From Hyphomicrobiales bacterium (GTDB lineage: Bacteria > Pseudomonadota > Alphaproteobacteria > Rhizobiales > OSC116), in assembly GCA_016744975.1 (NCBI GenBank), contig JADGDI010000005.1, positions 1 to 57,790 on the forward strand: a stretch of DNA of 57,790 nt, written 5' to 3'. The notes under the pieces were generated by a model, which did not search any database, was not told the origin of the DNA, and was given only the letters and a program-made list of their open reading frames with translations. Below, piece by piece: positions 1 to 57,790 of the stretch (positions are counted from its first letter, which is position 1; every line of letters begins with the position of its first letter). Made by a program: the position numbers and the translations under genes.

Positions 1-190
1 GCATGTTGTCGCCAATAGATTTTGAACAACAACAATTATGGAAGACCTGATGTGTCTACAAAATCAGGGGCTATTCAAATGGCCCAAATAGTAATCTTAA
101 AACACGATTGCAATTTATATGAGTCACCGAGCAGTAAAATTATTTATATTATATTGTAGACTGATAGTAAAATAAATGCCCTATACTTTT

Positions 191-204
191 TTTGAATAGC
201 GCCT
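191..204. promoter_or_regulatory. Shared motif TTTGAATAGCGCCT, copy 1, about 120 nt upstream of the TRAP operon
   Basis: The same exact 14-mer recurs at 12521-12534. Its 10-nt core AATAGCGCCT recurs in inverted orientation at 5651-5660. All three copies lie in noncoding promoter regions of aromatic-catabolism operons. Confidence 0.3.
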
Positions 205-324
205 ATGTAAATTCAATTTCCTCTTACATTGAGTGAATGATACTAATTGAATTAGAGATGTTTAATTGCGTAAGCTAAAATCAATATTAGTTGCAGTTCA
301 AATTTGGATAAAAGGGAGAGTATA

Positions 325-1374
325 ATGAAGAATAGATCTATTAAGAAACTCGTTGCTTTGGCTGCGTTAGGTACTGTTTCTGTTTTTGTCATGGCAAATA
401 CTACTTTTGCGGCAGAAACTATTGTTTTGAAAATGCATCAGTTTTTACCAGCACAGGCCACTGTGCCAAGTAAAATATTGTATGTATGGGCTGATAAAAT
501 TGAGAAGGACTCTGGTGGTCGTATTAAAATTGATAGATACCCTTCGATGCAGCTTGGTGGTAGACCGCCAGCATTGATTGATCAGGTTGTGGATGGTGTT
601 GTTGATATTGTATGGACTGTGGCAGGTTATACACCTGGTCGTTTTGTTAGAACTGAAGTTTTTGAACTACCATTTATGTCTTATAATGCCGAGGCAACTT
701 CTCGTGCATATTGGGAAATGATAGACAAGGATATGAAGGACAAGGAATTTAAAGATGTTCATATTTTAGGTGGTTGGGTACATGGGGCAGGTATTCTGCA
801 TTCGCAAAAACCAATTAACAAGCTTGAAGATATGAAGGGCCTTAAAATTCGTGGCGGTACGAGGGCTAATAATATGCTTTTAACGGAACTTCAATCGATA
901 CCAATCGGTATGCCCGTTCCTGGCGTGCCTGAAGCACTATCAAAAGGGGTTATCAATGCAACAACAATACCTTGGGAAGTTGCTGCACCACTTAAGGTAG
1001 CTGAATTAGTTAAAAATCATACAGAATTTACTGGTAAAGCCCTTTATACTTTACCATTTATTTTTGTAATGAATAAAGAAAAATATAACTCTCTTCCAGA
1101 TGATCTTAAAAAGGTCATTGATGATAATTCTGGATTAGAATTTTCGGCAAATGCTGGTAGAATTATGGAAGAAGCCGACGGGCCAGTACGTGAGAAAGCT
1201 AAGCAAGCTGGCAATAATATTATTGTGCTGGATGCGGAAGAAACTGCTAGGTGGCAAAAGTCTAGTGAAGCAGTTTATAAGACATGGTCTGAATTTATGG
1301 AATCTAAGGGCTTTGATGCTAAGGCGTTAATCGAAAATGCTCAAAATTTGATTGAAAAGCACACCAAAAAATAG
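325..1374 (+). CDS. dctP: TRAP transporter solute-binding protein (DctP family)
   Basis: It has an N-terminal signal peptide (..VFVMANTTFAAE) and DctP-like length and sequence. DctQ- and DctM-like genes follow it. The ATG at 325 is preceded by AGGGAGAG, so the TTG at 304 in the ORF track is unlikely to be the start. Confidence 0.85.
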   Translation: MKNRSIKKLVALAALGTVSVFVMANTTFAAETIVLKMHQFLPAQATVPSKILYVWADKIEKDSGGRIKIDRYPSMQLGGRPPALIDQVVDGVVDIVWTVAGYTPGRFVRTEVFELPFMSYNAEATSRAYWEMIDKDMKDKEFKDVHILGGWVHGAGILHSQKPINKLEDMKGLKIRGGTRANNMLLTELQSIPIGMPVPGVPEALSKGVINATTIPWEVAAPLKVAELVKNHTEFTGKALYTLPFIFVMNKEKYNSLPDDLKKVIDDNSGLEFSANAGRIMEEADGPVREKAKQAGNNIIVLDAEETARWQKSSEAVYKTWSEFMESKGFDAKALIENAQNLIEKHTKK

Positions 1375-1386
1375 TGTCATATGGAA

Positions 1387-1424
1387 TTGGTCATGAGCTG
1401 TTGAGCGAGACATGACCAATTTTT
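1387..1424 (+). terminator. Intra-operon hairpin plus T-run (attenuator or partial terminator) after the binding-protein gene
   Basis: TTGGTCATG (1387-1395) pairs with CATGACCAA (1411-1419), followed by TTTTT (1420-1424). This arrangement is typical between an SBP gene and its permease genes. Confidence 0.5.
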
Positions 1425-1447
1425 GGTAAACTGACGAGGGTTCTGGA

Positions 1448-1984
1448 GTGATCAATAAATTAGAATGTAGGATAGAATCTTTAGCAAAAATGCTTGCACT
1501 ATTTGGTGGCATCATACTGCTAGCAATTATTATTTTGACCAGTGTTTCTATCATTGGACGTAGTTTTATTTTTTGGGGTTTAAGCCCGATATTGGGTGAC
1601 TTTGAGCTTGTAGAAGCATCCATTGCACTTGCGATATTTTGTTTTCTACCTTGGACACAATTAACAAAAGCACATGCAACAGTCGATATTTTTACTGATT
1701 TATTACCTAGATCAATACAGTTTTGGATAAATTTTATTGTTGAAGTCATTATGGCAGTTGCGATTATCATCATTACTTGGAAGTTGTTTGATGGCACTAT
1801 ATCGAAAGCCAAATATGATGAGACAACCTTGATATTACAGTTTCCGGTATGGTGGGCTTATGCAGCTAGTCTAGTGGCTTCTTGCATCGGCTGTGTTGTT
1901 GCTACTTATATGATATATATCCGCTTTATTGAATTAAAAATGGGCAAATTAAAAACAAACGGAATAAGCGGAGAGTTGCATTGA
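1448..1984 (+). CDS. dctQ: TRAP transporter small permease (DctQ family)
   Basis: It is about 178 aa with four hydrophobic helices and sits between the DctP and DctM genes. It has a GTG start, and its stop overlaps the dctM TTG start (TTGA). Confidence 0.8.
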   Translation: MINKLECRIESLAKMLALFGGIILLAIIILTSVSIIGRSFIFWGLSPILGDFELVEASIALAIFCFLPWTQLTKAHATVDIFTDLLPRSIQFWINFIVEVIMAVAIIIITWKLFDGTISKAKYDETTLILQFPVWWAYAASLVASCIGCVVATYMIYIRFIELKMGKLKTNGISGELH

Positions 1985-3306
1985 GTAATCTAGAAATTGG
2001 TGTTTGGTCATTCCCTATTTTGTTATTATTGATTTTCATTCGGGTTCCCATTGGTCTTTCTATGCTAGTGGCAGGCGTTGTGGGGTCTTTCTTTATCGAT
2101 GGTAGTTTTTGGATGATTTTCGCTAAGCTAAAAAATGAGACCTATTCTACATTTTCCAGCTATTCCTTAACAATCGTACCTCTATTTTTATTAATGGGGC
2201 AATTTGCAAGATTAGGCGGTATGTCACAAGCATTATTTAAGGCTGCAGAAACTTGGCTTGGCCATAAAAAAGGTGGCATTGCAATGGCTGCAATTGGTGC
2301 TTGTGCGGGCTTTGGTGCAATTTGCGGCTCATCATTAGCAACAGCAGCAACAATGGGGCAGGTGGCATTGCCAGAATTAAAACGCTATGGCTATTCTAAT
2401 GCGCTTGCAACGGGCACATTGGCTGCTGGGGGCACGTTGGGTATTTTAATCCCCCCATCTTTTGTTTTGGTGATATTCGCCATTTTGACGGAACAAAATA
2501 TTGCAAAACTTTTTGTTGCTGCTTTAATTCCTGGGATATTGGCAGCGGTTGGGTATATTATTGCCATATCCATTTATGTAAGAGTTTACCCAGAATCTGC
2601 TGGATCTCGAGACAGAGCACCTTATAGTGAGCGTTTTGCCGCATTGGTTAGTGTATGGCCTGTATTGGCTATATTTTTAACGGTTGTTGGCGGTATTTAT
2701 TTGGGTATTTTCACACCGACGGAAGGCGCTGCGGTTGGTGCTGCAGGTACTGGATTTATCGCATTGATTAATGGCGGGCTTAATCTAAAAATGATGAAAG
2801 ACTCGATTTTATCGACCGCATCCTCAACAGGCATGATCTTTTTTATTATACTTGGTGCAACGGTTTATAATGGTTTTTTGGCATTAAGCCAAGTGCCACA
2901 AGAAGCGGCAGCATGGGTTGTTTTGCAAGGGTTTAACCCCTGGATGATATTAACCATTATCTTGGTTTTATATATGGTATTAGGTTGTTTTATGGACTCA
3001 TTGTCAATGATACTCCTCACAATTCCAATTTTCTTTCCCATTGTTTCCGCGTTAGATTATGGTTTGTCTCCAGAAGAGTTTGCAATTTGGTTTGGCATTT
3101 TAGTATTAATTGTCGTGGAGGTTGGTTTGATAACCCCGCCTGTTGGGATGAATTTATTTATCATCAACTCGATGAGTAAAAATACGTCATTAACCGAAAC
3201 ATTTAAAGGCGTGTTGCCATTTTTAACTTCAGATCTTGTGCGGACAGTGATCTTGGTGTTATTCCCCTCTATCACACTGGTTTTAATGCGCATATTATAT
3301 TATTGA
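1981..3306 (+). CDS. dctM: TRAP transporter large permease (DctM family)
   Basis: It is a 441-aa polytopic membrane protein with typical DctM sequence (..GQFARLGGMSQALF.., ..GTLGILIPPS..). It is translationally coupled to dctQ. Confidence 0.9.
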   Translation: MSNLEIGVWSFPILLLLIFIRVPIGLSMLVAGVVGSFFIDGSFWMIFAKLKNETYSTFSSYSLTIVPLFLLMGQFARLGGMSQALFKAAETWLGHKKGGIAMAAIGACAGFGAICGSSLATAATMGQVALPELKRYGYSNALATGTLAAGGTLGILIPPSFVLVIFAILTEQNIAKLFVAALIPGILAAVGYIIAISIYVRVYPESAGSRDRAPYSERFAALVSVWPVLAIFLTVVGGIYLGIFTPTEGAAVGAAGTGFIALINGGLNLKMMKDSILSTASSTGMIFFIILGATVYNGFLALSQVPQEAAAWVVLQGFNPWMILTIILVLYMVLGCFMDSLSMILLTIPIFFPIVSALDYGLSPEEFAIWFGILVLIVVEVGLITPPVGMNLFIINSMSKNTSLTETFKGVLPFLTSDLVRTVILVLFPSITLVLMRILYY

Positions 3307-3327
3307 GTGAGTGAGGTCTCAAAATGT

Positions 3328-3786
3328 TTAATGATCGATATTGCTAATTTTTTTTAATATTACTCGCAACTGATCATATTCCGTTTTGGTTAGCATTGAA
3401 AAAGCGTTTTGCTCGGCTTCGTCCACCTTTGCTTTATGGTTGCTAATTAAAGCCTCACCCTCATCGGTTAATTTCAATTCAATAGATCTGCGGTTTGTCG
3501 GTGGTACCGTTCGGGTGATTAGATGGCGTTTATGAAGGCTGTCGATAATTTTGGTCATGTTGGAGCGTTTGATTTCAAGAGTTTTTGCTAACGCACCTTG
3601 CCTAATGGCTTTATTGGCATCAATTAATATCAATATTGTATAGTCACTAATTTTTACTTCACTGCTTTTAAAAAAGTTAAAGAAAAGATTGTTAGTTTTT
3701 GCTTCTGCGATTCGAAGAAATAAGCCGGTATTATCTTCTAAACTTGAAAAAGAAAAACTAGCAAAGTCAGTTTTTTTGGGGGGCAT
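3328..3786 (-). CDS. MarR-family transcriptional regulator (candidate hydroxycinnamate-responsive repressor)
   Basis: It is 152 aa with a winged-HTH core (..QGALAKTLEIKRSNMTKIIDSLHKRHLITR..). It lies between the TRAP operon and the CoA-dependent side-chain genes. Confidence 0.85.
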   Translation of the reverse strand: MPPKKTDFASFSFSSLEDNTGLFLRIAEAKTNNLFFNFFKSSEVKISDYTILILIDANKAIRQGALAKTLEIKRSNMTKIIDSLHKRHLITRTVPPTNRRSIELKLTDEGEALISNHKAKVDEAEQNAFSMLTKTEYDQLRVILKKISNIDH

Positions 3787-3815
3787 ATTATTTCTAGCTT
3801 AGTTGACACAAATAT

Positions 3816-3848
3816 ATCTCTACCTATGAGTATTAAACAGGTAGAGAT
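3816..3848. promoter_or_regulatory. 10-bp perfect inverted repeat (ATCTCTACCT-N13-AGGTAGAGAT) directly upstream of marR
   Basis: Read directly from the sequence. It lies 30 nt upstream of the marR start and 28 nt downstream of the amidohydrolase stop. It could be a MarR operator and/or the terminator of the upstream minus-strand gene. Confidence 0.4.
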
Positions 3849-3875
3849 TAATTGACAATATTTATTTCTGGGAAA

Positions 3876-4742
3876 TTATATTTTTAATAATTTTCGAGCA
3901 TTTTCCTTCATTACTAATGGCACAACCTCAGGGCGGATGTTGATTTTTTCAAAATCTTTAATCCATCTATCTGGTAATATAGCAGGCCAGTCAGAGCCAA
4001 ATAAAATTTTGTGTTTCAAAATTGTATTTATATAACGAACCAGAATATCTGGAAAATATTTTGGCGACCAACCTGATAAATCTATATAAACATTTGGTTT
4101 GTGGGTGGCGATTGACAATGCCTCTTCTTGCCAAGGGAATGATGGGTGTGCTAAAATAATTGGCATATCAGGGAAGTCGGCCGCCACATCATCTATATAC
4201 ATTGGGTTTGAATAGCCTAATTTCATTCCCATGCCGCCAGGCATTCCTGCTCCGACACCTGTTTGCCCTGTATGAAATAATGCAGGCTTTCCTGTTTCTG
4301 CAATGGCTTCATAAAGTGGATATGCGTTTCGATCATTGGGGTAAAAACCTTGCATGGTTGGATGAAATTTGAAGCCTTGAATGCCAAAGTCTTTTACCAG
4401 ACGCAACGCTTCTCTGGCACCCATTTTACCTTTTGCAGGGTCTATGCTCGCAAAAGGGATTAATATGTCATTATGTTGCGCGGTTAACTCGGCCATTTCT
4501 TCATTATTATATCGCCTAAACCCTGTTTCTCGTTCGGAATCGACTGCAAATATGACTGCTGCAATATTTAATTTTCGATAATAATCTGCGGTTTCTGGAA
4601 TGGTAGGCGGATGCTTGAATGGAGATTTAAAGTAGCTTGTCATTGCATCTTGAAAATCGTCATAGCCATCATCAAGATGCATGCCACAAGGTTCTTCGGC
4701 ATGGGTATGAAAATCAATCGCCAGTAATTTATCTACATCCAT
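3876..4742 (-). CDS. Amidohydrolase-2 family metal-dependent hydrolase (candidate aryl-beta-ketoacyl-CoA hydrolase)
   Basis: It has an N-terminal metal-binding motif (..AIDFHTHAEEP..), plus ..ILAHPSFPW.. and ..LFGSDWP.., which are typical of TIM-barrel amidohydrolases (PF04909-like). The specific role is inferred from context only. Confidence 0.7.
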   Translation of the reverse strand: MDVDKLLAIDFHTHAEEPCGMHLDDGYDDFQDAMTSYFKSPFKHPPTIPETADYYRKLNIAAVIFAVDSERETGFRRYNNEEMAELTAQHNDILIPFASIDPAKGKMGAREALRLVKDFGIQGFKFHPTMQGFYPNDRNAYPLYEAIAETGKPALFHTGQTGVGAGMPGGMGMKLGYSNPMYIDDVAADFPDMPIILAHPSFPWQEEALSIATHKPNVYIDLSGWSPKYFPDILVRYINTILKHKILFGSDWPAILPDRWIKDFEKINIRPEVVPLVMKENARKLLKI

Positions 4743-4788
4743 TATTTAACTTTCTTTTTATTCATAAATTATGTTTTGTTGATCGGGC

Positions 4789-5559
4789 TTATTGGGGTAT
4801 CTCTAAACGGGCAGCCTTTTTGTCTAAAAATGCTTTTAGACGGGTTTTTGCTTCGGGTGTTGTATCGGTTAAGGTAGCCATCATAGACTCGAAGAACAGA
4901 CCTTCATCATAACCACTTTTATGGATGCGCGGTAAGGCGTTGATTATCGCATAATTTGCCAATTGAGCATTGGTCGCAGCGGATGTCGCTAATTCGAAAG
5001 CTTTAGAAAATGCTTCCTTTTTTGGTGTGAGATATGTGATTATGGCATATTTTTCAGCTTCTTGAGCAGATAATACATGGCCTGTTAGCATCATATCCAT
5101 CATCCGAGCTGTGCCCATAATGTCTGATATATTAACGGAACCGCCGCCGCCAACAAATATCCCATGTTTGCCTTCTGGTAATGCAAAAAAAGCAGTTTCA
5201 TCTGCAACACGAACATGGGTTGCAGCTGCTAATTCAAGGCCTCCGCCGACTACAGCACCATGCAAAGCAGAAAAATAAGGAATTTTGCCACGTTTTATAG
5301 TGTTGAAAATTCTATGCCAAGTGCGGGAATTCTCAATAGATTCAAAGGTGGTTTTTTCGACATGCTCTGAAAGGTCTAGCCCTGCACAAAAATGATCGCC
5401 ATCACCATAGATAACCCCAGCCCTAGCTTCAGTTTCAGCAATTTTTACTTTTTCGGCTAATTCGGTTAACATATCAAGTGATATAGCGTTTCTTTTTTCT
5501 GACCTTACTAATTTTATGCATGCAATATGGTCTATAAGCTCGTAGGATATTAGGCTCAT
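4789..5559 (-). CDS. Enoyl-CoA hydratase/isomerase (crotonase family)
   Basis: It carries crotonase hallmarks (..NAISLDMLTEL.., ..GDGDHFCAGLDLSE.., ..GAVVGGGLELA..). Confidence 0.85.
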   Translation of the reverse strand: MSLISYELIDHIACIKLVRSEKRNAISLDMLTELAEKVKIAETEARAGVIYGDGDHFCAGLDLSEHVEKTTFESIENSRTWHRIFNTIKRGKIPYFSALHGAVVGGGLELAAATHVRVADETAFFALPEGKHGIFVGGGGSVNISDIMGTARMMDMMLTGHVLSAQEAEKYAIITYLTPKKEAFSKAFELATSAATNAQLANYAIINALPRIHKSGYDEGLFFESMMATLTDTTPEAKTRLKAFLDKKAARLEIPQ

Positions 5560-5650
5560 TTTTATTCCGTATTTTGTTGACTTTTTAACTGTTTACTTTT
5601 AAACAATATAATTATGGATAGTTATTAGAAATTTGTCAAGGCGTTTTCTA

Positions 5651-5660
5651 AGGCGCTATT
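5651..5660. promoter_or_regulatory. Core of the shared motif (AGGCGCTATT, the reverse complement of AATAGCGCCT), copy 2, in the divergent ech/CoA-ligase promoter region
   Basis: A 10-nt match to the core of the 14-mer at 191-204 and 12521-12534. It lies 27 nt upstream of the ATG at 5687. Confidence 0.25.
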
Positions 5661-5686
5661 AATATTTTATAAGATAGAAAAATATA

Positions 5687-7561
5687 ATGGAAATAGATAT
5701 GAATTCAGTTAAGTCGCATGAAAGTTTAAAGCCAGATTCTGTACTTTTTGAGCAACCGATTTTAGACATAAAAATTAATGACGATGGTGTAATTTATATA
5801 TCTCAGACGTCTCCATTACCTGAATATAATCAAAAAATCACACAAATTTTAGAATATTTTGCCAAGATAAAGCCTGATCATGTGTTATTTGCAGATAAAG
5901 ATGAAGGTGGTAATTGGCGTAAAATAACTTATGCGCAAATGTATGTTCAAGTTAAGGCTATGGGACAGTTTTTACTTAATCAAGGAGTTAGCCTTGAAAG
6001 GCCATTGGTGATATTATCTGGTAATCAAATTGAACATGCTGTGCTTAGCTTGGCAGCAGCACATATCGGCGTGCCATATGCGCCTATATCGCCGGCTTAT
6101 TCATTAATTTCAAAAGATTTAGCCCAATTAAAAGGCGTATTTAGCCTGCTTGAGCCATCGTTGGTATATGTATCGGATCTTGAAAAATTCTCTCGAGCTA
6201 CAGATGTTGTTGTTAAGGGTGATGTTAAATTATTGGTTGGTAAAAAAACAGATAAGCCACATGATTTTGATTTTGAAACTGCAATTAAAACCGAACCAAC
6301 GGATGCCGTTGATGAAGCTTTTGCTAAAGTACAAGGCTCTACCATTGCTAAGTTTTTATTTACCTCTGGATCAACAGGTTCGCCCAAAGCAGTTATTAAT
6401 AGCCATGAGATGATTTGTTCAAATGCAAAAATGGTTACAGAGGCATTTACTTATTTAAAAAAGGAGCCACCAATCTTATTAGACTGGATGCCGTGGCACC
6501 ATACCGCGGGCGGTAATAAAGTATTTTATATGACGTTGTTTAATGGTGGCTCTCTTTATATTGATGACGGTAAGCCAACGGTTATGGAGATTGATAGAAC
6601 TGTACGCAATTTAAAGGAAATTTCGCCCAACTGGTATTTTAACGTACCAAAAGGTTATGATGCGCTGTTGGCAGAGTTTGAAGAAGATGCGGTATTACGC
6701 GAAAGTTTCTATAAAAATTTGAAGACCATTTGGTATGCAGGGGCAAGTATGGCTCAAAATACGTGGGACTTATTAGATAAATATGCAATTGAAACAGTTG
6801 GTAGGCCTATTCTAATCGGTAGTGCTTTAGGAGCAACAGAAACCGCGCCAGCAGCAACAATGTGCACATGGCCGCAAAAAACCTCTGGTAATATCGGCCT
6901 ACCATTAAAAGGCATTATATTAAAGTTGGTTCCGTTTGAGGATAAATATGATGCAAGGGTTAAAGGGCCAAGCATAACTCAAGGTTATTGGAAACAACCA
7001 GAGTTGACTTTAAATGCTTTTGATGAAGAAGGGTTTTATAAGTTTGGTGATGCACTTAGACCCGTTGATGAAAACAACCTTGATAAAGGCTTTTTATTTG
7101 ATGGCCGAACGGCAGAGAACTTTAAATTAGATACAGGCACATGGGTTGCTACGGGTAAATTAAGAATCCAAATGGTCGATCACTTTGGTGAATTGATTAG
7201 CGATGTTACCATTACGGGCGCTGATAAATCATTTTTAGGTGCATTGGTGTTTCCAAATTTAAAAGCGTTGCGTCGCATAATAGAAAAGCCAAATGCAACT
7301 TTAAAGGAAGTGATTGCCAATAAAACAGTGCAAGAGATTTTTTTGAAAAGCTTGCAAGCCTTGGCACAGGAAAGTACTGGCTCTTCAACCTTGGTGCGGA
7401 GCATAAAATTAATGGATGTGCCGCTATCTTTGGACCTTGGAGAGTTGACCGATAAGGGATCAATTAATCAGCGGAAGGTTTTAAGTAATAGGTCGCAGTC
7501 TGTGGATGAAATATATAATAATGCAGCCAGCTTGATTAGCATCACAGGAGAGAAAAAATAA
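5687..7561 (+). CDS. fcs: AMP-dependent acyl-CoA synthetase, feruloyl/p-coumaroyl-CoA synthetase-like
   Basis: It is 624 aa with an AMP-binding motif (..FLFTSGSTGSPKAV..). Its size and its context next to a hydratase and an SDR match Fcs-type hydroxycinnamate-CoA ligases. Confidence 0.7.
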   Translation: MEIDMNSVKSHESLKPDSVLFEQPILDIKINDDGVIYISQTSPLPEYNQKITQILEYFAKIKPDHVLFADKDEGGNWRKITYAQMYVQVKAMGQFLLNQGVSLERPLVILSGNQIEHAVLSLAAAHIGVPYAPISPAYSLISKDLAQLKGVFSLLEPSLVYVSDLEKFSRATDVVVKGDVKLLVGKKTDKPHDFDFETAIKTEPTDAVDEAFAKVQGSTIAKFLFTSGSTGSPKAVINSHEMICSNAKMVTEAFTYLKKEPPILLDWMPWHHTAGGNKVFYMTLFNGGSLYIDDGKPTVMEIDRTVRNLKEISPNWYFNVPKGYDALLAEFEEDAVLRESFYKNLKTIWYAGASMAQNTWDLLDKYAIETVGRPILIGSALGATETAPAATMCTWPQKTSGNIGLPLKGIILKLVPFEDKYDARVKGPSITQGYWKQPELTLNAFDEEGFYKFGDALRPVDENNLDKGFLFDGRTAENFKLDTGTWVATGKLRIQMVDHFGELISDVTITGADKSFLGALVFPNLKALRRIIEKPNATLKEVIANKTVQEIFLKSLQALAQESTGSSTLVRSIKLMDVPLSLDLGELTDKGSINQRKVLSNRSQSVDEIYNNAASLISITGEKK

Positions 7562-8322
7562 TGGATATTAAAAATAATGTTGCAATTATTACAGGTGGTG
7601 CATCTGGCCTTGGCGCGGAAACTGCAAAATATTTAGCTGCAAAAGGCGCAAAGGTTGCGATATTTGATCTTGATATAGGTAATGCAAAGAATTTGGCCAA
7701 ACAACTCAATGGAATTGCTGTTCAAGTTGATATTTGCTCAGAGGAAAGTGTTACCCAAGCGCTAAACATTGTAAAAGACGAGTTGGGGGGGATTCGGATG
7801 TTGGTAAATTGTGCGGGAATTGGCAACGCTGGACGTGTTTTAGGCAGAGAAGGACCGCTTGATCTTGCTGAATTTTCTAAAGTAATTTCTGTGAATCTGA
7901 TTGGTACATTTAACATGATCCGATTGGTCGGGGCTGAAATGAATGACAATGATATATTAGAAGATGCAGAGCGTGGGGTCATTGTTTCAACCGCATCAAT
8001 TGCGGCTTATGATGGGCAAATTGGGCAAGCAGCATATGCTGCTTCAAAAGGCGCATTGGTTTCTCTAACATTACCTATTGCCCGCGAATTTTCACGGATT
8101 GGAGTGCGAGTTAATACAATTGCACCTGGTATATTCCATACTCCGATGGTTGATACCTTGCCTGAAGCAGCGCAAAAGTCTATTGCTGCTTCAATTCCAT
8201 TTCCATCAAGGCTTGGGAAACCAAGTGAATTTGCTAGCTTGGTAGTGACATGTATTGAAAATAATTATTTAAATGGTGAAACAATACGTTTAGACGGTGC
8301 AGTGCGTCTTGCTCCAAAATAA
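7561..8322 (+). CDS. Short-chain dehydrogenase, 3-hydroxyacyl-CoA dehydrogenase type
   Basis: It has a TGGASGLG cofactor motif and a YAASKGAL catalytic motif. It overlaps the stop of the CoA ligase gene by 1 nt (TAATG). Confidence 0.85.
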   Translation: MDIKNNVAIITGGASGLGAETAKYLAAKGAKVAIFDLDIGNAKNLAKQLNGIAVQVDICSEESVTQALNIVKDELGGIRMLVNCAGIGNAGRVLGREGPLDLAEFSKVISVNLIGTFNMIRLVGAEMNDNDILEDAERGVIVSTASIAAYDGQIGQAAYAASKGALVSLTLPIAREFSRIGVRVNTIAPGIFHTPMVDTLPEAAQKSIAASIPFPSRLGKPSEFASLVVTCIENNYLNGETIRLDGAVRLAPK

Positions 8323-8331
8323 ATAATAAGT

Positions 8332-9198
8332 TTAAAATGTTACAGAGAGTTTTCTGAAATTTGATGGAGTAATTTGATTATTTTTTGAAAAAAACTTTGA
8401 AAAATGTGCCGTATCAATATAGCCCAAATCATATGCTATCTCAGAAATGGACATTGATGTATAACTGAGCAATCTTTTAGCCTCTAACAATGTCCGTTCA
8501 TTTATAAGCTGAGAAGCTGAAATATCCAGTATATTACGGCATACTCTATTTAAGTGGGTTGGCGTAATGTTTAAAATATTTGCATATTGCGCAACAGATA
8601 AGCGTTGTTTATACTGGTTGCTAATTTGAATTTGAAATTGACGAACTAAAACTTGTTTTTGGTTCGGTGGCGTGATCTCAGTTTTTAATTGTTCTGGAAG
8701 GTTCCTTACAACTTTTGCAATTAACAAGCCTACATGATTTTTGAGTGTAAACTCACGCAAAGGCTGGGCTTTTAAATGCTCTTCATTAATGTTTTGAAAT
8801 AGATTATCAAAAACGGAATGATTCGAACAAGCGTAAATGAACGGTGTTTGGAGATGTTCCAAAAGTACATTTTGGTTTTGTAGTAATTGTTTTAAATATA
8901 TATCAGGGATTGTCAGTACCCAACCTTCAGTGTCAGTTATAAACTTAAACCCATGCACATTTAAGGGCGGGATGCTGATAATATAGTTACCGTTAAGAGA
9001 TGTTTTATTTTTTTCAATTAACGCTGATCCACCAACGCTTTTAATATAAAAAAACTGATGCAAATTATGATGCTGATGTGGTTTAAATTTCCACCCTGTT
9101 TTTAAACTACGAGATTTAATAGATTCTATATGTAAAAAATCGGGAAATTTTTTATGATCATTTTCACCATATAAAATATAATTTGGTATCGATTTCAT
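8332..9198 (-). CDS. AraC-family transcriptional regulator (PobR/PobC-like)
   Basis: It has a C-terminal double-HTH AraC domain (..SVAQYANILNITPTHLNRVCR.., ..ISEIAYDLGYIDTAHFSKFF..). It is divergent from pobA. Confidence 0.8.
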   Translation of the reverse strand: MKSIPNYILYGENDHKKFPDFLHIESIKSRSLKTGWKFKPHQHHNLHQFFYIKSVGGSALIEKNKTSLNGNYIISIPPLNVHGFKFITDTEGWVLTIPDIYLKQLLQNQNVLLEHLQTPFIYACSNHSVFDNLFQNINEEHLKAQPLREFTLKNHVGLLIAKVVRNLPEQLKTEITPPNQKQVLVRQFQIQISNQYKQRLSVAQYANILNITPTHLNRVCRNILDISASQLINERTLLEAKRLLSYTSMSISEIAYDLGYIDTAHFSKFFSKNNQITPSNFRKLSVTF

Positions 9199-9273
9199 TT
9201 ACTGTTCATTTCTTTTATATTGTTCCAAATATACATAATATTGTCATTCCTGTCCATTTTAATTTTTGCTGAG

Positions 9274-9289
9274 TTTGATTAGAATCAAA
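9274..9289. promoter_or_regulatory. Palindrome TTTGATT-AG-AATCAAA in the pobR/pobA divergent region
   Basis: A 7-bp inverted repeat read from the sequence, 24 nt upstream of the pobA ATG. Candidate regulator site. Confidence 0.3.
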
Positions 9290-9312
9290 TAATTAAACAA
9301 AGAGGGAATGAA

Positions 9313-10494
9313 ATGAAAACGCAAGTTGGTATTATAGGTAGCGGTCCATCGGGGTTAATTTTAGCGCAAATATTGCATTTACAGGGTATTGAAAGCATAA
9401 TTTTAGAACGTAAAACTACAGATTATGTATTAACAAGAATTCGAGCTGGTGTGTTGGAGCAAAGCTGTGTTGATTTGTTGCGACAAGCTCAGGCCTCTAA
9501 ACGCATGGACATTGAAGGCATTATGCATGATGGCTTTGATATTGCTTACTCGGGTGAAGCCCACCATGTTAATTTGAAAAAGTTAACCGGTACTGGGGTA
9601 ATGATTTATGGCCAAACAGAAATTACTCGGGATTTAATTGATCTACGTCGTAAAAATGGTGGTGTTATTATTGAAGAAGCTGAAGTCACGACAATTGAAA
9701 ATATAACATCTAAATCCCCCATCATACATTATTTAAAAGATGGTGTTGAACATCAGATTCAATGTGATTTTGTTACAGGTTGTGATGGCTATCATGGCGC
9801 TAGCCGCAAATCAATCCCACAAGATATTCTAAAAACCCATGAACAAATTTATCCGTTTGGGTGGTTGGGCATATTGTCAGAAACTCCACCTGTCTCAAAG
9901 GAGCTGATATACACACGCCACGAACGCGGCTTTGCATTATGTAGTATGCGTAATGAAATGTTGAGCAGATATTATATTCAAGTGCCAATAGATGATAAAG
10001 TAGAAGATTGGTCTGATGACCGTTTTTGGGATGAACTAAAGAAAAGACTGCCAAAAGATGCAGCTAATAAGCTTGTTACTGGGCCATCAATTGAAAAGTC
10101 AATTGCGCCGTTGCGTAGTTTTGTTTGCGAAAATATGCGTTATGGTAATTTGTTTTTAGCAGGTGATGCCGCTCATATTGTTCCGCCAACGGGGGCAAAG
10201 GGTTTAAATTCAGCAGCTTCTGACATTCACTATCTTTCCAATGCGCTTATTCAATATTATAAAAATGGTGATGAACAAGGCTTGGATCAGTATGCAGAAA
10301 AGGCTTTAAAGCGGGTTTGGAAAGCAGAACGCTTCTCTTGGTGGATGACCAATTTATTACATAAGTTACCAAATTCTGATGGCGATTCTGGATCGTTTAC
10401 TGCAAAAATGCAGTTGGCGGAGTTGGATTATTTGTTTGAATCCGAAGCTGCGCTTAAATCACTTGCCGAAAACTATATTGGTCTGCCTTATTAA
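9313..10494 (+). CDS. pobA: 4-hydroxybenzoate 3-monooxygenase
   Basis: It is 393 aa with an N-terminal FAD fold (VGIIGSGPSGL), plus ..LAGDAAHIVPPTGAKGLN.. and an overall PobA-like sequence and length. Confidence 0.92.
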   Translation: MKTQVGIIGSGPSGLILAQILHLQGIESIILERKTTDYVLTRIRAGVLEQSCVDLLRQAQASKRMDIEGIMHDGFDIAYSGEAHHVNLKKLTGTGVMIYGQTEITRDLIDLRRKNGGVIIEEAEVTTIENITSKSPIIHYLKDGVEHQIQCDFVTGCDGYHGASRKSIPQDILKTHEQIYPFGWLGILSETPPVSKELIYTRHERGFALCSMRNEMLSRYYIQVPIDDKVEDWSDDRFWDELKKRLPKDAANKLVTGPSIEKSIAPLRSFVCENMRYGNLFLAGDAAHIVPPTGAKGLNSAASDIHYLSNALIQYYKNGDEQGLDQYAEKALKRVWKAERFSWWMTNLLHKLPNSDGDSGSFTAKMQLAELDYLFESEAALKSLAENYIGLPY

Positions 10495-10507
10495 AAACAT
10501 TTGATGG

Positions 10508-10543
10508 ATAACAATGAGAGCCAGGAATGACTCTCATTGTTAT
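10508..10543. terminator. Bidirectional hairpin between convergent pobA and ligC
   Basis: A 13-bp perfect stem: ATAACAATGAGAG, a 10-nt loop, then CTCTCATTGTTAT. Confidence 0.55.
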
Positions 10544-10591
10544 TAATTAACCCATATTTTATAGCCATGTTTTGACTTGAATATATGTAGT

Positions 10592-11545
10592 CTAATTAAA
10601 TTTGTTTAAATAGATTTCTATTTTGTTCAAACTGCTCATTGCGCTGAAACATTGTTTTATACTTGAATTTGGTTCGCGCCCTTCACGAATTGCATTAAAA
10701 AACTCTCTATCTTGTAATTCGATGCCGTTCATAGACACTGCCACAGTTGATAAATCGATCGGTTTATCATTGCCATCGTATAATTCATCATACCGCGCTA
10801 AATAGGTGCCATTGTCACAAATATATCTAAAGAATGTACCAAATGGCCCATTATTGTTGAATGAAAGTGAAAGGGTGCAGATTGCACCATTGGGTGTTTT
10901 CATGCCGATATTCATATCCATCGCGATGCCAAGTGTTGGGTGTATTGGGCCTTGCATGGCGTGTAGCTTCGTTGCTTCTTGCCCCGTTTGATATTGAAAC
11001 AAATCTACCGTGTGGCAGGCATGATGCCACAATAAATGGTCTGTCCAAGATCTGGTTTCGCCTTTTGCATTGGTGTTCGTTCGGCGAAAAAAATAAGTTT
11101 GGACATCCATTTGTTGTATGGTTAGTTCACCATCTTGTATTTTATTATGAATCCATTGATGACTTGGATTAAAGCGGCGCGTGTGGCCTGCCATTGCAAC
11201 CAGCCCTGTTTTTTCTTGCATTTCAACTAGGCGTTTTGAATCTTCTATATTGTCTGCCATTGGTATCTCTACCATAACATGTTTGCCTGCCGCCATGCAT
11301 TGGATTGCTTGGCTGGCATGCATTTGTGTTGGTGTTGCTAATATAACGCAATCTACATCATTTCGTTTTAAACTCTCTGCCAAATTTGCTGTGCTGTGGC
11401 CAATACCACGTTCTTTTGCAAAAAGTTTTATTTTTTCTTCATTGCTACCAACGACAGAGGTTACTTTTATGCCTTTAATCTGTGAAATAGCATTTAAATG
11501 TTTGATACCAAAAGCGCCTGCGGCGCCTGCTACACATACTCTCAT
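10592..11545 (-). CDS. ligC: 4-carboxy-2-hydroxymuconate-6-semialdehyde dehydrogenase (Gfo/Idh/MocA family)
   Basis: It closely resembles LigC (..TPTQMHA.., ..GHTRRFNPSHQWIHNKI.., ..RSWTDHLLWHHACHTVDLF.., ..NGIELQDREF..REGREPNSS..). Confidence 0.85.
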   Translation of the reverse strand: MRVCVAGAAGAFGIKHLNAISQIKGIKVTSVVGSNEEKIKLFAKERGIGHSTANLAESLKRNDVDCVILATPTQMHASQAIQCMAAGKHVMVEIPMADNIEDSKRLVEMQEKTGLVAMAGHTRRFNPSHQWIHNKIQDGELTIQQMDVQTYFFRRTNTNAKGETRSWTDHLLWHHACHTVDLFQYQTGQEATKLHAMQGPIHPTLGIAMDMNIGMKTPNGAICTLSLSFNNNGPFGTFFRYICDNGTYLARYDELYDGNDKPIDLSTVAVSMNGIELQDREFFNAIREGREPNSSIKQCFSAMSSLNKIEIYLNKFN

Positions 11546-12438
11546 ATCTCGTCTCCATTATTAATATTTTTAAGAATTTGGTCTGCAATATCTTTAAAAT
11601 TTGTGTTTTTTGAATTAAGTTCAAGATCACCAATGGTTTGCTGCCAATTGACAGTTGCCTTAGACATGCTATTGTTTAAACCCAACTGATCGACAGTTAG
11701 TGCGACTTCTCGCATTTCTGATGCACGCCTTTTACCATGTTGCACCATGCGCTCTAACATATATCCAGAGCGCATGTACCAATCAAAATTGGTGAAATCT
11801 TGTGCTAGCGAATCTAAAATTGTATCATCAATATTTAGTTTTCGAGCTGATAATAAACATTCGGCATTTAGTGCTTCTAGCCCCTTGATCATGATGCTGC
11901 GTATCATTTTAATCGATGAGGCTTGTCCTATATCTGCATTTAAAACACTTACATTCATGTCCAATGATTCTAACAATGTTTGAGCTAGTGTTGCATATTG
12001 CCCACAAATTAATAGAGGTGCTTTATGGATTTTGGGGTAAACGGGTGCCATAATTGCGACATCAACATACTTCCCACCTGCTGCATTGATAAGTTTTGCA
12101 TTCATTTGTTTGGTCTGAGGGGCGCAGGAATTACAGTCAAAATATAGTTGGTTTGGCTGAATGTATTTTGCACATTGCTTGGCAGCTTCTGCTGCTTGAT
12201 CTGCGGTTACTAAGCAAAATATTGCATTTCCATCCTTTAAGGCATGCTCAATTTGTAAATGGCCGTTGACATTATGCTTTTTATAGTCAACTAACTTTGC
12301 CTCACGGGTGTCACTATTATTTGTTTTGCGATCAAAAGCATTAATTTTTATTATTATATTGTTAGCGCTCCAGCCTTTTGTAAAAGCAATTGCAGCTTCG
12401 CCAAAACCCAAGAATGTTATGTTATTTTGTGATTGCAT
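11542..12438 (-). CDS. NAD(P)-binding oxidoreductase (6-phosphogluconate-dehydrogenase-like N-domain, DUF1932-like C-domain), function unknown
   Basis: It has an N-terminal Rossmann motif (ITFLGFGEAAIAF). Its stop overlaps the ligC start by 4 nt. Confidence 0.55.
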   Translation of the reverse strand: MQSQNNITFLGFGEAAIAFTKGWSANNIIIKINAFDRKTNNSDTREAKLVDYKKHNVNGHLQIEHALKDGNAIFCLVTADQAAEAAKQCAKYIQPNQLYFDCNSCAPQTKQMNAKLINAAGGKYVDVAIMAPVYPKIHKAPLLICGQYATLAQTLLESLDMNVSVLNADIGQASSIKMIRSIMIKGLEALNAECLLSARKLNIDDTILDSLAQDFTNFDWYMRSGYMLERMVQHGKRRASEMREVALTVDQLGLNNSMSKATVNWQQTIGDLELNSKNTNFKDIADQILKNINNGDEI

Positions 12439-12520
12439 TAAATAGCTTCCCAGTTTTTACGTTAAACTATCAGCTTAGTAATTTTCAAGGAAATTAAATA
12501 ATGCTCTGAGACATTCAAAA

Positions 12521-12534
12521 TTTGAATAGCGCCT
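12521..12534. promoter_or_regulatory. Shared motif TTTGAATAGCGCCT, copy 3, upstream of the oxidoreductase-ligC operon
   Basis: An exact 14-mer match to 191-204. It lies 83 nt upstream of the start at 12438 on the minus strand. Confidence 0.3.
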
Positions 12535-12549
12535 CTAAATATTGGAATT

Positions 12550-13764
12550 TTATTTAACCAATTGACGGCTTCGAAGCATGTCTAAGAAAAATAGTTGAGT
12601 TTTTGTAGGTTTCCAAGATTTTCTCATGGTGATGCCTATTGGCCTAGAACCAAAGGTAATTTCAAACGGAATTTTCACTAAAACACCATTCGACAATTCA
12701 TGTTGAACTTGTTCTTCTGATATGATGGCTAACCGATCGCTGTTTACTAGTAAGCCGCGCATTAATATTTGAGAGCTGGTTTCAATTAATCTGGCGGGCA
12801 AACTGGCTTCGCAATTATTAAAGATCGTTCTAAAAATACCATTGGTTGGGGTGTTTGCAGATGGGACAACCCATGGGTAATTAGCAAGGATATCTGCGCA
12901 AATATCAGTTTGGTGTTGTAGTGGATGATGGTTACGCGCAACGATGCAAATGGTGGATGAAAGTAGTTTTTCTTGGATAACATCATCACAGGGTACAGGG
13001 AAGCGTAGCGCACCGATTAGAAGATCAAAATCACCATGGCGTAAATGATTTAATAAATCATGGTAAGAGCCATCGGCTATGTTGAAATTGAAATCTGGAT
13101 ATTGTTTTGAAAATTGATTGATCGCATTGGGTAATATTGAGGTTCTTGCTAGAGGCATGCAGCCAACTACAATATGACCAACCTCGCGATTATGTAAACT
13201 ATTCACTTCTTCTTGCCCCTGAGACATTTCTGAAAAAGCTAATTTTGAGGCTTTTGCTAATATTTGTGCTGCCTTACTTGTTCTTATGCCGGTTCGAGTT
13301 TTTTCAAAAAAAACGACACCCAATTGGTTTTCTAAATCTCTTGCCGCCCTGTGTAATGAGGACTGGGATACGCCAATATTGCGGCCTGCTAAACTAAAGT
13401 TTTGAGTTTCATTCACCGCAATGAGTGCTCGTAACTGGGTGGTTGTTAACATTTGTAGAGAATGCTTTACTAGATTTTGGTTGTCAGCATCTCCATTGCG
13501 AATAGCAGCTTTTGTGCCATCTAAAATGATGTTTAAGGCGCGTTCAATACGATATGCATATGCCTGCCCCGAAGCGGTTAAATACATACCATCGCTACGT
13601 CGATCAAATAGCTTTGTATTTAAATTCTTTTCTAATTTTGCAATTGCTTGGGTGATTGCTGGTTGAGAAAGAAAGATCTTTTTTGAAGCCCTGCTAATTG
13701 ATTTTGATTGTGTCACTTCCAAAAAAGCTCGTAAATGTCGAATATTTGGTGTTTTTAACTGCAT
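12550..13764 (-). CDS. LysR-type regulator with duplicated N-terminal HTH (LigR-like)
   Basis: It has two consecutive LysR wHTH-like segments followed by a LysR substrate-binding domain, and it is divergent from ligJ. I prefer the start at 13764 (MQLKTPN..), which is preceded by GGGAAG. The ORF track extends to 13821. Confidence 0.75.
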   Translation of the reverse strand: MQLKTPNIRHLRAFLEVTQSKSISRASKKIFLSQPAITQAIAKLEKNLNTKLFDRRSDGMYLTASGQAYAYRIERALNIILDGTKAAIRNGDADNQNLVKHSLQMLTTTQLRALIAVNETQNFSLAGRNIGVSQSSLHRAARDLENQLGVVFFEKTRTGIRTSKAAQILAKASKLAFSEMSQGQEEVNSLHNREVGHIVVGCMPLARTSILPNAINQFSKQYPDFNFNIADGSYHDLLNHLRHGDFDLLIGALRFPVPCDDVIQEKLLSSTICIVARNHHPLQHQTDICADILANYPWVVPSANTPTNGIFRTIFNNCEASLPARLIETSSQILMRGLLVNSDRLAIISEEQVQHELSNGVLVKIPFEITFGSRPIGITMRKSWKPTKTQLFFLDMLRSRQLVK

Positions 13765-13840
13765 TTCACTTCCCATGGTTTGGAGTGACTTTAACCATGC
13801 TATCTCAAAAATCAATAGCAAAAGCTTTGAAATGGAATGG

Positions 13841-13866
13841 CTAGATAATTATTTTTACTAGATAAT
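13841..13866. promoter_or_regulatory. Direct repeat CTAGATAAT x2 enclosing ATTAT-N9-ATAAT (contains T-N11-A), a candidate LysR box in the ligR/ligJ divergent region
   Basis: Read from the sequence. The copies are at 13841-13849 and 13858-13866. Confidence 0.35.
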
Positions 13867-13936
13867 GTAGTTAGTTCCTGAAAACATTATGAAAAGCTGA
13901 CGTTTGAAAATATGGGAATTTGCTTAAGGAGACAAA

Positions 13937-14941
13937 ATGATTATTGATTGTCATGGACATTACACCACAACACCATCGGCAGTGGGTGCATATAGAGATC
14001 AACAAAAACTAAATATTGCTAAGGATCCAAACTTTACTGGAGAAAAAGGCAGCATTGTTATTAGTGATGATGAAATCATAGAATCCATTGAAAATAATCA
14101 ATTAAAATTACAAAAACAACGTGGTACAGATTTAACAATTTTTTCTCCTCGTGCAAGTTGGATGGGGCATCATATTGGGAATGAGCATACAAGCAGGTTT
14201 TGGACAGAGCACCAAAATGAGCTTATAAAAAGGGTTTGTGATTTATTTCCAAATAATTTTGCGCCAGTGGCTCAGCTGCCGCAATCCTCAAATGTAGATC
14301 CCAAAAAATCAATTCCTGAATTGGTCCGTTGTGTTGAAGAAATGGGCTTTATTGGATGTAATTTAAGTCCAGATACAAGCGGTGGTTTTTGGAAAGACCC
14401 ACCACTTGCTGATCGGTCTTATTACCCTATTTATGAAAAATTGGTAGAATTAGATGTGCCTGCAATGATTCATGTTAGTGCGTGTTGTAATGATAGCTTT
14501 CATACAACAGGTTCGCATTATCTGGGCGCCGATACCGCAGCGTTTCAGCAGTTGATTATGTCTGATGTGTTTAAAGATTTCCCAACACTTAAGATTATTA
14601 TTCCACATGGCGGGGGAGCTGTGCCTTATCATTGGGGGCGTTTTAGAGGTCTAATGCAAGATCAGGGCTATGAGCCACTTGAGCGCTCGGCGCTTAAGAA
14701 TATTTATTTTGATACTTGTGTCTATCACCAACGCGGCATTGATTTATTGCTTGATATAATCCCGATAGACAATATTCTCTTTGCTTCTGAAATGATTGGT
14801 GCTGTCCGCGGAATTGACCCTGAAACTGGCTATTATTATGACGATACTAAACGGTATATCGATAATAGTAAGCTTAGTGAGCAAGATAAGTATAAGATAT
14901 TTGAAGGCAATGCACGCCGGGTATTTAGCCGCTTAAAATGA
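13937..14941 (+). CDS. ligJ: 4-oxalomesaconate hydratase
   Basis: It strongly resembles LigJ (MIIDCHGHYT.., ..FIGCNLSPD.., ..ELDVPAMIHVS.., ..IIPHGGGAVPYHWGRFRGL.., ..GAVRGIDPETGYYYDDTKRYID..). Confidence 0.88.
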   Translation: MIIDCHGHYTTTPSAVGAYRDQQKLNIAKDPNFTGEKGSIVISDDEIIESIENNQLKLQKQRGTDLTIFSPRASWMGHHIGNEHTSRFWTEHQNELIKRVCDLFPNNFAPVAQLPQSSNVDPKKSIPELVRCVEEMGFIGCNLSPDTSGGFWKDPPLADRSYYPIYEKLVELDVPAMIHVSACCNDSFHTTGSHYLGADTAAFQQLIMSDVFKDFPTLKIIIPHGGGAVPYHWGRFRGLMQDQGYEPLERSALKNIYFDTCVYHQRGIDLLLDIIPIDNILFASEMIGAVRGIDPETGYYYDDTKRYIDNSKLSEQDKYKIFEGNARRVFSRLK

Positions 14942-14977
14942 TAAATTAGTTTTGAGTTATAGTTTGGGATAAATAAA

Positions 14978-15655
14978 ATGTATGAAAATATTGTTGTTCA
15001 AAATTTTAACCGTGCTGACCAGGAGGTCATAGATGGTTTGGCAAAATGTGGCGTTGCTACTGTTCATGAGGCACAAGGGCGGCGCGGCCTTTTGGCAGAT
15101 TATATGCGGCCAATTTATGAAGGTGCTTCTATTGCAGGGTCGGCAATTACAATTTCAGGCGCGGCAGGTGATAACTGGATGATGCATGTCGCCATCGAAC
15201 AAGCACAGAAAGGTGATATATTGGTATTTGCACCAACATCGCCATCAAATTTTGGCTTTTTTGGTGATTTATTAGCAACATCAGCACAGAGCCGTGGAGT
15301 GGTTGGGTTGATTATTGAAGGCGGCGTTAGGGATATTCGAGATCTTAAAAAAATGAACTTTCCCGTTTGGTCAAAACATATATTTGCGCAAGGCACAATT
15401 AAAGAAACCATTGGCTCAGTAAATATAACAATGGTTTGTGCAACTGAGATTATTAATGCAGGAGATGTGATTGTTGCAGATGATGATGGTGTTTGCGTGG
15501 TTAGGCGAGAAGAGGCAAATGCAGTTTTACAAGAAGCACAAGCGCGTGTTGCGCGCGAAGAGAAGAAACGTTTACTGATGTCTAAAGGCGAGCTCGGTTT
15601 GGATATATATAATATGCGACAAAGGCTTAAAGAAAAAGGCTTGAAGTATGTTTGA
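14978..15655 (+). CDS. ligK: 4-carboxy-4-hydroxy-2-oxoadipate aldolase / oxaloacetate decarboxylase (RraA-like fold)
   Basis: It is 225 aa with RraA/LigK-like sequence (..[24 protein letters not shown]..). It sits within the lig operon. Confidence 0.85.
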
Positions 15656-16724
15656 TGAGAGCACTGGTGAATTACGTTCAGCAAAATGTATGTGGATGCG
15701 GGGCGGCACCTCTAAGGGTGCATATTTTTTAGCACAAGATTTGCCTTCAAATATAATTGAAAGAGATCTGTTTTTATTAGCAATGATGGGGTCTCCTGAC
15801 CATCGCCAAATTGATGGTATGGGCGGAGCAAATCCGTTGACATCAAAAGTCGCTATCGTTGAAAAATCTGATAGAGATGGTGTTGATGTTAATTATTTGT
15901 TTTTACAAGTCATGGTGGATAAGGCCATTGTAAGTGATGCACAAAATTGTGGTAATATATTAGCTGGGGTTGGGCCCTTTGCGATTGAGCGCGGCTTAGT
16001 GATTGTGCAAGGTGATGAAACGCTAGTTCATATATATATGGAGAATGCTGGGCAAATTGCAGTCGAAAAGATCATAACCAAAGATGGTGAAGTAAGTTAT
16101 GTGGGGAGCACAAAAATTGATGGTGTTCCAAATGCTGCCAGCCCGATTGTGCTAAGTTTTAAAGACAGTGCAGGTTCTGCCTGTGGTGCTTTATTACCGA
16201 CAGGCAATGAAGTGGATATTGTTGAAGGTGTTGCGGTAACCTGTATTGATAATGGCATGCCCGTGGTTGTGTTGCTTGCTTCAGATGTTGGCGTCGATGG
16301 CACTGAAAGTTGTGAAACGCTAGAGCAGAATAAAGCATTGAGACATATTTTGGAAAATATTCGTTTAAAAGCTGGAATGTTGATGAATTTAGGGGATGTC
16401 ACCAATAAAACGGTGCCAAAAATCAGTTTGGTTAGCCCTGCAAAATGTGGCGGTGTTATATCAACACGCACTTTTATTCCGCATCATTGTCATAGTAGTA
16501 TTGGTGTTTTGGGTGCTGTGAGTGTCGCGACTGCGTGTGCTCTAGGAAACTCTCCTGCCAATGAAATTGCCAATATTCCAGCTGATAAGGTTAAACGAAT
16601 GTCTATTGAACACCCAACTGGTGAAATGACTGTGGTATTAGAGATAGGTGATGATGGAAAAATTGATAATGCTGCAATTTTAAGAACAGCTCGCAAGCTT
16701 TTTGATGGCGTTGTCTTTGCATAA
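15648..16724 (+). CDS. ligU: 4-oxalomesaconate tautomerase (PrpF family)
   Basis: It has PrpF-family hallmarks (..MRGGTSKG.., ..[13 protein letters not shown]..). It overlaps the ligK stop by 8 nt. Confidence 0.8.
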
Positions 16725-16745
16725 ACCCAAGGTGAAAGTGATAAT

Positions 16746-17618
16746 ATGGATTTAGATTATTTACCATTTAAGGCCAATCCGAGTAAACCAAGCTATAGTG
16801 TTCCAAAAGGAGCGGTAGATGCACATTGCCATGTTTTTGGGCCGAATGATAAATTTCCATATCATCCAATGCGCAAATATACGCCATGTGATGCACCAAA
16901 GGAAAAACTATTCGAATTACGAGATTATTTAGGCTTTGACAGAAATGTAATTGTGCAAGCCTCATGTCACGGTACAGATAATTCAGCCTTAATAGATGCG
17001 TTGAGCGCCGCAGGAGATAATGCCCGTGGCGTGGCCGTTATAAACCCTAATATTAGCGATGTAGAATTACAGGAAATGCATCATGCAGGCATTCGTGCTG
17101 TTCGGTTTAATTTTGTAAAACGGTTGGTTGATAACACACCCAAAGAGATTTTTTTGGCGGTTGCAGCGCGAATAAAAAAACTTGGATGGCATATTGTTGT
17201 TTATTTTGAAGCGCCTGATTTAGAAGGGTTAATACCATTTTTAAAACAGTTAGATTGTCTGATTGTGGTTGATCATATGGGGCGCCCAGATGTCTCAAAA
17301 GGTGTTGACCATCAGGATTTTCAGCAGTTCATAAATTTTATGAGTGAAAATAAAAATATTTGGACAAAGGTCAGTTGCCCTGAACGCTTAACACACCAAA
17401 ATACGGACTATAGTGATGTTGAACCATTCGCTCGTTTATTGGTTGAGCGGTTTTCAACAAGAGTGTTATGGGGGACTGACTGGCCACACCCAAATATGAA
17501 ATCACATGCGCCTGATGATGGAGATTTAGTTGATATTATCCCTAAAATAGCTCGAACGGTAGAGTTGCAAAAAAAGTTACTTATCGATAATCCAATGAAG
17601 CTTTATTGGCACGAATAA
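16746..17618 (+). CDS. ligI: 2-pyrone-4,6-dicarboxylate lactonase
   Basis: It has an amidohydrolase fold with LigI-like motifs (..VDAHCHVFGP.., ..VVDHMGRPD.., ..LWGTDWPHPN..). Confidence 0.85.
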   Translation: MDLDYLPFKANPSKPSYSVPKGAVDAHCHVFGPNDKFPYHPMRKYTPCDAPKEKLFELRDYLGFDRNVIVQASCHGTDNSALIDALSAAGDNARGVAVINPNISDVELQEMHHAGIRAVRFNFVKRLVDNTPKEIFLAVAARIKKLGWHIVVYFEAPDLEGLIPFLKQLDCLIVVDHMGRPDVSKGVDHQDFQQFINFMSENKNIWTKVSCPERLTHQNTDYSDVEPFARLLVERFSTRVLWGTDWPHPNMKSHAPDDGDLVDIIPKIARTVELQKKLLIDNPMKLYWHE

Positions 17619-17675
17619 CCCCACATGGATAGCAGACCATTAAATCTGTTTGGACATAAAATAGGAGTTTAATAA

Positions 17676-18029
17676 ATGTCATATCTTGACGATAAAACCC
17701 CAATTAAGGGAACAATTATGTTTGATGGGGAAATGGCAAGCCTCGGATATAATCTGAATAAATTATGCTACTCCTTTAATCAAGAAGATGCTCGAGATGC
17801 ATTTAATAGCAATGAGCGTGCTTATTGTGAGAAATATGGGTTAACTGAGGGGCAAACCCTAGCGATTTTAGAGCGTAATATCATTGGCCTATTAGAGCAG
17901 GGTGGCAGTATTTATTATTTGGCAAAATTTGCGGGTTTATTAGGGTTGAATATGCAGGATATTGGCGCTTTACAAACAGGGCTAACGTTAGAAGAATTTA
18001 AGCAAAAATTAGTAGATGCAGGAGAATAA
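17676..18029 (+). CDS. ligA: Protocatechuate 4,5-dioxygenase alpha subunit
   Basis: It encodes a 117-aa small subunit immediately upstream of ligB (2-nt gap), with LigA-like sequence. Confidence 0.8.
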   Translation: MSYLDDKTPIKGTIMFDGEMASLGYNLNKLCYSFNQEDARDAFNSNERAYCEKYGLTEGQTLAILERNIIGLLEQGGSIYYLAKFAGLLGLNMQDIGALQTGLTLEEFKQKLVDAGE

Positions 18030-18031
18030 AA

Positions 18032-18874
18032 ATGGCTAAAATTATCGGTGCAATTGGTTCTTCGCATATACCTGCTGTTGGTATGGCGATTGCGAAAAAG
18101 TTACAAAATACGCCTTATTGGAAAGATTTTTTTGATGGCTATCCACCCATTTGGAACTGGCTTAATGAGCAAAAGCCTGATGTTGCAATTATTTTTTATA
18201 ACGATCATGGTCTTGAGTTTTTCTTAGATAAGAAACCGACATTTGCGATTGGTGCCGCCAAGCAATATATAAGCTATGATGAGGGCTGGGGGCTTGCAAC
18301 CATACCGCCAATTAATGGCGATGAGGCTTTGTCATGGCATATTTGCAATGAGTTGGTGGAGGATGAATTTGATATTACCATTTGTCAAGAATTAGGTGTT
18401 GATCATGGGCTTACAGTGCCTATGCAGTTAATGTGGCCTAATGACGATAATTATGGCGGAATTCGAGTTATTCCAGTGGTTATTAATTGTGAACGCCACC
18501 CTATGCCATCTTTAAAGCGGTGTTTTGACTTAGGGCGATCTATTGGCAAAGCGATTGAATCTTATCACCAAGATTTAAAAATTGTGGTGTTGGGAACAGG
18601 TGGTTTGTCTCATCAATTAGATGGGCAAGGCGCGGGGCTGATTAATAAAGAGTTTGATTTAATGTGCATGGAAAAACTAGTATCAGCCCCTGAAGAATTA
18701 TTTAAATATAACTTGCGGGACATTACAGAAATTGCAGGAGCCCAAGGGGTTGAATTGAATATGTGGATGGGCATGCGCGGTGCTTTACTGGGTGATGTTA
18801 CTGAAATACATAGTAACTACACAGTGCCAATTTCAAACACAGGGGCAGGTACAATGCTTTTGACAAATGAATGA
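18032..18874 (+). CDS. ligB: Protocatechuate 4,5-dioxygenase beta (catalytic) subunit
   Basis: It is a class III extradiol dioxygenase (..GSSHIPAVG.., ..IFYNDHG.., ..GTGGLSHQL..). Confidence 0.9.
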   Translation: MAKIIGAIGSSHIPAVGMAIAKKLQNTPYWKDFFDGYPPIWNWLNEQKPDVAIIFYNDHGLEFFLDKKPTFAIGAAKQYISYDEGWGLATIPPINGDEALSWHICNELVEDEFDITICQELGVDHGLTVPMQLMWPNDDNYGGIRVIPVVINCERHPMPSLKRCFDLGRSIGKAIESYHQDLKIVVLGTGGLSHQLDGQGAGLINKEFDLMCMEKLVSAPEELFKYNLRDITEIAGAQGVELNMWMGMRGALLGDVTEIHSNYTVPISNTGAGTMLLTNE

Positions 18875-19261
18875 GTGATTTCAGTTTTGGTAAGAGACCG
18901 GCAACTCTTATAAAAAAGAACTCGGTGAATATCATCCTGACGTGATTATTGGATATTAAAATCAGGCTTTATCTTTTTATGTTGAGCTGTAGACATACTT
19001 AGCAAACAAGGTCATACGTAGAAATTCCTATATTTGAATATATCCACGGATTTCATAACCAAGGAGAAGGTGTTCTGCATTAGGTTAGAAAAGTCGTTAG
19101 GTTTTTGAATAAATCGCAGCTTAAATGAATATACGGAGCGGCACAAAAGAGAGGCATGACCAGGCTGCTTGAATATGCTCATATAAGGCCTCACAAAACC
19201 AAAAATTACATTAAACTATGACAATTTATGACAGCCTTAATAATATCCATTTATTTTTTGA

Positions 19262-20515
19262 CTAAGATATGAGTGCATTCATGGCTTTTAAGAATATAAT
19301 AACCTCATGCTCGGTGTTATAATGGCATAGCGAGACACGGATGCAGCTTTTAAGACCAAGGGGTGTCAGAATGTTACCTGAATAGTGATCTGCTCGTCGA
19401 ATATGCACGCGAATGCCCCTTGCGGAGAGTTCTGATACGATGCTTTTAGAACTATGACCTATAACAGTGATTGAAACCAGCCCTTCGCGGTGTGGATTGT
19501 CGTTCCCCGCAATCACATGAACCTCTGGCATATCCAGCAGGCCTTTGGTAGTGCCGTTGCCTGACAACATAACATCAATGAGTAACTTCTCATGTGCTAA
19601 AATTGCGCGACCAGCAGCCTCGATCTTTGAACGTTGATCGGTCGCGTTTGAAACTCGACCGCCAAGCCATTCAAAATATTCTGTAACTTTAGAGAATGTT
19701 GCATAGGCGCCTGCATCCCTTGTACCCAGTTCCCATGATGCATCTGGTGAACCGATCAACGTGTCATGTGGCATTGTTGCGAGCCGATCTGAAACCCAGG
19801 CAATTCCGTAACCGTGCCTTGAAAATACTTTATAAGGTGAAATGACATATCCATCGATATCATAACTCTCAATATTCAGCCCCCCATGGGCGGCATGCTG
19901 GATGCCATCAATAATAATCACGCAGTCAGGTGATATTTTCCGAATTGCTTTTGAAATCGCAGCAACATCCACGGAAATACCAGTGACAGGCGAGGTGTGT
20001 AAAATTGTTGCTACGCGGGTTTCAGCACTGATGTGCGCCAGATAATCATTTGCTGTAACGGTGCCAGTTTCTATATTGTGTGGTACAGCTTGATAGGTTT
20101 TACCTGCAATTTTGGCCCAGCGTATACAGGCACTTTTTGAGGCGGGGTGTTCTAGCGTGCTGCCCACAACTTCACCGCCTGCTGCTGTGCCAAGGCATGC
20201 AGTTCTTATCAGGCGAAATAATAGTTCTGTTCCGCTTTCACCGACAAAAACTTGACCATTCGGTGCATTAAAAAATGTCCGAATATCTTCTTTTGCTTGT
20301 GTGATTGCTTGTCCAGCTTCGTGTGACGCTGGGTTGTTGCGACCCTGATTATCGGGTATTGCTGCATATTCGGTTGACTGCTCAACAACTGATTTTAAGG
20401 TTAAAGAACCGCCTGCATTTTCAAAGAAAATACGTTTTCCTTGCACGGGGCAATTATCAATCAGGCTGAACTGGTCCCGAACTTCATCCATTAATCCTGG
20501 AATAGTTGTTAGCAT
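19262..20515 (-). CDS. Class V aminotransferase / cysteine-desulfurase-like PLP enzyme, substrate unknown
   Basis: It has a fold-type I class V pattern with a putative PLP lysine in ..YVISPYKVFSRHGYG... I prefer the start at 20515 (MLTTIPG..), which is preceded by GAGGGAGA. The ORF track extends to 20587. Confidence 0.65.
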   Translation of the reverse strand: MLTTIPGLMDEVRDQFSLIDNCPVQGKRIFFENAGGSLTLKSVVEQSTEYAAIPDNQGRNNPASHEAGQAITQAKEDIRTFFNAPNGQVFVGESGTELLFRLIRTACLGTAAGGEVVGSTLEHPASKSACIRWAKIAGKTYQAVPHNIETGTVTANDYLAHISAETRVATILHTSPVTGISVDVAAISKAIRKISPDCVIIIDGIQHAAHGGLNIESYDIDGYVISPYKVFSRHGYGIAWVSDRLATMPHDTLIGSPDASWELGTRDAGAYATFSKVTEYFEWLGGRVSNATDQRSKIEAAGRAILAHEKLLIDVMLSGNGTTKGLLDMPEVHVIAGNDNPHREGLVSITVIGHSSKSIVSELSARGIRVHIRRADHYSGNILTPLGLKSCIRVSLCHYNTEHEVIIFLKAMNALIS

Positions 20516-20628
20516 CTTTATCTCCCTCATCTTATTGTTGTGGTCATTCGCGCCAGAGCTAAGCACAGCTTGCACATTTCTTGGCATTTTCCTAAAGAGT
20601 ATAGCAATGAAAGTCCGAATGGGTTAGA

Positions 20629-21522
20629 GTGAATTGGTTGTATTCATCAAAAGGAAAAGCTTTGGATATTCGATTTCTTGAAAGTCTTGTTGCTGTGGTT
20701 GATAATGGGTCAATCTCTGGTGCAGCAAGGGCGCAGGGCTTGACTGCTACTGCCGTAAGCCAGCGCATTCGAGCTTTAGAGCAGGAATTTGGAACAAAGC
20801 TTTTGGTGCGATCTGGCCATTCGGCACTGCCATCTAAAACCTGTCTGAACTTGCTGCCGCAGGCTAGGGGATTGATTCAGCAGAGCGCTAAACTAAAACG
20901 TGATTTTGGCAGCTCTGTTTTATCTGGGCCGTTTCGAATTGGCGCCATTGAAACTGCTTTGTTCCAATTGATACCAGCTGTGGTTAAAAACCTATCCCGT
21001 GATGCACCAAATTGTGACCTTTCGGTAATGCCGGGCACATCAATTCAACTTTATCAGATGTTAGAAAAAGACCAGATTGACCTTGCGGTGATTGTTACCC
21101 CACCTTTTGTTATTCCGAAAATCTATCATGTTGAGGAATTGGCATCACAACCTTATGTTCTGATTCAAGGCATTCAGAACGGCCCTGTTAATCAAGATGA
21201 TCTAATGAAACAACCGATAATTCTATATGACCGAAAGTCATGGGGTGGGCTTGAGGCGTGGAAATGGTTGGCTAGGCACATTGACCCCAAAAATATTCTG
21301 TGCGAGCTTGATGCGATGGGAACAATTGTGGCGATGGTCAAAAGTGGCCTGGGCATTTCTCTTTTACCAAATTGGTCGGAGCTAATGGATGATGCATCAA
21401 CACTCTCATCTATTGCTCCAATTCCGCCAATTCCTAAACGCCAGATCATTTTGCTCTGCAAAAATACGGAAAAAAACGAACCGTTATTCAAGATGGTTCG
21501 AAGTGCGTTTTTGACATTATGA
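20629..21522 (+). CDS. LysR-family transcriptional regulator
   Basis: It has an N-terminal wHTH (..SISGAARAQGLTATAVSQRIRALEQEFG..) and is divergent from the PLP enzyme gene. The start is GTG. Confidence 0.8.
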   Translation: MNWLYSSKGKALDIRFLESLVAVVDNGSISGAARAQGLTATAVSQRIRALEQEFGTKLLVRSGHSALPSKTCLNLLPQARGLIQQSAKLKRDFGSSVLSGPFRIGAIETALFQLIPAVVKNLSRDAPNCDLSVMPGTSIQLYQMLEKDQIDLAVIVTPPFVIPKIYHVEELASQPYVLIQGIQNGPVNQDDLMKQPIILYDRKSWGGLEAWKWLARHIDPKNILCELDAMGTIVAMVKSGLGISLLPNWSELMDDASTLSSIAPIPPIPKRQIILLCKNTEKNEPLFKMVRSAFLTL

Positions 21523-21671
21523 GTTGTTAGGGAAATAATATTCAACTATCTCAAACTGAGACATGTGCTTTAAACACTGAATTGAATTTATCGGCTGGGG
21601 TATGTTTTTGATTGCAAATAGGGTGAAATTTGGCCCTACTGGGTGTATAGTCTCTGAGTTTGGTGGGTTAA

Positions 21672-21694
21672 ATCTTGACAGATTCTGTCAAGAT
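21672..21694. promoter_or_regulatory. Perfect 10-3-10 palindrome ATCTTGACAG-ATT-CTGTCAAGAT, a candidate operator overlapping a TTGACA -35 box upstream of the SAM decarboxylase operon
   Basis: Read from the sequence. The core is near-identical to the one at 26814-26834. It lies 48 nt upstream of the ATG at 21742. Confidence 0.6.
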
Positions 21695-21741
21695 GCCTAT
21701 CTATATCTAAATAGAGCATTTGTTGAGGGAAATAAGACGCG

Positions 21742-22107
21742 ATGAATATTGGCAAGCATCTTATTATTGATCTTAAAACCAGCGATATGGCTGAGCGGTT
21801 AAAACTTGCTGATTTGAGTTATATCCAAAAAATTTTGCTGGATTCAGCAGAAGCAGCTGGCGCAACGGTTTTAAAAATAGAAGGTCATAAGTTTGGTGAT
21901 AAAGCTGGCGTAACTGCTTTTGCAATGCTTGCAGAAAGCCATATTTCAGTACATACTTGGCCAGAAAATGGCTTTGCGGCATTTGATATATTTATGTGCG
22001 GTGATGCGGGGGAGCAGCTTGAAAAGTCGGTTTATGTTATTCAACAAGAATTTTTAATGGCAACACTTAGTAAGCAGCTTATAGAGCGTGACTATTCGGG
22101 GGAGTAG
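21742..22107 (+). CDS. speH: Pyruvoyl-dependent S-adenosylmethionine decarboxylase proenzyme (small SpeH/SpeD type)
   Basis: It is 121 aa. It carries the hallmark self-processing and active-site stretch ..LAESHISVHTWPE.. and a downstream ..DIFMCG... Confidence 0.8.
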   Translation: MNIGKHLIIDLKTSDMAERLKLADLSYIQKILLDSAEAAGATVLKIEGHKFGDKAGVTAFAMLAESHISVHTWPENGFAAFDIFMCGDAGEQLEKSVYVIQQEFLMATLSKQLIERDYSGE

Positions 22108-23196
22108 ATGTTTAATTTACTATATATGTTTAGAAAACGACGATATTTTAGAAGTTTATTCGTTGTTTCTGCGACTACAAAAATATTGATATTATTATTC
22201 ATTTGCCTATTTAGTCTGCATGTTTTGGCGATGATGTTGTTTGAAGGATGGACGCTTGAGGTTGCTTTATGGTTTACAGTAACCGCAGGTACTACCGTTG
22301 GATTTGGTGATTATGCACCCGCCACTGGTTTGGGACGATTGGCAACGGTGTTTTTGATTTATGTGCCTGCCATTCCGACCATTGCATTTTTAACGGGGCG
22401 TCTGGTTGATAAAATTGTTGGGCGGCGCGAGCGCAAACTTAAAGGGAATTGGAATTGGAAAATGGTTGATCACATTGTTTTTATTAATTATCCAAATATT
22501 GGTGGTGATATATTCTTTAGGCGGATTGTTGAAGAGCTTAAAAATTCGGTCAGTATGACGGAACAAAAAATTATTATTATTACAGATAAAAAACCCGATG
22601 GACTCCCGCAAAGCCTTGTTGACTTGAATGTGAAATTGGTTTCTGGTCGCCCTAATAGCGAGGCCTCACTGGTGCGTGCAGCGGTCGATAATGCTCAAAA
22701 GGTAGTTATTTTATGTGAAGATATTAGCGATAGTCGCAGCGATTCTTTGGTGTTTGACATTGCCTCATTAATCTATCAATCAAATAATGATAAAAAGCCA
22801 GAATTGGTGGCTGAGGCGATTTTGGAAACTACAAAAACGCGGCTTCAGTCGCTTGGTGTTGCAAGCATATTGCGGCCAATTCGGGCTTATCCTGAGTTGA
22901 TTGCGCGAACGATTATCTCTCCTGGTTCGGAGCAGATTATAGAAAGCCTGTTTGATAGTGATAAAGAAGAATGTTTAAAATTTACCTGTCATTTTAATGG
23001 GCTTTGGTCGGAACTTGCGACCAAGATTATATTGGCTGATTTTGGCACTCCGATTGCGGTTGAGCTCGAAGATGGTTCGATCCGCGCTAATTTAAGAAGC
23101 AATGATATAATTGCTACAAAGTCGGTATTTATCATCGTGCCAGAAGGCAATAATTTGGTGCCAGAAGCGGATCAGGAACTAAATTCTCTAATTTAA
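22108..23196 (+). CDS. Two-TM K+ channel with a cytoplasmic RCK (TrkA-N/TrkA-C-like) domain
   Basis: It has the selectivity-filter signature TTVGFGD between two hydrophobic helices and a C-terminal RCK-like region with a degenerate glycine motif (HIVFINYPNIGGD). Its ATG directly abuts the speH stop (TAGATG). Confidence 0.75.
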   Translation: MFNLLYMFRKRRYFRSLFVVSATTKILILLFICLFSLHVLAMMLFEGWTLEVALWFTVTAGTTVGFGDYAPATGLGRLATVFLIYVPAIPTIAFLTGRLVDKIVGRRERKLKGNWNWKMVDHIVFINYPNIGGDIFFRRIVEELKNSVSMTEQKIIIITDKKPDGLPQSLVDLNVKLVSGRPNSEASLVRAAVDNAQKVVILCEDISDSRSDSLVFDIASLIYQSNNDKKPELVAEAILETTKTRLQSLGVASILRPIRAYPELIARTIISPGSEQIIESLFDSDKEECLKFTCHFNGLWSELATKIILADFGTPIAVELEDGSIRANLRSNDIIATKSVFIIVPEGNNLVPEADQELNSLI

Positions 23197-23217
23197 AAGC
23201 TAAGAAAGAGAGGTATT

Positions 23218-24135
23218 ATGATTATAAGAAATGCAATTCTCGGATTATTTGCCCTAGTGTTATTGGGTGGTTGTTCGGACCCAAATGCGCCAATTATCGC
23301 CAATGAAAGCAAAATTGTGCAATTGCAAATTGACGGGCTTAAGCAAGGTTTATCGGCAGGGACACTGGTAAACGCGGTGATTTTGAAATCCTATATTGAT
23401 AAAACTATGGTTTCAAACCCAGAATATAAAGATATTTTAAGCAGTTTGGCTGTTCAGTATACGGCTAAAAATGGCAATCTTGTATCATTGGAAAAACGCC
23501 TTGCAAATATTGGTGACGTTAAGCAAAGTTCCGATGCCGTTGCGGATTTGGAAAATTTAAAACTGGCCTCAAGTAAAGATATTTTTAACCAAACCTTTAT
23601 GGATGAAATTAACACTGTTGCAGCGCTTAGTAATGGCGCATTGCAGCCACTTAATTTGTCAGAAAATGAGCCTGTGGTTGCTGGCCAGAATTTGGTTGGT
23701 AACCCGACTTATGGTAGGTGGCAGTCGTCAAGTGGTGGGTCTTTTTGGGCTTGGTATGGGCAATATGCGTTTTTCTCGAGTTTATTCAGGCCACCATTTT
23801 ATAATAGTTGGTATTATAACCGACCTTGGAGTTACGGCTATGACCGTTACAATAACAATTATGGATCACGCAGTTGGAAAAATAGTGAAACCCAAACACT
23901 TGATAAAAATTATAAAAAAGTGCGTGAATATGGCAAGGTGAATAATAAAAAACCAAGTGCCTATGCGACAAGAACAAATGGCAAAGTGAAAGCAACCGCC
24001 ACAGGTAAGGGCTCTTCTTTATCGTCAGTTCGCAAAACGACTGCAAAGCTTGGGCCGTCGGCACGTAAAAGCTCACCATATTCATCAAGCAGCCGTAGTG
24101 GCAACCGCAGCCGTAGCAGCCGCGGTGGAAAATAA
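23218..24135 (+). CDS. Lipoprotein of unknown function with an aromatic-rich segment and a Ser/Arg/Lys-rich tail
   Basis: It has a signal peptide with a lipobox (..LLGGCSD..) and a W/Y-rich stretch (..FWAWYGQYAFFSSLFRPPFYNSWYYNRPWSYGYDRYNNNYG..). Its tail reads ..SSSRSGNRSRSSRGGK. The RBS is AGAGAGG. Confidence 0.6.
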   Translation: MIIRNAILGLFALVLLGGCSDPNAPIIANESKIVQLQIDGLKQGLSAGTLVNAVILKSYIDKTMVSNPEYKDILSSLAVQYTAKNGNLVSLEKRLANIGDVKQSSDAVADLENLKLASSKDIFNQTFMDEINTVAALSNGALQPLNLSENEPVVAGQNLVGNPTYGRWQSSSGGSFWAWYGQYAFFSSLFRPPFYNSWYYNRPWSYGYDRYNNNYGSRSWKNSETQTLDKNYKKVREYGKVNNKKPSAYATRTNGKVKATATGKGSSLSSVRKTTAKLGPSARKSSPYSSSSRSGNRSRSSRGGK

Positions 24136-24155
24136 TTAGATTATCGGAGATTAAA

Positions 24156-25055
24156 ATGGAATTTTTAAACACATATTTTGGACTTAGCAGCGATTATCTT
24201 TTGGTGCTTGGTGTAAATTTAGTCATTACCGCGCTGGTGTTAATTGCGATTAGGGTTGTCATTGGGATGATATCCAATGTTAAAATGATTGATGGTTTAT
24301 CGCTTGAGGATAACCCTGCTATGGGCATCTCGTTGGCGGGCATTATTTTTGCCGTTGGTATTATTATGACGGGGGTGATTGGTGGTGACGCGTCGGATGA
24401 CTTAATCAAAGAGATTGTCTTGGTTGCTGTGTCAGGTGTGATTGGCATTGTTTTGGTGTTTTCATCGCGGGTGATATTTGATAAAATATCAATTCCCGGG
24501 TTTAAAATGCGCGATGCGATTATGCAGGGTAATATTGCGGTTTCAGTCATTGATGCGGGCAATGTGATTGCCTCTGCTTTGATTATTAAATCAGTATTTT
24601 TAGTGATTGATACGACTACAACTAATCTGATTATCATTGGATTGGGCAGTTTTATTGTCTCACAATTATTGCTGACTATTGCTAGCTATTACCGCATATT
24701 CTTTTACAACCGTGCCCATGGCAGAAGCCTTCAAGATAACATAATGAAGGGTAATGTTGCATTGGCATTGCGTTTTGCGGGTTTTAGAATTGGTATGGCA
24801 TTTGCCATTAGCGGGGCGTTAACATTGGCACCTTTAAGCATGGATATATTTGCATTAAGCTTATTGATTTGGTTGGGTGTAAGTTTGGTTCAAATGTTGT
24901 TGGTGGTTATCTTTAGTTTGATTTGTGACAAGATATTATTGTTGGGCATTGATACCCGTGACGAAGTTGACAATAAACAAAATATTGCTGTTGGTGCAAC
25001 ACAGGCAGCCCTTACGGCTGTTATTGGTTTGATTATTTTCACGCTTGTTTCGTAG
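24156..25055 (+). CDS. Polytopic membrane protein with four DUF350 (YjfL)-like repeats
   Basis: There are four internal repeats of the pattern x-N-[PIV]-A-[MVL]-x(4)-A/G-x..: DNPAMGISLAG, QGNIAVSVIDAG, KGNVALALRFAG and KQNIAVGATQAA. Each is followed by a hydrophobic helix, and the pattern resembles the E. coli YjfL repeats. Confidence 0.55.
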   Translation: MEFLNTYFGLSSDYLLVLGVNLVITALVLIAIRVVIGMISNVKMIDGLSLEDNPAMGISLAGIIFAVGIIMTGVIGGDASDDLIKEIVLVAVSGVIGIVLVFSSRVIFDKISIPGFKMRDAIMQGNIAVSVIDAGNVIASALIIKSVFLVIDTTTTNLIIIGLGSFIVSQLLLTIASYYRIFFYNRAHGRSLQDNIMKGNVALALRFAGFRIGMAFAISGALTLAPLSMDIFALSLLIWLGVSLVQMLLVVIFSLICDKILLLGIDTRDEVDNKQNIAVGATQAALTAVIGLIIFTLVS

Positions 25056-25082
25056 GCATTTTGACATTGAACAAAGCAAGAG

Positions 25083-26807
25083 ATGAATATGGTGGATGGA
25101 TTGCAGGAAAAAAGCAGTTTCAAGCTTACGACGTTTTTTATTGATGTAAGCTTGATTAGCATTCTTGCTGTATTGGCTGGTTGCGGCATTGTTTATGAGT
25201 ATTTATTATCGCATTATGCAGGGCGTGTGCTTGGGCTAATGGAACATGCCATTTTTACCATGATTGGGGTGATGATTGTTTCGATGGGCGTTGGTGCGCT
25301 GCTAGCAAATAAAATTAAAGATGCCAATAAAGGCTTTGTAATTATTGAATTATTGATTGCGTTTATTGGCTCTATATCGATTATTCTAATTGCCTGGCTC
25401 ATTGCTTTTACCAATCAATTCCCTAGTATATTGGCCGAGAATTATGGCATGCCTGAGGATTTAATTCCTGTTGGTGGTGCTATTGCAAGGCTTAAACAAT
25501 TTGCCGAAATATTCCCCTTTATAGTTGGGTTTATTTTGGGGGCTTTGGTTGGCATGGAAATTCCGCTGATTGCTAGAATTAGAGAAGAGATTTATGCGGT
25601 ACGTCTTAAACATAATACTGGCACGGTTTATGGGGCTGATTATATAGGGGCGGGGGTTGGAGCAGCTATATTCATTGTGTTTTTATTAGCCATAGCACCT
25701 GCAAAGGCCGCTTTATGGGTATCCTCGGTGAATATGATTGTTGGATTTATATTTTTAGCCGTTAGGTGGCGCAAAATATCGAATAACATTATCTTGGCGG
25801 GTTTGCACATATTTTTGGCGGTGTTTTTATTTTTGTTGATGCAAAATATTACTAATATTCACCAATCGCTTGAAAATACACTTTATAAAGATGAAGTGGT
25901 GTTTAGCCAAAATACTGACTTTCAGCATATCACCCTGACCAAGCGCCAAATTGGCAATGCAGCGCCTATTCATACGTTATATTTAAATGGTAGGTCGCAA
26001 TTTTGTTCCTGTGATGAAGCGCTTTATCATGCCATGTTGGTGACGCCGTCAATGTTGGCCTCGGCAAGGCATAAGAATATTTTACTGATTGGCGGTGGTG
26101 ATGGGCTTGCCGTTCGGGATATTTTAAAATGGCAGCCAGAGCAAATTGATGTTTTAGAGTTAGACCAAAAAATGGTGTCGCTGTTCTCAAAGCCGATTAA
26201 AGTTGATGGGCAAGTTGTTAATGATGCATTATTGGCACTAAATGAAAATTCATTTTCTGATAAACGGGTGAATGTGATTTATGGTGATGCGTTTAACAGT
26301 GTTGAGCAACTGATTGCTCGGGGTGAAAATTATGATGTGATTATTGTTGATTTGCCCGACCCATCGCACCCTGACTTAAATAAATTATATTCCAAGCAAT
26401 TTTATACCAAAGTGAAATTATTATTAGCTGGGGATGGCGCGATTGCCATTCAGTCGACCAGCCCTTACCATGCCAAGGACGCGTTTTTAACCGTTGGGCT
26501 GACATTGCGCGCTGCTGGTTTTGGATTTGTTGAGCGATATCATACCAATATACCGACATTTGGTGAATGGGGATGGAGCATTGCAACCTTGCATGGTCAG
26601 GCTGCATCGAGCCGAATTGAACGTGATTTTAAGCCCATTCCCAAACAAATTGCAATTGATCAGGATTTTATTTTGGCGAGTTTTAAATTTGCCAATGGGA
26701 TTATTGAAAGTGAAAAGCATTTAAGTTACAATAGTATAGATAATAATTTAATGTATTTATTGCATGAGAAGTCATGGTTGAATGAAGAAATTTTAGTTGG
26801 AAATTAA
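25083..26807 (+). CDS. Membrane-anchored polyamine aminopropyltransferase (spermidine/spermine synthase-like)
   Basis: The N-terminal ~260 aa are multi-pass hydrophobic. The C-terminal domain carries aminopropyltransferase motifs (..ILLIGGGDGLAVRDILKW.., ..VIIVDLPDPSHPDLNKLYSKQFY..). Confidence 0.8.
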   Translation: MNMVDGLQEKSSFKLTTFFIDVSLISILAVLAGCGIVYEYLLSHYAGRVLGLMEHAIFTMIGVMIVSMGVGALLANKIKDANKGFVIIELLIAFIGSISIILIAWLIAFTNQFPSILAENYGMPEDLIPVGGAIARLKQFAEIFPFIVGFILGALVGMEIPLIARIREEIYAVRLKHNTGTVYGADYIGAGVGAAIFIVFLLAIAPAKAALWVSSVNMIVGFIFLAVRWRKISNNIILAGLHIFLAVFLFLLMQNITNIHQSLENTLYKDEVVFSQNTDFQHITLTKRQIGNAAPIHTLYLNGRSQFCSCDEALYHAMLVTPSMLASARHKNILLIGGGDGLAVRDILKWQPEQIDVLELDQKMVSLFSKPIKVDGQVVNDALLALNENSFSDKRVNVIYGDAFNSVEQLIARGENYDVIIVDLPDPSHPDLNKLYSKQFYTKVKLLLAGDGAIAIQSTSPYHAKDAFLTVGLTLRAAGFGFVERYHTNIPTFGEWGWSIATLHGQAASSRIERDFKPIPKQIAIDQDFILASFKFANGIIESEKHLSYNSIDNNLMYLLHEKSWLNEEILVGN

Positions 26808-26813
26808 ACTCAG

Positions 26814-26834
26814 GCTTGACAGATCCTGTCAAGC
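26814..26834. promoter_or_regulatory. Perfect 9-3-9 palindrome GCTTGACAG-ATC-CTGTCAAGC, the second copy of the candidate operator, upstream of the yjfI/pspA-like operon
   Basis: Read from the sequence. It lies 6 nt after the aminopropyltransferase stop and 36 nt before the ATG at 26871. It contains TTGACA, and TATATAAT follows downstream. Confidence 0.6.
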
Positions 26835-26870
26835 GCCCATATATAATATATGACGAAAAGGAGACGGAAT

Positions 26871-27278
26871 ATGTCAAATAAGCTTCTAGCTCAATTAGAG
26901 CTAATTGAGCAGGGTAAAATGGTCATTGAATTTGAATTGCAACCGATGGCTAATAATGATGAAATTATTCAGGTGATTGTAAAAGATCAGGAAGAATTTC
27001 CGATTAATATTACTGAAACCGATGGTGAAATGATTTGCATGGTCAAATTATTTGATGCCGAAGAGCTAAAAGATGGTGCTAGCAATGACATGCATGAAGT
27101 GATGTTATCGGCCAATTTGGCTTTGCCACTATCGAGCTTTGGCAAGATTGGCGGTACATATATGTTGTTTGGTGCTTTGTCGGCCAACTCGAAGAGCGAA
27201 AGTATTGGCATAGAGATTGAAACCTTAGCAGGCAACACATTAGAAGCCATTGGCTTAGTTGCAGATTATTTGAAATAG
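26871..27278 (+). CDS. Small acidic cytoplasmic protein, YjfI-like (DUF2170-type). Assigned mainly by size and position upstream of the PspA-family gene.
   Basis: It is 135 aa, the ATG is preceded by AAGGAG, and it lies immediately upstream of the PspA/IM30 gene, as in E. coli yjfI-yjfJ. I cannot verify sequence-level family membership without an HMM search. Confidence 0.45.
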   Translation: MSNKLLAQLELIEQGKMVIEFELQPMANNDEIIQVIVKDQEEFPINITETDGEMICMVKLFDAEELKDGASNDMHEVMLSANLALPLSSFGKIGGTYMLFGALSANSKSESIGIEIETLAGNTLEAIGLVADYLK

Positions 27279-27287
27279 GAGATGAAA

Positions 27288-27980
27288 ATGAGTATCTTTT
27301 CTAAAATTGTAACCGCAATTCGCGGTGGTGCTAGTGAAGTTGGCGAAGGCATTGTGGATGCAAATCTAGTGCGCATTATGGATCAAGAGATTAGAGATTC
27401 TAAAGCGGCGGTGGAAAAAGCCCGTTCTGGACTTGCTGACCTGATGGCTGAAGAAGCTGGCTATCAACGCAAAGCAACTGAACTTCAAGACAAAATTGAA
27501 GAATATGAAGGTTATGCTGTGCAAGCATTGGACAAAGGTGATGAGCCTCTTGCGATTGAAATAGCCGAGAAAATTGCCGATTTAAGTGGTGAGCTTGACT
27601 ATAATACAGGCGCAACCACACAACTTAGCAATAGCATTGCCACCCAAAAGGATTTTTTGCGCAACTCTGAGCGGAAAGTGAAAGATTTTGAACGTGAAGC
27701 TAAAATGGTAAAAACGACAGAAACAGTACAGAAAACGACAGCTGCACTTAGCTCGAACTTTACCGCTACTGGCTCTAAAATGAACAATGCGCGCCAATCG
27801 CTTGAACGGGTTAAAGCGCGCCAGCAACAAAATGCCGACCGTTTAAAAGCTGGTGAAGCACTTGCTGCTGAATCTACAGGTAGTAACCTAGCGGCTAAGC
27901 TTGCAAACTCTGGCATTACTAAAAACTCTGGCCAAGCAAGTGATATTTTAGCAAAACTAAAAGCCAAACAAGAGAAATAG
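27288..27980 (+). CDS. PspA/IM30-family protein (YjfJ-like)
   Basis: It is a long coiled-coil protein whose N-terminus (MSIFSKIVTAIRGGASEVGEGIVDANLVRIMDQEIRD..) aligns by eye with E. coli PspA (MGIFSRFADIV..KLVRLMIQEMED..). Its C-terminus ..ILAKLKAKQ.. matches the PspA ..LAQLKAKM... Confidence 0.8.
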   Translation: MSIFSKIVTAIRGGASEVGEGIVDANLVRIMDQEIRDSKAAVEKARSGLADLMAEEAGYQRKATELQDKIEEYEGYAVQALDKGDEPLAIEIAEKIADLSGELDYNTGATTQLSNSIATQKDFLRNSERKVKDFEREAKMVKTTETVQKTTAALSSNFTATGSKMNNARQSLERVKARQQQNADRLKAGEALAAESTGSNLAAKLANSGITKNSGQASDILAKLKAKQEK

Positions 27981-27988
27981 GCAACAGC

Positions 27989-28618
27989 ATGTTTTCAAAA
28001 TTATTTGGTAAAGATAAGAAGGCCGCTCGGCCTTCTTTAAACCACCCTAAAGATTTGCGGGCTGGGGATTTGTTTGAGCTTGGCTTATGCCCAATTTCGG
28101 AAATTAGTGGCAAGACATTTACCATTTTAGAAGCCAATACGCTTGATTATGGTGATGGGCTTGAGATTGCTTTTGTCATTAGCGCAGATCGCCAAAAATA
28201 TGGCCTGTCGGTTATCTCAGATGATGAAGGCGAGCGCTTGAGTTTTTCTAAGCTTATCGGCCATAGTGAAATTGACCAGCTGTTTGGTTTGGACAGTTTT
28301 GCCAGTTTATTTGATGATGATATGGGTGGTGGTTTAGCCATTCAAACAATTTCAGCTGCGCTTAGTGACTGGGCGATTGAAGGTGATTATTTTAGGACGG
28401 TTGATGCGCTTAAGGGGTATTTTGAAAAAGGCGACCATCGGTTAAATTTAAATAGCAAGCGAGCGGCTGAGTTTGACTATTACCAATTGGTTGGTGCAAA
28501 TTCAGACTATTCTATTGAGGTTGAGGTTTATGATGGTGATGAAACAGAGGTTTATATTTGCCGTAATTTACCCATGCATACGATAGATAAATTATGGCCG
28601 CAAGATGCTAGTGGTTAA
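27989..28618 (+). CDS. YjfK-like (DUF2491-type) protein, function unknown
   Basis: It is 209 aa and lies directly downstream of the PspA-family gene, as in E. coli yjfJ-yjfK. It is acidic with a DxDxD-rich segment. The family assignment is not verified. Confidence 0.4.
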   Translation: MFSKLFGKDKKAARPSLNHPKDLRAGDLFELGLCPISEISGKTFTILEANTLDYGDGLEIAFVISADRQKYGLSVISDDEGERLSFSKLIGHSEIDQLFGLDSFASLFDDDMGGGLAIQTISAALSDWAIEGDYFRTVDALKGYFEKGDHRLNLNSKRAAEFDYYQLVGANSDYSIEVEVYDGDETEVYICRNLPMHTIDKLWPQDASG

Positions 28619-28629
28619 ATGGTGGTTTC

Positions 28630-28947
28630 ATGAAATTATCGGATAAATTATCAAAAAAACTAGAAAAAGTGACGGCTGTTTCGATTGCGATTGATTTAAG
28701 CGAAAAAATGGGGCGTCGGTTGCGTGTGGAGGCGGCGCTTGAAGGCATGTCGCCACAAGATCAGTTGCGAAAAATGGTTGGCTTGTCATTTAAAAAACCG
28801 CAAAGGCCACGTGTTACTTTAAGTTTGCGGGAAGAGGATTACATATTGCTTGCCAAACGTTATAAGATTAACTCTTGTAATAAAAACGATATTAAAAAGC
28901 GTGTTATGGAAGAAATATCAAAGACTTTACATGATCAAGCTTGTTAG
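28630..28947 (+). CDS. Small protein with two ribbon-helix-helix-like repeats (candidate DNA-binding regulator)
   Basis: It has two segments with an RHH-like pattern: ..VSIAIDLSEKMGRRLRVEAALEGMSPQDQLRKMVG.. and ..RVTLSLREEDYILLAKRYKINSCNKNDIKKRVMEEI... It starts 11 nt after the previous stop. Confidence 0.4.
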   Translation: MKLSDKLSKKLEKVTAVSIAIDLSEKMGRRLRVEAALEGMSPQDQLRKMVGLSFKKPQRPRVTLSLREEDYILLAKRYKINSCNKNDIKKRVMEEISKTLHDQAC

Positions 28948-29172
28948 AGCTTTTAGATTGACATATATGTCTACGCATTCATCTGGGTTATATAGCATTG
29001 GATTTTATAATCTAAGGTGAAAGTGTTTTAATCGTTTTGGGTTTTGATAAATAACCGTTTAAAAGAGAATGTGGCGTGATAAGAAAACAGGATACAAGTA
29101 GCTTTGTATTTTGTATTCATAGTTTTTCAACTTATTTGGATTATTTTATTTGATGAGAAAATAGGAATATTC

Positions 29173-30114
29173 ATGCCGACTGATATAAATAAAACTCAAA
29201 CACATAAGCCATTAAATGATGAACACATAACTTTGCTTGAAAGGGTAAAGTCTTGGATATCTTCTGATAGCAATTATTTGTTAACGGATAAGCATATTGG
29301 TGATAAAGCGGGCTCTCATTCAATTCATATAGATTCTACGCATCACCCGCTTAACTATTGGCCGCAAGAGCGTATTGATGTTCTAAATATTTTGTGGGGT
29401 ATTGGTAATCGATTGCCCGGCAATGATGCCTTTAACAGAAAAATATTTGAGACAGCGGCTTTAGACAGTAAATCACGTGTGTTGGATGTTGCCGTTGGTT
29501 TTGGCGCAGGTGCTAGGATGATTGCCAAAGAAAATTTCTCCAAGGTTGATGTTATTGAGAATTATGTAGAAATACTACCGTATTTGATGAAGTTAACTTC
29601 TGAAAATAAGCTGATGCATTTTATTTCTGTATTGAACGGAAATTTATTAGAAGCAAATATTCCTAAGGCAAGATATGATTTGGTTTATGGGCGTGAAGTG
29701 TTCTTTAAAATTAAAAATAAACAAAATGCTATAAAAAAATGTGTTAATGGCCTTAAAAATAATGGCAAATTTATTTTTACAGATTTTGTTTTAACCGATG
29801 ATGCATCTGCATATGGCTCGTTTGAAAATTGGTCTGAGCGAGAAAGACAGTCTGTATACCCTGTTTCGTTACATGATTATAATAATATAATGCATGGACT
29901 TGGGTTAAAAATTGCGCCTGTACAAGATTATTCTCAAATATACATAAAACATGTTAATGCTGGGTGGTTAAGGTTGCGCAGTTATGTGCGCGGCGAAAAA
30001 ATTGATGAGGATTTTGTCAACATCATGGCGCTTGAAGGTGATTTATGGCTTTCTCGAGTGCGCGCACTTCGAAGTGGGAAGTTGAAATTAATTCGGTTCA
30101 GTGTTTCTTTGTAA
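29173..30114 (+). CDS. Class I SAM-dependent methyltransferase, substrate unknown
   Basis: It has motif I (..VLDVAVGFGAGARMIA..) and a post-I/II pattern (..YDLVYGREVFF.., ..LKNNGKFIFTDF..). I prefer the ATG at 29173. The TTG at 29104 would add a hydrophobic 23-aa leader. Confidence 0.7.
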   Translation: MPTDINKTQTHKPLNDEHITLLERVKSWISSDSNYLLTDKHIGDKAGSHSIHIDSTHHPLNYWPQERIDVLNILWGIGNRLPGNDAFNRKIFETAALDSKSRVLDVAVGFGAGARMIAKENFSKVDVIENYVEILPYLMKLTSENKLMHFISVLNGNLLEANIPKARYDLVYGREVFFKIKNKQNAIKKCVNGLKNNGKFIFTDFVLTDDASAYGSFENWSERERQSVYPVSLHDYNNIMHGLGLKIAPVQDYSQIYIKHVNAGWLRLRSYVRGEKIDEDFVNIMALEGDLWLSRVRALRSGKLKLIRFSVSL

Positions 30115-30138
30115 ATTGATATTAGGTGTAAACGGATA

Positions 30139-30720
30139 TTAAGATTTTTTAACAAATTTTGTTAAAATTATGATTTTTTGGCCATTTACACGCCCTTCAA
30201 TTTGCTCGGCATTATTTACAACCAAAGAAATATTACGAACGGCAGTGCCGCGTTTTGCAGTGAAAGTTGTGCCTTTGACATCTAGGCTTTTGGTTAAACT
30301 GACTGTATCGCCAGCTTGTAAGATGGTGCCATTGCTGTCTTTATGAATGACTTTATTTTCATCATTATCGTTTATAGTGAATCCATTTTTCGCCCATGCC
30401 AATATATCATCTTCTAGATAAATCATTTCAAGGGCTTCTGAGGCCCAAGTTTCTTGGGATAAATTGTTTAATAGGCGCCATGCTATAACTTTAACGGGCG
30501 CTACCTCACTCCACATGCTTGTGGTTAAACATTGCCAGTGATTAGCCGACATAGCTGTTGTGTTTGAGATTTGGTCGAGGCAGATTTGACATGCAAAAAT
30601 ATAGTCTTCTAGGCTTTTGCCATCTTTGGGGGCGACTATATGCGGCTCTAGGTGTGATTTAGCGTCACATAATTCACATTTAGAGCCACTTCTATTTTGC
30701 AACTGTTGAATAATATCCAT
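30139..30720 (-). CDS. phnA: PhnA-domain protein (zinc-ribbon N-terminus plus PhnA C-terminal domain)
   Basis: It has a CxxC...CxxC N-terminus (..SKCELCDA.., ..FACQICLDQ..). Its C-terminus (..DSNGTILQAGDTVSLTKSLDVKGTTFTAKRGTAVRNISLV..) resembles E. coli PhnA. Confidence 0.7.
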   Translation of the reverse strand: MDIIQQLQNRSGSKCELCDAKSHLEPHIVAPKDGKSLEDYIFACQICLDQISNTTAMSANHWQCLTTSMWSEVAPVKVIAWRLLNNLSQETWASEALEMIYLEDDILAWAKNGFTINDNDENKVIHKDSNGTILQAGDTVSLTKSLDVKGTTFTAKRGTAVRNISLVVNNAEQIEGRVNGQKIIILTKFVKKS

Positions 30721-30879
30721 TTTATCGCCTCGTATAATTCTTTTATTTACGGCATATCATATAGGAATAATTTTGCCAGCAAAATTGAGGTTAATACTAA
30801 TTTAAATGCTTGATCTTGGTGGTTATTACTCATAAACTTATGTCTTAATTTTAGTAAATGGATAAATGAAGGAAAAACA

Positions 30880-32403
30880 ATGGCGGATAAAATTTTTAAA
30901 CCACATGGCAAGCATCTAATTGCAGGTGAGTGGCTGGTTGGTGATACACAATTTAGCTCAAACCCTGCTGTTGGTAGTGCTGACAACTATTATTCAGGTT
31001 CGGTTGAACTGGTTGATAAAGCAGTGGTTGCCGCCGAAGAGGCGTTTTTGAGTTATGGATATTCTAGCCGTGTTGAGCGGGCTAAGTTTTTAAATTGCAT
31101 TGCTGATGAAATTGAAAAGCGGGCTGAGTTTATTACTGATATTGGTAGTCGTGAAACAGGTTTGCCGACCGTGCGATTAGAAGGCGAGCGCGGCCGCACC
31201 ATGGGGCAATTGCGATTATTTGCGAGCCATATTGAAGCCGGTGATTATTTGGACCGCCGATTTGATGAGGCGTTGCCAGACAGAGCGCCATTGCCACGGC
31301 CAGATTTACGCATGATGCAACGGCCGATTGGCCCAGTTGCGGTATTTGGGGCTTCTAACTTTCCGTTGGCATTTTCGGCATTGGGCGGAGATACGGCATC
31401 TGCATTGGCTGCTGGCTGCCCTGTTGTGGTTAAAGCGCATAATGCCCACCCTGGTACTTGCGAAATTATGTCAGAAGCCATTCACGCAGCGATTAAAATT
31501 TGCGACATTCACCCTGGCGTGTTTAGTTTGGTTCAAGGTGATAATCGAGCAATTGGCCAAGCTTTGGTTCAACATCCGCTAATTAATGCTGTTGGCTTTA
31601 CTGGCTCACTTGGCGGTGGTCGTGCATTGTTTGATTTATGTGCAGCTCGTTCTAATCCAATTCCGTTTTTTGGTGAACTTGGTAGCGTTAACCCGATGTT
31701 TTTATTGCCAAATTCTTTGAATGCTCGCGGTGAGTCTATCGCTGCTGGTTGGGCTGGGTCACTTACCATGGGGGCAGGACAATTTTGTACCAACCCAGGT
31801 GTATCCATTGTGATTGAAGGGGCAGATGCTGAAGCATTTACCAAAGCAGCTGTTGCTGCGCTTGAGCCTGTTGGTGGTCAGTTGATGTTAACTGAAGGCA
31901 TTGCAGATGCTTACCAAGCGGGTAATAAAACCATTGCAGCGGTTAAAGGCATTCAGGAATTATTCACTAGCACTTGTGATTTGCGTGAGGCAAAGCCTTA
32001 TTTATATGCAACAACAGGTGACGCATGGCTTGAAAATGAAGCGCTAAATGAAGAAGTGTTTGGCCCGTTGGGTATCATCATTAGCGTGAAGGATGCGGAG
32101 CAAATGATTGAAATTGCCCGCCAGTTAAATGGGCAATTGACCTGCACTTTACATATGGATGATAGCGATACTCAATTGGCTAAAAAACTGTTGCCAATTT
32201 TGGAACGTAAGGCAGGGCGAGTATTGGCTAATGGTTTCCCAACTGGGGTTGAGGTTTCTGACACGATGGTACATGGTGGGCCTTACCCTGCATCTACCAA
32301 CTTTGGTGCGACCTCTGTTGGTACAATGTCCATTCGCCGCTTTATGCGCCCTGTATGTTATCAAAATATCTCGGCTGATATTTTACCAAGTGACTTGCTG
32401 TAA
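30880..32403 (+). CDS. NAD(P)+ aldehyde dehydrogenase, alpha-ketoglutarate semialdehyde (2,5-dioxovalerate) dehydrogenase-like
   Basis: It is an ALDH superfamily member with ..FGELGSVNP.. and catalytic-Cys context ..GAGQFCTNPG.., which is typical of the KGSADH subgroup. Confidence 0.75.
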   Translation: MADKIFKPHGKHLIAGEWLVGDTQFSSNPAVGSADNYYSGSVELVDKAVVAAEEAFLSYGYSSRVERAKFLNCIADEIEKRAEFITDIGSRETGLPTVRLEGERGRTMGQLRLFASHIEAGDYLDRRFDEALPDRAPLPRPDLRMMQRPIGPVAVFGASNFPLAFSALGGDTASALAAGCPVVVKAHNAHPGTCEIMSEAIHAAIKICDIHPGVFSLVQGDNRAIGQALVQHPLINAVGFTGSLGGGRALFDLCAARSNPIPFFGELGSVNPMFLLPNSLNARGESIAAGWAGSLTMGAGQFCTNPGVSIVIEGADAEAFTKAAVAALEPVGGQLMLTEGIADAYQAGNKTIAAVKGIQELFTSTCDLREAKPYLYATTGDAWLENEALNEEVFGPLGIIISVKDAEQMIEIARQLNGQLTCTLHMDDSDTQLAKKLLPILERKAGRVLANGFPTGVEVSDTMVHGGPYPASTNFGATSVGTMSIRRFMRPVCYQNISADILPSDLL

Positions 32404-32419
32404 TATGAATAAAGGTTGG

Positions 32420-32459
32420 AGCGTGATATTTTTTAGAATATCACGCTTGTTTACTTTTT
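32420..32459 (+). terminator. Rho-independent terminator after the aldehyde dehydrogenase gene
   Basis: An 11-bp stem: AGCGTGATATT, loop TTTTAG, then AATATCACGCT, followed by the T-rich TGTTTACTTTT. Confidence 0.6.
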
Positions 32460-32645
32460 AAATAGGTTTGACTTTTAAAATAGCTTAACGGGCTTTTTTG
32501 ACATTTTAACATTAATAGCAAATATTGATTTTGTTTAAAATTAAGCTCAACTTTGGTTGGGCTTTTTCAATGAGCGGGCTTATATAACTGTCACTGGTTT
32601 GATGGGTGATTTTCTGGTAGGTTAAAAAAAAGATTGAGATGATGT

Positions 32646-33548
32646 ATGTTACAAAATAACCTAACCATTGCTGAGCGTATTCGAGCTCAGTTTGATATGT
32701 TAACCAAGTCAGAACGCAACCTTGCTGATGTGATTATGGAAAATTACCCAGCTTCGGGTTTGGGCAGTATCACTTCTATTGCCAAACTTGCCAATGTTTC
32801 GACGCCAACTGTGATGCGCATGTCAAAGAAAATCGGTTTTAAAGGTTTTCCTGAATTGCAACAAAAATTGCGGCTTGAAATAAAAGATACCATATCCAGC
32901 CCAATTGCCAAACATGACCAATGGGCGGAGGGGACATCTAACAGCCATATATTAAACCGTTTTGCCGATAGTGTGATGGATAATTTACGCCAAAGTTTAG
33001 GCCAGCTTGATGTTGCAGAATTTGACGCAGTGACAGATATTTTGGTTAATAAAAAAAATGCGGTTTATGTGGTTGGTGGGCGGATTACCCGTTCTTTAGC
33101 GGATTATTTTTCTACCCAAATGCAGGTGATGCGCGATAATGTGACACTAATTCCGCCAAATTCCAACAGTTGGGCACATTATCTTATTAACATGCAAGCT
33201 GGTGATATTTTAATTGCATTTGATATTAGACGTTATGAAACGGATATTTTATATTTAGCTGAAATGGCCAAAAAACGTAAAATTAAGTTGATATTATTTA
33301 CCGATCAATGGGGGTCGCCCGTCACTAAATATGCTGACCATATTTTTTATAGCCGTATTGAAGTGCCCTCTGCTTGGGATAGTAATATGGTGAACATGTT
33401 TATTATTGAGGCGTTGCTTGCAAATATGCAAAATAAAAACTGGAATGTGACTAAAAAACGGATGAAGACGATTGAAAAACTATTTGATGAGACTAAATTA
33501 TTTGAAACCCATTTAAATTTAAAACCAAATAATGACTTGCCAGAATAG
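32646..33548 (+). CDS. RpiR/MurR-family transcriptional regulator (HTH_6 plus SIS domain)
   Basis: It has an N-terminal HTH (..ITSIAKLANVSTPTVMRMSKKIGFKGF..) and a C-terminal SIS-like region (..VYVVGGRITRSLADYF..). Confidence 0.85.
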   Translation: MLQNNLTIAERIRAQFDMLTKSERNLADVIMENYPASGLGSITSIAKLANVSTPTVMRMSKKIGFKGFPELQQKLRLEIKDTISSPIAKHDQWAEGTSNSHILNRFADSVMDNLRQSLGQLDVAEFDAVTDILVNKKNAVYVVGGRITRSLADYFSTQMQVMRDNVTLIPPNSNSWAHYLINMQAGDILIAFDIRRYETDILYLAEMAKKRKIKLILFTDQWGSPVTKYADHIFYSRIEVPSAWDSNMVNMFIIEALLANMQNKNWNVTKKRMKTIEKLFDETKLFETHLNLKPNNDLPE

Positions 33549-33598
33549 GCAATCTATTAGGGTTGGGTTTAGGTTTTTATTGATTGCAGAGGGGTGTT

Positions 33599-34630
33599 AT
33601 GGATAAACAACGAATAATTGATGTGGTTGGCTGCCATGCGGCAGGTGAGATTGGCGATGTGATTGTTGGCGGTGTTCTGCCGCCGCCTGGGAAAAGCATT
33701 TGGGAGCAGTCGCGCTTTATTGCAAAAGACCAGAATTTGCGTAACTTTATGTTAAACGAGCCACGCGGTGGGATGTTTAAGCATGTCAACTTGCTTGTGC
33801 CTGGCATTAACCCCAAGGCGCAAATGGGTTATATTATTATGGAGCCAGAAGATACGCCGCCTATGTCTGGCTCTAACACCATATGCGTGGCGACTGTATT
33901 GCTTGAAACGGGCATTATAAAAATGGTTGAGCCAGTAACCTACTTAACCTTGGAGGCACCTGCTGGTTTAATTGAAATAACTGCAAAATGTAGAAATGGT
34001 AAAGTTTTGCAGGTTAGCCTGAACAATGTTGCAAGCTTTGTTGCGCAAAGTAATGCAGTATTGGAGGTTGAAGGTATTGGGACTTTGAGAGTGGATATCG
34101 CTTATGGAGGGGATAGTTTTGTAATTGTGGATGCTGAAGATTTGGGCTTTAACTTGCTGCCTGATGAAGCAAGAGAACTTGCAAAGGTGGGCGTGCTTAT
34201 TACCAACGCTGCCAATGAACAATTGGGCTTTAGCCACCCTGATAATGCCGACTGGAAGCATGTTTCATTTTGCCAAATAGCGGGCGCGATTAGGCGGAAC
34301 CAAGATGGCATTTTAACTGGCAAAAATGCAGTGGCGATTAAGCCGGGTAAAATAGATCGCTCGCCCACTGGTACTGGTGTTTCAGCAAGAATGGCGCTGC
34401 TTCACAGCCAAGGGAAGATGAAAGTTGGCGAACGGTATATCGCTACTTCTATATTGAACTCCAGCTTTGAAGGGCAGATTGTTGATGCGGTTAAAGTTGG
34501 TGCTTTGCAGGGGATTGTACCGAAAATATCAGGCCAAGCGTGGTTAACTGGCGATTATCACTATAAGTTAGACCCAACTGACCCTTGGCCAGAAGGCTAT
34601 CGGCTGAGTGATACTTGGCCGAAACTATAA
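33599..34630 (+). CDS. Proline racemase / hydroxyproline epimerase superfamily protein with a Ser/Thr pair in place of the catalytic Cys/Cys
   Basis: It has the family motifs ..[13 protein letters not shown].. (normally MCGH/N) and ..[15 protein letters not shown].. (normally DRSPCGTG). I prefer the ATG at 33599. Confidence 0.8.
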
Positions 34631-34855
34631 TTGCTTTGCATTTTATAGTTTGAGAATTAGCATTCTTAGGCGCGTAGAACGGGGCGTCTCTAAAAAGATG
34701 ATAAAATTGTATAGTGGCTATTGTTAGCTGAAAAATTACTGCTTGAGGATAAAATAAGGCAATGAAGGCTGGTTTTTAAAAAAGAGAATGATAATTCCTA
34801 AGGCTATGGAATTGGTATTCCCGATTGATTTAAACATTGTGTATAAGGGGATATC

Positions 34856-35512
34856 GTGTCGTTTATTGACCAAATTAATAATAGTGGTGGGCAATTAGAC
34901 CCTTTAGAAACAGCAAAATTGCAACAGATTGTTGAGCAAGCAATGTTGGTATTTTGGCAACATGGTTATGACGGTACTAACTTTGACCGTTTGGTGGTAG
35001 CAACGGGGGTTAGCCGTAAATATATTTACCGTAATTGGCAAGATAAGCATGGGCTTTTTATTGAATGTTTGAAGCAATATCGCCGTTATATGACCCATAT
35101 AATGCTGAATGATATTACGGATATTAACGGTTCTGGTTTGCCGGCATTAAGCGAGTATTTTAGTAAGTCTAAGGTAGATTTAGCTTCAAAGCGCAGCAAT
35201 CGCGGTTGTTTGATTATAAAAACTATCGCTCGATTTGGGCAATATGACGCGCCAGTATCGGCAATGTGCCATAGTTATTTGACGCTGGTTAAAGGTGGGA
35301 TTTACAATAGTCTAAGTCTTGCTAAACAAGAAGGGCAGTTAGCCCAAAATACTAATATCAACCATGTTGTTGAGTTTTTATTTGCAATATTTATTAGCAT
35401 TGGCGGTGTTGCGGATAATTTAAACTCTCAAGATCTATTAATGTCGATGATTGACCAAGCTATTGAGTTTATTCATACATTAGATGAAAAAAATAAGCCA
35501 ATGCTTGCTTAA
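34856..35512 (+). CDS. TetR-family transcriptional regulator
   Basis: It has an N-terminal TetR HTH (..GYDGTNFDRLVVATGVSRKYIYRNWQDKHGLF..). The start is GTG. Confidence 0.75.
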   Translation: MSFIDQINNSGGQLDPLETAKLQQIVEQAMLVFWQHGYDGTNFDRLVVATGVSRKYIYRNWQDKHGLFIECLKQYRRYMTHIMLNDITDINGSGLPALSEYFSKSKVDLASKRSNRGCLIIKTIARFGQYDAPVSAMCHSYLTLVKGGIYNSLSLAKQEGQLAQNTNINHVVEFLFAIFISIGGVADNLNSQDLLMSMIDQAIEFIHTLDEKNKPMLA

Positions 35513-35545
35513 GGCGTTGGCTTATCTCGAGTGATTGGCTATTGA

Positions 35546-35887
35546 TTAGCTATAATAATATTTGTCTTTTTCATAGGTGCAGGTTGCAACAATTTTGCCG
35601 TCTTGCTCTTTTGAGCCAACTTTGATTTTCCAGCCTGCAGGCATTCGCCAGCCATTGCTTTGGGCGATGCGTTGTACGCTTTGGCACATCATTAAACCAG
35701 TTCTTGCATTGATATTATGAACAAAGCTGATGGATTGGTTTTTGTCATCAACCTTACATGGTAGAGTCAAAATCATGGTTGCGTTGAGCAGGTTACAGAT
35801 TTTTTCTGCTGTTGGTAGCTCATTGGCTGCTGCTGGGCTAATGGTGACTATACTAGCGGCAAATATCGAGATTAATTTTAGTTTCAT
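35546..35887 (-). CDS. Small secreted protein with four Cys, function unknown
   Basis: It has a signal peptide (MKLKLISIFAASIVTISPAAA/NE). I recognise no family. Confidence 0.45.
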   Translation of the reverse strand: MKLKLISIFAASIVTISPAAANELPTAEKICNLLNATMILTLPCKVDDKNQSISFVHNINARTGLMMCQSVQRIAQSNGWRMPAGWKIKVGSKEQDGKIVATCTYEKDKYYYS

Positions 35888-36065
35888 ATCTTCCTCTTTA
35901 TGATTGACTATTAGATTTGATAGATAGCTAACTATTAAGCTTAGGATAGCATAAAACTACAACTGCACGAACTGCTAGTTCAGCCGGCAGGTGTTTAGAG
36001 CGCTGGAATAGGGTGGTTGAAAGGATTTTTAAAGTTTGGTTTTGGTTGAAATTATTTATGAAAAT

Positions 36066-36569
36066 TTACGTCAAGGGATTAATGTCGACTTGTGCGATGT
36101 TGTTATCAAAAAAATGTTCGACCAGATTATTACCACTGCCTTTGCGGTCGATAATCCAAAAATCTTGTTCGGCAACCAAAGTTAAAAGCGGGTGATGCCA
36201 AATGGCTTTGTGATATTGTATGGCTTGGTTGGGTGCAGCAAGAAATGCGTGGCAGCTTTCTGGCGTGGGAATGTTACCATCAGCGACGACAATTAGCCAT
36301 GCATGGGGCTGCATTGGCAAAAATGCCTGACTGCCTAAAGGATGTTTTTCCATCATTTTGATTTCTAGTGGAAATGGGCGGCGTTGGGATTTAAAAATTG
36401 AGATGATGGTTTCGCCAGATTTATCGCTGCAATCGGCTTTAGCCAGATCGTGATATCGCCGTGTATGGCCTTCGTTGATCAGGTAGGATTTATCTTGATC
36501 AAGCTCGATGACCTGCCCATATTTGGCGAAATTTTGTTGGCTAAGCTTTTTTGGTTTTAGATTTATCAT
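36066..36569 (-). CDS. allA: Ureidoglycolate lyase
   Basis: It is 167 aa with AllA-like sequence (..FAKYGQVIE.., ..MEKHPLGSQAF.P..). It overlaps the puuE stop by 4 nt. Confidence 0.85.
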   Translation of the reverse strand: MINLKPKKLSQQNFAKYGQVIELDQDKSYLINEGHTRRYHDLAKADCSDKSGETIISIFKSQRRPFPLEIKMMEKHPLGSQAFLPMQPHAWLIVVADGNIPTPESCHAFLAAPNQAIQYHKAIWHHPLLTLVAEQDFWIIDRKGSGNNLVEHFFDNNIAQVDINPLT

Positions 36570-37492
36570 TTGTTGCCGCCTTTATGAGGGTGGTGCTTAA
36601 CCCAATGATTTGCAATGTCGATGCGGCGGGCGAACCAAACATGGTCGTGCGACATGGCGTAATCAACAAAACGTTTTAGCGCGGCAAAGCGTGCAGGGCG
36701 GCCAATGATGCGGCAATGTAAGCCGACGGATAACATTTTTGGGGTATGCTCGCCTTCGTCATAAAGGGTATCAAACGCATCTTTTAAATAGGTGAAAAAC
36801 TGATCGCCAGCGTTAAAGCCTTGGGGGGCTGCAAAGCGCATGTCATTGGTATCAAGCGTATAGGGTACGATTAAATGGGGTTTTTTGGTTTGGGTTGACC
36901 AGAAAGGCAAATCGTCGGAATAATCATCAGCATCATAGGTGAAACCGTTATTTTCGGCGACTAGATTGCGGGTGTTTTCTGAAGTTCGCCCTGTATACCA
37001 GCCTTTGGGTGCTGTGCCTGTCAGTTCGCGGTGGATTTCTATGGCTTGTTGCATATGTTGGCGTTCTTGGTCGATTGACACGTCTTTATAATCGATCCAC
37101 CTTAGGCCATGGCTACATATTTCGTGGCCGTCTGTTAGGGCCTGTTCTATCACGGCGGGGTTGCGTTGCATGGCCATGGCGACAGCAAATAAAGTGATTG
37201 GAATGTTTCGTTGGCGAAATAAATTTAATATGCGCCAAACCCCAGCGCGTGCGCCATACTCATAAATGGATTCCATTGACATATGGCGTTGATTAACGAA
37301 AGCTGGTGCGCCGATAATTTCAGATAAAAAAGTCTCGGAGGCTTTGTCGCCATGTAAAATGCAATTCTCTCCGCCCTCTTCGTAATTTAAGACAAATTGG
37401 ATGGCAATGCGGGCATTATTTGGCCAGTTGGCTTTGGGTGGGTTTGTGCCATAGCCTAACAAGTCGCGTTGGTAATTTTGTGCATTTGTCAT
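36566..37492 (-). CDS. puuE: Allantoinase, polysaccharide-deacetylase type
   Basis: It resembles PuuE (..YGTNPPKANWPNNARIAIQFVLNYEEGGENCILHGD.., ..RPARFAALKRF..). Confidence 0.88.
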   Translation of the reverse strand: MTNAQNYQRDLLGYGTNPPKANWPNNARIAIQFVLNYEEGGENCILHGDKASETFLSEIIGAPAFVNQRHMSMESIYEYGARAGVWRILNLFRQRNIPITLFAVAMAMQRNPAVIEQALTDGHEICSHGLRWIDYKDVSIDQERQHMQQAIEIHRELTGTAPKGWYTGRTSENTRNLVAENNGFTYDADDYSDDLPFWSTQTKKPHLIVPYTLDTNDMRFAAPQGFNAGDQFFTYLKDAFDTLYDEGEHTPKMLSVGLHCRIIGRPARFAALKRFVDYAMSHDHVWFARRIDIANHWVKHHPHKGGNK

Positions 37493-37587
37493 AATATATT
37501 GCCATTCATTGTTTGGTTTATTTTAAATATATTGACCGATCTATAAAGCGGTATTTTTTTATGTAATTGATGCTTTAATGTGTCTGA

Positions 37588-38568
37588 TTAAGTTTGGTTT
37601 TCCAATTTTTGAAAACGGGTTAATGCTTGATCCAAATGCGATATGAAGGTTCGGGGTGCCAATGATAACTCATGCAACTCGTTGGTGACTAGAACCAGTT
37701 GATCACTTGGTAGATCTGGTTTTGTAATCGGGATGAATATTAAGTTTTTAGCGTGGCGCTCTGCTTCTATGCCGAGGCGGGTTTGAAAGGCAACATACCC
37801 ACTTTGGGTGGCCAATGACTTCATAAACCTTAAGCTGTTGGTTTTTATTAGAGTTTTGGAAATAAGTTTTTGGCTGCGGATGGCATTGCTTAAAATGCGG
37901 CCGATAGACAAATTATCATTAGGCATGGCGATTGAATAATGCATGCATTGAGCGAGTGTGCAGCTTGGCATTTTTGCTAAGTCATGACTGGGTGCGACCA
38001 CGGCACCAATGCTTAATTCTTGACAATTAATATGTTTAAGGCCGTCATGATTGGGGGCGTTAAAGCCTAGAGCCACATGTACTTCAGCGTTACTTATGCT
38101 TTGCATCACACGGGCTGAGCTTGCGATTAGAATTTCAACTTGAATGCCAGGGTAAGTTTGCTGAAAGCGCGAGACAACGCGCGTCATTAGTGAATCTGCG
38201 ACGCTTTCGACCACAGCAACTTTTACAATGCCACGTTTTAGGCCGCTTAAATCGTCAAGTGCTTCTATCGCATTGTCAAAATCGGCCAATGCGCGCTTGG
38301 CATGGATCAGCAAAATCTCACCAGCTTCTGAAATCTTAATGCCGCGACCAATACGGTCAAATAATTGAACGCCAAACTGATCTTCTAAATTTAGTATTTG
38401 GCGATTAACTGCCGATGATACAACATTAAGGCCGCGTGCTGCACCACGAATTGAACCCACTTTTGCAACTTCAACAAAATATCGTAGGGCAGGGGAATAG
38501 AATAAATGAGTTGGATTATTTTTCAAATTGCTGCCTTTTTTCTGTATAATTTTCATTATTGTTGCCAT
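37588..38568 (-). CDS. LysR-family transcriptional regulator (divergent from hiuH-xdh)
   Basis: It has a wHTH (..SIRGAARGLNVVSSAVNRQILNLEDQFG..) and a LysR effector domain. The exact start is uncertain. Confidence 0.8.
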   Translation of the reverse strand: MATIMKIIQKKGSNLKNNPTHLFYSPALRYFVEVAKVGSIRGAARGLNVVSSAVNRQILNLEDQFGVQLFDRIGRGIKISEAGEILLIHAKRALADFDNAIEALDDLSGLKRGIVKVAVVESVADSLMTRVVSRFQQTYPGIQVEILIASSARVMQSISNAEVHVALGFNAPNHDGLKHINCQELSIGAVVAPSHDLAKMPSCTLAQCMHYSIAMPNDNLSIGRILSNAIRSQKLISKTLIKTNSLRFMKSLATQSGYVAFQTRLGIEAERHAKNLIFIPITKPDLPSDQLVLVTNELHELSLAPRTFISHLDQALTRFQKLENQT

Positions 38569-38610
38569 AAAGACATCAATTTTATTACATTATATTCCTT
38601 TTAAGGGCAA

Positions 38611-38629
38611 TTATAATCTGGCAAAATAA
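38611..38629. promoter_or_regulatory. TTAT-N11-ATAA LysR-type box in the LysR/hiuH divergent region
   Basis: TTATAATCTGGCAAAATAA, read from the sequence. Confidence 0.3.
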
Positions 38630-38653
38630 ACTAAATAATGAGAAGGATTTATT

Positions 38654-39004
38654 GTGGGTGCATTAACAACACATGTTTTAGACACTGCCAATGGCGTACC
38701 TGCTGCCGATATGAAGATTGAACTTTGGGTTGACGATGGCGGTGAAAAAAAACTTATCAAAACTGCGTTTACTAACAAAGATGGGCGTCTGGACGGCCCG
38801 GCATTAAGTGGTGAGGATTTTAAAACTGGGCGTTATGAGCTGCTGTTTTATGTGGCAGACTATTTTGCAAGTAAAGGGGGGGATGACGGGTTGGCATTTT
38901 TGAATGTGGTTCCGATTTGTTTTGGTGTTGTTGATTGTGACAGCCATTACCATGTGCCTTTACTGGTTTCGCCTTTTTCATATTCGACATATAGAGGTAG
39001 TTGA
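38654..39004 (+). CDS. hiuH: 5-hydroxyisourate hydrolase (transthyretin-like)
   Basis: It is 116 aa with an ..HVLD.. N-terminus and the diagnostic C-terminal ..YSTYRGS. The start is GTG. Confidence 0.88.
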   Translation: MGALTTHVLDTANGVPAADMKIELWVDDGGEKKLIKTAFTNKDGRLDGPALSGEDFKTGRYELLFYVADYFASKGGDDGLAFLNVVPICFGVVDCDSHYHVPLLVSPFSYSTYRGS

Positions 39005-39006
39005 AA

Positions 39007-40503
39007 ATGGCGAGTGACAGAATTGAATTTATCCGAAATGGGAAAGTTGAAATTTTGGAAGGTGTTAAGCCTACTGATACTTTACTGGATTATCTGCGTT
39101 TAAAAGAAGCCAATTATGGCACTAAAGAGGGTTGCAACGAAGGGGATTGCGGCGCATGTAGTGTGGTTTTAGGCCGGGAGGTAGATGGAGAAATGCACTA
39201 TAGGGCAGTGAATAGCTGTATTTATTTTGTAGGTATGTTAGATGGCCAAGAGTTGATTTCGGTTGAGGATTTAAGCGCTAAAGGTGAAGCTTTGCACCCT
39301 GTACAAGCTGCAATGGTGAAACACCATGCTAGCCAATGTGGGTTTTGTACCCCTGGGTTTGTGATGGCATTATTTGCGCTATATCATGGCGAAGATAAGC
39401 CTAGCCGTGATGGTGTTGCTGAACAACTTGCTGGTAATTTATGCCGCTGTACTGGGTATCGGCCAATTGTGGATGCTGCGGTTGAGGTGTGTGATGATCG
39501 CATGGTAGATAAATTTGATGAGCGCATGCAAGAGACTGCAAAACTGATTGCTAACATGCCTAAACAGGACTTGTTTATTGGTAATGGAAAAAGGTTTTTT
39601 GCCGCGCCTAAATCTATTATTTCGCTGGCGAAACTATACCAGCGTCACCCAGAAGCAACGATTGTTGCGGGGGGGACGGATGTTGGTCTTTGGGTGACCA
39701 AAAGACTGATGGATTTACCCAAAGTTATTTATATTGGCAATGTATCTGGGCTTGATCATATTTTAGAGGATGATCTATGCCTTAACTTAGGCGCAGCGGT
39801 GACTTATAGCGATGCTGAAATACAAATTGGTAATATTGATAGTGATATAGCAGATACATTAAGACGGATAGGCTCAAAACAAGTTCGGGCTTCGGGTACG
39901 GTTGGTGGTAATATTGCTAATGGCTCGCCAATTGGTGATATGCCGCCTATTTTACTGGCTTTGGGGGCATCTATTATTTTGCAAAAAGGCAACGAAGAAC
40001 GCATGTTAGCACTTGGCAGTTTTTTTATTGATTATGGTAAGCAGAATATTGAACAAGGTGAGTTTTTAAAAGAAATTCAAATTCCAAAATTAAAACAAAA
40101 TGAGTATTTTAGATGTTATAAAATATCCAAACGGTTTGACCAAGACATATCGGCTGTTATGGCTGCATTTCAATTTACGATTATTGATGGGGTGATTAAA
40201 TCATGCCGACTGGCATTTGGCGGTATGGCAGCAACACCAAAACGGGCGTTTGCAACGGAGCATGCGCTTAAAGATATGACATTGGATGAATTTGCAGAAG
40301 GCCAAGTTGAAGAGATGTTGGATCAGGACTTTAGCCCACTTAGTGATATGCGTGCCAGCGCTGAATATAGGATGTTGGTATCTAAGAACCTATTGACCAA
40401 AGCGCTGACTGAAATTTCTGATGAGATTGACAATATAGGCGTTACTTCTACGCGGGTGGTTGGCAATAGGGCTGCTAACTGGACGGGGAGTAGCAGGTTA
40501 TGA
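39007..40503 (+). CDS. xdhA: Xanthine dehydrogenase small subunit ([2Fe-2S] plus FAD-binding)
   Basis: It has two Fe-S motifs (..GCNEGDCGACSV.., ..QCGFCTPG..C.CTGYRPI..) and an FAD-binding domain (..VAGGTDVGLWVTK..). Confidence 0.9.
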   Translation: MASDRIEFIRNGKVEILEGVKPTDTLLDYLRLKEANYGTKEGCNEGDCGACSVVLGREVDGEMHYRAVNSCIYFVGMLDGQELISVEDLSAKGEALHPVQAAMVKHHASQCGFCTPGFVMALFALYHGEDKPSRDGVAEQLAGNLCRCTGYRPIVDAAVEVCDDRMVDKFDERMQETAKLIANMPKQDLFIGNGKRFFAAPKSIISLAKLYQRHPEATIVAGGTDVGLWVTKRLMDLPKVIYIGNVSGLDHILEDDLCLNLGAAVTYSDAEIQIGNIDSDIADTLRRIGSKQVRASGTVGGNIANGSPIGDMPPILLALGASIILQKGNEERMLALGSFFIDYGKQNIEQGEFLKEIQIPKLKQNEYFRCYKISKRFDQDISAVMAAFQFTIIDGVIKSCRLAFGGMAATPKRAFATEHALKDMTLDEFAEGQVEEMLDQDFSPLSDMRASAEYRMLVSKNLLTKALTEISDEIDNIGVTSTRVVGNRAANWTGSSRL

Positions 40504-42812
40504 CTGGTTCGAAAAGCGGCGGCAAAAATGCTAGTGGCCAATATATCATCGGTAAAAAATACCCGCATGATAGTGCCAAGCAACATGTGAGCGGCCGCGC
40601 GATTTATATAGATGATATTCGTGAAATGAGGGGTTGCTTGCATGTTGCGCCAGGCTATGGGGCGGAGACTTGTGGTGACATAATTACAATGGATTTAAGT
40701 GCGGTTATCGCATCCAAAGGTGTTGTTTGTGTGTTAACAGCTAAAGATATTCCTGGGGTGAATGATTGCAGCCCTGTTATGGGCGATGACCCAATATTTG
40801 CTGAAAATACAATCAACTTCCATGGTCAGGTGATGTTTGCTGTGGTGGCTAAAACCCGTGATGAAGCACGCCGTGCGGCCAAATACGCAAAAATTGAAAT
40901 TAAGCCGAGGGTGCCAATGATAACAGCGGCGGATGGCCGTGCAAAAGATGCTAGCGTATTTCCGCATTATAGTTTTACCAGTGGTAAGGCTGATGCTGCG
41001 ATTGAAAATGCTGCTTTGAATTTGTCTGAAGATATGGTGATGGGTGGGCAGGAACATTTTTATTTGGAGGGGCAAATTGCGATGGCAATCCCGAAAGATG
41101 AAGGTGAAATGCTGGTTTGCTCCTCGACCCAACACCCAAGCGAAGTGCAACATTTGGTCGCTAAAATGCTTAAAATAAACGATGCTGCCGTGGTATGTGA
41201 ATGCCGCAGAATGGGCGGTGCATTTGGTGGTAAAGAAAGCCAAGCGGCGCAATGGGCAGCCATTGCGGCATTGGCTGCTCATGTAACCGGCAGGCCTGCA
41301 AAAATGCGACTTGACCGCGATGACGACATGATGCTGACGGGAAAGCGCCATGATTTTGACTGTCAATGGTCGGTTGGTTTTGACCAAAAGGGTGTGATTG
41401 CTGGGGTGAAGGTGAATTACGATTCGCGCTGTGGGGTTTCGGCTGACTTATCACTTGGGGTGAATGATCGCTCGATGTTTCATACTGACAATGCTTACTT
41501 TTACCCTGAATATGATATTGGGTCGCATCGGGTTAAGACGAATACAGTTTCTAACACCGCCTTTAGAGGGTTTGGTGGGCCGCAAGGTGTATTGTTTGCC
41601 GAGCGGATGATGCAAGGCATTGCGATTAAAACTGGCCGTGATGCGTTGGATGTTCGCAGTGATAATTACTACCGTGATGACAAACAAACCACACCTTATG
41701 GGATGGAAATTACAGACAATATTATTGCTGATATTATGGGGCAACTAGAGCAAAGTAGTGATTACCGTGCGCGGCGCATTGCAGTTGATGGGTTTAACAA
41801 AAAAAATAAATATTTGAAAAAAGGCTTGGCGTTAACGCCTGTTAAATTTGGCATATCCTTTACCTTAAAACATTTAAACCAAGCAGGGGCTTTGGTGCAT
41901 GTTTATAGTGATGGCTCGGTGCAGATTAACCATGGCGGTACTGAAATGGGGCAGGGGCTTTATTTGAAAGTTGCGCAAATTGTGGCGGAAGAATTTGGCA
42001 TAGATTTAGCACAGGTTAAAATTACTGCAACGGTGACTGATAAAGTGCCAAACGCCACACCAACAGCCGCCTCGTGCGGCAGTGATTTGAACGGAAAAGC
42101 CGCGCAAGCGGCGGTGGTTAAGATTAAAGGCCGAATGGCTCTGCTTGCTGCAAAAATGCAAAATGTTGATGTTAAAGATGTGGTGTTCCGTGATAATATC
42201 GTGGTTGCAGGGGGGCGTGAAATTAAATTTGCTGACCTTGCAAAACTCGCTTTTTTGGAACGTGTTTCGCTGAGTGCAACGGGTTTTTATGCCACACCTA
42301 ATATTACTTGGAACCGAGATTTAAAAACTGGGCAACCATTTTTGTATTTTGCTTATGGTGCATCTTGCAGTGAAGTGATTATTGATACGCTTACTGGTGA
42401 AATGAAAGTTTTACGGGTGGATATATTGCATGATGTTGGTAAATCTATCAACCCAGCGATTGACAAGGGGCAAATTGAAGGTGGGTTTACCCAAGGTATG
42501 GGCTGGTTAACCACTGAAGAGTTGGTTTATGATGATGAAGGGCGGCTGGCTACCCATGCGCCTTCGACTTATAAAATACCGACAGCGTTTGATATGCCTG
42601 AAGATTTTAGGGTGAATATTTACCGCTCTTTGGGTAACCAAGCGGATGTGATTCATAAATCTAAAGCAGTGGGTGAACCGCCTGTTATGCTCGGCATATC
42701 GGTATTTTGTGCGATATTTGACGCGGTTGCTAGTTGTAAAGCTGGTGCGATACCCAAGCTTAATGCACCTGCGACCCCTGAGGCTATTTTGAAGGCCATA
42801 AAATCTCTCTAA
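40500..42812 (+). CDS. xdhB: Xanthine dehydrogenase molybdopterin-binding large subunit
   Basis: It is 770 aa with XDH motifs (..GGAFGGKE.., ..AFRGFGGPQG.., ..GGTEMGQGL.., ..SKAVGEPP..). It overlaps the xdhA stop (ATGA). Confidence 0.92.
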   Translation: MTGSKSGGKNASGQYIIGKKYPHDSAKQHVSGRAIYIDDIREMRGCLHVAPGYGAETCGDIITMDLSAVIASKGVVCVLTAKDIPGVNDCSPVMGDDPIFAENTINFHGQVMFAVVAKTRDEARRAAKYAKIEIKPRVPMITAADGRAKDASVFPHYSFTSGKADAAIENAALNLSEDMVMGGQEHFYLEGQIAMAIPKDEGEMLVCSSTQHPSEVQHLVAKMLKINDAAVVCECRRMGGAFGGKESQAAQWAAIAALAAHVTGRPAKMRLDRDDDMMLTGKRHDFDCQWSVGFDQKGVIAGVKVNYDSRCGVSADLSLGVNDRSMFHTDNAYFYPEYDIGSHRVKTNTVSNTAFRGFGGPQGVLFAERMMQGIAIKTGRDALDVRSDNYYRDDKQTTPYGMEITDNIIADIMGQLEQSSDYRARRIAVDGFNKKNKYLKKGLALTPVKFGISFTLKHLNQAGALVHVYSDGSVQINHGGTEMGQGLYLKVAQIVAEEFGIDLAQVKITATVTDKVPNATPTAASCGSDLNGKAAQAAVVKIKGRMALLAAKMQNVDVKDVVFRDNIVVAGGREIKFADLAKLAFLERVSLSATGFYATPNITWNRDLKTGQPFLYFAYGASCSEVIIDTLTGEMKVLRVDILHDVGKSINPAIDKGQIEGGFTQGMGWLTTEELVYDDEGRLATHAPSTYKIPTAFDMPEDFRVNIYRSLGNQADVIHKSKAVGEPPVMLGISVFCAIFDAVASCKAGAIPKLNAPATPEAILKAIKSL

Positions 42813-42846
42813 TGGCAATTGGGTGAAAAATGGGTATTTGGTGAAA

Positions 42847-43776
42847 ATGCGGATTTGGCAACAAATATTTGAACTTTTACAACAACAAGAAACATGCGCG
42901 CTCATTAGTGTGGTTGAGGTAAAAGGCTCAACGCCGCGAGAGGTTGGGGCGCAGATATTACTGAGTGCAACAGGTGGGTTTTACGGTACGATTGGCGGGG
43001 GGAATATGGAGAATAAATCCATATTATTGGCGCAACAATTACTGGCAAAGGGTGGCCAAAAGCTTCATATTGAGAGCCATATATTGGGGCCAGACTTTGG
43101 CCAATGCTGCGGTGGTGCGGTAAAAATCATGATTGAGATATTTGATCAAACTGATTTTGATAATGCCAAAGCTTTTGCAAGGTTTGAAGCTGATGGGGCG
43201 TTTAATTTGCAAATATCGACTGATGGTAATTGTATTTCACGCCTAAAAGCTTCACAAAATATTGAACATTTTGGACTGCAAGATGATGGCGGTATTATTT
43301 TGCAATATGGATTAAAAAATGCGGTAATTTATCTGTTTGGCGCAGGGCATGTTGGTAAGGCGCTGATGTTGCAACTGGCGGTTTTGCCATTTGATGTGGT
43401 GTGGGTGGACAGTCGGAAAGGTGAGTTTCCGCGTGCTGTGCCAGCTAATTTCACGCTTATTCACCAAGAAAAGCCACAAGATGCTTTGGCCTCTGCACCT
43501 GATGGTGCGCAGATATTCATTTTAACCCATGACCATGATATTGATTTTAATATTGTTTATGCGGCGCTTAATATGCGGCGGTTTTCTTACATTGGGGTGA
43601 TTGGCTCCAAAACTAAAGGTGCGCGATTTGTTAGCAAGTTGCGCAAATTAGATTTTACCGAGCGTCAAATAAATGAGATGCATTGCCCGATTGGCATTGG
43701 GATTATTGGTTCAAAAAAACCTGCTGCCATCGCTGTTTCGGTAGCGGCTGAAATATTAAGCCGTGTTGAGATTTGA
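42847..43776 (+). CDS. xdhC: Xanthine dehydrogenase accessory/maturation protein XdhC
   Basis: It has an XdhC/CoxI pattern (..GSTPREVGA.., ..CGG.., Rossmann ..IYLFGAGHVGKAL..). I prefer the ATG at 42847. Confidence 0.8.
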   Translation: MRIWQQIFELLQQQETCALISVVEVKGSTPREVGAQILLSATGGFYGTIGGGNMENKSILLAQQLLAKGGQKLHIESHILGPDFGQCCGGAVKIMIEIFDQTDFDNAKAFARFEADGAFNLQISTDGNCISRLKASQNIEHFGLQDDGGIILQYGLKNAVIYLFGAGHVGKALMLQLAVLPFDVVWVDSRKGEFPRAVPANFTLIHQEKPQDALASAPDGAQIFILTHDHDIDFNIVYAALNMRRFSYIGVIGSKTKGARFVSKLRKLDFTERQINEMHCPIGIGIIGSKKPAAIAVSVAAEILSRVEI

Positions 43777-45084
43777 GCTTATTTGATGGCGACATTTACC
43801 CGCCACATAGGTTGCCTTTATTGCACGGTCATCGCCTAAGATTGCTAGGGCAAAAAGGCTGTCATCAAGTGATTCAGAAATGGCTTGGCGGGCTTCTAAC
43901 AAGGCTGTAGCTTTAGGGTCAATGATGATGAAATCTGCCCATTTGCCAACTTCAAGACTGCCTATTTCATTGTCTAGACCTAGAGTTTTAGCATTGCCTA
44001 AAGTTGCCATATAAAAACCTTCTAGAGCGGTTAACTGGATATTGTTAAATGAGGCGATTTTAAATGCTTCTCCGATGGTGTGCAGCATGGAATAGCTGGT
44101 ACCGCCGCCAATGTCGCTTGCTAGGCCAATTTTTACGGGGCGTTTTGCCTGCCTTAAATGTTTTAAACTGAGCAACCCTGAGCCTAAAAAGCTATTGGAG
44201 GTTGGGCAATGAACGATGGTTGAGCCGCTATCACTTAGGGCTGTGCATTCGCGTTCTGACAAGTGAATGCCGTGGCCGAAAAAACTTTTTTTACCCAATA
44301 GGCCATATTGTTCGTAAACATGGGTGTAATCTGTCGCCCATGGGAATAGGTGTTTGACCATTTCGATTTCTTCTGGGCTTTCGGACAGATGAGTTTGTAA
44401 ATAACAGTTGGGATTTTGCTCGACCAATTGCTGAGTTGCAGCCAGTTGTGCCTCTGTTGAGGTGATAGCAAAACGTGGGGTGATGGCATAGTTTAAACGG
44501 CCTTTGCCATGCCATTTATCAATTAGGCTTTGGCTGTCTAGCGCGCCTTGTTGGGCTTGGTCAAGCAGGTTATCTGGGGCGTTGCGATCCATCATAGTTT
44601 TGCCCGTGATTAGCGCCATATTGCTGGCTGCAGCTGCTGAAAATAGAATATCTGCGGCTTGTTTATGCACTGATGAAAAGGCCATGGCGCAAGTGGTGCC
44701 GTTGGCGTGAAGGAAGTTTAAAAAATGTTTGGCGGCATTCGTTGCATGATCTGCATCATGGTAGCGGGCTTCTTCTTTAAAGGTGAAGCGGTTGAGCCAA
44801 TCTAGCAAATTTTTAGCGGGTGCGGCTAACATACGATATTGCGGATAATGCAAGTGACTGTCTATAAAACCCGCCATTAAATATTGCTTACCATAGTCAT
44901 CTTTAGGCAGCTTGGCGTAGGTTTTTGGTAAATCTTCGCGTGTGCCAAGCCAAGTGATTTTACCAATGTCGTCAATAACCATTGCGCCTTGTGCATATTC
45001 GGTCACGGCTTTTGATGGGTTTAGCAATGGGTCGCTGTTAAAGCTAATGATATGTGCAAAAATGCATTTTACGGCTTTGGTCAT
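43756..45084 (-). CDS. guaD: Guanine deaminase
   Basis: It has amidohydrolase motifs (..GFIDSHLHYPQ.., ..QTHLSES.., ..HCPTSN.., ..LASDIGGG..) typical of guanine deaminase. Confidence 0.88.
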   Translation of the reverse strand: MTKAVKCIFAHIISFNSDPLLNPSKAVTEYAQGAMVIDDIGKITWLGTREDLPKTYAKLPKDDYGKQYLMAGFIDSHLHYPQYRMLAAPAKNLLDWLNRFTFKEEARYHDADHATNAAKHFLNFLHANGTTCAMAFSSVHKQAADILFSAAAASNMALITGKTMMDRNAPDNLLDQAQQGALDSQSLIDKWHGKGRLNYAITPRFAITSTEAQLAATQQLVEQNPNCYLQTHLSESPEEIEMVKHLFPWATDYTHVYEQYGLLGKKSFFGHGIHLSERECTALSDSGSTIVHCPTSNSFLGSGLLSLKHLRQAKRPVKIGLASDIGGGTSYSMLHTIGEAFKIASFNNIQLTALEGFYMATLGNAKTLGLDNEIGSLEVGKWADFIIIDPKATALLEARQAISESLDDSLFALAILGDDRAIKATYVAGKCRHQISSNLNTA

Positions 45085-45590
45085 TTTGCTTGATCCTCGA
45101 CTTGGTCGGTAATTCTAAAGCCAAAAATTTTGAATATATTTTCGATCGCCGCTTTAAACTCTTGGTCATTGTTATTTTGAATGCGCTGTTTAAAACCATC
45201 TAGAATTTGATGTTTGGTTGCGCCTTTAACGGCAAAGATAAATGGAAAATTGAATTTTTTCTTATAGGCTTGGTTGAGTTTTGTGAAGCTTGCAAGTTCA
45301 CTTTCTGATAAACTGTTTAAGCCTGCGCCTTGTTGTTCATTGGCGCTGTCATCACTGAGTGTGGCCTTGCCAGCTAGGTCGGGATGGGCGTTGATTAGCG
45401 CTAGTTGGGTCTGGTGATTGGCAGCAGAGAGTGTGTTGCAAAAGGCGGTTATCATATCTTGTTTGCTGGCAAAGGGACGTAAATTGGCGGCAATTTTTGC
45501 TACCCAGGGGGAATGCTCGGCAATGTCGCCAAATTCGGCCTCAAACTCATTGATGCTCATTGCATTGAGTTGATCTAAGCTGATCGACAT
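45081..45590 (-). CDS. uraD: OHCU (2-oxo-4-hydroxy-4-carboxy-5-ureidoimidazoline) decarboxylase
   Basis: It is 169 aa with ..EHSPWVA.., ..INAHPDLAGK.. and ..FPFIFAVKG.. motifs. Confidence 0.85.
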   Translation of the reverse strand: MSISLDQLNAMSINEFEAEFGDIAEHSPWVAKIAANLRPFASKQDMITAFCNTLSAANHQTQLALINAHPDLAGKATLSDDSANEQQGAGLNSLSESELASFTKLNQAYKKKFNFPFIFAVKGATKHQILDGFKQRIQNNNDQEFKAAIENIFKIFGFRITDQVEDQAK

Positions 45591-45610
45591 TTTACGTCTC
45601 CATATGGTTC

Positions 45611-45642
45611 AAAGTGATTGTAATTTAAAGTGATTGTAATTT
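45611..45642. repeat. Tandem duplication of a 16-mer (AAAGTGATTGTAATTT x2) between puuD and uraD
   Basis: Read from the sequence. The copies are at 45611-45626 and 45627-45642, and the second copy overlaps the puuD stop codon. Confidence 0.8.
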
Positions 45643-46849
45643 AATGTTGTGCTGCGAGCCAGTCGCCCAATGCTTTACGGTCAGCTTCGCTCATATTGGT
45701 CTCATTGCCAAGTGGCATATAGTCGGATTGAATGGCGAATTTCATTATGAGCGGATTGTATTTTTGAATTTCTTGTAGATTGTCCAAACTGATGCCTTTG
45801 GGTGCGTCTTCAAAATCTTCGTGGCTTGGGCTTGCTGAATGGCAGGTGGTGCAATGTTGCTCGACCATGGTCATTATTGCGGCATTGCTGAGTAGCTTTT
45901 TACCTGTGTTTAAACGCGTTTCTGGCATGGTTAAATACATAGCAATGCTAAGGGTGACGAATATGGCGGGGATTGTCCAAGCGTAGCCTTTTAGCGGATC
46001 GCCAACCTCATGGCGGATTAGTAAATGGCGCAAAAATGCACCGCCTAAAATGATTAAGCCAACCAAAAGCCACGGGGTTGCATGGCCGGTTATCATCGGG
46101 TAATGGCCGCTGACCATCATCACTAAAACGGGTAAGGTTAGGTAGGTGTTGTGGATGGAACGTTGTTTGCCAATTTTGCCATATTTGGCGTTGGGCTTCT
46201 CGCCTTTTAGCAATGAGGCGACAATTTTCTTTTGATTGGGAATGATGATGGCAAATACGTTGGCGGCCATGATGGTGCCGACAAATGCGCCAACATGAAT
46301 GAGGGCGGCGCGGCCAGAAAAAACATGGGTATAGAAATAAGATGCGCTCAAAATTAATAGAAATACCAAGCCCATTAATAATGGGGTGTTTTTGCCAATG
46401 TCAGATTTGCATAGGGCATCATAAATGAACCAACCCGCTGTGAGGCTAACCACTGAATAGACGATGGCAACAACAGGTGCAATGTCTAGAATATTGCGGT
46501 CTATCATGTATAGTTCGGCATTCCAGTAAAATTGTACAATCATCAATGCGATGCCAGTAAACCATGTAAGATAAGCTTCCCATTTATACCAAATTAAATC
46601 ATCGGGTAAATCATCAGGTGCGACGGTGAATTTTTCGGTATGATAAAAACCGCCGCCATGCACTTCCCACGCTGTGCCTAGTACGCCATCTTTCATTTTT
46701 TTGCGCTGTTTTAAGGAGAAATCAAGCGCAACAAAGTAAAATGATGCGCCGATCCAACCGATACCAACAATCATATGCGCCCAACGAATGAGCAGGTTTA
46801 ACCAGTCTAGAATAAAAGGCAACATATTGGCAAATATAGAAGAGGACAT
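45641..46849 (-). CDS. puuD: Membrane-bound cytochrome c urate hydroxylase
   Basis: It is a polytopic N-terminal membrane protein with a C-terminal c-type heme motif (..CTTCHS..). Its PuuD-like length and its purine-catabolic context fit the call. Confidence 0.85.
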   Translation of the reverse strand: MSSSIFANMLPFILDWLNLLIRWAHMIVGIGWIGASFYFVALDFSLKQRKKMKDGVLGTAWEVHGGGFYHTEKFTVAPDDLPDDLIWYKWEAYLTWFTGIALMIVQFYWNAELYMIDRNILDIAPVVAIVYSVVSLTAGWFIYDALCKSDIGKNTPLLMGLVFLLILSASYFYTHVFSGRAALIHVGAFVGTIMAANVFAIIIPNQKKIVASLLKGEKPNAKYGKIGKQRSIHNTYLTLPVLVMMVSGHYPMITGHATPWLLVGLIILGGAFLRHLLIRHEVGDPLKGYAWTIPAIFVTLSIAMYLTMPETRLNTGKKLLSNAAIMTMVEQHCTTCHSASPSHEDFEDAPKGISLDNLQEIQKYNPLIMKFAIQSDYMPLGNETNMSEADRKALGDWLAAQH

Positions 46850-46872
46850 GGGGTTCCTTAAATTGTTATTGT

Positions 46873-49035
46873 TTACTGTTTGGCTAGCAAATTACGCCGC
46901 ATGCCATGCAATAGTGGTTCGGTATAGCCCGAGGGTTGGGTCATGCCTTCAAAAACTAGCGCAATGGCGGCTTTATAGGCGATTGAGTTTTCGAAATTTG
47001 GTGACATATTGTTATAGAGGGCATCACCCTTATTTTGGCCATCAACCTTGATCGCCATTTTTTGCATGATGTCAATCACCCGCTGGTTGCTGCAAATATC
47101 ATGGTGCAACCAGTTGGCAATATGTTGGCTTGAAATGCGCAATGTGGCGCGGTCTTCCATCAGGCCAATATCGTTGATGTCTGGTACTTTTGAGCAGCCG
47201 ATGCCTTGGTCTATCCATCTAACCACATAACCTAAAATGCTTTGTGCGCTCATTTCTAAATCTTGGTTGATTTGCGCTTGGCTGAGCTTATTTTTTTGGG
47301 TTACTGGAATGTTGAGTAAATTATCTAGCGGCGGGATGCTGCCTGTAATTTTGCTTTGCACTTGTGCGACATTGACCTGATGATAATGGGTGGCGTGTAA
47401 GGTCGCGGCTGTAGGAGATGGTACCCATGCGGTGGTTGCGCCAGCTTTTGGGTGACGAATTTTTTGCTGCATCATGGCGGCCATTTCGTCGGGCATGGCC
47501 CACATGCCTTTGCCGATTTGGGCGCGGCCTTTAAAGCCACATTCTAGGCCTATCTTTACATTACGAGCTTCGTAAGTGGCGATCCAGTCTGAGTTTTTCA
47601 TTTCGGCCTTGGTGATGATTGGCCCTGCTTGCATGATGGTGTGAATTTCGTCTCCAGTGCGGTCTAAAAAGCCAGTATTGATGAAAAATACACGATCTTT
47701 TACGGCATGAATACATTGTTTTAGATTGGCGCTGGTGCGTCTTTCCTCATCCATAATGCCAATTTTTACGGTGTTTTGGGGTAGGTTTAGCACTTGTTCT
47801 ACATGGTTGAATATCTCATTGGCAAAAGCCACCTCTTCTGGCCCATGCATTTTGGGTTTTACCACATAAACTGAACCAAATTGGCTGTTTTTATGGCCTT
47901 CGTTGCTTGTTTTTAAATTATGTTTGGCGATTAAAATGGTGATAAAAGCATCCATAATGCCTTCGGGGATTTCTTGATCGTTAAACAAAATAGCATCGCT
48001 CATCATTAAATGCCCAACATTGCGAATGAGCATAAGGCTACGGCCTTTAAGGTTAGATGCTTTGCCTTCGGGACTGCTAAATGCAATATCGGGGTTTAAT
48101 TTACGTTCAATATCTTTGCCAGATTTTTGCATTTTAATGCTAAGGTCGCTATTCATCAGGCCGAGCCAGTTGTTGTAAACCGCTGCTTTTTCAGCGGCAT
48201 TAACGGCTGCAACTGAGTCCTCACAATCCATAATGGTGGAAAGTGCAGCTTCAAGATGAATGTCGGCAATATGTGCAGGATCGGTTTTGCCAATTTGGTT
48301 TTTGGCATCTATTTTAATGATGATATGCAGGCCATTATTATTAAGTATTATGGCGTCTGGTGTTGTTTCCTGACCTTGATAGCCGCTAAATTGATTGGGT
48401 TGGTTTAGCTGTGTGTTGCTGCCATCTTTTAGGCTGATTTGTAATTGTTTATCGGCAATAGTAAAGCCAGTTATCTGGTTAAAGTCGCCATTTTTAAGCG
48501 TGAAATGCTGGTTTAAAAAATTGCGACCCCATTTGATGACTTTGGCACCATGGTTGGCATCATAACCTTGTGCAACTTCGGATTTTTTAGCCAGAATGTC
48601 TGATCCATAAAGTGCATCATAAAGGCTGCCCCAGCGGGCATTTGCGGCATTGAGTGCATAGCGGGCATTGTTGATTGGTACAACCAATTGTGGCCCTGCA
48701 ATGTTAGCAATCTCCACATCTAGATTTTGAGTATTGATTTTAAAGTCTGGAATATCGGCGGCTAAATAGCCAATTTTTTGAAGAAAGTTCTGATAGGCGA
48801 AAAAATCTGTGATTGGCCCTGGATTTTTGCTGTGCCAGTCATCTTGTTGTTGTTGCAAAAGCTCACGCTTGGCAAGCAATGTTTGATTTTTAGGCATGAG
48901 CTGTTTAAGCGATTTTTCTAATCCTGACCAAAAACTTGCGCCCGTGACCCCCGAGTTTGGAAGTACTTTTTCGGTAATGAAATTAAACAATATTGGTTTA
49001 ATTTTTAATTTGCCTATGATGATTGAATTGCTCAT
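46873..49035 (-). CDS. glcB: Malate synthase G
   Basis: It is 720 aa with an overall GlcB sequence (..DCEDSVAAV.., ..PKMHGPEE.., ..GIMDEERRTS..). Confidence 0.93.
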   Translation of the reverse strand: MSNSIIIGKLKIKPILFNFITEKVLPNSGVTGASFWSGLEKSLKQLMPKNQTLLAKRELLQQQQDDWHSKNPGPITDFFAYQNFLQKIGYLAADIPDFKINTQNLDVEIANIAGPQLVVPINNARYALNAANARWGSLYDALYGSDILAKKSEVAQGYDANHGAKVIKWGRNFLNQHFTLKNGDFNQITGFTIADKQLQISLKDGSNTQLNQPNQFSGYQGQETTPDAIILNNNGLHIIIKIDAKNQIGKTDPAHIADIHLEAALSTIMDCEDSVAAVNAAEKAAVYNNWLGLMNSDLSIKMQKSGKDIERKLNPDIAFSSPEGKASNLKGRSLMLIRNVGHLMMSDAILFNDQEIPEGIMDAFITILIAKHNLKTSNEGHKNSQFGSVYVVKPKMHGPEEVAFANEIFNHVEQVLNLPQNTVKIGIMDEERRTSANLKQCIHAVKDRVFFINTGFLDRTGDEIHTIMQAGPIITKAEMKNSDWIATYEARNVKIGLECGFKGRAQIGKGMWAMPDEMAAMMQQKIRHPKAGATTAWVPSPTAATLHATHYHQVNVAQVQSKITGSIPPLDNLLNIPVTQKNKLSQAQINQDLEMSAQSILGYVVRWIDQGIGCSKVPDINDIGLMEDRATLRISSQHIANWLHHDICSNQRVIDIMQKMAIKVDGQNKGDALYNNMSPNFENSIAYKAAIALVFEGMTQPSGYTEPLLHGMRRNLLAKQ

Positions 49036-49148
49036 TTTTGCTCTTTCTGCCTTCTTGCGGGCTTTTTGCCTTATTTTAATCTAAAATAAACCTACGTATA
49101 TCAAATAATTTTTGCTTTATTTTCAAATTATTTTTGATAATGTAGCTT

Positions 49149-50048
49149 ATGGCTAGATTTGAAGATATGAAATTATTTATGCGCATTGTTGAGAAGCAAA
49201 GCTTTACCGCTGGTGGGCGTGAAATGCGTCTATCGCCTGCGGTGGTTTCAAGCCGCATGGCACGGTTTGAAAAATACTTAAATACGCGATTGTTTAACCG
49301 CACCACAAGGCAGGTGAGGGTAACGCCAGCGGGGCGACGTTATTATGAAGATTGTCAAGAAATTTTACATAAGGTAACGCAAGCTGAATTGCGCCTTGAA
49401 GATGAAGATAGTGAGCATGCGGGTATCATTAGGCTGAGTGCTTCTACCTCGTTTGGGCGGAGTTTTTTAAAGAATTTTGTTAATCAATATACCCAAAAAT
49501 ATCCTAAAATTAGCATACATTTGCAAATTACCGATCATCTGGTGGATTTAATTGGGCAAGATATTGATTTGGCGTTTCGGGTTGCACCTTTGTTGGATAT
49601 GAGTTTTAAGGCCAAAATTTTTCATCCGATTAAACGCTATGTTTGTGGATCGCCTGCTTATTTTGAACAATATGGTGTGCCTGAAAACCCCAAGGCACTT
49701 GACCAGCATAATTGTTTATTGCTGCGATTTCCTGGGTCTCGCTTGTTTAAATGGCCGTTCCAAAATGAAGATGGGGACTATGAAATTGCGGTTTCGGGCA
49801 GTTTAGAATCGGACTGCGGGGATGTTCTGCTAGATTGGGCGGTTGATGGTCGCGGACTGGTGCTAAAGGCTTGGAATGAAGTTGAAGAATTGGTTAAAGA
49901 AGGTAAATTACAGGTGATATTGAGTGATGACTTGCAGCAAAATAGTTATCTGCACGCCATCTACCCATATCATACACATTTGCCAGCCAGAGTGCGCTTA
50001 TTTTTAGATGAAATTGCGCAAAGCATAAAAAAATCAGCAACTTGGTGA
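49149..50048 (+). CDS. LysR-family transcriptional regulator (divergent from glcB)
   Basis: It has a wHTH (..SFTAGGREMRLSPAVVSSRMARFEKYLN..) and a LysR effector domain. Confidence 0.8.
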   Translation: MARFEDMKLFMRIVEKQSFTAGGREMRLSPAVVSSRMARFEKYLNTRLFNRTTRQVRVTPAGRRYYEDCQEILHKVTQAELRLEDEDSEHAGIIRLSASTSFGRSFLKNFVNQYTQKYPKISIHLQITDHLVDLIGQDIDLAFRVAPLLDMSFKAKIFHPIKRYVCGSPAYFEQYGVPENPKALDQHNCLLLRFPGSRLFKWPFQNEDGDYEIAVSGSLESDCGDVLLDWAVDGRGLVLKAWNEVEELVKEGKLQVILSDDLQQNSYLHAIYPYHTHLPARVRLFLDEIAQSIKKSATW

Positions 50049-50073
50049 ACTTTAGTGATAAAATTGTCAAATG

Positions 50074-51096
50074 TTATGCGTTGAAATTGGCGACATATTG
50101 ATCGATCTTATTGAGATATTGGTCAATTTCAGTTTGTTCTAAAAATGAGCCTGTAAAGCTATTTTTAGCTAGCAAGGTAAGATCGGCGATTGAGAGGTTA
50201 AGCGGTTCTGCAATTGATTCAAAATTAGCGTTCATATAACCGCCAAAATAGGATGGGTCGTCAGAATTCACGGTTGCAACTAGGCCTGCTTCTAGCATTT
50301 TTTTGATTGGGTGATTGGCCATATCAGTCACGCCGCAAAGCTTTAAGTTGGATAATGGGCAAACAGTTAATGCCATTTTTGAATTGGCCAGCCTGCTAAC
50401 TAAAGCTGGGTTTTCCATCGCTCTGTTGCCATGGTCTAAGCGGTCGATTTTCAGCAGATCAAGCGCCTCTATAATATAGTCTGCTGGGCCTTCTTCCCCT
50501 GCATGGGCAACCAATTTATAGCCTTGCTGTTTGGCCATTTTAAATACGTTGATAAATTTTGAAGGTGGGTGACCAAGTTCGGATGAATCAAGGCCAACAC
50601 CACATAAAAGATGTTTGAACGGCTCTGCTTCATTTAGGGTTTTTATGGCGCTTGCCTCATCTAAATGGCGCAAGAAACACATGATTAGTTTAAAGGTGAC
50701 ACCCAATTCTTTGCCAACTTCGGTAAGTGCATTATGAATGCCGTGGATGGCGGTTTCAAATTTTACCCCACGCTCGGTGTGACCTTGTGGGTCAAAAAAC
50801 ACTTCGACATGTTGGGTGTTCTCGGCGGCTACTTTGCGTAGATAAGCCTCGGTTAGGTCGTAAAAATCTTGCTCGGTTTGCAGGACGTTCATGCCCATAT
50901 AATAGATGTCCAAGAAATCTTGCAATTGGGTGAATTGGTAAGCTTCTTTAACTTCGGCTATGGATTTATATGGTATTTTAATTTGGTTGCGCTTGGCAAG
51001 CTCGAACATTAGCTTAGGCTCTAGTGAGCCTTCTAAATGTAAATGCAGTTCGGCTTTTGGTAGCCCCGCGATAAATTTTTTAAGTTGATTGCTCAT
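50074..51096 (-). CDS. Adenine deaminase of the adenosine-deaminase superfamily (AAH1-like). Adenosine deaminase is not excluded.
   Basis: ..LPKAELHLHLEGSLEP.. resembles fungal/alphaproteobacterial adenine aminohydrolases more than E. coli Add. It also has ..HAGEEG.. and ..NSDDP... I prefer the start at 51096, after GGAGAG. Confidence 0.8.
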   Translation of the reverse strand: MSNQLKKFIAGLPKAELHLHLEGSLEPKLMFELAKRNQIKIPYKSIAEVKEAYQFTQLQDFLDIYYMGMNVLQTEQDFYDLTEAYLRKVAAENTQHVEVFFDPQGHTERGVKFETAIHGIHNALTEVGKELGVTFKLIMCFLRHLDEASAIKTLNEAEPFKHLLCGVGLDSSELGHPPSKFINVFKMAKQQGYKLVAHAGEEGPADYIIEALDLLKIDRLDHGNRAMENPALVSRLANSKMALTVCPLSNLKLCGVTDMANHPIKKMLEAGLVATVNSDDPSYFGGYMNANFESIAEPLNLSIADLTLLAKNSFTGSFLEQTEIDQYLNKIDQYVANFNA

Positions 51097-51385
51097 ATTT
51101 CTCTCCATATATATGCCGCTTAAAATATCTGTATATTTTGCGTGAAAATAATAACCTGCATGATTAGCAGAAATTCATTAGAATGTGAATCAATTATTTT
51201 GTATGAGTAGCCAGCTTTGTTAAAATGGGCTTACAAAATTGAAATAGTTCGCTAATGTTGTCATAAACATGCTAGTTTTTTGTCATTGATGCCTTTTTAA
51301 GATCATGCCTATCTACAATAAACGCTTTAAATTGACATGAAAATAAATAGGCTAGAAGAATGTTAAACTATGGGAGGATAGTTTA

Positions 51386-52963
51386 TTGACTGGGAATGAA
51401 TCCGTAAATAAATTTTTGCTCGAAGCTAAAAATATCACCAAAAAGTTTGGTGAGTTTACCGCAAATGACCAAGTGTCTATCGGTTTGGTTGCGGGTGAAA
51501 TTCATGCGTTATTGGGGGAGAATGGCGCTGGAAAATCGACCTTGGTTAAGATGATGTATGGTGCGTTGCAACCAACTTCTGGCGATTTATATTGGAATGG
51601 TGAGAAAGTGGTGGTTAATAATCCAGCAGCAGCTAGAAAGCTGGGTGTTGGTATGGTGTTTCAGCATTTTTCATTATTTGAGTCGCTCAGTGTTATTGAG
51701 AATATTAGCCTTGCGATTGCTGAGGAGGCTGATCTTGCGCTTTTGGCTGAAAAAATTAGCCGAGTATCACGCGAATATGGCCTACCACTAGAGCCTCATG
51801 CAATTGTTGCTGATCTCTCTGTTGGAGAACGACAAAGAATTGAGATTGTACGTTGTTTGCTGCAAGAGCCGAAATTATTAATTATGGATGAGCCAACTGC
51901 GGTATTAACGCCCCAAGAGGCCGACCAATTATTTGTGACTTTGCGCAAACTAGCGGGCGAAGGTGTGGCTATTCTTTATATCTCGCACCGTTTAGAGGAA
52001 GTTAGGCAGTTATGCCATGATGCGACTATTTTGCGAATGGGTAAAGTGGTTGATAATGTGGATCCGCAGGAGGAGACCGCCCAAAGCCTTGCGCAGCTTA
52101 TGGTTGGCACCGCCATTCACAAAATTGAAAGCGTTAGTGATAAACAATTTGGCAAAATATTGCTCCGAACTCGGAGTTTGTCGCTTGAATCAGACATGCA
52201 ATTTGGTGTGGATTTGATGGATATTAACCTTGAAGTTAAAGCTGGTGAAGTGCTGGCTATTGCGGGTATTGCAGGTAATGGGCAGGGCGAGCTATTTGAT
52301 GCTTTGTCTGGTGAAATGCGGGTATCTAAACCAGATATTATTGAATTAAACGGTGTTGCATGCGGCACAAGGGGGATTCGCTTTAGGCGAAATTGTGAAG
52401 CTGCATTTGCGCCAGAAGAACGGCTGGGGCATGGGGCTGTGCCGAGCTTTAGGCTTTCTGAAAATGTGGTTTTAACCCGACATAATTCTGACAAAAATTT
52501 GGTTAATTTTGGTTTTATGGATCATAAGTTAGTCAGGGCGATTGCTGATCGTGTTGCTAAAAAGCGTGACGTTAGGACGAGCAAGGCTGACCCTGAAGCG
52601 TCATCACTTTCTGGCGGGAATTTGCAAAAATTTATTGTTGGTCGCGAATTGGATCGAAAACCAAAAGTGTTGATTGTTAATCAGCCGACTTGGGGTGTCG
52701 ATGCGGGCGCTGCCGCGATGATTAGGCAAGCATTGATTAATTGTGCAGCGCGCGGCGCGGCGGTTTTGGTTATCAGCCAAGATTTGGATGAGATTTTTGA
52801 GGTGGCAGATAGCATCGCGGTGATTTCACGTGGGCAATTGTCAGACATTTATACCGCCAACGAAATGACTTATGAAAAAGTCGGCTTGTTGATGGCAGGC
52901 GCACATGAAAAACCAACCAAACATGTGGGCAATTTGCAAGATAATATGGCGGGCAGGACATGA
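51386..52963 (+). CDS. ABC transporter ATPase with duplicated ATP-binding domains (sugar/nucleoside type)
   Basis: It has two Walker A / signature sets (GENGAGKST ... LSVGERQR; ... LSGGNLQK). The TTG start follows GGGAGGA. Confidence 0.9.
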   Translation: MTGNESVNKFLLEAKNITKKFGEFTANDQVSIGLVAGEIHALLGENGAGKSTLVKMMYGALQPTSGDLYWNGEKVVVNNPAAARKLGVGMVFQHFSLFESLSVIENISLAIAEEADLALLAEKISRVSREYGLPLEPHAIVADLSVGERQRIEIVRCLLQEPKLLIMDEPTAVLTPQEADQLFVTLRKLAGEGVAILYISHRLEEVRQLCHDATILRMGKVVDNVDPQEETAQSLAQLMVGTAIHKIESVSDKQFGKILLRTRSLSLESDMQFGVDLMDINLEVKAGEVLAIAGIAGNGQGELFDALSGEMRVSKPDIIELNGVACGTRGIRFRRNCEAAFAPEERLGHGAVPSFRLSENVVLTRHNSDKNLVNFGFMDHKLVRAIADRVAKKRDVRTSKADPEASSLSGGNLQKFIVGRELDRKPKVLIVNQPTWGVDAGAAAMIRQALINCAARGAAVLVISQDLDEIFEVADSIAVISRGQLSDIYTANEMTYEKVGLLMAGAHEKPTKHVGNLQDNMAGRT

Positions 52964-54045
52964 AAATTACATTAGAAAAACGAGCAATGGCATCAAATTT
53001 CATGACCTATGCCTCGCCCATTATTGCGATTGGTTTAACGGTTGTCATTGGTGGTATTATTTTTTTATTGGCAGGTTATAACCCGCTTAATGCATTATAT
53101 TACTATTTTGTTGACCCTGTCATGAGCCTGTGGTCGATCGAAGAAGTGGTGGTAAAAGCCACGCCTTTAGTTTTAATTGGTGCGGGTTTGGCCATTTGTT
53201 TCTCGGCCAATATTTGGAATATTGGTGCTGAGGGTCAGCTCACGATGGGTGCTTTGGCGGGGGCTTTTATTCCCGTTATGTTTACTGATTGGCAGTCGCC
53301 GATTGGTTTGGTGTTGATGTTATTAATGGGTGTTGGTGGTGGCGCGGCTTGGGCTGCGATTGCGGCATTTTTAAAAAACCGCTTTAATGTCAATGAGATA
53401 TTGACCAGTTTGATGTTGGTTTATGTGGCGCAATATATTTTAGACTGGTTTGTACGTGGCCCTTGGCGCGACCCAAAGGGGTTTAACTTCCCAAAGTCGG
53501 TTGATTTTGAAGGCTGGCAATTATTGCCAACTTACGGCGATGGACGCATGCATATTGGTGCGATTATTGCGGTGATTGTGGTGGTAATTTTAGCCATTAT
53601 GATGAGCCGTTCTATGAAGGGTTTTGAGATTAAGGCCATTGGCAATTCTCGTAGGGCTGGGGCATTTGCTGGTTTTTCTTATAAAAGCATGACTTGGTTT
53701 TGCTTTTTATTATCAGGCGCTTTGGCGGGACTTGCGGGTATTATTGAAGTGGCTGGCCCTGCTGGGCATTTGCAGCCGACCATTTCGCCAGGCTATGGTT
53801 TTACGGCCATTATCGTTGCGTTTTTAGGTCGGTTAAACCCGATAGGGGTCTTAATGGCTGGTGTCTTACTGGCGATTAGCTATTTGGGCGGCGATGGCGC
53901 GCAAATGGAGCTTGGTGTTTCGGCTAAAACCGCACAGGTTTTTCAAGGCATGCTATTATTTTTAATTTTAGCCTGTGATACATTGATACGCTATAAAATA
54001 AAATTCAGTGTATCGCAAAAATCTACTGAAGGAGCATTGGTATGA
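52960..54045 (+). CDS. ABC transporter permease (BPD type 2, nucleoside/sugar family)
   Basis: It is polytopic and overlaps the ATPase stop (ATGA). Confidence 0.85.
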   Translation: MKITLEKRAMASNFMTYASPIIAIGLTVVIGGIIFLLAGYNPLNALYYYFVDPVMSLWSIEEVVVKATPLVLIGAGLAICFSANIWNIGAEGQLTMGALAGAFIPVMFTDWQSPIGLVLMLLMGVGGGAAWAAIAAFLKNRFNVNEILTSLMLVYVAQYILDWFVRGPWRDPKGFNFPKSVDFEGWQLLPTYGDGRMHIGAIIAVIVVVILAIMMSRSMKGFEIKAIGNSRRAGAFAGFSYKSMTWFCFLLSGALAGLAGIIEVAGPAGHLQPTISPGYGFTAIIVAFLGRLNPIGVLMAGVLLAISYLGGDGAQMELGVSAKTAQVFQGMLLFLILACDTLIRYKIKFSVSQKSTEGALV

Positions 54046-54962
54046 TTGGTATTGAAGCTGTAATTTTAACCATTATTACTGCCTCGACTCCATTGCTTTT
54101 AGCCGCGATCGGTGAGCTGGTGGTGGAACGTTCGGGGGTTTTAAACCTTGGTGTTGAGGGCATGATGGTAATGGGTGCGGTCTGTGGATTTATCGCAACT
54201 TATTATAGTGGCTCGTTAATTCTTGGCGTGGTTGCTGCAATATTGGCAGGTGTGTTAATGTCGTTATTGTTTGGCCTTTTAACTCAAACTTTTGTAACCA
54301 ACCAAATGGCCACAGGGCTAGCGCTTACTATATTATGTTTAGGCCTTTCGGGACTTGTTGGTGAGCCTTTTACGGGTTTGCCAGGGGCTAAATTACCTGC
54401 ATTATATATTCCATATTTGACAGATATTCCGTATATTGGGAAAATTATATTTGGCCAAGATGCGTTGGTTTATCTGTCCCTTATTTTGGTGTTTTTTGTA
54501 CAATATGTTTTGTTTAGAACACGTGTCGGGCTGATTATTAGAGCGGTGGGTGATAGCCATGTATCGGCACATGCACTTGGGTATAATGTGGTTCGAGTGC
54601 GTTATTTATGCATTATGTTTGGCGGGGCCTGTGCTGGTTTAGCTGGTGGTTATTTATCGCTTGCTTATACGCCGCAATGGATTGAAAACATGACCTCTGG
54701 CCGTGGTTGGATTGCCCTTGCGCTTGTGGTATTTGCCACTTGGATGCCGAGACGGATTTTATTTGGGGCATATTTATTTGGAACTGTTTGGATTATGGGG
54801 CTTTATGTGCAAGGCATTGGTCTTGGCATTCCTTCGCAATTATTATCGGCCTTGCCATATATTGTAACCATTATTGCCTTGGTAATTATATCACGCAATA
54901 AGCAACTTACAAAATTGAACACACCTGCTTGTTTGGGGCAACAATTTGTACCAGATCGCTGA
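54042..54962 (+). CDS. ABC transporter permease (second subunit)
   Basis: It is polytopic and overlaps the upstream permease stop (ATGA). Confidence 0.85.
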   Translation: MIGIEAVILTIITASTPLLLAAIGELVVERSGVLNLGVEGMMVMGAVCGFIATYYSGSLILGVVAAILAGVLMSLLFGLLTQTFVTNQMATGLALTILCLGLSGLVGEPFTGLPGAKLPALYIPYLTDIPYIGKIIFGQDALVYLSLILVFFVQYVLFRTRVGLIIRAVGDSHVSAHALGYNVVRVRYLCIMFGGACAGLAGGYLSLAYTPQWIENMTSGRGWIALALVVFATWMPRRILFGAYLFGTVWIMGLYVQGIGLGIPSQLLSALPYIVTIIALVIISRNKQLTKLNTPACLGQQFVPDR

Positions 54963-55033
54963 ATTTTACTATTAATAGAAGTGAGAAAATGTAATAAAGT
55001 CGTTATCAGACTGAAATAAAAAGGGAGAAAAAG

Positions 55034-56089
55034 ATGGTATCTTTAAAAAAAATAGCTGCAATATTTGCGGTATCAATGCTTAGTACAACTGCGATGGCAG
55101 CAGATAAGCTAAAGGTCGGTTTTGTTTATGTGGGCCCTGTTGGTGATCATGGTTGGAGCTACCAACATGACCAAGGCCGCCAAGCTGTAGAAGCTGCCCA
55201 TGGTGACTTGGTTGAAACATTTTTTGTTGAAAAAGTGGCTGAAGGCCCTGATGCTGAACGGGTGATTGAACGGATGGCACGCAAAGGTGCTGGGGTTATT
55301 TTTACCACATCATTTGGGTATATGGATTCAACTTTAAAAGTTGCTAAGAAATTCCCAAAAATTAAATTTGAACATGCAACAGGTTATAAACAGTCTGACA
55401 ATGTGGCTTCATACAGCGCACGTTTTTATGAAGGGCGTTATATCATTGGTCAAATTGCTGCTAAAGAATCTAAATCGGGCGTTGCAGGTTATATTGGTTC
55501 CTTCCCAATTCCTGAAGTGGTGCGTGGTATTAACGCCTTTATGCTGGGTGCACAAAGTGTAAACCCTGACTTTAAGCTTAAAGTGGTTTGGGTGAACTCA
55601 TGGTTTGACCCAGGTAAAGAAGCTGATGCAGCCAAGGTGCTTATTGGCCAAGGTGTTGATGTTATTACCCAACATACAGATTCAACGGCACCATTGCAAA
55701 TTGCTGAGCAAAATGGCGCTAAAGGTTTTGGCCAAGCATCGGACATGGCTTCATTTGCACCAAAAGCACAAATGACTGCAATTGTGGATGATTGGGCGCC
55801 TTATTATGTGGCTCGGGTTAAAGCTGTGCTTGATGGTACATGGAAATCTGGCAACACCTGGGATGGCATTAAACCCGGTATGGTTTCAATGACTGATTAT
55901 GTGAATATGGCTGATGATACAAAAGTGATGGCAAAAGCCACAGAAGCTGCGATTAGCTCTGGCGCAAAACATGTATTTTCTGGTCCAATTTACAACCAAG
56001 CTGGTGAGCTTATGGTTAAAGAAGGTGCGACATTAGATGATGGCGCATTAGCTGGTATGGACTGGTATGTAAAAGGTGTTGAGCAATAA
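55034..56089 (+). CDS. BMP-family (basic membrane protein) periplasmic binding protein, purine nucleoside-type
   Basis: It has a signal peptide (..STTAMAADK) and a BMP/PnrA-like sequence (..VGFVYVGPVGDHGWSY.H..G.., ..VWVNSWFDPGKE..). Confidence 0.88.
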   Translation: MVSLKKIAAIFAVSMLSTTAMAADKLKVGFVYVGPVGDHGWSYQHDQGRQAVEAAHGDLVETFFVEKVAEGPDAERVIERMARKGAGVIFTTSFGYMDSTLKVAKKFPKIKFEHATGYKQSDNVASYSARFYEGRYIIGQIAAKESKSGVAGYIGSFPIPEVVRGINAFMLGAQSVNPDFKLKVVWVNSWFDPGKEADAAKVLIGQGVDVITQHTDSTAPLQIAEQNGAKGFGQASDMASFAPKAQMTAIVDDWAPYYVARVKAVLDGTWKSGNTWDGIKPGMVSMTDYVNMADDTKVMAKATEAAISSGAKHVFSGPIYNQAGELMVKEGATLDDGALAGMDWYVKGVEQ

Positions 56090-56213
56090 AATTAAGCTGA
56101 ACTAGGTTTAATATAGCGATAGAATTTAAGGGGCGGGCTTTGTATAAAGTCTGCCTTTTATTATTGCTACTAGTGTGGCATTGTTGGTTTTTGATGTGAA
56201 AAATGGTGTGATA

Positions 56214-57320
56214 ATGAAGAAAAGAGCGCGTGATTTAGGGCTGAAATTTAATGGTGAAACGGGACCATATAACGCAATAACGGATGTTGCGGGTATTGAG
56301 GTTGGTTTCTCGACGATTATTGAAAATTCTGGTAATGTTGGCGATGGCAGTGGTCCAATTAGAACAGGCGTTACTGCGATTTTGCCGCGTGGTAGGCAAA
56401 GCACTGCAAGGCCTGTATGGGCTGGGCAGCATAATTTAAATGGCAATGGTGAGATGACGGGCACGCATTGGATTAATGAGGCGGGTTATTTTTTATCGCC
56501 AATATGCATTACCAATACTCATTCGGTCGGCATGGTGCATCATGGGGTTGTTAAATGGATGGTTGAGCAGCATCAAGCTCAATTTAAAGCGCAACATAAT
56601 TTTGCGATGCCTGTGGTTGCTGAAACCTATGATGGGGTTTTAAATGATATTTGCGGCCAACATGTTGGTGTAGAACATGTGTTTGATGCATTGGATAATG
56701 CTAAAACTGGTGCGGTGGCTGAGGGTAATGTTGGCGGCGGCACAGGCATGATTAGCTACGAGTTTAAAGCAGGCACAGGCACAGCCTCTCGCTTGGTAAA
56801 GGTGAAAGATGAGTGTTTTACTATCGGGGTTTTGGTGCAAGCAAACTTTGGATTGCGCGATGATTTTATGTGCCTTGGAGTGCCTGTTGGCAAGCATTTG
56901 GTAGAACATAAAATTATGCAAGAAATTCGTGAGCAGGAGATGGGTTCTATCATTGTGATTATCGCCACTGATTTGCCGTTATCACCCACTCAGCTTAAAC
57001 GGGTTGCAAAACGCGCCAGTTTGGGTATGGCTCGCACGGGTACATTTGGTGGCCATGGTTCGGGGGACATATTTTTGGCCTTTTCTACCGCAAATGCGGG
57101 TTCTGATGCGGATGAGGGGATTACGAATTTTAAACTGTTGGATGATGTGCCTTATATGGATAACGTCTATAAAGCAGGGGTTGAAGCGGTTGAAGAAGCG
57201 ATTATTAACTCGATTGTTGCAGGTGAGGCGATGGATAGTGTTAAGCCAACGGGTCATTTGGTAAGCGCGATTGACCATGAGGAATTATGCAATATCATGG
57301 CGGAATATGGGCGTATGTAA
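56214..57320 (+). CDS. DmpA/peptidase S58 family aminopeptidase
   Basis: It has an Ntn-type DmpA pattern (..NAITDVAGIEVG.., ..GVTAILP.., ..NVGGGTGM.., ..ATDLPLSPTQLKRVAKRA..). I prefer the ATG at 56214. Confidence 0.75.
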   Translation: MKKRARDLGLKFNGETGPYNAITDVAGIEVGFSTIIENSGNVGDGSGPIRTGVTAILPRGRQSTARPVWAGQHNLNGNGEMTGTHWINEAGYFLSPICITNTHSVGMVHHGVVKWMVEQHQAQFKAQHNFAMPVVAETYDGVLNDICGQHVGVEHVFDALDNAKTGAVAEGNVGGGTGMISYEFKAGTGTASRLVKVKDECFTIGVLVQANFGLRDDFMCLGVPVGKHLVEHKIMQEIREQEMGSIIVIIATDLPLSPTQLKRVAKRASLGMARTGTFGGHGSGDIFLAFSTANAGSDADEGITNFKLLDDVPYMDNVYKAGVEAVEEAIINSIVAGEAMDSVKPTGHLVSAIDHEELCNIMAEYGRM

Positions 57321-57346
57321 TGCTTTAGTGATTTATGCGCGGTTAA

Positions 57347-57381
57347 GGCCTCCTCTATAAGATAAGCAAATAGAGGAGGCC
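57347..57381. terminator. GC-rich hairpin between convergent genes
   Basis: An 11-bp stem: GGCCTCCTCTA, a 13-nt loop, then TAGAGGAGGCC. Neither side has a clear U-tract. Confidence 0.45.
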
Positions 57382-57423
57382 CGCATTAATAACCATTGGT
57401 TAGGGTATGGTTACTAATTTATG

Positions 57424-57790
<367 letters not shown>

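Follow-up and report, generated by a model that had tools for sequence, protein, structure and literature searches.

A widely conserved bacterial operon for a PspA-type membrane-maintenance protein and a predicted membrane-anchored aminopropyl-transfer enzyme, with its putative self-encoded repressor

Comparative-genomics papers have already described the operon type analysed here, and its gene set is not new. In the available text of Ravi et al. 2024 (mSystems, PMC11237479), the 'second major group' combines a CesT/Tir(DUF2170)-PspA dyad with a 7TM-spermidine-synthase fusion in an operon that also encodes an 8TM DUF350 protein, a novel lipoprotein, and DUF4178 and RHH proteins (example, AAN56744-AAN56747). 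The same text mentions AdoMetDC and RCK K+ channel genes for a 'third group', and cites Li et al. 2019 for the linkage of AdoMetDC to the fusion. Its section 19 proposes polyamine monitoring or 'aminopropylation of other substrates' for the operon class. Papers citing Li et al. 2019 place the fusions outside spermidine/spermine (Spd/Spm) synthesis and suggest other substrates (PMC11237479 and PMC12803844, as far as their available text goes).

In the E. coli cluster yjfIJKLMC, a soluble protein of ~210 aa comes after the DUF2170-PspA(YjfJ) dyad; like the present locus, the cluster also encodes a lipoprotein, a membrane protein with DUF350 and an enzyme acting in polyamine chemistry. This enzyme is the ATP-grasp peptide-spermidine ligase YjfC in place of an aminopropyltransferase, and the E. 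coli cluster therefore encodes a conjugating, not a polyamine-synthesis, enzyme. Upregulation of yjfIJKL was found in heat-adapted E. coli (PMC12492005). In the Pseudomonas aeruginosa bac cluster (PA3732-PA3729; BacA/BacB), the gene of the DUF2170 protein BacA (8q8o) is likewise followed by that of a PspA_IM30 protein; a biofilm phenotype is reported for the cluster, and neither the operon nor its surroundings include a spermidine-synthase-like gene (PMC10948618). The classical Psp response (PspF-PspABC) shares with the locus an ESCRT-III-like protein of the PspA/IM30 family whose N-terminal segment is amphipathic. P. aeruginosa has a second, dedicated SpeD/SpeE-like pair, PA4773-PA4774 (speD2/speE2), tied to envelope protection and controlled by PmrAB. 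To our knowledge, PA4774 has no fused membrane domain, and the pair has no PspA, DUF2170 or DUF350 partners. Clusters of AdoMetDC, a membrane protein-SpdSyn-like fusion and DUF350 were reportedly described by Li, Kurihara, Kim, Liang and Michael in 2019 (Biochem J 476:2579).

The window (the whole stretch of DNA analysed, 57,790 nucleotides) carries one member of the already described proteobacterial operon. All nine same-strand genes of a first-pass annotation were found where it had placed them, as plus-strand ORFs at 21742-28947 with intergenic gaps of 0-63 nt, and so was the palindrome that it had noticed ahead of both gene units:

21674..21692, no strand: palindrome 1, CTTGACAGATTCTGTCAAG, core GACAGATTCTGTC, operator/promoter element 50 nt upstream of speD (putative operator)
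21742..22107, + strand: class 1b pyruvoyl S-adenosylmethionine decarboxylase (SpeD/SpeH type), 121 aa; PF02675 AdoMet_dc, 95.6 bits
22108..23196, + strand: 2-TM K+ channel with cytoplasmic RCK domain, 362 aa; Ion_trans_2, 39.5 bits
23218..24135, + strand: basic lipoprotein, 305 aa; signal peptide and lipobox LLGGC
24156..25055, + strand: integral membrane protein with two DUF350 (YjfL-like) domains, 299 aa; PF03994, 111.8 bits, two stretches
25083..26807, + strand: fusion of a multi-TM N-terminal domain and an aminopropyltransferase (Spermine_synth), 574 aa; PF01564, 113 bits
26815..26833, no strand: palindrome 2, CTTGACAGATCCTGTCAAG, core GACAGATCCTGTC, operator/promoter element between the fusion and DUF2170 genes (putative operator)
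26871..27278, + strand: DUF2170 protein (YjfI/BacA; CesT/Tir-like chaperone fold), 135 aa; PF09938, 94 bits
27282..27980, + strand: PspA/IM30 family protein, YjfJ subfamily, 232 aa; PspA_IM30 PF04012, 119.7 bits
27989..28618, + strand: acidic, soluble, strand-rich protein of a small DUF4178-related family (gene 8), 209 aa; family-level matches
28630..28947, + strand: small basic protein p9 (gene 9), putative tandem RHH, 105 aa; two (strand)-helix-helix repeats in alignment

The core genes are identical in kind to those of the operon in the available text of PMC11237479 (fusion, 8TM DUF350, lipoprotein, DUF2170-PspA, DUF4178-type and terminal RHH-type). That text gives six to seven genes, whereas the window adds AdoMetDC and the RCK K+ channel. 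The earlier claim that no such combination had a demonstrated function holds for the function; the combination was already described, with the same kind of hypothesis. Related loci examined by us had the shared genes ordered as in the window, and the K+ channel gene, second in the window, is the last in most gammaproteobacterial loci. We take AAN56744-AAN56747 to be Shewanella oneidensis proteins. The clusters ascribed to Li et al. 2019 share a class 1b AdoMetDC beside DUF350 and a fusion with N-terminal membrane and C-terminal aminopropyltransferase-like parts, as far as the available sources describe them. Unlike the window, the E. coli yjf locus examined lacks speD as well as K+ channel and RHH genes.

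The enzyme and channel assignments of the first pass all held. The decarboxylase scored above the cutoff of TIGR03330 (108 versus 75.65 bits) and carries ESHISVHTWPE; its sequence shows both the processing motif (ES/H) and the cysteine of FMCG. Two TM segments, the TTVGFGD filter and an RCK domain (Slo-like_RCK, 27.2 bits, cutoff 24) identified the K+ channel. The fusion (alternative start at 25089) reached 541 bits with NF002956 (cutoff 472), has ~7-8 TM segments at its N-terminal side by hydropathy analysis, and shares 43-50% identity with the gammaproteobacterial homologues that tblastn detected; a search of solved structures returned no homologue of its TM domain. By the same hydropathy analysis, the DUF350 protein has ~8 TM segments. 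It was earlier described as '4x DUF350', of which the domain is correct; two domains are present, compared with one in YjfL, and a count of four makes sense only if the domain is taken at half its length, as in an older definition. The lipoprotein has an aromatic/Gly-rich conserved core (GNPxYGxW...SFWAWYG) and a Ser/Arg-rich tail, and no Pfam family was found for it. An assignment to DUF1190, the family of E. coli YjfM, was rejected (hhalign probability 0.7%), and the two lipoproteins are unrelated.

The proposed YjfI/YjfJ-type pair was borne out, with 27% identity of the DUF2170 protein to E. coli YjfI and 30% identity of the PspA protein to YjfJ over the full length (E 3e-25). The DUF2170 protein also matched the BacA crystal structure 8q8o (E 1.7e-9), and its CesT/Tir assignment was taken from PMC11237479 and PMC10948618, within their available text. 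Its longest ORF runs from 26850, with the likely true start at 26871 behind AAGGAG; the probable start of the PspA gene is 27288 (MSIFSKIV...). In contrast to the classical Psp system, the PspA protein stayed below the cutoff of the PspA equivalog TIGR02977 (24.8 bits, cutoff 243), and profile searches gave no match to PspB, PspC or PspF among the nine cluster proteins. Gene 8, without a direct Pfam match, sits at the YjfK-equivalent position and had been read as a YjfK-sized DUF2491 protein. This identification was rejected: in its family (220 representative clusters found), DUF2491, to which YjfK belongs, was matched by 0/60 members and DUF4178 by 18/60. The likeness to YjfK is confined to 60 N-terminal columns (hhalign probability 70%), and the AF2 model of gene 8 had low confidence (pLDDT 56).

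Synteny was determined in the 61 proteobacterial-type loci whose sequence continues for 2.6 kb or more past the fusion gene. The DUF2170, PspA and DUF4178-like genes together followed the fusion gene in 55 of them, and per gene the counts were 57/61 (DUF2170), 55/61 (PspA), 59/61 (DUF4178-like) and 55/61 (RHH-like). This adjacency (55/61 loci) spans MAGs labelled as Alpha-, Gamma- and Zetaproteobacteria and Desulfobacterota. For upstream genes, 52 related loci had enough sequence (50 for the K+ channel). The gene with two DUF350 domains lies directly upstream of the fusion gene in 51/52 proteobacterial-type loci, preceded by a lipoprotein homologue in 51/52; in several distant phyla it is found ~0.9 kb downstream of the fusion gene instead. 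The cluster includes speD in 35/52 loci and a K+ channel homologue in 34/50; in most cases the channel gene closes the cluster, behind the RHH gene. Each is absent in about one third of the loci, and therefore neither is obligatory in cis. The nine-gene operon is genuine and widely conserved, no test that we ran spoke against membership of the operon type, and the predicted co-conservation of speD/speE-like and pspA-like genes was upheld by very strong synteny and a shared cis-element. Its predicted products put a PspA-type protein of membrane maintenance alongside a membrane-anchored enzyme of aminopropyl transfer.

Our best explanation, for which we see an even chance, combines aminopropylation at the membrane of an acceptor other than putrescine or spermidine, a PspA module, and two units autoregulated by p9. 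The membrane module would consist of the lipoprotein, the double-DUF350 protein and the fusion, fed with dcSAM by the cluster-encoded class 1b AdoMetDC. A membrane-maintenance module at the cytoplasmic face would comprise the chaperone-like DUF2170 protein, the YjfJ-type PspA and the DUF4178-like protein, together with the RCK-gated K+ channel. With dcSAM made by SpeD, the fusion, whose catalytic domain retains every catalytic and dcSAM residue of SpeE, would move the aminopropyl group onto an amine acceptor that its own membrane domain presents or contains. Tests on the bacterial fusion family (PMC12803844, available text) argue that this acceptor would be neither putrescine nor spermidine. 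The PspA, DUF2170 and DUF4178 proteins and the K+ channel may then buffer or respond to the inner-membrane change. In the regulatory part, p9 would repress both transcription units via a 13-bp palindrome, on DNA carrying GACAGATYCTGTC, at sites that, ahead of speD and of the DUF2170 gene alike, overlap the TTGACA -35-like hexamer.

An unlikely alternative is a dedicated membrane-localised route to a true polyamine, spermidine or one of its relatives, which would be exported or placed on the envelope like the surface spermidine of PA4773-4774. The TM domain or the DUF350 protein would then be the exporter and the lipoprotein a periplasmic binder, with PspA and the K+ channel offsetting charge or membrane stress. 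The pair for dcSAM formation and aminopropyl transfer is complete, and compared with E. coli SpeE all catalytic residues are kept in the fusion (GGGDG, D402, D423, D426, Q306, D311-E312, Y315; roles in dcSAM binding and catalysis taken from SpeE structures). The best solved-structure matches of its catalytic domain were true polyamine aminopropyltransferases, the available text of PMC11237479 calls its N-terminal domain transporter-like (7TM), and a fungal homologue was reported to affect spermine levels, which PMC12803844 discusses with doubt in its available text. However, two features specific to the family set it apart from canonical SpeE, the PTFGEWGW motif and the DLPDPSHPDLNKLYS loop that follows the catalytic Asp, and speD is missing from a third of the related clusters. 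Bacterial membrane-APT-like fusions are experimentally uninvolved in spermidine/spermine biosynthesis, according to the available part of PMC12803844 (citing Li et al. 2019), and polyamine synthesis by the cluster is therefore doubtful. Aminopropylation of an acceptor other than putrescine or spermidine, as predicted here, is more likely. Of the earlier proposal that the system 'makes or attaches' a polyamine, the making is thus doubtful and attachment at the membrane stays viable.

The new detail from the window and its relatives is a likely self-encoded repressor with its DNA operator, a pairing of operator and RHH protein that is not described in the available text of PMC11237479. Palindromes 1 and 2 are near-identical, one ahead of each unit, and are the only two such sites in the window (chance expectation, 0.03 matches). 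Palindrome 1 includes the TTGACA -35-like hexamer. The promoter-like elements beside the palindromes are sigma-70-like; the -10 elements of the window (TATCTA, TATATA) failed a consensus promoter scan, and promoter placement there is therefore putative. Both palindromes belong to a conserved 13-bp family shared by related loci, G-N-CA[T/G]-A-W-Y-[A/C]TG-N-C, with 123 matches in 1.31 Mb. About 119 of the 123 fell in the two promoter regions: 95 plus 4 more in the fusion-DUF2170 gap, and 20 ahead of the first gene, which is speD for 11 and the lipoprotein gene for 9. Only 4 were found elsewhere, versus ~5 expected by chance. Nearly all related loci have 1-2 copies in the fusion-DUF2170 gap, and the usual spacing of paired copies is 28-40 bp. 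Gammaproteobacterial loci have an O1 that overlaps TTGACA, with a TAAAYT -10-like hexamer after it.

The tandem RHH nature of p9 suggested in the first pass agrees with the two-repeat alignment and with close-fitting local Foldseek matches (rmsd ~1-2.5 A), nearly all of them RHH proteins. None of these matches was significant, and the predicted RHH fold is not statistically established. An initial profile search gave no direct Pfam match; the best Pfam E-values were 0.015-0.027 (RHH_10, 0.027). The AF2 monomer model (pLDDT 78) has helix pairs at residues 25-37/42-49 and 68-78/85-104, and the strands are not formed in it. Operator bases co-vary with p9 residues. In counts that are not phylogenetically independent, residue 22 was Asp with A at half-site base 2 in 76/80 arms, and not Asp with C, T or G at that base in 155/162 arms. 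Counted in the same way, residue 18 was Gln with T at base 5 in 229/232 arms and Ser with G in 9/10 arms, the Ser/G pairing being limited to a single clade, that of the window. Both residues lie within the first predicted strand. This covariation points to autoregulation, and we propose p9 as the putative repressor of both promoters; as p9 is encoded in the cluster, the system would be autoregulated, judging from the comparative data.

It is rather improbable that the palindromes are bound by another regulator (such as the LysR-type protein or a global factor) or are only promoter or structural elements. Besides the uncertain fold of p9, this reading draws on the LysR-type gene at 20629-21522, directly upstream on the same strand, and on the TTGACA consensus inside the palindrome, which explains part of the conservation in some loci. 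Yet just 3/80 loci have the LysR gene together with the cluster, versus 55/61 for p9. Many loci carry the GCCATAWTATGGC form of the palindrome, without TTGACA, and therefore a promoter consensus cannot account for its conservation. The covariation with residues 18 and 22 also opposes this reading, as do the distant-phylum loci without p9, from which the 13-bp motif is missing too (2 matches there elsewhere, at chance level).

Housekeeping spermidine synthesis beside an unrelated, functionally independent PspA-type stress operon is very improbable. The two separate promoter-like regions mean that the units can be transcribed separately; nevertheless, the adjacency is kept in 55/61 loci across several class and phylum labels, both units have the 13-bp operator in common in many loci, and the fusion family is not spermidine-making according to the available text of PMC12803844. 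Synteny and the shared operator largely refute this explanation. An anti-phage or abortive-infection system with the K+ channel and PspA-like membrane effectors is barely credible: the cluster is multi-gene, membrane-associated, equipped with a small RHH-like regulator and common to MAGs of different class-level labels, but PADLOC matched nothing except the catalytic domain, by its generic methyltransferase fold, profile searches found no mobile-element or nuclease genes within the nine-gene cluster, and its GC content is continuous with that of the flanks.

Nine consecutive open reading frames, all on the forward strand and spaced by 0-63 nt, were found between 21.6 and 29.0 kb of the window. 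Together with the profile matches, they confirmed the same-strand cluster proposed in the first-pass annotation, with coding sequence from 21742 to 28947. The first five genes form unit 1, and the last four form unit 2. GC content across the cluster was continuous with the flanks.

Genes of the cluster, with the evidence for each assignment.
21742-22107, forward strand: class 1b AdoMetDC (speD), 121 aa; PF02675, 95.6 bits; TIGR03330, 108 bits against a cutoff of 75.65
22108-23196, forward strand: two-TM K+ channel with a TTVGFGD filter and an RCK domain; Ion_trans_2, 39.5 bits; Slo-like_RCK, 27.2 bits
23218-24135, forward strand: lipoprotein with the lipobox LLGGC and without a Pfam family; sequence and profile scan
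24156-25055, forward strand: DUF350x2 protein with about 8 TM segments; PF03994, 111.8 bits in two stretches
25083-26807, forward strand: fusion of about 7-8 TM segments and an aminopropyltransferase domain; PF01564, 113 bits; NF002956, 541 bits against a cutoff of 472
26871-27278 (longest ORF from 26850), forward strand: DUF2170 protein; PF09938, 94 bits
27282-27980, forward strand: PspA_IM30 protein; PF04012, 119.7 bits
27989-28618, forward strand: gene 8; without a direct profile match
28630-28947, forward strand: gene 9; without a direct profile match

AdoMetDC activity is predicted from the equivalog-level profile match and from the Glu-Ser self-processing site (ES|H) within AESHISVHTWPE; the AdoMetDC family also includes neofunctionalised ADC/ODC forms (PMC10407285). 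In the fusion protein, the 7-8 hydrophobic segments lie within residues 19-253, and PF01564 spans residues 313-506. The DUF2170 and PspA genes are 3 nt apart, and their products share 27% identity with YjfI (DUF2170) and 30% with YjfJ (PspA), respectively. These identities, with the PF09938, PF04012 and PF03994 scores, upheld the kinship to YjfI, YjfJ and DUF350 seen earlier. Pfam and NCBIfam scans of the lipoprotein, gene 8 and gene 9 gave nothing usable, even at E <= 10. An RNA element was rejected as an explanation, as the Rfam scan of 20500-30500 found no riboswitch or other RNA.

The cluster is a member of an operon class that had already been described. Ravi et al. 2024 (PMC11237479) define a group 2 with a CesT/Tir(DUF2170)-PspA dyad, an 8TM DUF350 protein, a fusion of a 7TM domain and spermidine synthase, a novel lipoprotein, a strand-rich intracellular DUF4178 protein and sometimes an RHH protein; the BacA paper, on a P. 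aeruginosa DUF2170 protein, gives the same operon context (PMC10948618). The window has DUF2170 followed by a YjfJ-type PspA, the N-terminal multi-TM and spermidine-synthase-like fusion, and an 8TM YjfL-family (DUF350) protein. Its lipobox lipoprotein, homologous to that of the related loci, is a candidate counterpart of the group 2 lipoprotein. DUF4178 is represented through the family of gene 8, without a direct Pfam match of gene 8 itself. For the terminal RHH protein, present "in some cases" in group 2, the candidate counterpart is gene 9, with two beta-alpha-alpha-like repeats and weak RHH matches (E 0.015-0.027). The window's operon additionally bears AdoMetDC and K+ channel genes; on linkages with AdoMetDC, Ravi et al. 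refer to Li et al. 2019. Contrary to what the first-pass annotation implied, the combination is already recognised, and the locus brings no new component. The annotation was right that no function has been demonstrated for it: the operon kind is described but functionally unsolved.

Other known systems fitted less well. The sister group of Ravi et al., of the E. coli type, has an ATP-grasp ligase, a K+ channel, DUF350, DUF1190 and DUF2491 (PMC11237479), and E. coli yjfIJKL has recently been named a candidate heat-tolerance operon (PMC12492005). In E. coli, YjfK is a DUF2491 protein and YjfM a DUF1190 lipoprotein, whereas gene 8 and the lipoprotein of the window are neither, and a YjfC-type ATP-grasp/GSP_synth domain was absent from the nine cluster proteins and the neighbouring genes. 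Unlike classical Psp proteins, the window's PspA scored only 24.8 bits on TIGR02977 (cutoff 243), and none of the nine cluster proteins matched PspB, PspC or the sigma-54 activator PspF. Anti-phage defence was rejected, since the single PADLOC match (mad2, E 2.7e-9, on the fusion's catalytic domain) reflects a generic methyltransferase fold.

A word-indexed search found five relatives of gene 8, and an exhaustive profile search gave a family of 220 representative clusters with proteins of about 210 aa. DUF4178 (PF13785) was matched by 18 of the 60 members scanned (best E 1.5e-6) and DUF2491 by none of the 60. The similarity to E. coli YjfK (hhalign probability 70%, E 4e-5) covered only the N-terminal 60 columns, which include a common MxxFFxxLFGK start. 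By these matches, gene 8 is DUF4178-like. The kinship to YjfK (DUF2491) suggested earlier was therefore dropped; gene 8 is a positional equivalent of YjfK and at best a distant relation of it. An AF2 model of gene 8, built from five sequences, was too weak for use (pLDDT 56). Similar N-terminal starts were seen in gene 8 (27989-28030, MFSKLFGKDKK), E. coli YjfK (locus L082, 4303-4350, MSGFFQRLFGKDNK) and the PspA-like protein (27288-27320, MSIFSKIV), and this short hydrophobic and basic motif may be a membrane- or partner-binding element.

The lipoprotein family has an aromatic and Gly-rich conserved core and may correspond to the "Ctha_1186" domain named by Ravi et al. (PMC11237479). A DUF1190/YjfM assignment was ruled out by BLASTP (E 0.13), hhalign (probability 0.7%) and the absence of DUF1190 matches among 29 homologues.

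The conservation analysis drew on 80 loci that encode fusion relatives, and their ORFs were searched iteratively with the window proteins. By MAG label, the closest relatives of the fusion protein were from Hyphomicrobiales (86%), Alphaproteobacteria (68%) and Emcibacter (67%), followed further out by Zetaproteobacteria (~55%) and Gammaproteobacteria (43-50%). Co-conservation was counted in proteobacterial-type loci with enough flanking DNA. On the 3' side of the fusion gene (61 loci), DUF2170 was present in 57, PspA in 55, the DUF4178-like gene in 59 and the RHH-like gene in 55; DUF2170, PspA and DUF4178-like genes occurred together in 55. On the 5' side (52 loci), DUF350x2 and the lipoprotein were each found in 51 and speD in 35. 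Of 50 loci, 34 had a K+ channel homologue within the cluster. The co-conservation check of the speD/speE-like and pspA-like genes suggested earlier has thus been run, and these counts show that they are clearly co-conserved.

The usual gammaproteobacterial order is speD-lipoprotein-DUF350x2-fusion, then DUF2170-PspA-DUF4178-RHH-Kch. The K+ channel gene is second in the window; in most gammaproteobacterial loci it is last, after the RHH gene (L011-L017, L023, L025, L027-L029 and others of the compared loci). Placement in unit 1 was shared by the window and some Alpha- and Zetaproteobacteria relatives, either after speD (window), before speD (L005) or before the lipoprotein gene (L004, L007).

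Both palindromes reported earlier, one before speD (21674-21692) and one separating the fusion gene from DUF2170 (26815-26833), were found exactly as described; the 57.8-kb window has no other such site, against a chance expectation of 0.03 matches. Nearly every locus has one or two perfect 13-bp palindromes in the fusion-DUF2170 gap, in the forms GACATAWTATGTC, GCCATAWTATGGC and GTCATAATATGAC. The pattern G-N-CA[T/G]-A-W-Y-[A/C]TG-N-C had 123 matches in 1.31 Mb of loci. This count is slightly conservative, because TTT-centred sites such as the GACATTTTATGTC-type sites of Aliikangiella maris (L020, 11719-11790) fall outside its A-W-Y centre. The fusion-DUF2170 gap held 95 of the matches, plus 4 labelled otherwise owing to ORF over-extension or masked sequence. 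Another 11 lay 5' of speD, and 9 lay 5' of the lipoprotein gene in loci lacking speD. The 4 remaining matches lay elsewhere, compared with an estimated ~5 expected by chance over all 1.31 Mb. The window and its nearest relatives have the symmetric variant GACAG-ATY-CTGTC. The operator does not figure in the passages of the literature consulted.

Gammaproteobacterial loci have their first operator copy overlapping a TTGACA hexamer, after which comes TAAAYT, and their second copy 28-40 bp downstream, ahead of the ribosome-binding site. This is a typical repressor layout. The promoters next to the palindromes have -10 hexamers ending in A and were for this reason missed by a consensus scan, so that promoter placement rests on the gammaproteobacterial comparison. 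No terminator-like sites were found between units 1 and 2, and none that were convincing after gene 9.

Two further palindromic sites were observed in the window. At 26861-26877, GAGACGGAATATGTCAA resembles the operator imperfectly and extends over both the Shine-Dalgarno sequence and the likely start codon (ATG, 26871) of the DUF2170 gene; the arrangement recurs as GAGACAnnATATGTCAA in L003 and L067, the two nearest relatives having that region, and the site might be a degenerate O2. At 28960-28971, just 3' of gene 9 and 5' of an unconserved SAM-methyltransferase gene (29104-30114), there is a 12-bp perfect palindrome, GACATATATGTC, which with the preceding TT reads TTGACA. It resembles the gammaproteobacterial operator GACATAWTATGTC, with a centre of 2 bp instead of 3 bp, and was found only in the window's scaffold among all sequences searched.

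Gene 9 is likely a tandem RHH protein. Its alignment with 57 cluster-encoded homologues showed two (strand)-helix-helix repeats with a conserved K-x-Q-R-P-R linker between them, and its Pfam matches were RHH_10 (E 0.027) and a FitA-like RHH (E 0.015). The AF2 model (pLDDT 78) has helix pairs at 25-37/42-49 and 68-78/85-104. Foldseek with this model returned nothing significant (lowest E-value overall 0.8). The close-fitting local matches were nearly all RHH proteins, namely NikA, Rv0298, FitA, ORF56, VapB12, PutA, Arc and CopG, with an rmsd of ~1-2.5 A over 35-38 residues. Tandem-RHH AvtR and single-chain Arc were also in the list, with poor full-length superposition (rmsd 16-18 A). The gene 9 profile had only chance-level matches to PDB sequences, such as RpoH region 4 (E 0.47). 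The second repeat was also considered as an HTH, but this was not adopted, given that the close-fitting structural matches are RHH proteins.

Operator bases co-varied with two gene 9 residues, 18 and 22, both in the first predicted strand. In arm counts that are not phylogenetically independent, Asp at residue 22 went with A at half-site base 2 in 76 of 80 arms, and other residues with C, T or G in 155 of 162. This pairing holds in Oceanospirillaceae and Amphritea loci, where the strand differs from the GCC-type strands essentially at residue 22 alone. Gln at residue 18 accompanied T at half-site base 5 (229/232 arms), and Ser, found in the window's clade, accompanied G (9/10 arms). A rival binder could be the LysR-type regulator (+), which forms a divergent pair with a class V aminotransferase gene (-) immediately 5' of the cluster (19262-21522). 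It accompanies the cluster in just 3 of 80 related loci and is therefore probably unrelated to the operon. Because of the covariation and its co-inheritance, gene 9 is the best candidate for the protein binding the 13-bp operator, and we consider this role probable.

Judged by its residues, the fusion is very likely an active aminopropyltransferase, since it keeps those that bind dcSAM or are catalytic in SpeE structures. Conserved with E. coli SpeE are GGGDG (G337-G341), D361, D402, D423-x-x-D426-P427 (containing the catalytic Asp), Q306, D311-E312 and Y315. Specific to the family are DLPDPSHPDLNKLYS, in the loop after the catalytic Asp, and a PTFGEWGW motif. The TM domain has no solved homologue and carries the conserved charged or polar motifs YEYLLSHYAGR, GMEIPLIARIRE and GADYxGAGxGAA.

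Polyamine synthesis, as the cluster had been read earlier, is a doubtful role. PMC12803844 states, citing Li et al. 2019, that bacterial members of the fusion family are uninvolved in Spd/Spm synthesis, and Ravi et al. suggest "aminopropylation of other substrates" (PMC11237479). The paralogous E. coli cluster has YjfC as its enzyme, a protein annotated as a peptide-spermidine ligase with published activity, so that cluster also encodes a conjugating enzyme. We infer that the module would add a cationic group, aminopropyl or polyamine-like, to an acceptor associated with the membrane, and that the DUF2170, PspA and DUF4178 proteins and the K+ channel would handle the consequences at the inner membrane. 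A more specific version is put forward only tentatively, as one we hold to be rather unlikely in full. The fusion would aminopropylate a non-polyamine acceptor at the inner membrane, such as a lipid head-group amine, e.g. of phosphatidylethanolamine, or a protein amine, and would make no free polyamine. The resulting new cationic envelope modification would be buffered in its level by the YjfJ-type PspA/DUF2170/DUF4178 module and the K+ channel. A repressor made of tandem RHH repeats in a single chain would switch the entire system, and its DNA specificity would be readable from two strand residues.

The operon is present in many proteobacterial MAGs and genomes, and it ties an apparently active dcSAM-dependent transferase, physically and genetically, to an ESCRT-III-like PspA protein. 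If the acceptor were identified, decarboxylated SAM would gain a newly defined use, and there would be an explanation for the recurrent linkage between polyamine-type chemistry and PspA, by an aminopropyltransferase here and by an ATP-grasp peptide-spermidine ligase in E. coli. The putative operator-repressor pair offers an experimental handle for expressing the system in the laboratory.

The core of the operon reaches other phyla. MAGs of Calditrichota, Fibrobacterales, Spirochaetales, Myxococcota and Bradymonadia (L064-L080) have only the fusion and DUF350x2, often with the lipoprotein. Genes for DUF2170, DUF4178-like and RHH-like proteins were all absent from these loci, promoter positions lacked the 13-bp operator, and a PspA homologue near the fusion gene was rare (2/11 loci). 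Several of them have a ~0.9-kb gene between the fusion gene and DUF350x2. Fungi have homologous membrane protein/APT-like fusions, e.g. a 594-aa Pyricularia oryzae protein once termed spermine synthase, and the authors consider the bacterial fusions the sole non-fungal homologues of the fungal proteins (PMC12803844). Such homologues hint that the fusion module is distributed across domains of life.

Follow-up and report, generated by a model that had tools for sequence, protein, structure and literature searches.

The polyamine/K+-channel/PspA gene block of this Hyphomicrobiales genome carries two perfect palindromes, one ahead of each of its two predicted transcription units, which raises the question whether these palindromes are operators and, if so, which protein binds them. 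According to a sequence-only reading of the window (the whole stretch of 57,790 nucleotides analysed here), a dimeric protein bound at both palindromes would occlude RNA polymerase and unite the two units in one regulon, the candidate regulators being the ribbon-helix-helix (RHH)-like product of a small gene and a neighbouring LysR-type protein. The features under consideration are as follows.

20629-21522: LysR regulator (HTH_1; Pfam)
21672-21694, no strand: palindrome 1, candidate operator of the AdoMet-decarboxylase operon; conserved 13-bp core GACAGATTCTGTC at 21677-21689
21675-21680, + strand: -35 hexamer TTGACA of promoter 1; GACA common to the hexamer and the left half-site
21698-21703, + strand: candidate -10 TATCTA of promoter 1; 17-bp spacer; TG at 21694-21695
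21742-26807, + strand: predicted upstream transcription unit, AdoMet_dc to Spermine_synth
21742-22107, + strand: AdoMet_dc (Pfam)
22108-23196, + strand: K+ channel, Ion_trans_2/RCK (Pfam)
23218-24135, + strand: 305-aa protein, no Pfam match; by position, the lipoprotein gene of the published operon
24156-25055, + strand: membrane protein with two DUF350 domains (Pfam)
25083-26807, + strand: membrane-anchored Spermine_synth (Pfam)
26814-26834, no strand: palindrome 2, candidate operator of the DUF2170-PspA-DUF4178-RHH genes; conserved 13-bp core GACAGATCCTGTC at 26818-26830
26816-26821, + strand: -35 hexamer TTGACA of the internal promoter (sequence read directly)
within 26838-26847, + strand: candidate -10s CATATA, TATATA and TATAAT; TATATA at 18 bp, TATAAT at 20 bp
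26863-26875, no strand: possible weak second site GACGGAATATGTC, one mismatch from GACA-N5-TGTC
26871-28618, + strand: predicted downstream transcription unit up to the RHH gene, DUF2170-PspA-209-aa protein
26871-27278, + strand: DUF2170/YjfI (CesT/Tir-like; Pfam)
27282-27980, + strand: PspA/IM30 (Pfam)
27989-28618, + strand: 209-aa protein, no Pfam match, in the DUF4178 position (Pfam, gene order)
28630-28947, + strand: 105-aa protein with two RHH-like units, no Pfam match, last gene of the block, proposed repressor

Palindromes and predicted promoters of the gene block

Both palindromes, read directly from the sequence, lie at the positions reported earlier: copy 1 reads ATCTTGACAG-ATT-CTGTCAAGAT (21672-21694), a perfect 10-3-10 palindrome, and copy 2 reads GCTTGACAG-ATC-CTGTCAAGC (26814-26834), a perfect 9-3-9 palindrome, with the 19-bp cores CTTGACAGATTCTGTCAAG at 21674-21692 and CTTGACAGATCCTGTCAAG at 26815-26833, respectively. 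The distances from their ends to the start codons are also as previously given, 48 nt to the AdoMet_dc ATG (21742) for copy 1 and 36 nt to the DUF2170 ATG (26871) for copy 2. With up to three mismatches allowed, the 19-bp core has just two matches in the 57.8 kb against 0.02 expected from shuffled sequences, none of which reached the observed count, in agreement with the earlier statement that such a pair is not plausibly due to chance. Each left arm contains the -35 hexamer TTGACA, as had been claimed. The accompanying claim of -10-like sequences 17-20 nt downstream stands in part: candidates do exist at 17, 18 and 20 bp, but the hexamers are imperfect, and a consensus scanner calls neither promoter, since neither hexamer found at a spacing of 16-18 bp ends in the consensus T.

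Two other promoter types were considered and rejected. For a sigma-54/PspF-type psp promoter, no match to TGGCAC-N5-TTGC with up to two mismatches is found in either intergenic region (21523-21741 and 26808-26870). A MerR-type promoter would have its dyad in the middle of a spacer of 19-20 bp and a MerR gene nearby; here, the dyad begins one base ahead of the -35 hexamer and is centred approximately 9 bp into the promoter, the conserved spacing to the -10 element is 16-18 bp, and Pfam identifies no MerR gene in the block. A perfect sigma-54 consensus, TGGCACTCCGATTGC, is present at 23043-23057 within the gene for the K+ channel, at a distance of 160 nt from the following gene; as it lies in coding sequence (D-F-G-T-P-I-A-V-E) and is absent from the related loci L083 and L089, we regard it as a coding coincidence.

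In a collection-wide scan, the exact 19-mer CTTGACAGNNNCTGTCAAG occurs in about 80 unrelated genomes, which is about the chance level for 16 fixed bases, and no relatives of the window are among the matches listed. At least 13 Streptococcus genomes, far more than of any other genus, are among the 80 matches listed (L001, L003, L012, L022, L023, L031, L036, L038, L061, L062, L069, L071, L075); the Streptococcus sequence is probably an unrelated conserved site.

Conservation of the site in close and distant relatives

A search with the 105-aa protein yielded a first family of 14 sequences, all at least 58% identical and all from Emcibacter-like marine MAGs. A scan with the single DUF2170 protein returned two close loci, one 598-bp Aquicoccus fragment and distant Pseudomonas loci, a scan with the RHH alignment of the close relatives gave matches in only two species genomes, and an exact-protein lookup of the window PspA returned no record. 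The contigs carrying relatives of the 105-aa protein and the two loci found via DUF2170 share one nine-gene block whose order does not change, the gene order of the upstream unit being repeated in L083, L089, L092, L094, L095, and L096, and the last gene (101-105 aa) is present in every orthologous block. Palindrome 1 is kept at the same position in L083, L089, L092, L095, and L096, and palindrome 2, in L082, L083, L089, L092, L094, and L097, so that in these relatives both sites persist though the surrounding intergenic DNA has diverged and the neighbouring genes differ. TTGACA and the inner TGTC are invariant among the Emcibacter-like relatives, the TTGACA upstream of speD being kept in L083, L089, and L092 (spacing and -10-like hexamers read by hand), and the right outer arm drifts (CTGTCAAG, CTGTCATG, CTGTCGTG, CTGTCGTT). 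Upstream of AdoMet_dc in L094 (approximately 1215-1240), the palindrome is replaced by CTTGACATCAAG (in the context TTGACTTGACATCAAGG), i.e., CTTGACA/TCAAG, the 19-bp palindrome minus its central 7 bp; the site upstream of DUF2170 in the same locus is intact.

The genes upstream of the block in the relatives encode a Sel1-repeat protein, TPR/sulfotransferase proteins, an aldehyde ferredoxin oxidoreductase (AFOR), or DUF4345 and TetR proteins. The flanks differ in every genome examined, which suggests that the block moves as a unit. In L094, a tRNA-like gene (identified by eye) directly follows the RHH gene, at approximately 8600-8680.

These comparisons bear on the proposal that the LysR-type protein binds the palindromes. 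Its gene (20629-21522) lies 150 bp upstream of palindrome 1, it has the LysR-family helix-turn-helix (HTH_1), and LysR proteins do bind dyads. However, the gene adjoins the cluster in the window alone among the blocks compared, the relatives keeping the sites with other genes at that place, and its nomination as a candidate regulator is therefore unsupported. Moreover, it is divergently paired, at a distance of 41 bp, with a class-V aminotransferase gene, such divergent pairs being the usual arrangement of a LysR regulator and its target, and the dyad gives G-N11-C or T-N13-A rather than a T-N11-A box. We thus consider control by this protein extremely unlikely.

More distant loci were reached via the spermine synthase. 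In the Shewanella acanthi locus found with its homologue, the gene next to the DUF4178-like one encodes a 109-aa homologue of the window protein; GACATATTATGTC precedes the first gene, and cTTGACATATTATGTC and GACATAATATGTC precede DUF2170. Scanning species genomes with the spermine-synthase alignment gave 497 confirmed loci; 80 of them, spanning Alpha-, Gamma-, and Zetaproteobacteria, were kept for analysis. Nine gene families were mapped onto them by phmmer, and GACA-N5-TGTC was then searched for. It has 139 matches in the 1.34 Mb of the 80 loci versus about 20 expected at equal base frequencies, nearly all of them being GACATAWTATGTC. The sites lie upstream of DUF2170, usually as a pair with a spacing of 15, 17-18 or 34-36 bp, and, with the gene order of Shewanella and Colwellia, also upstream of the first operon gene. 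The sequence-only reading had named the case in which its own claim would fail, namely, that the motif is a common dispersed repeat; this is not so, because only a handful of the 139 matches fall outside regulatory positions. The conserved unit among the relatives comprises the inner 13 bp (GACA-N5-TGTC) and the TTGACA hexamer, and the outer bases that extend the window palindromes to 19-23 bp are not conserved across them. The window palindromes are a local variant of the 13-bp site GACATAWTATGTC common to the same promoters across many proteobacteria.

In ten loci from Methylococcales, Thiotrichaceae, Chromatiales, and other gammaproteobacterial MAGs (L111, L114, L119, L121, L122, L124, L126, L127, L129, L130), the gene order is permuted, with the K+ channel, lipoprotein, and DUF350 genes placed after the RHH gene, not before the spermine synthase; here, the sites are found solely upstream of DUF2170, as two copies 17-18 bp apart. 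An extra perfect GACATAATATGTC occurs in L119 at 14154-14166, between a Peptidase_M50B-like gene and one for a 227-aa membrane protein, which starts 40 nt downstream of it. In some gammaproteobacteria, additional membrane proteins may belong to the regulon.

The same data address the reading that the palindromes arose by chance around two strong -35 hexamers and bind no regulator. TTGACA indeed supplies six of the nine bases of each left arm; yet the right arm (CTGTC or ATGTC) is conserved across the three classes though it has no promoter role, the second copies without TTGACA are equally conserved, and the two window matches stand against an expectation close to zero, as given above. This reading has a negligible probability.

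The position of the sites relative to promoter elements is conserved as well. With the regions anchored on the first site upstream of DUF2170, TTGACA is present at that site in 46 of 53 loci, and in the remaining ones the second site, 15 bp downstream, bears cTTGACA or a close variant. In most loci, a -10-like hexamer follows TTGACA at 16-18 bp, conserved in position and imperfect in sequence. In Shewanella, the -10 element is TGcTATCTT and the second operator is centred approximately 34-36 bp after the first, just past the likely start; Colwellia has TGcTAAATT and the same operator layout. Where the two sites lie 17-18 bp apart (Methylococcales, Thiotrichaceae, Chromatiales, and unclassified gammaproteobacterial MAGs), the -10 element TATTAT lies inside the second operator, and in the Emcibacter group a GACA-N5-TGTC 42-45 bp downstream spans the Shine-Dalgarno sequence and the start codon. 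Operators arranged in this way, one having four bases in common with the -35 element and another lying on the -10 element or the start, are standard where a repressor acts by occlusion, and the direction of regulation is thus presumably negative.

In the window itself, the candidate second site GACGGAATATGTC, 45 bp centre-to-centre from palindrome 2, overlaps both the Shine-Dalgarno sequence (GGAG) and the start codon of DUF2170. It may represent a genuine weak second operator, or it may have arisen by coincidence where GGAGAC, from the ribosome-binding site, is followed by the Met-Ser codons ATG-TCA; a strict GACA-N5-TGTC is found 42-45 bp from site 1 in L083, L089, L092, L094, and L097. Another sequence, TTGACATATATGTC at 28958-28971, is located between the RHH gene, 12 nt past its stop codon, and a methyltransferase ORF (29104-30114). 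It resembles the family operator GACAT..ATGTC minus one central base, again fused to TTGACA; in L083, L089, L092, L094, and L097, the RHH gene is not followed by such a site.

Alternatively, the palindromes could act at the RNA level, as stem-loops involved in processing, stability, or attenuation. If transcribed, the window copies would fold into hairpins of considerable stability (-12.6 and -13.5 kcal/mol), copy 2 starts 7 nt past the Spermine_synth stop (26807), within a possible read-through transcript, and symmetric changes of the arms would preserve base pairing too. In most lineages, however, the fold computed for a single site is weak (-3.4 to -4.9 kcal/mol), and what is conserved is the sequence, including the central AWT, not the pairing alone. 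Sites that lie on the -35 hexamer of a promoter, as copy 1 and the first-gene sites do, would be absent from its transcripts. Half-site changes are uncompensated in L089 (GACAT-ATT-CTGTC) and in L083 (CTGTCGT arms), and therefore a protein-binding site fits better than an RNA stem. An intrinsic terminator (a GC-rich stem and a T-run) was rejected in its own right, since no terminator-like site is called at either palindrome and the bases that follow, ATGCCTATC and GCGCCCATA, contain no T-run. Altogether, a role as RNA elements is very unlikely, and the sites are, with high probability, protein operators.

The small RHH-like protein and its link to the site

Presence of the site follows presence of the small gene at the end of the block. 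Where this gene is present, the site upstream of DUF2170 is found in 47 of 51 loci (48 if L109 is included, where a mis-set ORF boundary hides it), and two copies are found in 42 of the 51. In loci having DUF2170-PspA-DUF4178 without the small gene, the site is present in one of the ten assessable ones, and in those lacking the DUF2170-PspA dyad, in one out of 18, this one being a truncated contig. The association between the site and the gene has Fisher p = 4e-7, a value that is descriptive only, as it is not corrected for shared ancestry by a phylogenetic procedure. The three gene-bearing loci without a strict match all carry near-matches: the variant operator GCCATAATATGGC occurs twice at 9680-9735 of L175 (a Sedimenticola MAG), CCCATAWTATGTC occurs twice in L117, and L147 has three copies with one or two mismatches each.

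The operator variants, GCCATAATATGGC in L175 and GACAG..CTGTC in the window lineage, change symmetrically on both arms, as expected for a binder with two-fold symmetry, and comparison of the protein alignment with the half-sites shows that residues 18 and 67 covary with base 5 of the half-site. Gln at window position 18 combined with Ser, Asn, Ala, Thr, Lys, or Gly at position 67 is accompanied by GACAT in every such lineage; the Emcibacter group, with Ser18 and Arg67, has GACAG, in some members with T, A, or C at base 5; and L175, with the divergent strands KLQMHFS and RIGLSFN, has the half-site GCCAT. Residues 18 and 67 occupy alternate positions of two predicted beta-strands, and their side chains would face the DNA, as in RHH proteins. 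The two independent protein/operator switches are suggestive of recognition by the small protein. Thus, of the two regulators proposed from the sequence, it is the RHH-like protein that gains backing, both from its co-occurrence and from its covariation with the site.

The sites could instead be bound by a regulator encoded elsewhere. In favour of this, the zetaproteobacterial locus L107 retains a single GACAT-N3-ATGTC between the spermine synthase and DUF2170 (9700) without an RHH gene, and L105, also zetaproteobacterial, has a single GACAT-N3-ATGTC (9679) and no visible RHH gene, though its contig may end too early to show one; the related Mariprofundus locus L110 has the RHH gene and two sites. 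Besides, each genome was seen in part, and the RHH fold assignment is below threshold. On the other hand, presence of the site closely tracks the small gene, the operator variants track the strand residues of its product, and no other DNA-binding gene is conserved beside the block. Hence, we regard an unlinked regulator as unlikely, and prefer the small protein as the binder.

The fold of this protein has to be judged from partial matches. Pfam gives no match for the window protein at E <= 0.01, its score against RHH_10 being 15.2 bits versus the cut-off of 27. Among 24 homologues, the sub-threshold matches are mostly to RHH families, none of them at the curated cut-off: FitA-like_RHH (four members, best 0.0021), NikA-like (two, best 3.3e-5), RHH_1 (two), RHH_10 (two), and Antitox_RHH (one). 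The wider family comprises 208 clusters at E <= 0.001, and some Pseudoalteromonas homologues are named "ribbon-helix-helix protein, CopG" in database entries. Two AlphaFold models (pLDDT 78 and 76, pTM 0.4) place helices at 25-37, 42-49, 68-78, and 85-104, with an extended segment before each helix pair, in which DSSP calls no strand; the strands are unpaired and the relative orientation of the two halves is undefined, and a deeper alignment did not improve the model, leaving the strands unpaired. Local Foldseek superpositions at 0.8-2 Å over 33-37 residues involve Arc, CopG, FitA, NikA, PutA, and VapB, and weak whole-chain matches include AvtR and single-chain Arc, all with E >= 0.8; searches of PDB sequences with RHH profiles returned nothing significant. 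As a profile comparison of the N- and C-terminal halves detects no significant internal repeat, a tandem RHH layout is proposed from predicted secondary structure and motifs. In the alignments, a G-x-S/T/N turn between the helices is found in both units of most homologues, with G(M/L/V)SP(Q/S)D ahead of helix B in unit 1 and YG(L/I/V)(S/D/N) ahead of helix B in unit 2, where the window protein has RYKINS. Together with the published annotation of the homologous last gene as an RHH transcription factor (PMC11237479), all this is weakly indicative of, and consistent with, two ribbon-helix-helix units.

Proposed mechanism and relation to known systems

Taking these observations together, we consider it probable that the product of the last gene (28630-28947) is an autoregulated RHH repressor that occludes two sigma-70-type promoters. 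Each palindrome would be an operator overlapping the -35 element of such a promoter, promoter 1 serving the genes from speD to the spermine synthase, and the internal promoter, the DUF2170-PspA-DUF4178-RHH genes. The binder would be the 105-aa protein, each chain of which has two RHH-like units. In a pair of chains, or in some other assembly of equivalent symmetry, each partner would recognise the GACAG half-site on its side of the dyad. The bound protein would block RNA polymerase at the -35 element, so that the polyamine/channel operon would be repressed together with the regulator's own operon, the latter by negative autoregulation. Binding itself, repression, and stoichiometry are what we infer from the comparisons. 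The original idea of a dimeric protein on both palindromes that occludes RNA polymerase and joins the operons in one regulon thus receives comparative support, the sites being conserved and lying on the -35 hexamers. Since the RHH protein of the block has no ligand-binding domain, release from the operators could be controlled by partner proteins of its own operon, through partner switching with the DUF2170 chaperone, PspA, or DUF4178; this extension is speculative and rather doubtful.

The operon and its terminal RHH gene are already in the literature. A comparative PSP study describes an operon type comprising genes for a lipoprotein, YjfL/DUF350, a membrane spermine synthase, a CesT/Tir-like DUF2170 protein, PspA, and DUF4178 (PMC11237479), exemplified by SO_3765/SO_3766 of Shewanella oneidensis (Ravi et al., 2024, mSystems, PMC11237479), and states that its final gene is sometimes an RHH transcription factor. 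Gene content and order, including the terminal RHH gene, are shared with the window block, which adds AdoMet_dc and the K+ channel at the front and has two predicted promoters and the variant half-site GACAG in place of GACAT; the Shewanella loci that we fetched carry the homologous small gene and the sites. No operator, promoter, or regulon is described in the term-matched passages of PMC11237479 and its supplement. A literature search with the operator sequence and the Shewanella locus tags gave nothing relevant, and within the partial coverage of the literature searched we found neither the operator nor the two-promoter architecture, the cross-class conservation, or the protein/site covariation.

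The mechanism, a small autoregulated repressor on its own promoter, is of an ordinary kind. Small RHH autorepressors of the MetJ/Arc/CopG superfamily, such as CopG of pMV158, Arc of P22, and MetJ, are short proteins that read DNA with beta-strands, are autoregulated within their own operon, and bind short inverted repeats with half-sites approximately 8 bp apart that overlap the promoter. The predicted system resembles them in the short protein with its putative beta-strand reading of DNA, in the promoter-overlapping short inverted repeats with a half-site distance of approximately 8 bp, and in the proposed autoregulation of the gene within its own operon. Unlike CopG, Arc, and MetJ, the window protein has two RHH-like units per chain and no Pfam RHH match at threshold, and its predicted target is a chromosomal membrane-stress/polyamine cluster rather than a plasmid, phage, or toxin-antitoxin module. 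AvtR (PDB:4hv0), which we take to be a viral regulator with two RHH motifs in one polypeptide, would on that assumption share the tandem layout; its similarity to the window protein, a weak whole-chain fold match over about 90 residues and a weak sequence match with E = 0.44, is not significant, and its host (it belongs to an archaeal virus) and targets are unrelated to the system considered here.

The classical pspABCDE operon is controlled by PspF and sigma-54. Like the PspF system, the window system is predicted to control transcription of a PspA-family gene, and a feedback loop is plausible; unlike it, the window system has no sigma-54 -24/-12 elements in the intergenic regions and no enhancer-binding protein, and its promoters look sigma-70-type.

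As the number of confirmed loci in a single species-genome scan indicates, the DUF2170-PspA-spermine-synthase operon is widespread, and so far it has been described by comparative genomics alone. The 13-bp operator, the two promoters, and the candidate repressor provide an experimental handle on this uncharacterised membrane-stress/polyamine module, for instance through reporter fusions or de-repressed mutants, and a means of looking for the conditions under which repression is relieved. The natural variants GACAT, GACAG, and GCCAT, together with the strand substitutions, form a small test case for base recognition by RHH proteins. Should the doubtful idea of partner switching be true, it would represent a sigma-54-independent analogue of the PspA-PspF feedback loop, by which membrane or polyamine status would act on the transcription of a polyamine/K+-channel/PspA module that hundreds of marine and sediment proteobacteria possess.
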